Of a stretch of DNA of 41,134 nt, positions 1 to 41,134 are shown in pieces; position 1 is the first letter of the stretch, and each line of letters starts with the position of its first letter. The position numbers and the translations under genes are program-made. The notes beneath the pieces were generated by a model. That model was given only the letters and a program-made list of their open reading frames with translations, made no database searches and had not been told where the DNA came from. The stretch is from positions 1 through 41,134 of IMG/VR virus record IMGVR_UViG_3300046055_000089; one strand, 5' to 3'. The stretch comes from a virus. Its lineage: Duplodnaviria; Caudoviricetes.

Positions 1-1245
1 ATGGCGCTCGACGATCCCCAGGATTTCAACGGCGGCCTCGTGAACGCGCGCCGCCGCCTCGCCGAGTCCGCCGCCGTCCACGACGCCGACCGGCCGGTTA
101 TCAAACAGTGGATGCAGATGAAGGACGGCCGGGTGGCTGTCTCGTCGCTGAAGACGTACCTCCGACGCGTCCGCGTCGCCAGCGAACGCTCGGAGCGCCC
201 GCTCGTCGAACTCGATGAAGCAGCCTACCACGACCTCATCTTCAGCCTCCGCCACGACCACGACCTCGCGGACGCCACCGTCCAGTCCTACGAGAACGCT
301 CTCCTGCCGTTCCTCGAGGACATGATCGACGCCGAGTGGGCCGAGGACGTCGACCGCACGACCGTCGAGAGTGGCGGGCCGGACGTCGACGAGATGCTCA
401 CACCGGGCGACATCCAGGACCTCACCACGGCCGCACGCACGCAGCGAGACGTGGCGTTCATCGAGTTCCTCGCCGACACGGGCGCGCGGCTGTCGCTTGC
501 GCTCTCGCTGCGCGTAAAGGACGTCTCCCTCGAGAAGACGGCGACGTACACGCCGAACCCGAACGCGACCGGGTTGAAGGGCGCTGCGATCACGGAGTAC
601 CCGCTGATCGACGCGGTCGCTGCACTCCGCGGGTACCTCCGCGGGGCGCATCCCCGCGGGTCGAACCCGGATGTCGCGCTGTTCCACAAGCTCAAACCGT
701 ACAGCCGCGCGAGCGAGGACGACCGCTGGGGCGACGACGACGGCGGGCTGCGCGCGAACGCGGCCCGCCAGCAGCTCGTCCGGATCGCCGACCGCGCCGG
801 CGTCGACAAGCCCGTCAACCCGCACGCGTTCCGGCATGCGGCGATCACACGGATGGTCCGCGAGGGCTACTCCCGGTCCCAAATCGAGCACCGGGTGCAC
901 TGGACATTGGACACCGACATGTGGGAGATTTATGAGCACGTCACCACCGAAGAACACAACGACGACATTTTCCGGCAGGCCGGCGTCGTCGACGACGAGA
1001 CGGGGCCGGACCGCGTCCGGAAGCCGTGCGGGCAGTGCCGGACACCGATCGCGCCCCACCACGAGTACTGCCCGCAGTGCGGGAGTGCGGTGACGGCCGC
1101 CGCGGACGACGAGGTCGAGACACATCGCGACGCGATTCTCGACGACGTTGTCGACGCGACGAACCCGGCGATGCGGCGCGAGCTCCGCCAGGTCCTCGAC
1201 GACCTCGAGGAGCGCGAGGATCTCGCTCATAACGAGTCCTCCTGA
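1..1245 (+). CDS. int: Tyrosine recombinase/integrase with C-terminal Zn ribbon
   Basis: Catalytic residues R (DTGARL), K (GLKG), HxxR (HAFRH), H/W (HRVHW), Y (EIYEH); C-terminal CGQC...CPQCG ribbon as in haloarchaeal proviral integrases. Confidence 0.93.
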   Translation: MALDDPQDFNGGLVNARRRLAESAAVHDADRPVIKQWMQMKDGRVAVSSLKTYLRRVRVASERSERPLVELDEAAYHDLIFSLRHDHDLADATVQSYENALLPFLEDMIDAEWAEDVDRTTVESGGPDVDEMLTPGDIQDLTTAARTQRDVAFIEFLADTGARLSLALSLRVKDVSLEKTATYTPNPNATGLKGAAITEYPLIDAVAALRGYLRGAHPRGSNPDVALFHKLKPYSRASEDDRWGDDDGGLRANAARQQLVRIADRAGVDKPVNPHAFRHAAITRMVREGYSRSQIEHRVHWTLDTDMWEIYEHVTTEEHNDDIFRQAGVVDDETGPDRVRKPCGQCRTPIAPHHEYCPQCGSAVTAAADDEVETHRDAILDDVVDATNPAMRRELRQVLDDLEEREDLAHNESS

Positions 1246-1259
1246 CGGCGCGCGAGCGA

Positions 1260-1332
1260 CCGTCGGGCGACCCGACGGCTCTCTTCGCTGATGTTGTCAC
1301 GCCGGAGGAGGGCTTTCAGCTTCTCCTCCGGC
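1260..1332. terminator. Two GC-rich hairpins between the convergent integrase and helicase genes (possible bidirectional terminator)
   Basis: CCGTCGGG-CGA-CCCGACGG (1260-1278) and GCCGGAGGAGGGCT-TTC-AGCTTCTCCTCCGGC (1301-1332). Confidence 0.45.
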
Positions 1333-1383
1333 GACCGTTCAAGCTCGGGGTCGGACTGTGGGGAAGTCTCGTCAGTGCTCATG

Positions 1384-3138
1384 TTAGAAGTCCACCTCCG
1401 TCTCGGTGACGGTGGTGCCGCGCTCGCGGAGGTAGTCCATCTGCTCGCGGGCGTACGCCTCCTCCCGGCTCCCGCGGGTGGCGAGGAGGTAGGCGTAAGC
1501 GTCGCCGAACGGGCGCATCACGCGCCCGACGCGCTGGGTGCCCTGGCGCTTCGAGCCGCCAAGCATCGACGCGATGACCACCGCGTCGATGTCCGGCAGG
1601 TCGATGCCCTCGTCCGCGATGCGCGAGACGATGAGCGCGTCCAGCTCGCCATCGCGCAGCTGCTGGTACGCGGTCTCGCGGTCGCGGTGTCGGGTGTCGC
1701 CATGCAGGTAGGGGACGCCGAGCGCCTCGGCGTACTGCTCGCCCTGGTCGCGCCAGCCACAGTAGATCAGGACCGTCCCGCCCGCGCTGGCATGCGCGTC
1801 GAGGAGCCGCTGGGTGTCCTCGAGCTTCGCGGGGTTCTGCGCCGCGGCGATCATCTTCTTCGTGCCCTCGGCCCCGCGGTAGGCCTCGCGGTCGGCCTCC
1901 GCCGCCCAGGGGACGAGCCGGACGTCAACGTTGGGCCGGTGGACCCAGCCCTCCGCGTACAGCTCCTCCCACGTCGACGTCAGGGGGCGGCCGATGAGCG
2001 TGAAAATCTCCTCGCTCTTGCCGTCCGACCGTACCGGCGTCGCGGTGAGGCCGAGCCGGTGGCGGGACTGGATGTCGGCGGTGCGTCGCCAGATCTCGGC
2101 GGGGACGTGGTGGGCCTCGTCGAACACGACAGCGCCCCACTCGCGGTCGAACAGCTTCCGGCCGTGCCGGGACCTCGACGCCATGTCGTACGTCGAGATG
2201 GTGACCGGCCGGATGCGCTTCTCGCCGCCGTGGTACTGGCCGACCTGCCGGCGCGAGAGCGTGGTGTGCTCGCGGAGCGCGTCCGCCCACTGCTGGGCGA
2301 GCTCCCTGCTGGGTGCGAGGATGAGCGTCTCCTGGCCGAGGTCGGCGAGAATCGCCAGCGCGGCGATGGTCTTTCCGCTGCCGGGCGGCGCGTCGATCAC
2401 GCCGGAGCCGGCGTCGCGGAAGCGCTCCAGCCACTCCACCTGGTACGGCCGGAGGTCGAGGGTGTCGGCGAGCGCGATGTCGAGGCCTTCGCCGCGCTCA
2501 AGGTCGCGGTGGTCGAGCGGCGGGTAGCCTGCGTCGTACAGCGTCTCCTTGACGTCGGCTTCCGCGCCGGCCTTGATGCGCATCCGGGTGGCGCCGAGGA
2601 ACTGCGTGTAGTGTGTGTTGTGCTCCAGGGTCTCGCGGGCGACGTCCTCAAACAGCTCCGGCGTCTCGGCCTCCAGGACCGCGTAGCCGTCCGAGTGCGT
2701 GCGGAGCGTGAAGGCGTGGCCGCGCTCCCAGATGCGGCGGAGGCGGGTCTCGACGGACTCCGGGAGCTCGCCGCCGACGCCCGCGACCGCGTCCACGAGT
2801 GCATCGACGTGCTCGTAGGGACTGGTCCAGACGTCGATGGGGTCGGTGGTGAACAGGGTGGCCGCGCCGTCCTCGCTGGTCTCGACGAGGTGCGCGAATG
2901 TGCCGAGGGTAGCGCGGGTGTCGTCGCTGGCCGCGTCGCCGAGGTAGCGGAGCTGGCTGGGAAACAGCCGGATGCGCTCGTCGCGCTCGCGGTCCTCCTG
3001 GACGATGCGGCTGGTGTGCGCCAGCTCGTGCTGGCCGCCCAGCTCTTCCACGCGGTCCGCGAGCGCGAGTAGTTCATCGGGCGCGCCGGCGCGGATGCGC
3101 GCGGCGAGCTCGCCGAGTGAGAGGTCGGCGTCGCTCAT
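1384..3138 (-). CDS. SF2 helicase, XPB/Rad25 (Ssl2)-like
   Basis: Q motif LRPYQ, Walker A PPGSGKT, DEAHH, LGLTATP, DEGIDLP, QRVGRVMR; N-terminal region resembles the XPB helicase-associated domain. Confidence 0.88.
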   Translation of the reverse strand: MSDADLSLGELAARIRAGAPDELLALADRVEELGGQHELAHTSRIVQEDRERDERIRLFPSQLRYLGDAASDDTRATLGTFAHLVETSEDGAATLFTTDPIDVWTSPYEHVDALVDAVAGVGGELPESVETRLRRIWERGHAFTLRTHSDGYAVLEAETPELFEDVARETLEHNTHYTQFLGATRMRIKAGAEADVKETLYDAGYPPLDHRDLERGEGLDIALADTLDLRPYQVEWLERFRDAGSGVIDAPPGSGKTIAALAILADLGQETLILAPSRELAQQWADALREHTTLSRRQVGQYHGGEKRIRPVTISTYDMASRSRHGRKLFDREWGAVVFDEAHHVPAEIWRRTADIQSRHRLGLTATPVRSDGKSEEIFTLIGRPLTSTWEELYAEGWVHRPNVDVRLVPWAAEADREAYRGAEGTKKMIAAAQNPAKLEDTQRLLDAHASAGGTVLIYCGWRDQGEQYAEALGVPYLHGDTRHRDRETAYQQLRDGELDALIVSRIADEGIDLPDIDAVVIASMLGGSKRQGTQRVGRVMRPFGDAYAYLLATRGSREEAYAREQMDYLRERGTTVTETEVDF

Positions 3139-4790
3139 GCGGGTCGTCCTCCGTTGGCTTCGGGCGAGCGGTGGCCCTCTGGCTCGGGGAGCTCGTCGTA
3201 GAGGTCGAGCTGAAAGAGGATCTTGCGGACGCGGCCGCCGATCTGCCGGGGTTTGCTGCCCCAGTCGAGCCGGCGCGCCACGTCGTGGATCGACCGGGTC
3301 TCGGAATGGTTGACGGCCTCGAAGATCGCCTCCGCCTCAACCGGCACGTCGAACTCCAGGGCGGCGAGCCGCTCACGGTCGCCCTCGGTGGGGCGGTCGT
3401 CGAGGTTCGAGGCATCAACGAACTCGACGTGCGGCGTCCTGTCGCCACCACTGTAGTCCGCGGGCTGAGCGTCGCCACCGGCGTCCTGCGTCGCGGGCTC
3501 GTCCTCGGTGGTGCTCTGGTTGTCCGTGGCGACCGGCGGGAGGTCCACGTCAGTGACGGCGGAGAGTTCCACGTCGCTGGGGCCGACCACGTCGCCGAGG
3601 CCGTACGCGGAGAGCACGCGGAGCGTCCGCCTAAGCGACCAGTCGAGGTCGTCGGCGAGGTCCCTGACTGTGTCGGCGGCCTCGACGAGAGATTCGAACT
3701 CGCCGGGGTCGAGGTAGTCGAGGCGGGACTGCGAGACGCCGTGGACTTCGAGACGGTGGATAGCCCAATCGAGGGAGTCCTCGCAGACGACGCCGCACCG
3801 ACACTCACAGGGGTAGCGCCCGGTGCCGGTCTCGTCATAATTTGACTCCTCGTCAGCCGAGTCCGACTCCTCGTGGGCGTCATTGTGCTCCTGGGAGTCC
3901 TCCCTCGGACCGTCGTCCATATCGTCGTCGCCCGCGCCCTCTGGGTCGACCAGCTCGTCGCCGTCGTCCTGGACGGGCTCGGACTCGCACTCCAGCTCTG
4001 CGTCGTCGTCGCCGACGAGGTCCTCCGCGTCGGGGTCAACCTCGTCATCGTCGGCGGTGTCGTCCGAGCAGTGCCCGCAGGCCGTCCAGTCCTCGTCGGC
4101 CTCGAGGTCGTCGAGAGGCCGGGGGAGCGGGACGGCGTCGCGGTCCGAGTCCGACCGATCGAGCGTCCAGCAGTCCGCGTCGACGTGGTAGGTCCCGCCG
4201 AGCGGCGGCCCGTTCCGCCCCCACTCGAGGATCCACGCCTGCTGCGCGGGCGGGATGTCATCACCCGTCTCGATTTCCGTGGCGTCCTCGTCGAGGACGT
4301 CGTCGGGCTCGCGGTGGCAGACGACGGGGTCGCCGTCGTGGTCGTCGTTGCGGCTGTCATGGACGCGGATGCCGCGCGCGGTCGTTGGCCCGTGGCCGCA
4401 CTTGCCGCACCACCACTCGTCCACGTCGGGGACGGCCGTGACATCGTGAACGTCGTAAGTCGAGTCGCGGCCGTCCGGGGCGACGTCGGCGAACGTCAGT
4501 CTCGGGGGTGTCGAGAGGTCGTCGACGACCAGGACGTGGTCGCCGGCGTGCTCGCCAGCGAGCTGGACGGTGACGCAGGCGGGCCAGTCGCAGTCGTCGC
4601 CGAACACGCAGTCCCAGCCGTGGCGGTCGGGCTCGGCGTCGACGGCTAGCGGGAGCGTCCGGCGCGCCGTACACTCGACGATCACCGCGTCCTCGCCCGG
4701 CGTGAGAGAAGCGACCGTCTCGCGGAGCGCCGCGAGGTCGTCCACCGGAAGCCCGGTGTCCTCCGGGGAGGCGTCGGGGCTACTCGCCAT
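3135..4790 (-). CDS. Multidomain acidic protein with several Cys/His clusters and two C-terminal HTH-like repeats
   Basis: Start moved to ATG 4790 behind GGAGGTG SD; motifs CGKC..H, YHVDADC..CGHC, CRCGVVC..H..H; TVRDLADDLDW and SIHDVARRLDW. Confidence 0.7.
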   Translation of the reverse strand: MASSPDASPEDTGLPVDDLAALRETVASLTPGEDAVIVECTARRTLPLAVDAEPDRHGWDCVFGDDCDWPACVTVQLAGEHAGDHVLVVDDLSTPPRLTFADVAPDGRDSTYDVHDVTAVPDVDEWWCGKCGHGPTTARGIRVHDSRNDDHDGDPVVCHREPDDVLDEDATEIETGDDIPPAQQAWILEWGRNGPPLGGTYHVDADCWTLDRSDSDRDAVPLPRPLDDLEADEDWTACGHCSDDTADDDEVDPDAEDLVGDDDAELECESEPVQDDGDELVDPEGAGDDDMDDGPREDSQEHNDAHEESDSADEESNYDETGTGRYPCECRCGVVCEDSLDWAIHRLEVHGVSQSRLDYLDPGEFESLVEAADTVRDLADDLDWSLRRTLRVLSAYGLGDVVGPSDVELSAVTDVDLPPVATDNQSTTEDEPATQDAGGDAQPADYSGGDRTPHVEFVDASNLDDRPTEGDRERLAALEFDVPVEAEAIFEAVNHSETRSIHDVARRLDWGSKPRQIGGRVRKILFQLDLYDELPEPEGHRSPEANGGRPA

Positions 4791-4863
4791 CGTCCACCTC
4801 CTCCCGAACGTGGGCGATGGGATCGTCGATGCCCCGAATGGCGGGAGGCAACTCACTCGACAT
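4780..4863 (-). CDS. 27-aa microprotein MSSELPPAIRGIDDPIAHVREEVDDGE
   Basis: Perfect SD GGAGGTGA upstream; overlaps both neighbours in a translational-coupling arrangement; not in the ORF track. Confidence 0.55.
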   Translation of the reverse strand: MSSELPPAIRGIDDPIAHVREEVDDGE

Positions 4864-5290
4864 TCGAGTCACCTCCGAGCGTGACGTCGGCTGGATACCC
4901 GGTGCGTTTCCAGTAGGCCTGGTAGCCGAGCGCACCGCAGTCTCGCAGCTCGTTGGGGATGCGCTCGGGCGAACCGTCTTCGTACTCGTACTCGAGGGTG
5001 GCCTGCGCGAGTTCGCGCGCGTGGTACGGCGCGGGCTGGAGGTCGGCGACGGGCACGCGCTGGATCTCCGAGTCGTCCTCGAGGACGGCGATGGTGTCGG
5101 CGTGCGCGACCATCACCGCGCCGAGGTCCCGGTCGTCGTCGATGTCGACAGCGTCCCGGAGGAGAACGTGGCGCTGCTTGTGGTGGAGTCGGTCCATCCA
5201 GCCTTTGTACCGCCTGCCGTTCGCGGCCTGAACCTGGACGCGCCGGCCGCGGAGGTTGTCGTCGAGCGCCCCATGGAACGGGTTACCCAT
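4853..5290 (-). CDS. Sm/LSm-like N-terminal domain plus start of a ParB-like domain (probably truncated)
   Basis: LRGRRVQVQAANGRRYKGWMDRLH..HVLLRDA matches the Sm-fold pattern; IQRVPVADLQPAPYHARE resembles the ParB N-terminal motif, but the rest of the ParB domain is absent. Confidence 0.55.
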   Translation of the reverse strand: MGNPFHGALDDNLRGRRVQVQAANGRRYKGWMDRLHHKQRHVLLRDAVDIDDDRDLGAVMVAHADTIAVLEDDSEIQRVPVADLQPAPYHARELAQATLEYEYEDGSPERIPNELRDCGALGYQAYWKRTGYPADVTLGGDSNVE

Positions 5291-5978
5291 CCGTCGATCC
5301 CTCCTCGAGGGGATGCGGCGGGACGGTCCAGTCGCCGGCATGCCGGTGCAGCCAGCCCCGGACGGTGCCCTCGGGCACGTCGAAGATGGTGGCGAGGTCG
5401 GGCGCTGTCACGTCGGAGTAGGCGCGAGTCGCCTTCCAGGTGCGGGCGAGCCGGCGCTGACCGGCCTTCTGGAGCGCGACGTAGTCGATGCCACACGAGT
5501 CCGTCGCGTGCGACACGCCACGCAGGGTCTGCACGCCGATGGCGTGCTGGAGGGCGTGCTGCGGGATGAGGCCGAGCCGAGCGACGGCCTCGAAGTACTC
5601 GCGGCGCTCCTCGTCCTCCGTAATCGACGCGAAGCCGCGGGCGTGGACGTAGCCGGGGTTGACCCACTTACTGCGCTGGCCGGGGAACCGGCCGTTCGCG
5701 GGCCACGCCCCGAGCGCGTAGAGGTGGGTATCGAGACTCCGCGACAGCTCCTTCGCCGTGAGGTCGAGATCGTCGACGAAGTCCCGAATCGTGAACACGG
5801 CGCGCGTCTCCGGCAGCGCGTCGACAACCTCGCGGAGGCTGCGGTGGATGTCGAGGTTGTCGTAGCCGCGCACGCCGAACGGGAGGAACTCCCGGATGAG
5901 ATCGTGCTTCAGGCAGTACCGACTGCAGAGCCGGCGCTGCCATTTCACCGACCACTCCACAGTGGCGGCTTCACTCAT
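5283..5978 (-). CDS. Hypothetical protein with C-terminal HTH
   Basis: Start MSEAATV at 5978 overlaps the upstream stop; C-terminal TAPDLATIFDVPEGTVRGWLHRH is HTH-like. Confidence 0.65.
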   Translation of the reverse strand: MSEAATVEWSVKWQRRLCSRYCLKHDLIREFLPFGVRGYDNLDIHRSLREVVDALPETRAVFTIRDFVDDLDLTAKELSRSLDTHLYALGAWPANGRFPGQRSKWVNPGYVHARGFASITEDEERREYFEAVARLGLIPQHALQHAIGVQTLRGVSHATDSCGIDYVALQKAGQRRLARTWKATRAYSDVTAPDLATIFDVPEGTVRGWLHRHAGDWTVPPHPLEEGSTDG

Positions 5979-6171
5979 CGCCGGTGTCCTCCTCGGCACC
6001 TTCCTCCAGACCACCGACGCCCGTGTGAGTCAGGACAGCCCGACCACCGGCTGGAACGGTCACCTTTAGATGGTCGGTCTCGACGACGTTTCCCTGATGG
6101 TCATACACCGTCGCTTTTGCCCTAAGCCGTCCCTCGTTACCGACGTTGGTGTACTCTGTTCGGTCACTCAT
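5971..6171 (-). CDS. Hypothetical protein
   Basis: 66-aa acidic ORF overlapping both neighbours in the operon. Confidence 0.6.
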   Translation of the reverse strand: MSDRTEYTNVGNEGRLRAKATVYDHQGNVVETDHLKVTVPAGGRAVLTHTGVGGLEEGAEEDTGDE

Positions 6172-6343
6172 CGCCGAGGGCCTCCTGGACGCGCTCGCGG
6201 ACGTCCGCGAACCGGTGGGGGACGTCGTGTTTCTCGGCGGTGTGCGCGGCCGCCACCAGGACGGTGTCGCCCGCGGCGACGAGCTCGACGGCCTCCTCGA
6301 CGGCGGCGTCGACCGCGTCGGTCTCGGAGAGCGCAGCAGCCAT
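6164..6343 (-). CDS. Hypothetical protein
   Basis: Start MAAALSETD at 6343 (TGATG overlap with the upstream gene). Confidence 0.6.
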   Translation of the reverse strand: MAAALSETDAVDAAVEEAVELVAAGDTVLVAAAHTAEKHDVPHRFADVRERVQEALGDE

Positions 6344-6879
6344 CACGACCCGCCTCCCGTCTTCTCGATCCTCTCGACAGCTGTCTCGACGTGCTCGTCG
6401 AGCGCCTGGGTGGCTTCGGCGAGCTGCACGGCGTCCTCGAGGACGGCCGCGTGGTCGGCCGGCCAGCACTCCCGAACCGCGTCGACGTAGCTCTCGGGGT
6501 GGGCGGGCTCCATGTCGGTGTCGTCGAGAGAGCGCGCGAGACCGACCATCGCAGCGAGCGTGTGCATGACGATGTCGCGTTGGACGCGGTCGAGGTCCTG
6601 ATTGGCCGCCTCCAACGGCACCCGAGCGAGCCGCGACCGCGGGAAGTCATAGGTCCCGGAGAACGAGGTCGTGGGCTCGTCGGGGAGGTAGACGCACGTG
6701 TAGACGGGCTCGTCGTCCGCGACGTCGAGCAGCGCGTTCGCGCGGTAGGAGGCGATGTCGTAGTCCTCGCGCTCGCGGTGCTTGCGAACGGTGTCGGCGG
6801 CCTTCCCAACGACCTGCACCTTCCCTCGCTTGACGAGGTCGTGTGCGGTGTCGCCGATCTTGAGCTGGCCGTCAGGCAC
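6343..6879 (-). CDS. Hypothetical halovirus-type protein
   Basis: GTG start at 6879 after GAGGTGA SD; IGD..D...V.V..YDFPRSRL pattern, recalled from haloarchaeal virus proteins. Confidence 0.65.
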   Translation of the reverse strand: MPDGQLKIGDTAHDLVKRGKVQVVGKAADTVRKHREREDYDIASYRANALLDVADDEPVYTCVYLPDEPTTSFSGTYDFPRSRLARVPLEAANQDLDRVQRDIVMHTLAAMVGLARSLDDTDMEPAHPESYVDAVRECWPADHAAVLEDAVQLAEATQALDEHVETAVERIEKTGGGS

Positions 6880-7090
6880 GTGTCTCACCTCCTCCGTCGC
6901 CGGCCTCCGAGTCGCCAGCGAGGAAGCACTTCGCGCACGGCAGGCCTCGCTGCGGGTCGGGACCGGGACAACCCGGAGTGTCGTGCGGGCAGGGCCCGGA
7001 CTGGTCGCCGACGCCGGCGCGCGACCGGACGGCGTCCACGGCCTGCTGGCGGTAGCGGTGGCGCGCGCCACGCGACTGAGCGCTACGCAT
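6872..7090 (-). CDS. Small Cys-rich hypothetical protein
   Basis: ATG 7090 after GGAGGTGA; CPHDTPGCPGP...CAKC. Confidence 0.55.
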   Translation of the reverse strand: MRSAQSRGARHRYRQQAVDAVRSRAGVGDQSGPCPHDTPGCPGPDPQRGLPCAKCFLAGDSEAGDGGGETRA

Positions 7091-7301
7091 CGCGCGCGTC
7101 ACCTCCTGTAGGATTCTCGATGTCACCGTCGAACGTGGTCTGTCCCTCGGGACGGCCGCCGTCGGTGGCGACCGCGCGCTTGAGCTCGACGTGGTGCTGC
7201 TCCTTCCGGCTGTGCCGCTCGAGCGCGTCCGAGACCTCGACGAGGTCGTCGCTGCGGTACGTCCACGCGCAGTCCGCGCAGTCCGCTTCGTGGGCGGTCA
7301 T
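7083..7301 (-). CDS. Small C2H2-type Zn-finger protein
   Basis: CADC...HSRKEQH; ends in the ATDGG motif. Confidence 0.7.
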   Translation of the reverse strand: MTAHEADCADCAWTYRSDDLVEVSDALERHSRKEQHHVELKRAVATDGGRPEGQTTFDGDIENPTGGDARDA

Positions 7302-7338
7302 CGCGTCTCACCGTCCTCGCCGCCGTCGGTGGCGACCG
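7155..7338. repeat. Perfect 20-bp direct repeat GCCGCCGTCGGTGGCGACCG (7155-7174 and 7319-7338)
   Basis: Identical copies encode VATDGG near the 3' ends of two adjacent genes. Confidence 0.85.
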
Positions 7339-7459
7339 GGAGGAGGTAGCGCACGAACACTCGCCCGCCGAAGGTGTCGAGGGTGAGTCCCTCGGCCTCG
7401 TCGGGGAGGTCGATTGTCTCGTCGGGGTCGAAATCTGCCATGTGGTAGGAGTACTCCAT
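7298..7459 (-). CDS. Small hypothetical protein
   Basis: MEYSYHMADF...VATDGG; TGATG-coupled to the upstream gene. Confidence 0.55.
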   Translation of the reverse strand: MEYSYHMADFDPDETIDLPDEAEGLTLDTFGGRVFVRYLLPVATDGGEDGETR

Positions 7460-7836
7460 CAGTCGACACCTCCGTCGTCGCGGGCCTGCTCCCACGCCTG
7501 GTACGCGTCGGGGTCGGGGCCACGTACGGACATAACGAGGCCGTTCCCGGCGGTAATCATCGGCCGGCGCGGGTGGGGGTCGGGGTCGTCGGCGTCGCCC
7601 GGGAGCGCGAGCTGGGTCCGGCACTCGTGGGTGGCGAGCTCGTCGAGCGTCTGGCAGACGCGCTCGCAGATGTCGCAGTAGTGCTGGTCGACCTCGGTCG
7701 AGCCGAGGTACGCGATGCCGCCGCCGGTCGATTCGTCGGCGTCGCCCGCAGCGGCGTCCCCGTAGAGGTCATCAAGAGTGCACTGCTGGCACTGCTGGCC
7801 CGACTGGATGACCCGCCCGCAGTCGCAGGTCGGCAT
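7459..7836 (-). CDS. Zn-finger protein
   Basis: CDCG...CQQC and CDIC...HEC motifs. Confidence 0.7.
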   Translation of the reverse strand: MPTCDCGRVIQSGQQCQQCTLDDLYGDAAAGDADESTGGGIAYLGSTEVDQHYCDICERVCQTLDELATHECRTQLALPGDADDPDPHPRRPMITAGNGLVMSVRGPDPDAYQAWEQARDDGGVD

Positions 7837-8046
7837 CTAGCGGTCACCTCCCAGAATCTCGGCGTCGTCGCCGGCGTCGATGATGCCGTGCTCGCCGGTC
7901 GCGGCGTCGACGGCGTCGGGCGCGCAGTACTCGGTGACGAGTGCGTCCGCGGTCGCGGAGAGCGCGACGCCGACGTCGGTGCTGTTGGAAGCGGTATCCT
8001 CTTTGGTCGGGGGCCGGTAATCCGACCCGGTCGTGTGCTCAGTCAT
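7837..8046 (-). CDS. First gene of the leftward early operon, hypothetical
   Basis: ATG at 8046 (MTEHTTG); acidic composition begins here; its 3' end contains the GGAGGTGA SD of the next gene. Confidence 0.55.
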   Translation of the reverse strand: MTEHTTGSDYRPPTKEDTASNSTDVGVALSATADALVTEYCAPDAVDAATGEHGIIDAGDDAEILGGDR

Positions 8047-8152
8047 AGTCTGGTTGGGTGCGTGACCCCCGGTAGGCCGGGCGCGTTCGTCTTGGACAGA
8101 TGGAGCGCGCTCGGCGGGTGCCGCGGAGCTACTTCGTCCCTTAGAGCTCTGC

Positions 8153-8182
8153 GTATAAGGGAGGGTGCTGTATTTCCGGCAG
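8153..8182 (-). promoter_or_regulatory. Leftward early promoter: CTGCCGGAAAT-N13-TTATAC
   Basis: Same bipartite sequence and spacing as upstream of orc1/cdc6 (9963-9992). Confidence 0.65.
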
Positions 8183-8290
8183 AAGGAAAGTGCTCGATAA
8201 CCGATTCTTACCGTTCGTTGCAGCGACTTATGGGCTGTATAACTAAGCCGCTCTCCCGCGTTTTTGTACATGCGTTTTTGGATGACGTAG

Positions 8291-8312
8291 CCGGCGCGGT
8301 GGGACGCGCCGG
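8291..8312. terminator. Hairpin downstream of the leftward RHH gene
   Basis: CCGGCGCG-GTGGGA-CGCGCCGG, perfect 8-bp stem. Confidence 0.4.
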
Positions 8313-8350
8313 GACCTTATTTGGTCGGTAGCCTGTGCTCTGGAAGTTGG

Positions 8351-8563
8351 TTAGACATCCGCTCGAGTGCTCACCTCCGTCGAATTGGCCTCTTCGAGCT
8401 CGCCGCCGTCAGGAGCGTACTCGTCCCACTCGCCGCTGTCCTCCGCGTTGAGGCGTGCCTCGATGGCCTCGCGGATCCACTTGCTCCTGTCTGTTCGACT
8501 ATGTCTCCTGTCGTCGATCTCGTCCAGCATCCATTGAGGGATGACTACACTCGGTTTTGGCAT
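8351..8563 (-). CDS. Ribbon-helix-helix (CopG-like) regulator
   Basis: MPKPSVVIPQWMLDEIDDRR..DRSKWIREAIEARL is a classic RHH pattern. Confidence 0.85.
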   Translation of the reverse strand: MPKPSVVIPQWMLDEIDDRRHSRTDRSKWIREAIEARLNAEDSGEWDEYAPDGGELEEANSTEVSTRADV

Positions 8564-8681
8564 AGCACGATAGCACAATCGTACTGCGTGCTGAAAAGCG
8601 TTTCGCACAATAGCACAATCGAATCGTGCTATGGGGCTATCGTTTTTATCCCACTTGTGCCATTATCGCATCATGGCACGA
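8562..8681. promoter_or_regulatory. Divergent promoter region with an array of ATRGCACRA operator boxes
   Basis: Boxes at 8562, 8570, 8602 (degenerate), 8610, 8623 (inverted), 8655 (inverted) and 8673; near-palindrome ATAGCACAAT-CGA-ATCGTGCTAT at 8610-8632. Confidence 0.8.
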
Positions 8682-8870
8682 CCCAGTTTCACCGTCCCGG
8701 ACGGCCTCCTGGACGACTTCGACCGGGCCCTCGCGTCGAAAAGCGCCCGCGGGGAGCTCCCACCGAAGGTCAACCGGAGCAAGGTGATTCGAGAACTGAT
8801 GTACGAGTACGCGAGAGAGGAGCTCGGAGAGGGAAACTCGAGTACGACCCCGACAGCGATAGCTGACTGA
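8673..8870 (+). CDS. Ribbon-helix-helix regulator (divergent partner)
   Basis: MARPSFTVPDGLLDDFDRAL...NRSKVIRELMYEY; TTTTTAT about 25 nt upstream suggests a leaderless mRNA. Confidence 0.82.
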   Translation: MARPSFTVPDGLLDDFDRALASKSARGELPPKVNRSKVIRELMYEYAREELGEGNSSTTPTAIAD

Positions 8871-8875
8871 TTCTT

Positions 8876-9940
8876 CTACAGCTCTGCGGGGTCGAGAGCA
8901 CCAACACCAACCGGCGGCTCGATCGACTGGTCGAGGACGCGATACACTCGGTTCTGCGCGGGCCCTTCGTACTCGATGAGATCGTACTCCTGGAGCTTCG
9001 CGAGTTTGTTCCGTCGCGACCGCCGGCCGATCGGCGTCAGGTCGTGGCCGTAGTAGAGGTGCTGGGCCACCTCCTCGTAGCGAGCGTGGAGGTCGCTGGC
9101 CGGCAGCCCGCCGGCGCCGTGGATCAGCGCGTAGAGGACGTGATGATGGACGGGGAGCGACCGCAGGTTCGCCTGCCGGATTCGGTGCTGGGCGCGCTCG
9201 AATGAGTCGTCGACGTCAACGCCGTGGATCTGCGAGTTCCCCCGCTCGGTCGCGAGCTCGGCAGCGGCCCCCAGCGCCTGGATGCCGAACCTCGCGACGC
9301 CGGCGACCTCATCGGCGATGGTCCGGAGCTGCTTGTCCGTGACCGCCCCCCGTGAGAGGCCCTGATCGGCCCGGGCCCGCAGGATGGAGGAGAGTTCGTC
9401 GACGCCGTAGCGTTCGAGCTCGATCGGCCCGGAGATGCTACGCCGGACGGTCTGGGGAACCCGAGCGAGCCAGCGGTCGGCGTCGTGGCAGATCGCGACG
9501 ATCGAGACCTCGCGGACGCGGGTGACGTACTCGAGGGTTTCGGTGTCGGGGAGCGCGTCGGCCTCGTCGAGGACCAGGATGTAGGGATGGTCGACGACGT
9601 CGCGCAGCTGCTCGCGGAGTTCGTCGGCGGGCGTGTTCAGGGCGACGTCGACCTGGGCGTGGTGTTCGCGAAGCGCGGTGCGGAGGACCTCGCCGGTGGT
9701 GGTGCCGAGGCACTCGATGTGGGCGTGGTCGACCGCGGCGTACGCCTCGAGCTCCCCGAGGGTTTGCCGGGCAAGCACGGTCTTCCCAACGCCGGAAGGC
9801 CCTGCGATGAGGACGTCATCCGCCCGGACGCTGTCGAGTGCCGGGTCGAACGCACGGGAGAGTTCTTCGATTGCTCCTTCCCGGTGCCGGAGCTCCCGCG
9901 GCAGGTACTCGTCCTCGAAGACCCGCGGATCAGTAATCAT
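8876..9940 (-). CDS. orc1/cdc6: Orc1/Cdc6 family AAA+ protein
   Basis: MITDPRVFEDEYLPRELRHRE, Walker A GPSGVGKT, Walker B LVLDEAD, YGVDELSSILRARA, C-terminal wHTH. Confidence 0.92.
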   Translation of the reverse strand: MITDPRVFEDEYLPRELRHREGAIEELSRAFDPALDSVRADDVLIAGPSGVGKTVLARQTLGELEAYAAVDHAHIECLGTTTGEVLRTALREHHAQVDVALNTPADELREQLRDVVDHPYILVLDEADALPDTETLEYVTRVREVSIVAICHDADRWLARVPQTVRRSISGPIELERYGVDELSSILRARADQGLSRGAVTDKQLRTIADEVAGVARFGIQALGAAAELATERGNSQIHGVDVDDSFERAQHRIRQANLRSLPVHHHVLYALIHGAGGLPASDLHARYEEVAQHLYYGHDLTPIGRRSRRNKLAKLQEYDLIEYEGPAQNRVYRVLDQSIEPPVGVGALDPAEL

Positions 9941-9962
9941 GGCTGACAGTGACGTAGGGATG

Positions 9963-9992
9963 GTATAAAAGGAAGGGCGGCATTTCCGGCAG
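9963..9992 (-). promoter_or_regulatory. orc1/cdc6 promoter: CTGCCGGAAAT-N13-TTATAC, leaderless
   Basis: TTTTATAC box 23-30 nt upstream of ATG 9940; upstream element identical to 8172-8182. Confidence 0.7.
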
Positions 9993-10047
9993 GATACCAG
10001 TCGGTTTCTGGGCAGTCTATTTGTAATGTCGGTTTAAAGGCTGGTTC

Positions 10048-10452
10048 ATGGCTCTGTACGAATCGCTTTCGGAGGCGGACCCGAAGACACGCGACCGGCT
10101 CGAGCGACTGCTCCAGGACGACGAGGAGCTCGTCCTTGTGCTGCTGAACCGCGACCCGCTGGTGCGGTGGCTCGACTCGCTCGGCGTTCAGCCGCTGGTG
10201 ATCCTCGCCCGGAAGTTCGACGGGAAGGAGCGCGTCGCGCTCACCGACCAGCGCGTAGTCGAGTTCCAGGTCGGCGCGCTGCGCGACGTCGACGACGTCC
10301 AGCTGGACACGATATCGACCGTCGACTTCGAGTTCGCCGCCCACTCCGAGATCGAGCTCTCCGGGTCCGGCTTCGAGAAGGAGCTCACCGCCCGCAACGC
10401 CGACGAAGGCGAGCAGTTCGCCGACGAGATCCGCGGGCAGCTTACCGCGTAG
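10048..10452 (+). CDS. Bacterial-type PH (bPH)-like domain protein
   Basis: LLQDDEELVL...VALTDQRVVEF...VQLDTISTVDF...IEL pattern typical of bPH domains. Confidence 0.6.
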   Translation: MALYESLSEADPKTRDRLERLLQDDEELVLVLLNRDPLVRWLDSLGVQPLVILARKFDGKERVALTDQRVVEFQVGALRDVDDVQLDTISTVDFEFAAHSEIELSGSGFEKELTARNADEGEQFADEIRGQLTA

Positions 10453-10915
10453 TCGTCGGCTCGGTCGGCCGCTGGGTCGAGGTGTCGCTGGCGCCGCTCG
10501 CCTCCCGCCCGTGCTGACCGGCAAGCGGGCAGGCCTCGTCGTGGACGATCTCGAAGACGTCCTCGTCGAGGTTGCCGCACTTGCACTCGAACGAAAGGAC
10601 CTCGCCGTCGTGGAGGCCGCCCCGACCCTCCGTCTTCCCGAACTTGACGATCGTGATGGGGTGGGCGGGGTCGAACTCGGGGACAGACCGCCCGGAGACG
10701 TCGGGCTCGAGGTCGTCGTAGTGGGCCCGACCGTGCTCACCGGCGAGCGAGCAGTCGTCGTCGTGCCAGATCTGCTCGAGCGTCTCGTCGGCCTGCATGC
10801 ACTCCGGGCAGAGGTAGCCGATGCACTCGCCGCGGAAGTGGTCGGAGCCCGAGGGCTCGGTGATGATTAGGCGCTGGATCTGGATGCCCTCGAGGCGCTC
10901 GCGGATGACCTTCAT
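10442..10915 (-). CDS. Protein with a duplicated Cys-Cys-His-Cys metal-binding repeat
   Basis: YLCPECMQADETLEQIWHDDDCSLAGEHGR versus FECKCGNLDEDVFEIVHDEACPLAGQHGR. Confidence 0.7.
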   Translation of the reverse strand: MKVIRERLEGIQIQRLIITEPSGSDHFRGECIGYLCPECMQADETLEQIWHDDDCSLAGEHGRAHYDDLEPDVSGRSVPEFDPAHPITIVKFGKTEGRGGLHDGEVLSFECKCGNLDEDVFEIVHDEACPLAGQHGREASGASDTSTQRPTEPTTTR

Positions 10916-11208
10916 TTCGAATCACTCTGGAGATCCTCGGGGTTGTAGTCGTCGAGCGCGGCGTCGAGGAGATTGTCACGACGTAGGTCCCGGGCTTGCG
11001 AGAGATGGCCGTGGGCGCGCTCGAGGTGGCCGCGGATCTCGTCGTGACGCTGATCTTCTTCGTTGGTGTCGAGCGCTCGGTACACCTCTATGTCCTCCGC
11101 TCGGTCGGCCGCTACGGCCAGCCAGCACCAGAGGTCGTCGTCGATGTCGTCGCGTTCGCGTTGCTGTGCTTCCGAAACGGTTTCGGTGGTGTGGTTCGTA
11201 GTTGCCAT
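10912..11208 (-). CDS. Hypothetical helical protein, first gene of the repressor-controlled leftward unit
   Basis: 98-aa acidic ORF; ATGA overlap with the next gene; structured leader upstream. Confidence 0.7.
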   Translation of the reverse strand: MATTNHTTETVSEAQQRERDDIDDDLWCWLAVAADRAEDIEVYRALDTNEEDQRHDEIRGHLERAHGHLSQARDLRRDNLLDAALDDYNPEDLQSDSK

Positions 11209-11260
11209 CGCTTCTCAGCCTCGAGAAGCGCGGTCGGGCGTGCTCTAACACGCCCCGGCC
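11209..11260 (-). promoter_or_regulatory. Structured 5' leader: two tandem hairpins abutting the ATG
   Basis: GGGCGTG-TTAGAG-CACGCCC and CGCTTCTC-GAGGCT-GAGAAGCG-ATG, read on the minus strand. Confidence 0.65.
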
Positions 11261-11309
11261 AGATTCTGACCGGTGTCCCGCGCTTCGTAGTCTCATCTAC
11301 ATAGGGACT

Positions 11310-11411
11310 CTATATAAAACTATGCTTTGCATAGTGTGTAGCCTTCTGTACCACATTGCTTATAGCATACCAGCACAAGTTACGGAGTGTGGTGCGCTAT
11401 GCAAAGCATAC
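11310..11411. promoter_or_regulatory. Divergent promoter with palindromic operators CTATGC-NNN-GCATAS
   Basis: CTATGCTTTGCATAG (11320-11334) abuts the leftward TATA box (11310-11319); CTATGCAAAGCATAC (11397-11411) lies at the repressor start; partial site near 11356-11370. Confidence 0.75.
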
Positions 11412-11413
11412 CA

Positions 11414-11659
11414 ATGCCAAATGAGGACTTCGACCCCACCGAGGACTGCGAACGCGTCCTCGACGTCTTCAAAGACGGACGGAACACCGGAGACCCGTGG
11501 GGCCGAGCCAACCCCCGATACATCATCGACGAAACGGGTATGGAAAAGCCAAACGTTGAGTACCACCTCCGCCGGCTGAACGACGCCGGCTGGGTGCGAA
11601 AAGTCGCGCGCGGACTCTACGAGTTCGTCGCCGACCCGCGGGAGGACCAGAACACATGA
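11414..11659 (+). CDS. phiH1 Rep-like winged-HTH repressor
   Basis: DCERVLDVFKDG...ANPRYIIDETGMEKPNVEYHLRRLNDAGWVRKVARGLYEFVADP; alternative start at 11399. Confidence 0.82.
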   Translation: MPNEDFDPTEDCERVLDVFKDGRNTGDPWGRANPRYIIDETGMEKPNVEYHLRRLNDAGWVRKVARGLYEFVADPREDQNT

Positions 11660-11961
11660 GCTCGCAGGCCGAACTCGAATCCGAGAACGAGAGTATGAGC
11701 ACCGTCACGCTCGGCGACGTCGCGTTCGATCCCGTCGCCACGCAGGACTTCCGCCTCAGCGTCGAGGGGACGTCCGGTACTGGGAAGTCGAACACGCTCG
11801 CCGTCATCCTCTCGAAGCTCGCCGAGCAGAACGTCGTCGCGAAGACCACGAAGCAGGGGAAGGCGGAGTACTCCCTGAACGTCGACGGGATGCGCGAGAT
11901 TATCCACCAGCAGCGCAAGCGCACCGAGATGTCGAAGCTCAAAGAGCAGGTGAAGGGCTGA
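11656..11961 (+). pseudogene. HerA/DUF87-like ATPase remnant: Walker A joined in-frame to a wHTH-like C-terminus
   Basis: RLSVEGTSGTGKSNTLAVIL followed immediately by SKLAEQNVVAKTTKQGKAEYSLN; no Walker B; only 101 aa. Confidence 0.55.
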
Positions 11962-12086
11962 TGAAGGAGATCAACTGCGACGCCTGCAAAACGACCGTCC
12001 CCTCCCGCATAGAACTCCCCGACGGTTCGACGACGCCAGTTCAGTTTTGCCCGGTTTGCGGGACACTGCTACCAGACATCGAGTAG
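11961..12086 (+). CDS. 41-aa CPxCG-type Zn-finger microprotein
   Basis: MKEINCDACKTTVPSRIELPDGSTTPVQFCPVCGTLLPDIE; TGATG-coupled to the upstream gene; not in the ORF track. Confidence 0.75.
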   Translation: MKEINCDACKTTVPSRIELPDGSTTPVQFCPVCGTLLPDIE

Positions 12087-12164
12087 TGTTGCCACTGGCC
12101 GACTTCTAACCCGGCTCGTCAGAACGTCAGCGAGCTAGGTACAGACCGCAGGAAGAGCCGTCGG

Positions 12165-12542
12165 TCAGTCGTCACGGTCGTCGCGGGGCCGGCCGCCGTC
12201 AGCCCAGCGGGGTTCGACGTCGTCGACGTCGAGGTCGACCTCGGGGAGCTGCTCGTCGAGCTCGTCAGTAAGGTTCTCCATCGCGACGCGGAAGTAGCGG
12301 CGGTTCTCCTGGACCTCGCCGCGGACGGTCGCGTGTTGCTCGTCGATCTTGTCCTCGAGGTGGTTGAGTGAGCCCTGGAGCGACCGCGCCTGCCCCGAGA
12401 CGCCGTCGTCGGTCTCGTCTCTCTCCCGCCCCCACGCCCAGGACGCGAGCTCGTTGATCTTCCGGCGGTTCAGGTAGACCGCCGAGAGCAGGCTCGCGCT
12501 GCCGGTGCCGATCCCGACCAAGAGCGCAGGGTCAGTAGTCAT
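12165..12542 (-). CDS. Membrane protein with N-terminal TM segment and coiled coil (last late gene; possible lysis/holin-like)
   Basis: ALLVGIGTGSASLLSAVYL followed by RRK and a heptad-rich region; terminal position in the tail operon. Confidence 0.6.
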   Translation of the reverse strand: MTTDPALLVGIGTGSASLLSAVYLNRRKINELASWAWGRERDETDDGVSGQARSLQGSLNHLEDKIDEQHATVRGEVQENRRYFRVAMENLTDELDEQLPEVDLDVDDVEPRWADGGRPRDDRDD

Positions 12543-12543
12543 A

Positions 12544-13218
12544 TCAAATCGTCTTTACCGAGTCCCAGTATACCTCGGCGTCCAGACCGGACCCGCTCCC
12601 CGCGTTCCAGTAGTTTAGGCCGTAGCCGACTCCGCCGCTCGCGAACGACTGGTCGGACGCCTGTACTGAACCGACGAGCGAGTCCGCCGAGTCGTAGACT
12701 GAGACGGTAATCGTCCCGTCGGTCTGCCAGTCGATCGTGACGCGTAGCCACTCGTCGGTCGGCGGTGACGCACCCGTCGAGTTCAGCGTTGACGACCCGC
12801 CCCCTGACCGTTTGATGATCTCGATGTGCCCGTCGTTCGTGTCGAGCGCGACGATATACGCGTCGTTCGGCGGGAGGTTCGAGTCTTGCGCGCCGAAGAT
12901 GAAGCGCGCCTCGGGGTTCCCGGCGCTGTCGGACTCGAGGTAGTTTCGGTACTCGATCGTGTCGCCCGCCACGGGATAGTAGTTCAGCCCGCTTGTCGAG
13001 ACGGCGTACTGCATACTCGCCGCCTCGGGGTGGTCTTCCTGAATCGCGTACGACCCCTCGAAGGCCCGAGCGGTCGACGCAGCGAACGGCGAGTCGGCGT
13101 TATACTCGCTGATTTCGCCGTCTTCCACCGAGTCGATAATTCGTTCTAAGACTCCCGCGACTATACCGCGTCCGTTGGCGTCGAGCGCGCGGCCCGACGC
13201 ACCGAATCCTCTGCTCAT
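12544..13218 (-). CDS. Putative receptor-binding/adhesin protein (ConA/LamG-like beta sandwich)
   Basis: Beta-rich, with WLRVTIDWQTDGTITVSVY and FASGGVG...YWDSV; follows the fibre gene. Confidence 0.55.
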   Translation of the reverse strand: MSRGFGASGRALDANGRGIVAGVLERIIDSVEDGEISEYNADSPFAASTARAFEGSYAIQEDHPEAASMQYAVSTSGLNYYPVAGDTIEYRNYLESDSAGNPEARFIFGAQDSNLPPNDAYIVALDTNDGHIEIIKRSGGGSSTLNSTGASPPTDEWLRVTIDWQTDGTITVSVYDSADSLVGSVQASDQSFASGGVGYGLNYWNAGSGSGLDAEVYWDSVKTI

Positions 13219-13220
13219 AG

Positions 13221-14063
13221 TTACTCGACGATGTACGCGAAGTGCGCGCCGACGCCGTCGGCCGTATAGTTATTCCCGGTCGCGTTCTTCGACCGGAGCT
13301 TGAAGATCGACGTCGACCCGCTGGTGTTCGTGTAGCTCGCGACCGGCGCCGCCGGGTCGGTCGACTCCTCGTCGACGACGTTCGCCGACGCCTGGACGGT
13401 GTCGGCGCCGTCGAGCAGCTGGACGTCCAGCCCCGCGGGCGCGGTCCCGTCCGCAATCTTGTAGGCCCCCCACCGGTAGACCATCAGCGTCTGCCCGTCG
13501 GGGACGGGGACGGTGATCTCGACGGACTCGGTGTCCTCAAGCAGCGCGATCGGGGGCGTCCCGTTTGGCGCGTCGACGAGCTCGCGGATCCGTACCGGCG
13601 CCGTGAACGCCCGCCGGTCGGTGACCGCGGTGACCCCGCTGCCGTCGGTGTCGACATCGTACAGCGGGATCTTCATGTCCTCGTCCTCGGTCGCCGAGTC
13701 GAACGCCGACGCGAGGCCGATGATGACGTCGTCGGGACTGTTCCGGTTCCACCCGACGTAGATGGTCTGGTCGGCCGTCGACGCCGCGACCGTCACGGTC
13801 GTCGTGGTGTCTTTCGCGAGCCACGCGCCCCAGACGAACGCCTCGCCCGGGTCGATTGTGACGTCGAACGACGCGGCGCCGTGGGACTCGGCGAACGCGT
13901 TCAGCTGCGTCTCGTCGATGCCGGAGTCCTGCTCGGCGACCTCGGTCGGGCTGGCGCCGTCGACGATGACGCCTTCTTCGAGGCCGCCGGCGTGCGCGAA
14001 CCCGACGGCTGTCTTGAACGATTCTGCAGTGCGGTTGTTCGAGGGGTGTGCTTTCTCGGTCAT
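13221..14063 (-). CDS. Tail fibre protein
   Basis: VTIDPGEAFVWGAW...IPLYDVDTDGSGVTAVTDRR is a typical fibre N-terminal anchoring domain; downstream of the baseplate genes. Confidence 0.65.
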   Translation of the reverse strand: MTEKAHPSNNRTAESFKTAVGFAHAGGLEEGVIVDGASPTEVAEQDSGIDETQLNAFAESHGAASFDVTIDPGEAFVWGAWLAKDTTTTVTVAASTADQTIYVGWNRNSPDDVIIGLASAFDSATEDEDMKIPLYDVDTDGSGVTAVTDRRAFTAPVRIRELVDAPNGTPPIALLEDTESVEITVPVPDGQTLMVYRWGAYKIADGTAPAGLDVQLLDGADTVQASANVVDEESTDPAAPVASYTNTSGSTSIFKLRSKNATGNNYTADGVGAHFAYIVE

Positions 14064-14332
14064 TGTTCGCGGATCTGGATGTGCATCAGGTACTGCTCGC
14101 CGCTCGCGGTCGCGATTGCGACGGTGTCGCTATCCGGGTCGTCGACGAGCACGCCGCGGAAGACGCCGTCGACGTCGGCCTCGACGCGCGTCCCGTCCGG
14201 AGCCTCCTCGAGCGCCTCGAGGTTCGCGACCGTTCCACCGAAGACGTCCTCGACCGCCGCCCGAGCCCGATCGGCCGCCTGCTCGGGGAGGCCGCTGGGT
14301 GGGGCGGCGCTACCGGGTGCGTTCCCCGGCAT
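14060..14332 (-). CDS. Hypothetical tail-module protein
   Basis: Acidic ORF filling the operon, ATGA overlap with the next gene. Confidence 0.6.
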   Translation of the reverse strand: MPGNAPGSAAPPSGLPEQAADRARAAVEDVFGGTVANLEALEEAPDGTRVEADVDGVFRGVLVDDPDSDTVAIATASGEQYLMHIQIREQ

Positions 14333-14334
14333 GA

Positions 14335-14940
14335 TCAGGCGCTGAAGGAGAGGGTGACGTCGAACGTCACCGTCTTCGTGTTGTCCTTCGTGACGCTCGC
14401 GAACGTCGAGTGGTTCAGCAGCACGTTCGTCCCGCCGGTGTCGCTGGTGAACACCCCGAGCTCGTCGAGCGTGTAGCCGTTCGCTTCCGTACTGTCAACG
14501 AACGTCGACGCGAGCAGGGTCGTCCCCTGGTCGGCGTGGTCGGTCACCGCCTTCCGGAAGACCTCGTTGTTCAGCGCGGTGTCTCCCGAGGCGGTCCCGG
14601 CGGCGCCGTCGTTGCCGAGCGCGAGGTATGCGGCCTCCTCGTCCGACGCCTGCGTCGGGTCGAGGTTGTCGACGAGGATCTCGTGGAGCCCGACGCAGGT
14701 CGTGTTGAAGACGACGAACTCGTCGGTCGCCTCCAGGTCGAGCTCTGCCAGCTCGCGCTCGCGGTCGTCGAGGTCGTTGACGGCGCCGCGCTCCTGGAGA
14801 TCCTCGTAGTCGGTCGTCGCGAGGTACTTCTCGCGGTCGCTGAGGTCATCCCACTCGGGGAGCTTCTCGCGGAGCAGCTCCGGGTCGTGCAGTCGTGCGT
14901 CGATGCGGCCTTCGATCTGGATGGTTTCAGTTGCAGACAT
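14335..14940 (-). CDS. Baseplate/tail-collar fibre-attachment protein
   Basis: YLALGNDG..TALNNEVFRKAV...EANGYTLDELGVF...LLNH..F..VTKD pattern of tail-collar fibre N-terminal domains. Confidence 0.65.
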   Translation of the reverse strand: MSATETIQIEGRIDARLHDPELLREKLPEWDDLSDREKYLATTDYEDLQERGAVNDLDDRERELAELDLEATDEFVVFNTTCVGLHEILVDNLDPTQASDEEAAYLALGNDGAAGTASGDTALNNEVFRKAVTDHADQGTTLLASTFVDSTEANGYTLDELGVFTSDTGGTNVLLNHSTFASVTKDNTKTVTFDVTLSFSA

Positions 14941-14954
14941 GGTGTCTCCTCAAG

Positions 14955-15788
14955 TCAGGGCGTGGCGCCCCAGTCGATCTCGCCCCAGTCGCCGACATCC
15001 CAGCCAGTGCGGTCGGTCGAGTAGCTGACCCCGTCCGCGGTGGTCGCGGCGTCGGCGACCGAGGTTTCGTTCGGGTCGACCGCGACGCCGTCCGTCGCGA
15101 CCGCCGTGTCGGTTCCCGCGTCTCGCGTCAGGTCCTCGGGCTCGGACCAGAGCATGAAGTCCCAGGACTCGTCGTCCCAGCTGTCGCCCGCGGGGACGTC
15201 CCCGGTCTGGACGTCGGCGACCGCGTCGGCCGTGGTCGCGGCGTCGGCGACCTTCAGGCCGGTGTCGACCGTCACTCCGTCCGCGGTGGTGGCCTCGTCG
15301 ACGCCGATGTCGTAGCGGACGAGGTCCAGGTCGACCGCCGACGGGTCGGCGATGTCAGCGAGTTCCTCGACGGTCGAGCCCTTGTGCGAGGTCCAGTCGG
15401 TCAGCACGACGTCGTAGGACGTCTCTTGGACGTCCTCGTCGAGCGTGACCGCCGCCTCGGCGACGGTGAGACCGGACGCGACTGCGAACCGGACGTCGTC
15501 GACGCGGCCCCGCCCTCGGAACGCCTGAACGAGCGTCATCAGGTACTGGCGGTACGCCTCGTCGTCGCGGCTACGGCGCCGGCCGAGGATGCCGAAGTCG
15601 GCGCCGATCCGGTCGAGCTCGTCGCCGGTCGCGTGGGCGACCTGCAGCGACTTCTGGACGCCCGCGAGGTCAGCGCCGAGCGCGTCGACCTCGTCCTGGT
15701 GGGCGGCGAGCCACGTCGAGAACTCGGTGTCGTCGTCGTACGACGGGAACGCCGCGGGGAGCCGCTCGGCGAGGGTCAGGTCCGGCAT
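14955..15788 (-). CDS. Baseplate wedge protein (P2 gpI/Mu gp48-like)
   Basis: ATGDELDRIGADFGILGRR..DDEAYR motif; follows baseplate J. Confidence 0.75.
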   Translation of the reverse strand: MPDLTLAERLPAAFPSYDDDTEFSTWLAAHQDEVDALGADLAGVQKSLQVAHATGDELDRIGADFGILGRRRSRDDEAYRQYLMTLVQAFRGRGRVDDVRFAVASGLTVAEAAVTLDEDVQETSYDVVLTDWTSHKGSTVEELADIADPSAVDLDLVRYDIGVDEATTADGVTVDTGLKVADAATTADAVADVQTGDVPAGDSWDDESWDFMLWSEPEDLTRDAGTDTAVATDGVAVDPNETSVADAATTADGVSYSTDRTGWDVGDWGEIDWGATP

Positions 15789-15789
15789 T

Positions 15790-17181
15790 TTAGGCCACCG
15801 TGACGTTCACTGCGCCGGGCTCGGCCTTCTCGCGCTGGCCGGCCGTGATGTCGTCGGGAACCTCGTAGTCGACGTCGAAGTCCTCGCCGTCGTCAGGCGT
15901 ACCCCCGCCGACCGACCAGTCGATCGCGTCCTGGTCGCCGTCGCCGGAGTTGTCGACCTCGTCGTAGTCGGTGCCGTTGACGTAGGTGTCGCCGCTCGCG
16001 TCCTTGACATTCGCGACGGAGTCCGCGACGATCGGCGCCTTGTCGAGCGAGTAGATCGACGTCCCGGTCTGGTAGGTGTGGGTCTCGTCGACGATCGTGA
16101 CCGTCAGCGAGTCGATGCCCTCGATGTCGGCGTCGGCGGTGATCGTCTTCGCGATGAGCTGGTCGCGGACGACGTCTTCGCCGATGCCAAGCTCGGTCAG
16201 GTAGTCGTTCAGGTCAGCTTCGACCCCGGCGGCGTCGACGTCCGTCCCGGTGACGGTGACGTCGAGGTCGATGGTGACCTGGGTCGGCCGGACGAGGTTG
16301 TGCGTGATGGCGACGGGCCGGTACGTGTCGATCGCGTCCTGGGCGTCGGTGTCGGTGGGGCCGCCGTCGATGATTACGTCGGCGTACGGCGGTGACTGCG
16401 AGGGGAACTCGTCGACGATGACGTCGCCGTAGTCGAGGCCGGCGAACTCGGCGACGATGGCGCCCTCGAGGCCCCCCTTCGTCCCGCCGCCGGACGTCGC
16501 GACCAGCGCGTTCTTCGCGCGGGCCCGCAGGTCGGCGTTCGACTCCTCGTTCTCGCCGCCGGTCGTCGCCTGGGCGTTCGTCACCGGCGGGTCGCCCTCG
16601 ACACCGGGCGGCGGCGAGGGGATGTACGTGACCGTCCCGCTGCCGACGTTGTACTCGGTGCCGCGGTTGATCGCCTGGATCGAGGCGTCGACCGACGTCG
16701 AGCCGTCCGCGGAGGTGACCTCCTCGGTGGTCTCGAACGCGAGGTAGTCGCCGTCAGCATCGGGTTGCGTCCCGACGACGGTGCCCTTCGGGATGGTCAC
16801 CTTCGACGTCTTCGTCGAGAACGTGACCGTCCCGGTCGCGAACGACCCCGGGTCGCGGAAGACGCTGTTGCGCTTCGCGAGCTCGTCCAGGTCGTCGTCG
16901 CTCTGGAAGTCGTTGAGGAGGCCGAGGCCGACCTTGGCCGGGTCGAGGCCGAGGTCCTCGAGGTCCTCCTCGGTGATGGTCTTGCCCGCGTAGTCGATCC
17001 GCGCGGACAGCTGTACGCTCAGGGCTTCGTGCTGGCGTTCCCGCATCTCCGCCGCGAAGCCGTCGTCGGTGATCGCCTTCTCGGGCGAGTTCGGGCTGAA
17101 GTTCGTGATCTCGCTCGCCGAGGCGATGGCCGACTTGATGCGGTCGTAGATCGTGGATTGGTCGTCTGGTTGTAGCGTCAT
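15790..17181 (-). CDS. Baseplate J-like protein
   Basis: ATGTVTF..IPKGTVV...GTEYNV...VTNAQATTGGENEESNADLRAR; start reassigned to MTLQPDD at 17181. Confidence 0.9.
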   Translation of the reverse strand: MTLQPDDQSTIYDRIKSAIASASEITNFSPNSPEKAITDDGFAAEMRERQHEALSVQLSARIDYAGKTITEEDLEDLGLDPAKVGLGLLNDFQSDDDLDELAKRNSVFRDPGSFATGTVTFSTKTSKVTIPKGTVVGTQPDADGDYLAFETTEEVTSADGSTSVDASIQAINRGTEYNVGSGTVTYIPSPPPGVEGDPPVTNAQATTGGENEESNADLRARAKNALVATSGGGTKGGLEGAIVAEFAGLDYGDVIVDEFPSQSPPYADVIIDGGPTDTDAQDAIDTYRPVAITHNLVRPTQVTIDLDVTVTGTDVDAAGVEADLNDYLTELGIGEDVVRDQLIAKTITADADIEGIDSLTVTIVDETHTYQTGTSIYSLDKAPIVADSVANVKDASGDTYVNGTDYDEVDNSGDGDQDAIDWSVGGGTPDDGEDFDVDYEVPDDITAGQREKAEPGAVNVTVA

Positions 17182-17227
17182 GGTCGGTGTCGTCTCGGTC
17201 GCGACTCGCCCTCGAGGGCGCGCGTCG

Positions 17228-17587
17228 CTACAGGGGGAGAACGTACTCGCCGCGCTCGCCGGTGTTCGCGATGACCGTGATGGCGACCTCGACGGTCGCA
17301 TCAGCGCTGTCCGGCTCGCGAACGTCGATCGGTGGGACGATGCGGCGGACGCGGCCGTCGCGGCGCGCAACTCGGCGCATCGCGATCTTTACCTCTTCGG
17401 CGAGGTCGGGCGTCAGCGGCTGGCCGCGCTTCTCGTCGAGCTCCTGGATGGTGCCCCACGCGAGGTCGCGGCCGAGTACGTCGTAGCCGTCGACGACGCC
17501 GATCGAGCCTGCGCGGACGTCGAAGTCCCACAGGTTTCCGAAGGCGACGCCGCGACCGAGTGCTTCTTCGGCAGTGAGTTCAGGCAT
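17228..17587 (-). CDS. Baseplate wedge/sheath initiator (gp25/gpW-like)
   Basis: Size, position between spike and J, and RDGRVRRI motif. Confidence 0.65.
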   Translation of the reverse strand: MPELTAEEALGRGVAFGNLWDFDVRAGSIGVVDGYDVLGRDLAWGTIQELDEKRGQPLTPDLAEEVKIAMRRVARRDGRVRRIVPPIDVREPDSADATVEVAITVIANTGERGEYVLPL

Positions 17588-17607
17588 GGCTGGTCAGGTG
17601 GTGGTCG

Positions 17608-18207
17608 TCAGGTCGATTCGACGTCGCTCGATCCGCTCGTGATGGTCCCGATCTGGGTGCCGGTGTCGTCCTCGACCGGGTCGCCGACGCGGGCGATCTT
17701 CTTCAGCGTCCCGTTCGGGTCGCCGAGGCGGATCGTCCCGTCGCTCGTGACCTCGACGAGGACGTCGGGCGTGCCGCCGTCGGTCGGCGTCTTCGCGAGC
17801 CGGGCGTGGGAGCCGTCGCCGGCGAGGTCGACCTCGAGGTCGCCCCGGCGGGCGCGGATGTCTCCGACGTCGCCGACCGGCGCACGGTCGCCTGGGGCGT
17901 CGGCGTAGAACACCTTCGTCACCAGCGGCCGTTCGCCGTCACCGGCCTGGTACTGGACGAGCACCTTGTCGCCCTCCCGGGGGACGGCGACCATCCCGCC
18001 GGCGGGGACGCCGACGGGGACGCGGTGGTGCTCGCGGATCGGGTTGTTCCCCGGCGGGATCTGGACGTCGACCTCGTGGTTCGAGACGTCGTCGTTCGAC
18101 GTGTGCGTCGTCACCGACGTTACCTCGCCGATCTGCGGGAGATTGATCTCGTCGCGAACGATCGAGAGGATGCGAGCGCGTTCGGTGTCTTCGAATTGTT
18201 CTGTCAT
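17608..18207 (-). CDS. Baseplate spike (gpV-like OB fold)
   Basis: GEVTSV...VPVGVPAGGMVAVPREGDKVLVQYQAGDGERP and C-terminal IARVGDPV...ITSGS. Confidence 0.8.
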   Translation of the reverse strand: MTEQFEDTERARILSIVRDEINLPQIGEVTSVTTHTSNDDVSNHEVDVQIPPGNNPIREHHRVPVGVPAGGMVAVPREGDKVLVQYQAGDGERPLVTKVFYADAPGDRAPVGDVGDIRARRGDLEVDLAGDGSHARLAKTPTDGGTPDVLVEVTSDGTIRLGDPNGTLKKIARVGDPVEDDTGTQIGTITSGSSDVEST

Positions 18208-18216
18208 GGTCGAGTG

Positions 18217-19200
18217 TCAGGGGGAGATGAGGCCGCCGAGGTCGAGGCGCGTGACGAAGCCGTTCCGGTCGTCGATGGTGTGCTCGACCGAGGAGACCAG
18301 GTACGTCTCGCCGCCGAGGTCCGGCGGCAGCTGGACGTCGTCGAACGGCCGGATCCCCTCGCGGCCGACGATCTCGACCCAGCCGGCCTTCTGCTGGGCC
18401 TCGAGGCGCTTCTTCAGCGCCTTCGCGACGTTCTCGGCCTGCTGCTGGGACTGGATGTCGTTGTCGCGGAACTCGAACACCGGCGAGCCCGTGCCGGCGG
18501 TCGCGATGATCGGCTGGCTCGAGAGTAGGTAGCGGTAGCCGAGCCCGCGCCGTGAGACCGCCGAGGAGCCGACGACGCGCACCGACTGGTACGCGGGCGT
18601 CCGTTTGCCCGGGGAGGCGTCGCGGATGTATCGGAGCTCGTGGGTGTCGGTCTCGCCGGCGATCTCGTCGGTGACGACGACCACGTTCTCGGCGGTCGTC
18701 CACCACGCGGCGTCGCCCCAGCGTGCGACCTTCTTCAGGACCTTGTCGCAGCGGAGGCCGTCGAACTCCGGGGAGACCCGGATGGTCGGTAGGTCGATCG
18801 CGCCGGTGACGCCGGCCTCGGCGAGCGCGTCCTGGGTGATCGTTTCGATCGAGGCGCGGTCGTAGGAGGCGGTCAGCGTGTTCCGCTTCAGGTCCGCGAC
18901 GGCGTCGTACGCCTCGATGCGGACCCGGTCGCTGATGCCCTCCTTCGAGTTCCGGATGGTGCCGGTGAAGATCGTCGTGTCGCGGACGTCGACCTGGACG
19001 GGCACCGACTCGGGGATCTCGACGTCGGAGAGTACCGTGGCCGCGAGCTTCCCGGCGGTGTTGTACCGGTCGGAGACGTACTGCAGGCCGGTCTCCGTGT
19101 CGGTGTTGCCGCCGGTGCCGCTCGAGCCGCCGGAGACGATGCGGTAGCGCTCGCCCTGGACGTCGACGTGGCCGTGGATGGGCTCGGTCGCCAGGGGCAT
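18217..19200 (-). CDS. Baseplate hub (P2 gpD/Mu gp44-like)
   Basis: IFTGTI..VRIEAYD..L...YLVSSVEHTIDDRNGFVTRLDL. Confidence 0.8.
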   Translation of the reverse strand: MPLATEPIHGHVDVQGERYRIVSGGSSGTGGNTDTETGLQYVSDRYNTAGKLAATVLSDVEIPESVPVQVDVRDTTIFTGTIRNSKEGISDRVRIEAYDAVADLKRNTLTASYDRASIETITQDALAEAGVTGAIDLPTIRVSPEFDGLRCDKVLKKVARWGDAAWWTTAENVVVVTDEIAGETDTHELRYIRDASPGKRTPAYQSVRVVGSSAVSRRGLGYRYLLSSQPIIATAGTGSPVFEFRDNDIQSQQQAENVAKALKKRLEAQQKAGWVEIVGREGIRPFDDVQLPPDLGGETYLVSSVEHTIDDRNGFVTRLDLGGLISP

Positions 19201-19203
19201 CGG

Positions 19204-19578
19204 TCAGACCACCTCGGTCAGCGAGACGGTGTACGTGTACCGCCAGCCGGTCTCGTCCTCGACGCTGGCCGGGTTCGTCGAGACGTCGTCGACGTAGACG
19301 TCGCCGGAGTGCCGCGAGTGGCGTAGCTCGACGACGTCGCCGGTCATGTTGTCGAGCGCGTCGGCGGTGTCCTTGTAGCAGGTGCCGCGGAGGGTCCAGT
19401 CGCGGGCCTTCCGGCCCATCGGCTGGATGACCGTCGCGGCGTCGTCGTTCTCGTCGATCGGTACGACCTCGTGCTTCACCGCCTTCCCCGCGCCCGAGCT
19501 GTCCAGTTGGGGATGCTCGAAGGCGAACTCGATGTCGCCGAGGCGCGCGGTCGCGCGGTCGTCGTTGCTGATGCTCAT
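19204..19578 (-). CDS. Tail tube initiator (P2 gpU-like)
   Basis: ARLGDIEF...VKHEVV...QPMGRKARDWTLRG...YTVSLTEV; immediately after the tape measure gene. Confidence 0.7.
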   Translation of the reverse strand: MSISNDDRATARLGDIEFAFEHPQLDSSGAGKAVKHEVVPIDENDDAATVIQPMGRKARDWTLRGTCYKDTADALDNMTGDVVELRHSRHSGDVYVDDVSTNPASVEDETGWRYTYTVSLTEVV

Positions 19579-19581
19579 CGG

Positions 19582-21369
19582 TTAGAAGCTCTGGGCGTCC
19601 TCGCGCTGGCGGGACTCCCGATTGGCCTTCCGCACCGCCTCGGTGACGGTGCGCTCGACCTGGCTCTGGGAGGCCCCGCCGAAGTCGGCGCCGGAGAAGT
19701 CGTAGACGTTCTTCGCCTCGTTCTTCGTCTGCTCGGTCTTCTTCTGCTCCGGGGTCTCGCCGCCCTCGTCGCCGCCGCCCGCCTTGATCGCGTCGAGCTC
19801 GATCGTCTCCTGGATGTTCCCGAAGTCAATGTTCACCCCGGGGATGGCGTTGACCACCTTCATCGCCCAGTCCATCAGCGACTGGAGCGCGGAGACGGCG
19901 GTGTCGACCCAGCCCATAACGGCGGAGACGACGTCGTTCACGAGGCCGGAGAACCACCGGAACATCTCGCCGGCCCACTCGACGATGGTGCCGAGGTTGT
20001 TCACCGTCCAGATCAGGATGCCGAGCGGCCCCAGGACGAGCGCGATCGGGCCGAGGATGTCGCCGATCGCCGTGATCATCGCGTACGTCACCTCGATAGC
20101 GAACTCAACGATCTCGACGAGGCCGTTCCAGACCCCGGTGATGACGCCGATGATGTCGCCCCAGAGGCCGAAGTACGTGATGACGCCGGCGATGGCACCG
20201 ACTAGGGCACCGATGACAAGGGCGGTCCCCGAGATCGGCGCGGTCAGGACGCCGAGGGCCGCGATGAGCCCCTGGGTCGCGAGCGTCGCGGCGAACGCGC
20301 TCGAGGTGTAGAGCGAGTACGCGCCGGCGGCCACGGCGGCCGCGCCCGCTGCGGCGAGGAGTGGCTTCGGGATGCCGGCGAGCAGGTTCGCCGTCCACGC
20401 CAGGGCGTTCAGCAGCACGGACAGCGGCGGCAGGACGACCTCGAGGACGGACGTCCCGAAGCGCCCGACCGCCGCTGCGGCGCCGATGGCGCTCCCGGTG
20501 ACGTTGCCCAGCTCGGGCTGGAGCGCGACCGCCTGCTGGCGGAACCACGCGATCGCCGCCGGGATGTCCCGGATCGCGTCGGCGAACCCTTCGAGGGTCG
20601 GCCGGAGCTCCTGGATCGTCGTGTCGAGCTCGTCGAAGATCGCGGGCGCGGTCTCGATCACCGATGCCCCGAACGTCGAGCCGAGGGCCTTCAGCGAGTC
20701 CTGCATCTGCGCGATGCCCTCCGCGGCGGCGTGCGAGAGCTCGACGATGCCCTCGAGGCCGGCCATCGCGAACTCGGTGTTGGCCGCCGTCTTCAGCGGC
20801 GCGAACGCCTCGCTGATGGCCGCCTTCACGTCGCCGAAGATGGCCTCCATCGCCTCGCTCGAGTCCTTGAACTCCGAGGAGGCGGCGGCCATCTGCTCGG
20901 CCTGCCGCTGGAGCCCGGCGCCGGCGATCGCCGCGATGCCGCCCGCTGCGGCGCCGCCCGCTGCGGCGACCCCGCCGAGTGCTCCTGAGAGGGAGACGAG
21001 CGGCGGGACGATGCCGGCGGCGAGCGGTCCGATCGTCCGGAGGCCACCCCGGAGCGGACCGAGGCTGCCGGCGAGGCCGACCGACGAGCGGGCGACGTCG
21101 TTCATCTGGGAGTCGAGCGCCTGCATCTCGGCGGCGGACTGCAGGGCTTCGTCGCCGACCTCGTCGACGGCGTTCTTCGCGGTGTTCGTCGCGAACGCCA
21201 TCTGCAGTGCGTCGTCGTCGACGGCGTCCAGGGCTTCGCCGAACGCGCCGAACTCGACCCCGGACTCCGCGGCGGCGTCGCCGGCGCTGTCCGCGGCCAT
21301 GCCTATACCTCTAAGCGATTTGGTGATTGTCTCGCTCGCAAGGAGCGAGACGTTGAGTGCCTCGAACAT
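19582..21369 (-). CDS. Tape measure protein
   Basis: 595-aa Ala/Gly-rich helical protein with hydrophobic segments and periodic Trp/Phe; follows the chaperone gene. Confidence 0.88.
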   Translation of the reverse strand: MFEALNVSLLASETITKSLRGIGMAADSAGDAAAESGVEFGAFGEALDAVDDDALQMAFATNTAKNAVDEVGDEALQSAAEMQALDSQMNDVARSSVGLAGSLGPLRGGLRTIGPLAAGIVPPLVSLSGALGGVAAAGGAAAGGIAAIAGAGLQRQAEQMAAASSEFKDSSEAMEAIFGDVKAAISEAFAPLKTAANTEFAMAGLEGIVELSHAAAEGIAQMQDSLKALGSTFGASVIETAPAIFDELDTTIQELRPTLEGFADAIRDIPAAIAWFRQQAVALQPELGNVTGSAIGAAAAVGRFGTSVLEVVLPPLSVLLNALAWTANLLAGIPKPLLAAAGAAAVAAGAYSLYTSSAFAATLATQGLIAALGVLTAPISGTALVIGALVGAIAGVITYFGLWGDIIGVITGVWNGLVEIVEFAIEVTYAMITAIGDILGPIALVLGPLGILIWTVNNLGTIVEWAGEMFRWFSGLVNDVVSAVMGWVDTAVSALQSLMDWAMKVVNAIPGVNIDFGNIQETIELDAIKAGGGDEGGETPEQKKTEQTKNEAKNVYDFSGADFGGASQSQVERTVTEAVRKANRESRQREDAQSF

Positions 21370-21372
21370 GGG

Positions 21373-21528
21373 TTAAGAATCTGGGTTCTGCCGGCGCCGC
21401 CGTTCGGCACGCGCGGCGTTCATGAAGACGTACTGCGGGACAGTCAGGTCGCCAGCGCCGCCGACGCCCTTCAGGCCGAACGTCTCGACGTCCTCGAGGA
21501 GCGCCTGGCCTTCGTCACTCCGTGCGAA
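21373..21528 (-). CDS. +1 frameshift extension of the tail assembly chaperone (gpGT-like)
   Basis: Open +1 frame FARSDEGQALLEDVETFGLKG...QNPDS starts at TTT CGC (21529-21524), has no suitably placed start of its own and ends 3 nt before the TMP ATG. Confidence 0.8.
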   Translation of the reverse strand, partial: FARSDEGQALLEDVETFGLKGVGGAGDLTVPQYVFMNAARAERRRRQNPDS

Positions 21529-21979
21529 AGCCCTCGACCCCCTCGGTCTCGTTGCTGATCGCGAGGATGAGGAACGACGTCGCGAAGAACTGCTTGTCCG
21601 GCCACACCTCCAGGAGGTCGCGCGTCTCGCGGTCAGTGATCTGGGCGTGGCCGAGGGCCTCGACGATGAGGTCCTCCATCTCCTCGACCGCTTCCTTCGT
21701 CAGCTTCGTGTCGGTCGGCGCGTCGTCGGGCTCGGCCGCGCTGATGTCGTCGAGCGACGAGATGTCGGCGGTGTCGATCTGCGAGCGGGTGTCGTCCGCC
21801 TTCGACTGCATGTACTCGACGAGCTCGTCGGGCAGGGACTCGATGAACTCGTGGCGCCGCGTCCGCGGCACCCGATGCATCTCGTACTCGATCGTCCCGT
21901 GCATCGTCTCGACGATGTACGGTTTGCCGCCCGATTCCTCTTCCAGTACCTTGTTCAGGACCTCGACGTCGTCGGTCAT
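21515..21979 (-). CDS. Tail assembly chaperone (gpG-like)
   Basis: Between tube and tape measure genes; ends EGF-R at a TTT-CGC slippery site. Confidence 0.8.
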   Translation of the reverse strand: MTDDVEVLNKVLEEESGGKPYIVETMHGTIEYEMHRVPRTRRHEFIESLPDELVEYMQSKADDTRSQIDTADISSLDDISAAEPDDAPTDTKLTKEAVEEMEDLIVEALGHAQITDRETRDLLEVWPDKQFFATSFLILAISNETEGVEGFRTE

Positions 21980-22013
21980 GTGTAGATCTCTCTCGTGGTG
22001 TTACCGCGGTCGG

Positions 22014-22391
22014 TTAGAACGGGACCAGCCGCTCGCCGGTCCAGCTGATGCTCACGTTCGACTTCCCGTCGGGGTGGGACTTCTCGATCGACTCGATGAG
22101 CACGCCCATGATGCGGTAGCCGCCCCCGACATCGGTTTCCCGGAAGATGAGGCGGTGCTTGTCGCCGCCCGCCTCGATCAGCTTCCGTTCGAGTTGTTTC
22201 TTCGTGCCGTCGTACTCGAGGTCACCCTCGGGGTAGCGCGACGTCACGCCGCGGTCGGGGTGCTTCGAGTCGTCGAAGTTCGATTCTGCCGTCTCCTGCG
22301 TCCACGTCCAGCCCTTGTCGGTGACGGGGACGACCTCCCCGTCGATGACGAGGTCGACGTCGTCGCCGGTCTGGTTTCGGTTTTCACTCAT
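22014..22391 (-). CDS. Tail tube protein
   Basis: 125-aa beta-rich protein directly after the sheath gene. Confidence 0.75.
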   Translation of the reverse strand: MSENRNQTGDDVDLVIDGEVVPVTDKGWTWTQETAESNFDDSKHPDRGVTSRYPEGDLEYDGTKKQLERKLIEAGGDKHRLIFRETDVGGGYRIMGVLIESIEKSHPDGKSNVSISWTGERLVPF

Positions 22392-22400
22392 GGTCTACTG

Positions 22401-23762
22401 TTACGCGATGGTGATGGTCGCCTCGAACGTCTCGACGGCCTGGATGGGCGTGACGCCCATCTCGAGCGCGACGGTGCCCTGGTCGGTGTCCGCCTCGCGG
22501 ACGTACAGGTTCGTCTCGTCGGACGTGTTCTGCTTCAGGAGGCCGTCGTTCGCGAGCTCCTCGAGTTGCGCCTGGGCCTCCTCGGCGGCGATCTCGCCGG
22601 TGCCCTCGTTGTCGAGCTGGCCGCGGATCGCCTGGCCGATCTCCCGGACGATCAGGGCGCACCGGTCGATGACGCGCAGCGTCTGGAAGTCGACCTCCCA
22701 GAGCTCGGTCTCGTCGGTCGAGAGCGTGCCGTCGACGGTGATCGACCCCTCGTACTTGAGGGGCATGACGTGGGCGTCGCGGAGGTTCGATCGGTCGGCG
22801 TGGGTGAGCCGGCCCTCGTCGTTCTTCCCGACCTCAAGGTCGACGCCGGTGATCGGCTTGTTGTAGATCGGGTTCTGGAGCGAGTTGCCCGCGCCGAGCC
22901 CGCCGATCGCGCCGAGGACTGTGTCGGTCGAGTCGTCCTGGCGCGCCGGCGCGACCGCGAACCCGGCGAGCGAGGCGAGCGCGTCGCTGTAGTTCGCGGT
23001 GTCGAAGATGGGCGTCGGCGGCGTCTCGCTCGAGTCCTCGTTCGGCTGGGCGCCGGCGAACGCCTTAACCATCTTGTAGTCGGGGTCGCGCAGCGCCATC
23101 GCCTTCGAGAACAGCGTCGAGGCGACGTCCTCGGACTCGGTGAGCGCGACGTAGACGCCCGACTCGCCTTCGTTCAGCACCATGTCAGCGCTGTCGAAGC
23201 CGGTCGACCAGTCGCGGTACTTGTAGTCGATGTTGTAGTTGTCGGCGGTGTCGGCGACCCACTCCCCCGTGAACGGGTTGATGAAGATCGTGTCCGCGCC
23301 GGGCGAGAGGTTCGTGAGGTCGGTCCCCGTGACGTAGTGGAACTCGACGTCGAGGGCGTTCGCCTGGTCGTCCTCGACGGTGATCTCGGCGGTGTCCTCG
23401 ACGATCGGGACGTTCCCGATGGCCGAGCCCGCGTCGGAGTCCGCGGCGTCGCCGCCGGCGGTGATGTCCTCGGCGGTGACGGACTGCGTCGCGATGCCGA
23501 CGCCGTAGAGGTAGCCGGTGTTCGCGCCGTTGCCGATGGCGTCCTGGAGTGCGCGGGTGAGCTCGGAGTCGTCGCCGAACTGCGTCTCGGCGTCGCCCGT
23601 CGACGTCACCTGCGTCGGGTCGTTCGTATTTGCGTTGCCGTTCGTCGTGTCGCCCTTCCCGAAGATGACGAGTTTCTCTTCCTCGCCGACCTCGATGCCT
23701 TGGATCGATCCGGCCTCGAGGATGACCTTCGTTCCGGGCGTCGCGTCGTAGGTTACGGTCAT
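22401..23762 (-). CDS. Contractile tail sheath protein
   Basis: PGTKV, PTQVTS..DAETQFG..SEL, QTLRVID, VTPIQAVETFEATITI motifs. Confidence 0.88.
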   Translation of the reverse strand: MTVTYDATPGTKVILEAGSIQGIEVGEEEKLVIFGKGDTTNGNANTNDPTQVTSTGDAETQFGDDSELTRALQDAIGNGANTGYLYGVGIATQSVTAEDITAGGDAADSDAGSAIGNVPIVEDTAEITVEDDQANALDVEFHYVTGTDLTNLSPGADTIFINPFTGEWVADTADNYNIDYKYRDWSTGFDSADMVLNEGESGVYVALTESEDVASTLFSKAMALRDPDYKMVKAFAGAQPNEDSSETPPTPIFDTANYSDALASLAGFAVAPARQDDSTDTVLGAIGGLGAGNSLQNPIYNKPITGVDLEVGKNDEGRLTHADRSNLRDAHVMPLKYEGSITVDGTLSTDETELWEVDFQTLRVIDRCALIVREIGQAIRGQLDNEGTGEIAAEEAQAQLEELANDGLLKQNTSDETNLYVREADTDQGTVALEMGVTPIQAVETFEATITIA

Positions 23763-23801
23763 GTGTCGTGTTGGTGGTAGTTAGCGGTCGGTGCGTCTCG
23801 G

Positions 23802-24410
23802 TCAGTAGTTCCAGACGAGGTCCGCGTCCGCGGTGTCGTCGGTTGTCATCTCGCTGACCGACGGGGTCGCGGTCGTCGTGATCGTGGCGCCGGACTCGTC
23901 GACGACGCGCTCGTCGTAGAAGCGCACGGCGAGCTCCTGCCGCCACCGGCGGAGGCCGGGGCCTGCGAGGTCGTCGTCGCGCTCGCCGTCGCCGACGGTG
24001 AACGACTCGATCTCGTCGACGGTGCCGCCATCGCCGTCTGGGAACGGGCCGGCCGTCTGCTGGCTGTCGTGCGCGAGCAGCGCGGACTGAAAGTTACCCC
24101 CGAGCGTGCTCGCGTCGAGCTGGGTGTTCCCGGCGGCGACGACGATCGTCGCCTGGACCTGCATCTCCCACGACGCGCGGAAGATGCGGCCGGTGCGGTT
24201 GCCGTCCGCGTCGGTGGTGAAGCCGACTCGGTCGCTGTCCCACTCGGTCGCGCGGACCTGGCCGATGGGCTGGAGCGAGACGAACGGCTGCTCGAGGCGG
24301 TTGTCCTCGCCGCTGAGGTCCGCCTCGTGGGTGATGTAGTCGCCGCCGTCGAACTCCTGGGAGTTCTGCAGCGCGCGGACGATCGCCTGGAGAACGTCTT
24401 CTGGTGTCAT
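23802..24410 (-). CDS. Tail terminator/completion protein
   Basis: Position between the gp10-like gene and the sheath gene; size. Confidence 0.55.
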   Translation of the reverse strand: MTPEDVLQAIVRALQNSQEFDGGDYITHEADLSGEDNRLEQPFVSLQPIGQVRATEWDSDRVGFTTDADGNRTGRIFRASWEMQVQATIVVAAGNTQLDASTLGGNFQSALLAHDSQQTAGPFPDGDGGTVDEIESFTVGDGERDDDLAGPGLRRWRQELAVRFYDERVVDESGATITTTATPSVSEMTTDDTADADLVWNY

Positions 24411-24426
24411 GGTCGGTGGACGTCGG

Positions 24427-24903
24427 TCAGCGGAAGACGGCCTCGAAGACGCGCTGGATCTCCCGCTCGATGTTTCGCGCCAGCGTCGACTGGTGCTCGC
24501 GCAGCGCCGGACGCAGGTACGGCTGCGCCCGCGTCCCTGGGTGGTTGACGGACCACTTCGAGACCCACTGGCCGTCGACCTGGAAGCGAAGCGGCTCGTC
24601 GCCGTTCGCCGTGATCGTGTGCGCCGACGTCCCGTACTCGACGTCGGGGCCGTACTCGACGGGCGTCCCGACGAGGTAGTGGCCGAGGCCGACTTGGCCG
24701 TAGCCGATCGACGCCCGGAGGTTCCCGGTGTCGATCGCGCCGTGGGTCTTCAGGTTCTGCTTCGCCGACCGCTCGACGGCCTTCGCGGTGTCTTCGGCCG
24801 CGGAGTCCAGCGCCGGGTCGATCAGCGCGGCGGCGTCGGTTACCGCCCATTGGATCTTCCGGATCTGCGCTTCGAGCTCGTCGAAGCCGTCGAAGGTCAC
24901 CAT
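24427..24903 (-). CDS. HK97 gp10-family neck/tail component
   Basis: GFDEL, AIDTGNLRASI, VEYGPDVEYGT, HPGTRAQPYLRPAL. Confidence 0.85.
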   Translation of the reverse strand: MVTFDGFDELEAQIRKIQWAVTDAAALIDPALDSAAEDTAKAVERSAKQNLKTHGAIDTGNLRASIGYGQVGLGHYLVGTPVEYGPDVEYGTSAHTITANGDEPLRFQVDGQWVSKWSVNHPGTRAQPYLRPALREHQSTLARNIEREIQRVFEAVFR

Positions 24904-24905
24904 GG

Positions 24906-25316
24906 TTAGACGTCGGGGACGAAGAAGGACGACTCGACGAGGTCGTCGTCATCGCTCCCCGCTTCGGAGGTGCGGATCGACGCGATCGTCGAGTTGTAGA
25001 TGTTCTCGAGTTCCTTCGCGAACTCCATCGCGTCCGACATCGACCCCTCGACCATCTGGCCGCTGAGTGCGTCGGTCGGCGAATCGCCGCCGGCGAACAG
25101 CAGGTACGACGCCCAGGCGGTCGCCGCCTTTCGGTGGAGCGTGGTCGGGTCGGCGAGTGCCTCCCCGAGGTTGACGTCCGCCTCGAGCTTCGCCTCGGCC
25201 ATCTCCGCGGCCTCCAGCTTCTGCTCGGTGCTGAACGCGTCCGGCCCGGTGAGCGGGATCTCCTCCAGGCCGTCGATGTACTGCAGGTCGGACTCGTCGG
25301 CGTAGTCGGTAGCCAT
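24906..25316 (-). CDS. Head-tail adaptor (putative)
   Basis: Helical acidic protein in the neck position. Confidence 0.6.
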   Translation of the reverse strand: MATDYADESDLQYIDGLEEIPLTGPDAFSTEQKLEAAEMAEAKLEADVNLGEALADPTTLHRKAATAWASYLLFAGGDSPTDALSGQMVEGSMSDAMEFAKELENIYNSTIASIRTSEAGSDDDDLVESSFFVPDV

Positions 25317-25330
25317 CCTCGGCTACCTCG

Positions 25331-25696
25331 TCAGCTGTCCGCCGGTTCGCCCCGCACGTCGATCTCGACCGGCGTGTTTGCCGGGACGACGACGTGGTAG
25401 CTCCCGCCGAACTGGACGTCGACGGGCGTGGGCGCTCGGGCGTGGATGAGACCGCTCGCGACGACCTCGCCGTTCTGCCGGACGGTGAACGTCCGCTGGA
25501 AGCGGCCGTCGGCGGGCTCGACGTCCTCGATGTCCGTCTCGTAGCCGGCGATCGAGACATCGGCGTAGTCGTCCATCGACTCGACGTCGAGTTCGTTGTC
25601 GCCCACCGTCAGCGTCAGGTGGGGGTCGTCGATCTCGTCGTCGTGGAAGATGTCGGCGACCGTCGTCCCGCCGACCTCGACGGTGTCGCGGGTCAT
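25331..25696 (-). CDS. Hypothetical virion protein
   Basis: Acidic ORF in the head-neck operon. Confidence 0.6.
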   Translation of the reverse strand: MTRDTVEVGGTTVADIFHDDEIDDPHLTLTVGDNELDVESMDDYADVSIAGYETDIEDVEPADGRFQRTFTVRQNGEVVASGLIHARAPTPVDVQFGGSYHVVVPANTPVEIDVRGEPADS

Positions 25697-25698
25697 CG

Positions 25699-26331
25699 CT
25701 ACTGCCCTCCGTCCCGCTTCGCCTCGAGCTCGGAGACGATGTCGGCCTTCGACTGGTCGGCCTTCACGCCGTGCTCCTTCGCGAGCGTCTGCAGCTCGCG
25801 GTAGTCGTCGGGGAGCTCCTCGGGGATCCCGGCGTCGCCGGTCTCCTCCTCGGCCTCCTCGTCTTCGTCGACGTCCTCCTGGTCGTCGCCGGCGTCGTCC
25901 TGGATGTCGGCGTCGGCCTCCGTCTCGTCGGCGCTGTCGGAGTCGTCGCCGACGTCGGCGTCAGCCTCGTCCTCCTGGTCGGCGTCCGGCTCGACCTTCT
26001 CGAACTTGTCGGCGAAGGCGCCGGCCTCCTGGGCGGTCAGCTCGACGACGTCGCCTTCCTCGACGATGCGGGCCGTCCCGTCCTCGTCGGTGACGCGGTG
26101 GGTGCCGTGGAGGAGGCGGTACTCGCCGTCCTCCGGCTCCTCGACGCCGGGTTCGGAGCGGATCGGGACCCACTCGTCGCCCTCCTGCTCGACGGGGTCG
26201 AGCTTGTCGCCGAACGCGTCGAGCTCCTGGTCGGTCGCCTCGAAGACGTCGCCCGCCTCGAAGACGACTGGCGTGCCGTCGTCGCCGGTGCGACGATGGG
26301 TTCCACTCGTCAGTTTGACTTTTTCTCCCAT
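25699..26331 (-). CDS. Acidic protein with a duplicated small domain and C-terminal HeH/SAP-like motif
   Basis: Two GTHR..DGT....GDV.E.T.QE..AF.DK repeats; YRELQTLAKEHGVKADQSKADIVSEL. Confidence 0.7.
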   Translation of the reverse strand: MGEKVKLTSGTHRRTGDDGTPVVFEAGDVFEATDQELDAFGDKLDPVEQEGDEWVPIRSEPGVEEPEDGEYRLLHGTHRVTDEDGTARIVEEGDVVELTAQEAGAFADKFEKVEPDADQEDEADADVGDDSDSADETEADADIQDDAGDDQEDVDEDEEAEEETGDAGIPEELPDDYRELQTLAKEHGVKADQSKADIVSELEAKRDGGQ

Positions 26332-26343
26332 CTCTGGACCTCG

Positions 26344-27441
26344 TTAGATCCCGCTGAGGTGTGCGACCCCGCTGTTCCCGGCGGTGTCGGAGCGGAGCGC
26401 CGGCATGACGCTGCCGACGACCTTGAAGTGGCGCGTCCAGCCGCCGTTGGACTCCCACTGCACGGTCTGGATGTCCGCGGGCATCGGGAGCTGGACGTAG
26501 CGCTCGGTCGGCTTCACCAGGACGGCGTTGCCCTCGGCGAGGCGGTCGACCGGGAGGAACTCGACCTCGGGGACGTCGTCCTCGGTCTGCATCCGCTCGC
26601 GCAGGTGCTCGAGGACGCCCTTCTTGTCGTCGGTGCCGGAGTTCTTCGCGCGGGCCTCCTGGTAGTTCTGCCGCGCGATGAGCATCCGGTAGCCGGTGCG
26701 CCCGGGGAGCGCCTTTGCGTCCTCGAGCGATTCGATCGTCCGCATGACGTCGTCGATCATGTTGTCCGGGGTCGAGCCGTCCCAGGTCGCGTTCCCGGAG
26801 ACGGTCTGGCGGTCGACGAAGTCGGTGAAGCCGCTGACCGAGTCGCCCTGGACGGTAATCGAGTTGCCGCCGTAGAGGATGTCCTCGAGCTTCCGGGAGA
26901 CCGCGGCGGTCGCGGCGTCGACGCCCGCGGTGTCGAGGGGCTGGCCCCGGCGCCGCGAGGCGCGGAGCTTCCGCATGTTGATCTTGAACGACTTGTGGAC
27001 GATCGGGAGCGGGATGCCGTTGTTCGTGAACGACAGCGCGTCCTCGTCGTCGCCGGCCGTACCGGACATGTCGACCTCGGCGTCGCCGAAGTCGTCGACG
27101 TCCTCCCACTCGAACCGGAGGACACCGAGATCGAGCGGGACGTCCAGGCCTTCGTCGCGGAGCGTCTGGAGGCCGAGCGTGTTGTCGCGGGCGACCGCGG
27201 TCAGCGTGTCGTCGATGCGCTTCCACTCGTCCTCGCGCAGCTGGGCGTTGCCCTTGAAGTCCTTCAGGACGCGGGCCGCCTGCTTCGCCGCCTGCTTGTC
27301 GCCCCGCTGTACCGCCATCCGGTACTGCGAGTGGGCGACCAGCTTCTGGAACGCCTGCGGGTTGCCGTCCTCGAGTTCTTCCGCTGCCTGTACTTCTGCC
27401 GGACCGCTGTCGACGTTGATCGGGGAACCAGTAGCACTCAT
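26344..27441 (-). CDS. Major capsid protein, HK97 fold (encapsulin/linocin-like family)
   Basis: LREDEWKRIDD, IPLPIVHKSFKINMRKLRASRRRGQPLDT, LEDILYGG; head-operon position. Confidence 0.9.
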   Translation of the reverse strand: MSATGSPINVDSGPAEVQAAEELEDGNPQAFQKLVAHSQYRMAVQRGDKQAAKQAARVLKDFKGNAQLREDEWKRIDDTLTAVARDNTLGLQTLRDEGLDVPLDLGVLRFEWEDVDDFGDAEVDMSGTAGDDEDALSFTNNGIPLPIVHKSFKINMRKLRASRRRGQPLDTAGVDAATAAVSRKLEDILYGGNSITVQGDSVSGFTDFVDRQTVSGNATWDGSTPDNMIDDVMRTIESLEDAKALPGRTGYRMLIARQNYQEARAKNSGTDDKKGVLEHLRERMQTEDDVPEVEFLPVDRLAEGNAVLVKPTERYVQLPMPADIQTVQWESNGGWTRHFKVVGSVMPALRSDTAGNSGVAHLSGI

Positions 27442-27971
27442 GCGATTCTCACCACCTCAATCCGCGCCTGCTCTCCTGCCGCTGCGCCGCTGTTGTCGAC
27501 CGCTTCGAGCGGCTTGTACAGTGCGCCGGTGTCGTACACCGTCTCCGTCGCGGCGCCTGTCCCGTCGCCGACGGTGTCGGTACCGTCGTGGGCGGCGAGT
27601 GCGCCGCTCGCGACCTCCTCGAGGACGTCGGTCGTGTCGACGTTCGCCCGCGTACCGTCGCCGAGGTCGCCGCCGGCGGCGAGGAAGGCGTCGACCTTCC
27701 CGCCGATCGGGACGTGCTGGACGGTGACGCGCTCGCCGTTCGGGTAGGCGTCCGCCTTGTCGAGCGAGGGGTCGGATCGCGAGACGTCGGCGAAGAGGCC
27801 GTTGCCGACCGCCTCGGTGTTCAGCGACGGGTCCGCCGCGTGGCGGATGACGGCGCCGTTCGCGTCGACGTCCAGGGCGTGGCCGGGCTCGATGCTGGCC
27901 TCGCCGGCGTCGTACTCGTCCTCGACGAACGACGCGTAGTTGCCGTTGAGGACGACCGTGTTGTCTGCCAT
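27438..27971 (-). CDS. Capsid decoration/cement protein
   Basis: AGEASIEPGHAL...AYPNGERV...A.LAAG pattern; between protease and MCP genes. Confidence 0.7.
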   Translation of the reverse strand: MADNTVVLNGNYASFVEDEYDAGEASIEPGHALDVDANGAVIRHAADPSLNTEAVGNGLFADVSRSDPSLDKADAYPNGERVTVQHVPIGGKVDAFLAAGGDLGDGTRANVDTTDVLEEVASGALAAHDGTDTVGDGTGAATETVYDTGALYKPLEAVDNSGAAAGEQARIEVVRIA

Positions 27972-27973
27972 GT

Positions 27974-29365
27974 TCAGTCACCTCCCTCCGCGGTCGCCGC
28001 GTCCATCGCGTTGAACGCGCCGCCGACCTCGAAGTCCTCGAGGTCGTCATCGTCCGTGTTGGTGCCGGCGGCACGGCCGCCGTAGTTCGAGGTCGTCGAG
28101 ACCTGCGCGTTCTGCTTCTCCGCGAACCGTTCGAGCTTCTCGACGTCCTCGGCGATGCCGAGGTCCTCGAGATCCTCTTCCTCGAAGCGGGTCTGGGAGG
28201 TGATCGCCTCGACGAGCTCGTCGCGACGTCGCGACTGCTGCTCGTCGACGCGGTCCTCGAGGTCCTCCAGCTTCGAGAGGACGGCGTCGAGCTTGTCGTC
28301 GCCACCGTCGCCGGTGCCGTCGCCGTCGCCGCCGTTGTTCGAGGTGCCGGACTGGCCGCCGTCGCCGGACTGGCCGGAGCCGCCGCACCCGCAGTCGTCG
28401 ATTTCGAGCGATGCTTCGATCTTGTCTACCGTCTCGTCGTCCATCGCGTCCAGTTCCTCGACGCTGACCGTCGAGCGGTTCGCGAGGTGTTCGAGCCGGT
28501 CGTCGGGGTTGCTTCCCATGATCTGTTGGTTGGCTGCCTGCTGTTTCGACGCTCCACCAGGGAGGTCGTACGGTACGGTCGCAGTGTCGGTACTGTCGTC
28601 GACCTCGTCGTCGAGGCCGAGCGTGCGAAGGAATGCGTTGCCGACGCGCCGGGGGAACGACGCGGTCGACTGGTCGGCGTTCAGCGCGAACGCCGCCCCT
28701 GCTGGGGGGTCCCGGTTGCCGACCGCGTTCGCGATCGGCCCGTCGACGTCGACGGCGTTCGTCCGGGGCGCACCGCACCCGGACTGGGTCGTGTCGCCGT
28801 CCCAGTTGCACGCGCCTTCCGCGTTCGGGAGGACAGCGAGGTGGTCGGGCAGGAGTTCGACCTGGACCGCGTCGAACTCGTGGCCCTCGAACTCGCCGCT
28901 CTCCTGGACGACGCCGTGCCAGTAGCCAGTCGAGACCTCGAGCGGGTCGCCGTCGCGAAGCATTTCGACCGTCTGCTTCGCTTCGTCGCCGAGCTCGTCG
29001 CCGTTCTCGACCAGCCACTTCACCTGGACGAGATCAATCCAGACCTCGCCGTCGAGCTTCGCTCCGTCGTCGTTCGCTTCGACGTTCAGGAACCGCCCGA
29101 TCTGGTACTCTTCGAGTACTTCGGGCGCGCTCGCCGGGAGGAAGTTGCCGTCGCCGTCTTCAGGGTGGTTGACGGTGACGGGCGTGCCGTTCCAACCCGG
29201 TGCGGACTTCTGGATCTCCTGGAAGGGGAGGAAGCCGCCGTTCAGTACACCTTCCGACACCGCGACGACTGGCGCTACGAGATGTTTCCGTCCTCGCAGT
29301 TCTCGAACCTCGACCGCGTCGGGGTCGGGCTCGACCTGGATGGACAGGAGTCGGTAGTTCGACAT
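27974..29365 (-). CDS. Prohead protease/scaffold (DUF2213-like)
   Basis: Start MSNYRLL at 29365; WNGTPVTVNHP, EVSTGY, PDHLAVLPNAEGAC; acidic scaffold-like C-terminus. Confidence 0.85.
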   Translation of the reverse strand: MSNYRLLSIQVEPDPDAVEVRELRGRKHLVAPVVAVSEGVLNGGFLPFQEIQKSAPGWNGTPVTVNHPEDGDGNFLPASAPEVLEEYQIGRFLNVEANDDGAKLDGEVWIDLVQVKWLVENGDELGDEAKQTVEMLRDGDPLEVSTGYWHGVVQESGEFEGHEFDAVQVELLPDHLAVLPNAEGACNWDGDTTQSGCGAPRTNAVDVDGPIANAVGNRDPPAGAAFALNADQSTASFPRRVGNAFLRTLGLDDEVDDSTDTATVPYDLPGGASKQQAANQQIMGSNPDDRLEHLANRSTVSVEELDAMDDETVDKIEASLEIDDCGCGGSGQSGDGGQSGTSNNGGDGDGTGDGGDDKLDAVLSKLEDLEDRVDEQQSRRRDELVEAITSQTRFEEEDLEDLGIAEDVEKLERFAEKQNAQVSTTSNYGGRAAGTNTDDDDLEDFEVGGAFNAMDAATAEGGD

Positions 29366-29767
29366 AGTGGTCTCTGGAGTCAGCCGCCGGTCGTCGTGGC
29401 CGATACGGTCCCGCCTTCGCACCTCTCGAGCCTCGGCGGGGGAGACTCGGTCGACGGTGCCCGACACCGACCGCCGGTGCCGGAGATGTCCACGCCGGGA
29501 GTTGAACCCGGTCCTCGTCGACGATCGCGTCGACGGGCACCGCCTGCAGCTCGTGGACTCGGTCGCTCGCAGCGTCTCGAAGGCATCGGCGGGGAGTTTC
29601 ACCCCCGCTCGTTCGCCGTCGTCGCGACCAGCCCGCCGTTGCCCGGCGAGGTGGCGGCGACGTCGACGGCGAGCGATTCGTGGGGGCGGGAGAGAGGTCG
29701 ACTGGAACCCTCGCCATGGCGGACGCGTCGACGGACGTCCCGGGGTCATCGGGAGAAGGAGGCTGGG
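29366..29767 (-). ncRNA. ~400-nt structured intergenic RNA containing tRNA-like elements
   Basis: Largest gap in the late operon; several strong stems and T-loop-like motifs; no acidic ORF. Confidence 0.6.
29487..29558 (-). tRNA. tRNA-like cloverleaf lacking a canonical anticodon loop
   Basis: Acceptor GTCCACG/CGTGGAC+A, T arm CCGGG-TTCAACT-CCCGG, D-like AGCTGCAGGCGGTGC, anticodon arm replaced by CGTCGACG-CGAT-CGTCGACG; 72 nt. Confidence 0.7.
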
Positions 29768-30849
<1,082 letters not shown>

Positions 30850-30850
<1 letters not shown>

Positions 30851-31161
30851 CAGTCACCACCTCGGCCGAGATCGTCGTCCATCCAGGGGAGGACGGACGC
30901 GTACCGGCGCTCGAAGTCCGGCCACTTCAGGCCGCCCACGACCAGCGCCGGCGTCAGCAGCGCCCAGACCAGGAGCCAGTCGTCGTGACTCGCGACGGGG
31001 ATTCCGGGCCAGGCGATGGCGACCGCGTGGAGGAGGACGTTCGTGACGCCGAAGCCGATGACGACCGACCAGACCTTCTCGCGGGAGAACAGCCGGTCGA
31101 GGTAGTCGTCGCCGTCCTCGCCGGCGTCGGCGTCGTGGCCCTCGGTGGTGGCGTCCGTCAT
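30850..31161 (-). CDS. Small two-TM membrane protein
   Basis: Hydrophobic VWSVVIGFGVTNVLLHAVAIAW and WLLVWALLTPALVVGGL with charged termini. Confidence 0.7.
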
Positions 31162-31167
31162 GCTGAG

Positions 31168-32670
31168 TTACTCCTCAGTCTCGCTGCCGCCGTCGGCGAG
31201 GATCGCCTCGCCGTTCTCGAAGTGTTCGTCGAAGAAGTCCTCGACCTCGGGGTCGGTCTCGTCGACGTCGCCCAGGACGTCGTCGACGCCGACGTCGCCA
31301 TCCTCCTCCGGCGGCGGGGTGGCCGAGACCTCGTCGCCGCGGCCGGGTTCCCAGCCGAAGAGTTCGTGGCGGAGTTCGTCGACGGTCGCGAGCTGCGAGG
31401 TGTCGCCCTGGGGCGCCGCGTTCTTGACCGCCGAGGCGAGCCGCTGCTTCCGCTCGGCCTCCTCGAGCTCGGTCAGCGCGAAGTTGTCCGGCCACTCGAC
31501 GTCGTAGGTCTCGATCTGCGGGGAGTCGATGACGCCGTACTCGTCGAGCGTGTCGAGGAGCTCCCGGAGGATCTTCGGCTCGGCGAACTTCGCCCGGCGC
31601 TCGTCGATGAGCGCGACGAAGGCGGCCTCATCCTGCGTCGACGCGAGGTCGCCGCGCTCCGTGCCGAGGAGGCGGCGCTTCGGGATGCCGAGCGTCCCGG
31701 CCATCAGCTCGACGATGGCGTCCTTCAGGCCGGTCGGGTCGGGGGAGTCGCCGCCGAGCGACTCAACGTCGACGTTCTGCGTCCAGGCGACGTTCCGGAG
31801 GCCGTGGACGAGCTCCTCGATCTGGCTGACGATCTTGTCCTCGTCGGTGATTCGGCCCTCGCCGTCCTGGTTGGCGACGATCTTCCGGTCGGCGCTGCGC
31901 CAGTACATCTCGGCGCTGCCGCCGACGACCTTCAGCAGGTCAATCAGGTAGTTGAAGACGGGACGGAGCGCGGAGTAGCCGACCGCTTCGTCCTCGAGGG
32001 CGCCCTCGGCGATGTGGATGACGCGGGAGTGGTGGACCTCCTCGACGCCGATCGACTCGTCGCCGAAGTCCAGGTCGTACGTTTTCGGCTTCCCGAAGCG
32101 CTCGTTCTGGGTGTCGTCCTCGCGAGTGAAGTCGTCGATCTGCTTCTCCGAGAACGGCTGGTAGTACAGGATGTCCTCGGCGGGGTCGCCGGAGAGCGCC
32201 GACGTGTCGACCTCCTCGTCCAGGTCGCCGCCGTCGTCGAAGCCGATCAGCAGCACGCCGAACCGGCCGATGCGCTGGAGGGTGTCGGCGCGCTCGAGGT
32301 AATGGAGGGCGCCGGTATCGTCGAACAGCGTCGCGACGTCCTCCTCGAAGGCAGTGGTCTCGTCCTCGTCGTCGCCGTCGTGGTCGGTGACGTCGGGGAC
32401 GTCCGACCAGGTCGCCCCGGAGACGGACGTGATGATCCGCTCGGCGATGCCGCCGCGCTCGAACTGCGCCCAGTACTCGTCGATGCCGAGCTCGTGGCGC
32501 TCGGGGTAGCCGAGCGTCTCGAAGTAGTCGCGCTGGTCGATCGAGCCGTACGACTGGCCCATCGCCTGCGCGACCGCGACGCGCTCGACGAGCTGGGAGA
32601 CGGTCTGGGCGTCGAACTCGACGAGCCCGCCCTCCGAGTTGGCGGCGCCGTCGTCGGTCTCGTCGCTCAT
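31168..32670 (-). CDS. Portal protein (DUF1073-like)
   Basis: RGGIAERII, RADTLQRIGRFGVLLIG, RFGKPKTY, VHHSRVIH, GIPKRRLLG.ERG.LAST.D. Confidence 0.88.
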   Translation of the reverse strand: MSDETDDGAANSEGGLVEFDAQTVSQLVERVAVAQAMGQSYGSIDQRDYFETLGYPERHELGIDEYWAQFERGGIAERIITSVSGATWSDVPDVTDHDGDDEDETTAFEEDVATLFDDTGALHYLERADTLQRIGRFGVLLIGFDDGGDLDEEVDTSALSGDPAEDILYYQPFSEKQIDDFTREDDTQNERFGKPKTYDLDFGDESIGVEEVHHSRVIHIAEGALEDEAVGYSALRPVFNYLIDLLKVVGGSAEMYWRSADRKIVANQDGEGRITDEDKIVSQIEELVHGLRNVAWTQNVDVESLGGDSPDPTGLKDAIVELMAGTLGIPKRRLLGTERGDLASTQDEAAFVALIDERRAKFAEPKILRELLDTLDEYGVIDSPQIETYDVEWPDNFALTELEEAERKQRLASAVKNAAPQGDTSQLATVDELRHELFGWEPGRGDEVSATPPPEEDGDVGVDDVLGDVDETDPEVEDFFDEHFENGEAILADGGSETEE

Positions 32671-32972
32671 CAGCCGGACACCTCATTTCCGGTGACGCGC
32701 AGCTCGAGCTCGACGTCGACGCGATCGTCGACTGACCGGGGGATCGAGAAGCTCATCGAGTCATAGGATTCGAGCGAGTAACCCGCGTTCTCGACCGCGT
32801 CCTGGATCCGCTCGTTGACGTGGGCGACCGGGCGGACGTCGTCGACTAGGCCGTCGAGGAGGAGCTCGTAAACGACGCCGTGGAGCGTGACCGTCAGCGG
32901 GACGTCGACGTTCGGGTGGACGAGCGCGGGGTGCCCACCGAGCTCGACGCGGAAGTCCGGGTCGTCGGTCAC
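32670..32972 (-). CDS. Hypothetical protein
   Basis: Acidic ORF coupled to both neighbours. Confidence 0.55.
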   Translation of the reverse strand: MTDDPDFRVELGGHPALVHPNVDVPLTVTLHGVVYELLLDGLVDDVRPVAHVNERIQDAVENAGYSLESYDSMSFSIPRSVDDRVDVELELRVTGNEVSG

Positions 32973-33727
32973 GCCGTGTCACCTCGCTTCGATGCGCTCG
33001 CCGACGTCGGCGTCCAGGCGCCGGCAACCTGCTCGATGGCGTCCGCCTCGACGACGTCGACGCCGACCGTCTCGAGATGCTTGACCGCGAGGTCCGGGGA
33101 GGCCCGCCAGCCGATCGCCGTGTAGTGCGCGAACGCGAAGACGGGGTTGACCGGGTTGGCCTCGTCGTGGCAGTAGATGTGGGTCCGGACGCGGCCGTCG
33201 CCGAGGCGCTCGGTGTAGTTCATGATGTGCGTCTGGCGCGTCGAGGCGATCGTGTCGAGCGCGGAGACGAACCGGCCGATCGGACCGCCGACCGCGGGGA
33301 TCCTCGCGACCAGCAGCGCGACCGGGAACATCAGCCCGTGCGCTCGCGCCCAGCTACCGTCCTCCTTCCAGCCGAGGGAGTTGACGTGCATCGACGCCAG
33401 CGGCTGGCGGAGGTAGCCGGCGTCGCGGAGCTTCTCCTCGAAGACCTCCTCGCCCATCTCGACGTAGCCGGCGTACTCGCGGCGCGTCACCCGGGTCTCG
33501 GCGTACAGCCCGTAGCGCTGGCCGATCGTGTCGATGACCGGGAGCAGGCGTGCACGGATCGCCTCCCAGTAGTCGTCGTCGGCGCCGAGGTGGCGCTTCC
33601 CGAGGAACCCGTAGAGGATCCAGGAGGCGACCCACGCCACCACCGCGGCGGAGAGTTCGAGGTTGTCGCGGATCAGCGGGACGAGCGTGTCGACGACGTC
33701 GGCGGCGGTCGCCTCGAGGCCCGTCAT
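32969..33727 (-). CDS. Membrane-anchored protein with His-rich C-terminal domain
   Basis: TM segment LSAAVVAWVASWILYGFLG; DGSWAR...RQTH...HIYCHDEANP...AHY. Confidence 0.65.
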   Translation of the reverse strand: MTGLEATAADVVDTLVPLIRDNLELSAAVVAWVASWILYGFLGKRHLGADDDYWEAIRARLLPVIDTIGQRYGLYAETRVTRREYAGYVEMGEEVFEEKLRDAGYLRQPLASMHVNSLGWKEDGSWARAHGLMFPVALLVARIPAVGGPIGRFVSALDTIASTRQTHIMNYTERLGDGRVRTHIYCHDEANPVNPVFAFAHYTAIGWRASPDLAVKHLETVGVDVVEADAIEQVAGAWTPTSASASKRGDTA

Positions 33728-33957
33728 CGCGACACCCCCTGGGTCCGCCGGGAGGCCTCGGCGACGTCGCGACCGATCGAGAGCTCGAGGGACCGGCGGT
33801 CGAGTTCGTTCGCGAGCTCGCGCAGCGCGGCGGCCCGGGTCGGCCCGATCGCGTCGACCTCCCCAAGGCGGGCGCGCCAGAGCTGGACGTCCTCGCCCTG
33901 GCCCTCGACGTCCTCGACGGCGCCGGAGAGCGTCTCGAGTGCGACGCCGTCAGTCAT
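33724..33957 (-). CDS. Hypothetical protein
   Basis: 77-aa ORF with an ATGA overlap; AIGPTRAAALRELANEL. Confidence 0.55.
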   Translation of the reverse strand: MTDGVALETLSGAVEDVEGQGEDVQLWRARLGEVDAIGPTRAAALRELANELDRRSLELSIGRDVAEASRRTQGVSR

Positions 33958-34030
33958 GGCGGCCTCCGTCGACGGCGGGAGTGTTGGCGAGCGATGCGAC
34001 TCGACGGGTCGAGTTCGTGGTGGAGTTCAT
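33950..34030 (-). CDS. Possible 26-aa microprotein MNSTTNSTRRVASLANTPAVDGGRHD
   Basis: Fills the gap after TerL, overlaps the next start and ends in a DGG motif. Confidence 0.3.
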   Translation of the reverse strand: MNSTTNSTRRVASLANTPAVDGGRHD

Positions 34031-34039
34031 GGTGAGTGG

Positions 34040-35314
34040 TTACGCGGTGACGTCGCGGCCGGGCCCCCAGACGCCCGTGCCGGTCGTGCCGGCGGACTCG
34101 TGGGCGGCGAGGGCGAGCGCGTCGACGCAGTCGTCGTTCCAGCCCTCGGGGGCCTGGTAGCGGACGTTCCCCGACGGCGTGGTCTCGTACTCGTAGAGTT
34201 CGAGCTCGTTCGTCAGCTGGGGGATCTCCGGGATGGTGAGCTCGCCCATCTCGAGGCGGGTCGCCAGGTTGTCGATGAGGTCGCGCTTCGACGAAGGCGT
34301 GAACTTGACCGCGTCGATCGGGACGCCGTTGTCCTCGAGGTCGGTGACGATCTTGTTGTCACGCGACGCGTCGACGCGGACGACGCCCGGGTATCGCTCG
34401 GCGACCGCCTCGATGGTCGACTGGATGCGCGGCCAGGAGTCGTGCTGAAGGCGCTCGAAGTTGACCAGGACGCCGTCGCGATCGAGTGTGATCCCGACGG
34501 TCCAGTTCTGGTGGCGGGCGAAGTCCCAGCCGTGGATGTAGGGGCCGTTGCCGTTCCGCTGCTCCCAGTCGTAGTCCTCGACGTTGCGCTCGCGGATCCG
34601 GTTGAAGACGCCGCCGGAGTCGTCGAGGAAGAGCGCGAGGAACTCCTGTTTGAAGACGCGGTCAGGGATGTCGCGGGCGGCGTCGTCGATCTCGGAGTCG
34701 GGGACGAACGGGTTGACGTACGACGCCGCCTGCGAGCTCCAGTAGTCGGGCCACTCGTCGGAGTTGCCGCGGAGGTAGTACTCGTGGAACCAGTTCTTTC
34801 GCTTCGGCTTCGAGATGAAGACGGACTGGCCGAGCGTGTCCGAAAGCATCGGCCGGAGCGTCTGGTCCCAGACCCGCTTCGGCATCATCGCCGCCTCGTC
34901 GACGACGATGTGGTCGACGCCGGCGCCGTCGAGGCTGTCCGGGCGGTCGAAGCTGTAGTACTCGATGGTCGCCCCGTTCGTGAGGTTGATCTCGAACGGA
35001 TAGCTCTCTCGAGGCTGGCCGTCGAGCAGCGGCTTCGGGATGACGCTCTTCGCCTCGTTGAAGCCGTACTTCTTCGACTGGTTGACGGTCGGGCCGACCC
35101 ACCAGCAGAGCGGCGCATCGTCGGCGCCCCAGGGGGACTCGTTGGGGTTCAGCGCGTAGTCGACCTGGTCGGCGTTCGCGAAGATGTTCTTCCCCGTCCG
35201 ACGTCCCCAGACGCAGGTCCGGTAGCGGGCGTCGGACTCGAAGGCCTCGCGCTGGACCTCGTGGAGCTTCCACGAGAGCGTGAGGGTCTGGGTCTGCTTG
35301 CGGGTGGCGGCCAT
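34040..35314 (-). CDS. terL: Terminase large subunit
   Basis: LHEVQ, WGRRTGKN Walker A, VVDEAA Walker B, ISKP coupling motif, nuclease GWDFA and NDDCVDALALA. Confidence 0.95.
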   Translation of the reverse strand: MAATRKQTQTLTLSWKLHEVQREAFESDARYRTCVWGRRTGKNIFANADQVDYALNPNESPWGADDAPLCWWVGPTVNQSKKYGFNEAKSVIPKPLLDGQPRESYPFEINLTNGATIEYYSFDRPDSLDGAGVDHIVVDEAAMMPKRVWDQTLRPMLSDTLGQSVFISKPKRKNWFHEYYLRGNSDEWPDYWSSQAASYVNPFVPDSEIDDAARDIPDRVFKQEFLALFLDDSGGVFNRIRERNVEDYDWEQRNGNGPYIHGWDFARHQNWTVGITLDRDGVLVNFERLQHDSWPRIQSTIEAVAERYPGVVRVDASRDNKIVTDLEDNGVPIDAVKFTPSSKRDLIDNLATRLEMGELTIPEIPQLTNELELYEYETTPSGNVRYQAPEGWNDDCVDALALAAHESAGTTGTGVWGPGRDVTA

Positions 35315-35331
35315 CGTCGATCAGTGGGTGG

Positions 35332-35451
35332 TCAGTTCTGGCAGTCGGCGCAGCGGTACTCGTCGACGTCGGCGTCGTAGCTGACGCCGTCGGTGGCGCC
35401 GCACTGGCTACACGTCGCGGGTTGGGTCGTGAAAGAGCGGTTGCCTGGCAT
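35332..35451 (-). CDS. 39-aa Zn-ribbon microprotein
   Basis: MPGNRSFTTQPATCSQCGATDGVSYDADVDEYRCADCQN. Confidence 0.65.
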   Translation of the reverse strand: MPGNRSFTTQPATCSQCGATDGVSYDADVDEYRCADCQN

Positions 35452-35456
35452 AGTGG

Positions 35457-35579
35457 TCACCGTCGGCGGGTGCGTCGACGACGTCGGGCGGCGCCGCGCC
35501 GGCCGCAGGACTGGCACTCGTAGTTGTCGCGCTTGAAGACCTGCTCGCGGAGCCGCGACCAGTTGCTCGGGTAGCCCAT
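35457..35579 (-). pseudogene. Truncated HNH endonuclease (N-terminal part only)
   Basis: MGYPSNWSRLREQVFKRDNYECQSCGRRG matches the typical HNH N-terminus, then reads into an Arg-rich tail and stops; no HNH core. Confidence 0.7.
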
Positions 35580-35585
35580 CGGTGG

Positions 35586-36065
35586 TCACTCGCTGTCGGT
35601 GTCGTCCTGGACGTCGGCGTTGGTCACCTCGACGACCTCGCTGTTGACGTCGTAGGAGTGCTCGACCTCGAGCTGGCCGGGCTCGCGCTCGGCGTGGCCG
35701 AGGGACTGCGAGAGGGCGATGTCGAGGTCGAGGTTGTCGTCGATGCGCTCGAGGATGTCGATGAGCACGCGGGGGTCAGCCTCGGGATCGCGCTCGATCC
35801 GCTGCTTCATGTCGCCGTAGAGCCGCCGCATCTCCTGGCGGTTCTTCCGCAGCTCCTTCAGGCGGACGAGGCCGTCCTCGCGGGCGTGGTCCTCCTCGAC
35901 GATCTTCGGGAGCCAGGAGTCCATCCGCTCGATGTCGGTGCGGACCCCGGACTCGGTGATGTCGTACTCGCGGGCGATCGTCTCGACGACGTCGGTGTAC
36001 TTCCGACCTTCGACGATCAGGACCTCGAACGTCCGCTCGCGACGGTCGACCAGGTCGGGCTTCAT
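35586..36065 (-). CDS. terS: Terminase small subunit (putative)
   Basis: N-terminal HTH (IAREYDITESGVRTDI), helical oligomerisation region, upstream of TerL. Confidence 0.7.
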   Translation of the reverse strand: MKPDLVDRRERTFEVLIVEGRKYTDVVETIAREYDITESGVRTDIERMDSWLPKIVEEDHAREDGLVRLKELRKNRQEMRRLYGDMKQRIERDPEADPRVLIDILERIDDNLDLDIALSQSLGHAEREPGQLEVEHSYDVNSEVVEVTNADVQDDTDSE

Positions 36066-36171
36066 CGCGATCGCCTCGCGCGCCTGCGCGCCTGAAGTCC
36101 CAGATTCGCGGGGGGAACCGTGGTACTGCGCCCACGCGGGGGTGGGACTTCGACGCTTCGAGAGGTTCCTA

Positions 36172-36738
36172 TCATTCTTCTATCACAGTCTGGATGGCCT
36201 CGGCCGTCGCCCGACGGAAGCAGGCGAAATCGTCGCCGGCGGTGTCTGGCTGGCTCTTCAGCTCGACGACGCGCTCGACGAGGTAGACCCAGTCGTGGTC
36301 GATGCCGAGCTCGTGGAGCGTGGTCGTGAGGTTGATCGCGACATCGCGGGCGTTCCGCTTCGACCGCGTCGTCGGGGTTCGGTGAGGGTCCATGGTTCCG
36401 CAGTTCCTGCAGTAAGAGGTCTTGCCGTCGTCGGAGTAGGCCGGGCCCAGACGCTGCGGGAGCGTCAGCCGCTCATAGTACTCGCGGTCCAGGAGGTCCC
36501 ACTCCGAGCCCGTGGGTGAGACCCAGTCGACGTAGCTGAGGACGTCGCCGTAGTCGAGGCCGGCGGTCTGGGGGAAGGTGGCCTTCCGGCGGAGGCGCCG
36601 GTAGCAGTTCCGGCAGACGCGGTCGTTGCGTTCGACGACCTCGCCGAAGACCCTCGCCGAGTCGTCCGGGATCTCCAGTGCGTCGTCTTCGAGATCACGG
36701 TACAACATCGTCGGCGAAAGGGTGGATGACGTAGCCAT
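36172..36738 (-). CDS. Zn-binding hypothetical protein
   Basis: VCRNCY and YCRNCG motifs; first gene after the putative late promoter. Confidence 0.65.
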   Translation of the reverse strand: MATSSTLSPTMLYRDLEDDALEIPDDSARVFGEVVERNDRVCRNCYRRLRRKATFPQTAGLDYGDVLSYVDWVSPTGSEWDLLDREYYERLTLPQRLGPAYSDDGKTSYCRNCGTMDPHRTPTTRSKRNARDVAINLTTTLHELGIDHDWVYLVERVVELKSQPDTAGDDFACFRRATAEAIQTVIEE

Positions 36739-36827
36739 AGCTGGGGTGGGACACCGCCGGACGGCGGCTTTAGAGCAAGCCCGACCGAGTCGTCGACGAC
36801 CTACGTATGTCAGAGGGTGTTCAGTGA

Positions 36828-36835
36828 TTTATATA
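36828..36835 (-). promoter_or_regulatory. Putative late-operon TATA box TATATAAA
   Basis: AT-rich island in GC-rich context upstream of the packaging/structural block. Confidence 0.55.
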
Positions 36836-37077
36836 TCAGTATCCTCGTGGATTCTGCAGACGACCTGTCTCAGGTCCGTGGGTTTCCGCGACGTGAAGAC
36901 GTAGTCGCGGTTTTTGAGAGTCTGCAGGGCGTCGTCGACCGTGCGCTCGGGGAGCTCCGTCGCCTCGATCAGCTCGCCGCGCGTGAGCTCCCCGTCCTCC
37001 ACGTTCTCGAGGACGTGGTAGACGTACTTGGCGCTCGGCGGGAGGGGGGTGACTCCCTCCGATTCGGAGCCTGTCAC
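36829..37077 (-). CDS. Winged-HTH regulator (TrmB/MarR-like)
   Basis: LPPSAKYVYHVLE..GELTRGELIEATELPERTVDDALQTL...DLRQ; GTG start overlaps the primase stop. Confidence 0.8.
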   Translation of the reverse strand: MTGSESEGVTPLPPSAKYVYHVLENVEDGELTRGELIEATELPERTVDDALQTLKNRDYVFTSRKPTDLRQVVCRIHEDTDI

Positions 37078-40000
37078 GCTCCCGATCCACCCCCGGCCGG
37101 AGGCGAATCGGCGATCTCCCCGTTGCCCTGGAGGGTGAAGACGTCGCGGGCCCACTCCAGCCAGTCGAGCCCAGACGCCGATTCGGCGATTATCCGGCGG
37201 AAGCGCCGGACTGCGGCTACTTTGAAGCCGCCGTTATGGGAGAGTACTGATAGCGCCGATTTCAAAGTAGCAGTATCGACCGCGTAGGACACCCCAGAGT
37301 GCTGTTCGTACCGCTCGGGCCGTAGGAGGCCCACCTCTTCGAGCGCGTTGACCCAGTTGTAGACCGTGCGCTTCGAGACGTCCAGGCCGGACAGCTGAGC
37401 GAGCCGGTAGAAGCCGTCGACCTTGTTCGCGACGACGCCGTCGCGCTCCTCGACGAGCTGCCCCGGCCGGAAGCCGTTCGGACCGTCGCCGGCGACGACG
37501 TCGTGGGTCGCCTTCAGCAGGTCGACCGCCCCGGAGGGGACGTCGATCATCGCTTCGAGGGGGTCGGCGAGTTCCTCGAACGTCGCGAGCTCGTCGACGG
37601 GGATCTCGGTCGGGACGTTCGTCAGCAGGTAGGCGTGCTTCGCCTCGTCGGCGATCAGCGGCCGGATGCGGTGGAGCGCCTGGATCAGTTCCTTCTCGCG
37701 GGACTCCCGGAAGAGGGTGCCGACCATGCCCGTGTAGTGCTTCGTCGGGACGGCGCGGCCGCGGCCCTGGTCGTCCTCGTAGTGGAGTTTCCGGTAGACC
37801 GGGGGGTTCTCGGCGCCGCGGCGGGTCGAGTGCTCGGCGCCGCCGGCGCCGACGTCTTCGCGGCCCATCGCGAGCAGCTCGGCGTCGCGACGGAGGTCCT
37901 CGACGTCGGGGTGGGGCGCACCGATGCACATCACGGCGTCGCAGTCGTTCCGGTTCAGCCCACGGGTCGCGTGGTAGTGGAGGACCTCGCCGTGGTCGGG
38001 GAAGTCAAACTCGGGGATGAGGTCGCCCTTCACGATGTAGAGGGGCTTCTCGTGGACGTCGGCCGCCGTGTCGATCGCACGCTGGATGCGCGTCGCAAGC
38101 GTGGCGTCGTCCTCGAGGGCGCTACGGATGGTGCCGGCGTGGTACTGGCCGTCGAGGATCTGCGTCGTGTGGAGGTTCGGGATCTCCAAGGGGTCGTCGC
38201 CGGCGACGCGCACCTCGTCGCGATCGACGCCGAACAGCGTCGCGACCTTGTCAGGGGTGGCGGTCGCGTCCAGGACGAGCGTGTCGCCCGGGTCGGGGAG
38301 CTCCGAGGTGAGAGGGAGCTCGCGGTAGCGCAGCGCGACGATCGCGTCGGTCGGGTCGGTCGCGAACCACGCACTGGCGCGGGCGGGCTCGGCGCCCTGG
38401 TGGATGAGGGCGTGTTCGGCCTCGTGCCAGTCGCAGTCGTCGCTCGCGCAGCAGCGGGCGCCGTTGTGGTGCTCAAGTTCCCCGCGACACCAGGGGCAGT
38501 TGTCGATGATCGGGGAGAGGGCGACCGCCTGCATGACGGGCTCCTCGTCGAGGCCGGCGGTCTCGACCGCGGCGGTGAGCACCGCGTCGATCGAGATGGG
38601 CGTCCCCTCCCAGTTGTCGTTCTGCATCCGGGAGAGGACGGTCTCGCCGTGGGCGACCTTCGCCTTCGCGAGCGCCTCAGCGAGCTGCCAGTCCTCCCCG
38701 GGCTCCTCACGCTCGAGGTAGTTCCCGGCGGCCTCGTCGTACGTCTCGTAGGCGTTCCAGGTGACCGTCGGCGCCGTGAGGTCCTCGAGGCCGTCGACGT
38801 TCTCGACGTCGGTGATGACGTCGACGACGTCGCGAGTGAACCGGGCGAGCTCGCGAGCGGTGTAGGCCACCGGGTCATCCCCGGCCCGGAGGTCGGCGAT
38901 GCGCTCGAGCGTGTTCGCGATGCGCGTCAGCTCGGTCGGGCCCGCCGTGGTCTCGCGGGAGTGGAGATCGGGCGTCTCGTCGATGATGTTCAGCCCGGTC
39001 TCGCGGACGCTCTTCTGGAGGACGTACGGGTGGACGCCAACGACGAAGGGCTCGCTCTCGACCGCAGAGTACTGCGCCTGCCAGGCGCACTCCTCGCCGT
39101 GCCACTCGTGGTCGCCCGCCTCGTGGAGGCCGAGGATCTGGTGGGCCTTGTTCGGACCGACCTCGCGGACGAGCGCCTCGTAGGCCTGCCGGGTCTCGTG
39201 CTCGGGGTCGAGGTCGTAGACCGGGCACATCGACGGGCACTGCGAAGGGTGGCCATGCTCGGGGCAGTCCTCGTCGGCGTGATCGGCGTCCATGCAGTGG
39301 CCATGGCGCTTCTGCTCGCCGCCCTTGAGGTGGAAGTACTCGGCGTCCTGGAACTGGCCGGCCTCGAAGTCCTGGATTGCGTTGTCCTTGATGAACTCGC
39401 GGGCCTTCTCGTGCTTGTCGAAGTAGATGACGTGGCCGTGGTCGCGCTCAAGCGCGCCGAGGGCGGCGTTCGTGGTCTTCCCGGCGCCAGCCTCGTCACC
39501 CCAGAGGTCGATGCCGTCGTGCTCGAGGACGTCGTCGAAGCGCTCGCCCTGTAGCGCGGCCCAGCGCTGTTCGCGGTCGAACAGCTCGGCGTCCCGCTGC
39601 GGGGGTTCGCACTCCTCGACGGTCCACTCGCTGTTCGCCGACTCGGCATCGGGCGTCGGCGGCACCAGCGTCGGGATGTCGAAGCCGAGGTTCTGGAGGT
39701 GCTCGATGCCCTGGAACCAGAGCCGGCCGGTCGCCTTCCGGGGGAAGGCGTTCGAGGGCCGCATCTCGCCGGCGTCGATGAGCGCCATGACGACCGGCCC
39801 CCCGTACCCGCCAAGGTCGCCGGTGTCCTGCCAGATCTGGTCGTCGACGACGTTCGCGGTCCCGTTCGAGTTCTTCCCCCAGGGGGGGTAGAACGCCCGG
39901 TAGCCGTCGCTCGTCGAGACCTCGTCGTTCCAGGCGTGGACGATCGTGCGCTCGGCGACGCGACGGGCATCCAGGCGGTCGATCGCGGCGAATACGTCCC

Positions 40001-40907
40001 GGATGTCGTCGGTGGTCTCCTCGGACGTCGTGGCCGCGGGCTCGTGGTCGTCGAGGTCGTAATCGTCGCGAGCGGTGGAGAGGTCCTCGCGCTGCGCGGT
40101 CGCGACCTCGTCGTTCGCCTCCAGGAGTGCGTCGAGGACGTCGGCGTTCCACTCCCGAACCTCGGTGGGCGTGTCGGGGATGTGGTCGCCGGTCATCACG
40201 CAGACGCGCTTCCCGGGGTAGATCTCGATGCTCGGGAGCTCGTCGTTGCCGACCCAGGGGTCGGCGTCGAGCTGCCAGGCGGCCTGCTTCACGCCGGCGG
40301 GCAGCTCCCCGCGGTAGATGGCGTGGACGCCGTTGCCGGACTGCGAGATGTCCGCGTACGTCAGCCCGAGGTGTTCGAGGAGCGCGGTGAACGCCGGGTG
40401 GACATCGCCGGTGTCGGGGTCGCGGACGTCGTCGCCGTCGACGTAGACGTAGGGGTCGTCGGGCTGCTGGAGGTAGGCGCGGCCGTCGAGCCGAGGGTCG
40501 ATTTCGGCTATCGCGACGGTGTCGCCGTCGACGTAGTTCTCCTCGAGGCTCCACTTCCAGCGCGCATCCTCGTCGGGTGCCGCCTCGGGGTGGTCGCGGT
40601 CGGCCCAGGGCGCAAACGGCATCTTCTCGACGTGCCCCATCCACTGCTCGCGCTCGAGCAGCTCCGCTGGCCAGACGCCCGCCCTGGGAGCGGCAAAGTC
40701 GGCGTCCGCCCACTGCCCGGTGTGGGGCTCGCGGGCGGCCTCCCGAGTGGCCTCCGGCGTGGACTTGTAATGGTCCTCCCCGGCGGTCTCGACAGTGGCC
40801 TCCTGGAGGTGGTCAGCGCAGAGCGCGACCGAGTCCTCCGGGTCGACAGCGCGCTCCGAGCAGCTCGGGAGCGTACACTGCTGGCCGGGTGGGACGTCGT
40901 CGCTCAC
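37074..40907 (-). CDS. Replication protein: AEP-type primase/polymerase fused to an XPD/DinG-like SF2 helicase and C-terminal HTH
   Basis: AEP motifs YVDGDD, SQSGNGVH, IEIY, VCVMTG; helicase motifs AGAGKTT, HLKG, IIDETP, LDATAT, RGLN..VMCIGAPHP, LIQALHRIR; C-terminal VSKRTVYNWVNAL. Confidence 0.8.
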   Translation of the reverse strand: MSDDVPPGQQCTLPSCSERAVDPEDSVALCADHLQEATVETAGEDHYKSTPEATREAAREPHTGQWADADFAAPRAGVWPAELLEREQWMGHVEKMPFAPWADRDHPEAAPDEDARWKWSLEENYVDGDTVAIAEIDPRLDGRAYLQQPDDPYVYVDGDDVRDPDTGDVHPAFTALLEHLGLTYADISQSGNGVHAIYRGELPAGVKQAAWQLDADPWVGNDELPSIEIYPGKRVCVMTGDHIPDTPTEVREWNADVLDALLEANDEVATAQREDLSTARDDYDLDDHEPAATTSEETTDDIRDVFAAIDRLDARRVAERTIVHAWNDEVSTSDGYRAFYPPWGKNSNGTANVVDDQIWQDTGDLGGYGGPVVMALIDAGEMRPSNAFPRKATGRLWFQGIEHLQNLGFDIPTLVPPTPDAESANSEWTVEECEPPQRDAELFDREQRWAALQGERFDDVLEHDGIDLWGDEAGAGKTTNAALGALERDHGHVIYFDKHEKAREFIKDNAIQDFEAGQFQDAEYFHLKGGEQKRHGHCMDADHADEDCPEHGHPSQCPSMCPVYDLDPEHETRQAYEALVREVGPNKAHQILGLHEAGDHEWHGEECAWQAQYSAVESEPFVVGVHPYVLQKSVRETGLNIIDETPDLHSRETTAGPTELTRIANTLERIADLRAGDDPVAYTARELARFTRDVVDVITDVENVDGLEDLTAPTVTWNAYETYDEAAGNYLEREEPGEDWQLAEALAKAKVAHGETVLSRMQNDNWEGTPISIDAVLTAAVETAGLDEEPVMQAVALSPIIDNCPWCRGELEHHNGARCCASDDCDWHEAEHALIHQGAEPARASAWFATDPTDAIVALRYRELPLTSELPDPGDTLVLDATATPDKVATLFGVDRDEVRVAGDDPLEIPNLHTTQILDGQYHAGTIRSALEDDATLATRIQRAIDTAADVHEKPLYIVKGDLIPEFDFPDHGEVLHYHATRGLNRNDCDAVMCIGAPHPDVEDLRRDAELLAMGREDVGAGGAEHSTRRGAENPPVYRKLHYEDDQGRGRAVPTKHYTGMVGTLFRESREKELIQALHRIRPLIADEAKHAYLLTNVPTEIPVDELATFEELADPLEAMIDVPSGAVDLLKATHDVVAGDGPNGFRPGQLVEERDGVVANKVDGFYRLAQLSGLDVSKRTVYNWVNALEEVGLLRPERYEQHSGVSYAVDTATLKSALSVLSHNGGFKVAAVRRFRRIIAESASGLDWLEWARDVFTLQGNGEIADSPPAGGGSGA

Positions 40908-41134
40908 GCGGAGTCACCTCCCCAGTCCGCGAGCGTCGTCTGGCCCTCGCGCGCGGGTCGCGTGTCCGCCACCGGGTCGGGGACGGGAACGTTCTCGGCC
41001 TGCTCGCTACCGGCGGGCTCGGGCTCGGTCGCGTAGACCGTCTCGCCGTCCGGGTTGGCGGCGGTTTTGTTCGGGCGCTCGTCCCAGTACTGCCAGGCGG
41101 CGTTGATTTCGACGCCGGAGGCCGAGCGCGTCAC
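40904..41134 (-). CDS. Hypothetical protein (probably truncated by the window edge)
   Basis: Open frame from the window end; finishes GQTTLADWGGDSA with a GGAGGTGA SD for the primase gene. Confidence 0.5.
   Translation of the reverse strand: MTRSASGVEINAAWQYWDERPNKTAANPDGETVYATEPEPAGSEQAENVPVPDPVADTRPAREGQTTLADWGGDSA

Follow-up and report, generated by a model that had tools for sequence, protein, structure and literature searches.

In the tRNA-like domain of tmRNA, an acceptor and a T arm are combined with a long helix that takes the position of the anticodon arm. Other tRNA-like shapes without a decoding role lie inside longer transcripts, as do the t-elements of the Haloferax volcanii 5S rRNA and of plant mitochondria, which the accessible parts of the reports propose or show to be RNase P and tRNase Z substrates that set the end of a neighbouring RNA (PMC4326828, PMC3296008, PMC1920247). 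In those parts, tRNase Z cuts the Haloferax t-element, and a crRNA placed between t-elements is matured in vivo (PMC4326828; PMC3296008). In vertebrates, mascRNA is cut by RNase P and then by RNase Z beside a structured upstream RNA, according to the available text of PMC8457004. Host RNase P also cuts phage RNAs, namely the P1/P7 C4 RNA, the phage M3 RNA and the T4 gene 32 mRNA (PMC11143913); these are bacterial, and the accessible part of that source describes none of them as an anticodon-less cloverleaf dividing a head operon. The known tRNA-like sequences of haloviruses are, in the portions of the literature at hand, either attP sites or an intron-bearing tRNA (PMC8707807, PMC7230728, PMC7911831, bioRxiv 10.64898/2026.09.13.751334). 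The tRNA-like genes of the HF2 group belong to the former, for example HrrHF2_450 of HF2 (PMC8707807; PMC7230728), while the viral tRNA of HFTV1 has an anticodon once its intron is removed. Long halovirus transcripts have furthermore been reported or proposed to be processed into shorter ones (PMC8707807, available part).

The element described here resembles the Haloferax and plant mitochondrial t-elements in being a tRNA-like shape without an anticodon. It differs from the Haloferax t-element in being viral, in lying between protein genes of a head operon, in being conserved together with its own flanking hairpins and in that its cleavage is only predicted. With mascRNA and menRNA it shares a 7-bp acceptor, a small D-like arm, a canonical T arm and the replacement of the anticodon arm by a hairpin. 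This is a likeness of shape, not homology, since mascRNA belongs to a vertebrate nuclear lncRNA with an upstream A-rich tract and a triple-helix element, while the halovirus element has neither and lies in the operon of an archaeal virus. The window, i.e. the whole 41-kb stretch of DNA that was analysed, is a virus record carrying an integrase (1-1245), a helicase and a Cdc6-like gene. Its morphogenesis module is encoded on the minus strand and comprises terminase, portal, MuF, DUF2213 protease, capsid, sheath and baseplate genes (Pfam, PHROGs). Among annotated relatives, the Halorubrum phage Hardycor1 comes closest in protease, capsid and portal (37-43% identity), and nearly all of the stretch is found in a halite metagenome run that may be its source; together these point to a haloarchaeal host. 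None of the 18 sequencing runs listed for the window sequence is an RNA dataset. The element and its neighbours are as follows.

29768..30850, minus strand: MuF (SPP1 gp7-like) head morphogenesis gene, upstream neighbour (Pfam PF04233, E 2.9e-12; PHROG 758)
29487..29558, minus strand: tRNA-like element, matching the sequence, the minimum-energy fold and the comparison across lineages
29558-29552 with 29494-29488, minus strand: acceptor stem, 7/7 Watson-Crick pairs
29550-29539, minus strand: D-like arm with a CAGG loop, 4-bp stem including two G-U pairs
29535-29516, minus strand: hairpin at the anticodon position, 8-bp stem with a 4-nt loop
29511-29495, minus strand: T arm, 5 bp with a UUCAACU loop
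29487, minus strand: discriminator A, unpaired
27974..29365, minus strand: DUF2213 head maturation protease, downstream neighbour (Pfam, PHROGs)
27441-26344, minus strand: major capsid gene, separated from the protease by a gene of 177 aa

The gap between MuF and protease, 402 nt, is the widest of the 23 gaps among the late genes listed. A second large non-coding gap of 312 nt lies between the terminase and a 252-aa gene (33728-34039, minus strand), and a search for a T-arm match in it gave none. The C-terminal part of the protease is acidic and may act as a scaffold. An internal Met near residue 284 lies in this long acidic part (27974-28520, minus strand), and a scaffold protein nested inside the protease gene is possible by analogy with HFTV1 gp17, reported as such in the accessible text of bioRxiv 10.64898/2026.09.13.751334.

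A preliminary description, made from the letters alone, had read a tRNA mimic here with a perfect 7-bp acceptor stem, a canonical 5-bp/7-nt T arm and an 8-bp stem with a 4-nt loop at the anticodon position. Sequence and coordinates match exactly and all three parts are present in the minimum-energy fold, the anticodon-position stem gaining 2 more bp beyond a bulged A. What had been called a D-like segment retaining a GG does keep its GG and is better described as a real stem of 4 bp around a CAGG loop, with one A linking it to the acceptor. The discriminator A is likewise present in the window; it is not a conserved feature, being A, G, U, A, G and A in the six lineages compared below. The 72 nt fold as a cloverleaf at -37.8 kcal/mol (z -2.74), with 2 of 200 shuffles equally good. 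Seven T-arm-like matches occur on the two strands of the window and the only perfect 5-bp T arm among them is that of the element. A shape descriptor combining a 7-bp acceptor, a 4-5-bp stem with an NNGG loop and a T arm gave 0 strict and 18 loose matches in 100 simulated 41-kb windows matched in dinucleotide composition. The tRNA-like feature is not a product of chance. In longer context, the predicted pairing of the acceptor drops to about 0.65 (400 nt) and 0.43 (1 kb), and that of the D stem to 0.2-0.35. No CCA is encoded in the element. ARAGORN, from which an undetermined or pseudo call had been expected, called 0 genes at all in the window and made no call on L001-L006.

Protease searches returned seven IMG/VR and two metagenome contigs with 71-86% identity over the protease domain. 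These collapse to five distinct relatives (the L001 type, L004, L005, L006 and L026), giving six lineages with the window, which group together on one side of a split in a protease tree of 14 rows (support 84/96). The element is present 5' of the protease in all six and always on the protease strand, intact in five and degenerate in L026. Its distance to the protease start codon is 121, 121, 125, 109, 109 and 70 nt across the six lineages, the last value being that of L026. It is this distance, not that to MuF, which is kept, as other genes intervene in L004 and L026; the location ahead of the protease and capsid genes noted earlier is thus tied to the 5' side of the protease even where genes follow MuF. 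In L004, an HNH-like ORF and a small hydrophobic ORF, recognized by eye from their motifs, lie between MuF and the RNA region (1387-2565, plus strand), and in L026 another small ORF lies between MuF and the element. The L026 copy was missed by the strict script and spotted by eye. It has C-C and C-A mismatches where the acceptor meets the T stem, only half of the D stem and a T stem of 4 bp, and scores 17.3 bits with a covariance model built from five rows.

Outside this clade the element is apparently absent from protease loci. A T arm with a matching acceptor was found at 0 of 94 more distant loci (at most 51% identity), with up to 1500 nt upstream searched, some flanks being short and one duplicate locus in reverse orientation being skipped; a lone T-arm-like match lies upstream of the protease in three of the 94. 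The covariance model gave nothing above 20.1 bits on the distant protease loci and nothing above 19.3 bits on five outgroup records, and found one strong copy each in four of five clade records; the best of its weak extra matches are coding DNA and an apparently ordinary tRNA. Among viral contigs, the exact T-arm-plus-acceptor pattern hit 18 loci, namely the six clade members, nine ordinary tRNA loci, two bare T-arm hairpins and the locus L024. A looser T-arm pattern, run on 7 of the 64 parts of the contig set, showed no new member among the matches listed, which were mostly ordinary tRNAs. The upstream-motif pattern hit 119 loci in 53 of the 64 parts, yielding four known members and two unrelated T arms, and a two-hairpin pattern hit eight loci, the contig of L026 and seven without the element. 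Protease scans of genome contigs gave 0 and then two distant bacterial loci, and BLAST searches of phages and plasmids, with the gap or the element as query, returned short chance matches only. The L024 locus belongs to an unrelated phage, in which a non-canonical tRNA-like RNA missed by ARAGORN heads a tRNA cluster (2419-2525, plus strand). It consists of a 7-bp acceptor, a long stem at the anticodon position with a CUGCACA loop, a long variable arm and a T arm, and scores 41 bits with the model, the locus having been chosen through the shared T-arm pattern. Two unrelated viral contigs, L009 and L012, have the same short stem around 2485-2525, which carries only a T arm, with no D or anticodon arm; an inverted repeat and a run of A come after it.

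The covariation among relatives that the preliminary description had called for is present, pairing being kept by double-sided changes, and none of the relatives carries a normal tRNA at this site, as simple decay would have left. In the five intact lineages, 35/35 acceptor cells are paired, with double-sided changes at pairs 2, 4 and 5, as are 25/25 cells of the T stem and 18/20 of the D stem, the latter with double-sided changes at pairs 1 and 2. Two of the four D-stem pairs are broken in L006. In an automatic alignment of five related rows, with the first bases of L004 shifted by two, 87.5% of cells pair and the covariation score is reached by none of the 500 shuffles and none of the slid controls, the shuffle control ignoring relatedness. 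With six lineages and few independent changes, this is to be taken as support for the structure and not as a probability. In the four intact relatives the acceptor and T arm are identical to the window at 27-29 of 31 positions, compared with only 34-45% in the upstream 200 nt, and conservation is higher in the core of the element than in the protease coding DNA (74-83%). The D loop reads CAGG, AAGG or CUGG with an invariant GG, and pair 3-70 is C-G in all six lineages. The region at the anticodon position is paired at its base and measures 27, 72, 41, 55, 55 and 61 nt in the six lineages, none of which has an anticodon-like loop in it.

Positions -1 and +73 are unable to pair in the five intact lineages. 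The two bases are identical in most cases (A/A in the window, at 29559 and 29487, and in L005; G/G in L006 and in the variants X3 and X7; U/U in L004), the exceptions being A/G in L001 and U/A in L026, and between close relatives the two change jointly. The variants X3 and X7, from Logan contigs, change the pair G9-U20 to G9-C20, together with the discriminator and one unpaired base, and in X7 (depth 4.85) the 4-nt loop is inverted. No acceptor or T-arm change is listed for either, whereas several substitutions and insertions are found in the 20 nt upstream. An acceptor-T helix that is nearly perfect and has -1 and +73 unpaired is the type of substrate cut by RNase P and tRNase Z. The conserved parts of the element would thus be those that these two enzymes read, and the variable parts those used for decoding and charging. 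Such conservation of the acceptor-T parts, combined with a free anticodon position and discriminator, argues against a decayed or intron-bearing tRNA, a tmRNA or an attP.

A comparison with described RNA classes is consistent with this. Consensus tRNAs have a U8 and a D loop of 7-11 nt containing A14. The element has the 7-bp acceptor with an unpaired discriminator of a canonical tRNA and, in five of the six lineages, a 5-bp T stem with a UUCRANY loop, and an anticodon arm with a 7-nt loop starting YU was found in none of the six. Position 8 is an A and the D loop has only 4 nt (NNGG), so that the usual U8-A14 core is missing; these features and the missing anticodon loop rule out a canonical tRNA. 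For an intron-containing archaeal tRNA, no bulge-helix-bulge was found in the window, L004 or L006, and the single matches in L001, L005 and L026 are at unrelated places and run into fixed arms. Hallmarks of tmRNA are the G3-U70 alanine identity and an mRNA-like domain with a tag peptide. The element has C3-G70 in its place in all six lineages, ARAGORN made no tmRNA call, and the element further differs from tmRNA in its D stem and variable discriminator and in that the 27-nt insert of the window is too small for an mRNA-like domain. Its position, not beside the integrase, speaks against a tRNA-type attP; the attP of HF2 is a host-identical 3' part of a tRNA lying beside the integrase. In Rfam, one weak match was obtained on 28500-30500, to mascRNA-menRNA (RF01684; 21.8 bits against a gathering score of 42.5, E 0.21). 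Membership of this family is rejected on the score and on the lack of A-rich/U-rich triple-helix elements, and no match to it was found in the five relatives at E up to 1. Over the gap, no Rfam 15 families (ribozymes, riboswitches and others) reached threshold in 28500-30500 of the window or in the five relatives. An HDV-like ribozyme, a box C/D RNA and a coupled upstream ORF were judged by eye from short motifs and set aside on unfitting helix order or conservation, Rfam also giving no match. A coding reading of the gap is contradicted by stops in L001, L004 and L005, which lie 85, 18 and 41 codons ahead of the protease anchor, respectively, and by 1-nt indels in close variants; in the window a frame is open from 29749 through the element into the protease, and the same frame is open for 165 codons in L006 and 150 in L026. 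What is seen throughout is the combination typical of t-elements, a tRNA-like acceptor and T arm without decoding capacity.

As judged from sequence comparison, the tRNA-like 72-mer forms one module within a structured region about 400 nt long, with the following further parts.

29682..29732, minus strand: 5' stem-loop whose loop is rich in purines, then a pyrimidine tract; candidate H-type pseudoknot
29606..29675, minus strand: long imperfect hairpin with a GGCAA pentaloop at 29643-29639
29589..29608, minus strand: optional short hairpin beside the long one, with a UGAAA-type loop
29461..29483, minus strand: trailer hairpin 3 nt past the discriminator, seen with differing sequences in five of the six lineages
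29410..29440, minus strand: second leader hairpin before the protease start, similar hairpin in relatives; not significant alone (z -0.46)

The long hairpin occurs in all six lineages, 75-118 nt before the tRNA-like element. Four lineages have a GRCAA loop (GGCAA or GACAA) and two have a GCAAC variant, with compensatory changes in the pairs below the GRCAA loop. Across 195 kb of clade DNA, a GRCAA-capped stem of at least 5 pairs, a motif defined from the cases themselves, has four occurrences, all of them here and on the coding strand. Long and short hairpin jointly reach z -5.5, for a region picked after inspection. The short hairpin is present in the window, L004 and L026, in a larger-looped version in L005 and L006, and is absent in L001. 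In a single low-depth contig (run X8), 44 nt between short direct repeats are deleted (window 29573-29616), which removes the short hairpin and gives an L001-like layout; this may be an assembly error. After the element, 2-3 unpaired bases starting with U are followed by a hairpin of at least 8 pairs in five of the six lineages, L026 being without it; a trailer of 3 nt plus hairpin arises in 50 of 2000 random 48-mers. In L005 and L006 (2814-2853, plus strand) this hairpin holds a second T-loop arm in an 8-bp stem, like a partial duplication. The 5' stem-loop may form an H-type pseudoknot, weakly indicated by a loop-to-downstream pairing of 8 bp with one compensatory change between L005 and L006, and of no more than 5-6 bp in the window, L001, L004 and L026. 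The gap as a whole is no more stable than shuffles (z -1.5), and among the downstream leaders one of four (window, L001, L004, L005) falls below z -2, that of L026 having z -0.4. A CCGAUGAC-like motif lies at the 5' end of the gap (window 29750 region) and is repeated downstream of the element. By eye, its AUG in L005, L006 and L026 starts a frame of 20-22 codons whose stop overlaps the protease start, an AUG which is absent in the window, L001 and L004.

One explanation for these features, and on balance the probable one, is that the element is a viral t-element, cut by the RNase P and tRNase Z of the host so as to split the late transcript and stabilise the protease-capsid mRNA. The late transcript would read through the gap from the portal and MuF genes, as suggested by the lack of any A/T run of at least 5, i.e. 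of a TATA-like box, in the gaps of four of the six lineages, the window included. A scan with bacterial promoter and terminator models, whose scope excludes archaeal promoters, detected a single site, on the opposite strand, and no terminator. The RNase P cut would fall before 29558 and that of tRNase Z after 29487, both enzymes recognising the 12-bp acceptor-T helix and the elbow formed by the GG of the D loop with the T loop. The downstream RNA would then begin with about 3 unpaired bases and a stable hairpin, shielding it from 5'-to-3' decay, while the upstream RNA would end 30-50 nt past the hairpin domain bearing the GRCAA loop and be stabilised by that domain. In this way the high-copy message for protease, scaffold and capsid may be stabilised apart from the low-copy message for portal and MuF. 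Should the tRNase Z cut be slow, the tRNA-like domain itself would be the paired 5' end of the capsid mRNA. The pattern of constraint, with acceptor-T helix, T loop and GG kept and the anticodon position, discriminator and acceptor sequence free, is easier to reconcile with a processing signal than with an RNA that is charged or decodes. The processing role raised in the preliminary description is therefore favoured by the homologue comparison, which also reveals the larger conserved structured region around the 72-mer that it had missed. Several points count against a t-element. Related head modules appear to manage without one, as at the 94 distant loci; a TATA-like run 192 nt upstream of the element, seen in L004 only, would allow a separate promoter; and the conserved upstream loop suggests an upstream RNA with a role of its own. 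The degeneracy of L026, the broken D pairs of L006, the missing U8-A14 core and the modest in-context acceptor pairing add to these.

It is conceivable, at a clearly lower probability, that the main product is instead a stable viral non-coding RNA, either the upstream domain of 150-220 nt, with its possible pseudoknot and the GRCAA hairpin, or the whole structured gap. The 3' end of the upstream domain would be set by RNase P, as in MALAT1/mascRNA, and the RNA would have a viral or host protein partner, possibly in head assembly. The strong fold of the upstream domain, the restriction of the GRCAA-capped stem to this site with its compensatory changes, and the identity of the weak Rfam match all agree with such a product. 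On the other hand, the upstream part varies widely in length and sequence, the short hairpin is optional, a MALAT1-type A-rich tract or U-rich loop is absent, and no RNA-binding family was named among the window proteins compared (40 with Pfam, 25 with PHROGs). A related and similarly tentative view is that the gap represents a new class of viral structured RNA, in which a pseudoknot and GRCAA domain with a tRNA-shaped handle would be excised by the host alongside capsid synthesis. By the same tentative view, the excised RNA might act in head assembly or counter-defence, as an archaeal-virus counterpart of the MALAT1/mascRNA design.

An uncut tRNA shape in the mRNA leader, binding the ribosome or an elbow-binding protein and thereby boosting or timing protease-capsid translation, seems unlikely. 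The near-fixed spacing of 121-125 nt to the protease start in the window, L001 and L004 and the constant strand would suit it, yet the spacing is only 70 nt in L026 and the near-perfect acceptor-T helix with unpaired -1 and +73 is of the RNase P/tRNase Z substrate type. Somewhat less likely still is a released RNA of 72-117 nt that receives a CCA and serves as a decoy for defences directed at the tRNA 3' end or elbow, or titrates tRNA-binding proteins. Such an RNA would be produced together with the capsid message, and its acceptor and T arm are tRNA-perfect, but there is no anticodon loop to attract anticodon nucleases, which weakens the decoy idea for these, discriminator and acceptor sequence are not conserved, and the conserved flanking hairpins would be left unexplained. 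Finally, a functionless relic, either a decayed tRNA gene or an attP-like tRNA fragment, is very improbable and largely refuted by the covariation, for although HF2-group haloviruses have tRNA-like attP genes (PMC8707807, PMC7230728, accessible parts), the window encodes an integrase and L026 looks degenerate, the element at 29.5 kb is about 28 kb from that integrase and within the head operon, both acceptor strands co-vary, which a DNA crossover site does not need, the anticodon arm is kept in no lineage and the core outconserves the protease coding DNA.

A conserved tRNA-shaped module within a larger structured leader of the capsid genes, confined to one halovirus clade, is apparently undescribed. 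In the open full-text literature, no description of the element was found by title or abstract start, subscription papers being mostly outside this scope. In the accessible material of a survey of 10,006 viral candidate RNAs (PMC10690425), four sample ids were unmatched in four supplementary files and the T-arm motif was unmatched in three of these. In the literature found, as far as its available portions go, punctuation by t-elements is limited to an archaeal rRNA precursor, plant mitochondria and vertebrate lncRNAs. If the t-element reading is confirmed, the natural variants would map the minimal shape accepted by RNase P and tRNase Z, and the cassette could serve to release and stabilise RNAs in haloarchaea. 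It would also mean that the virus employs the tRNA-maturation enzymes of its host to divide its structural-gene operon, and would provide a concrete mechanism for the processing of halovirus transcripts and for setting the amounts of capsid versus portal in archaea.
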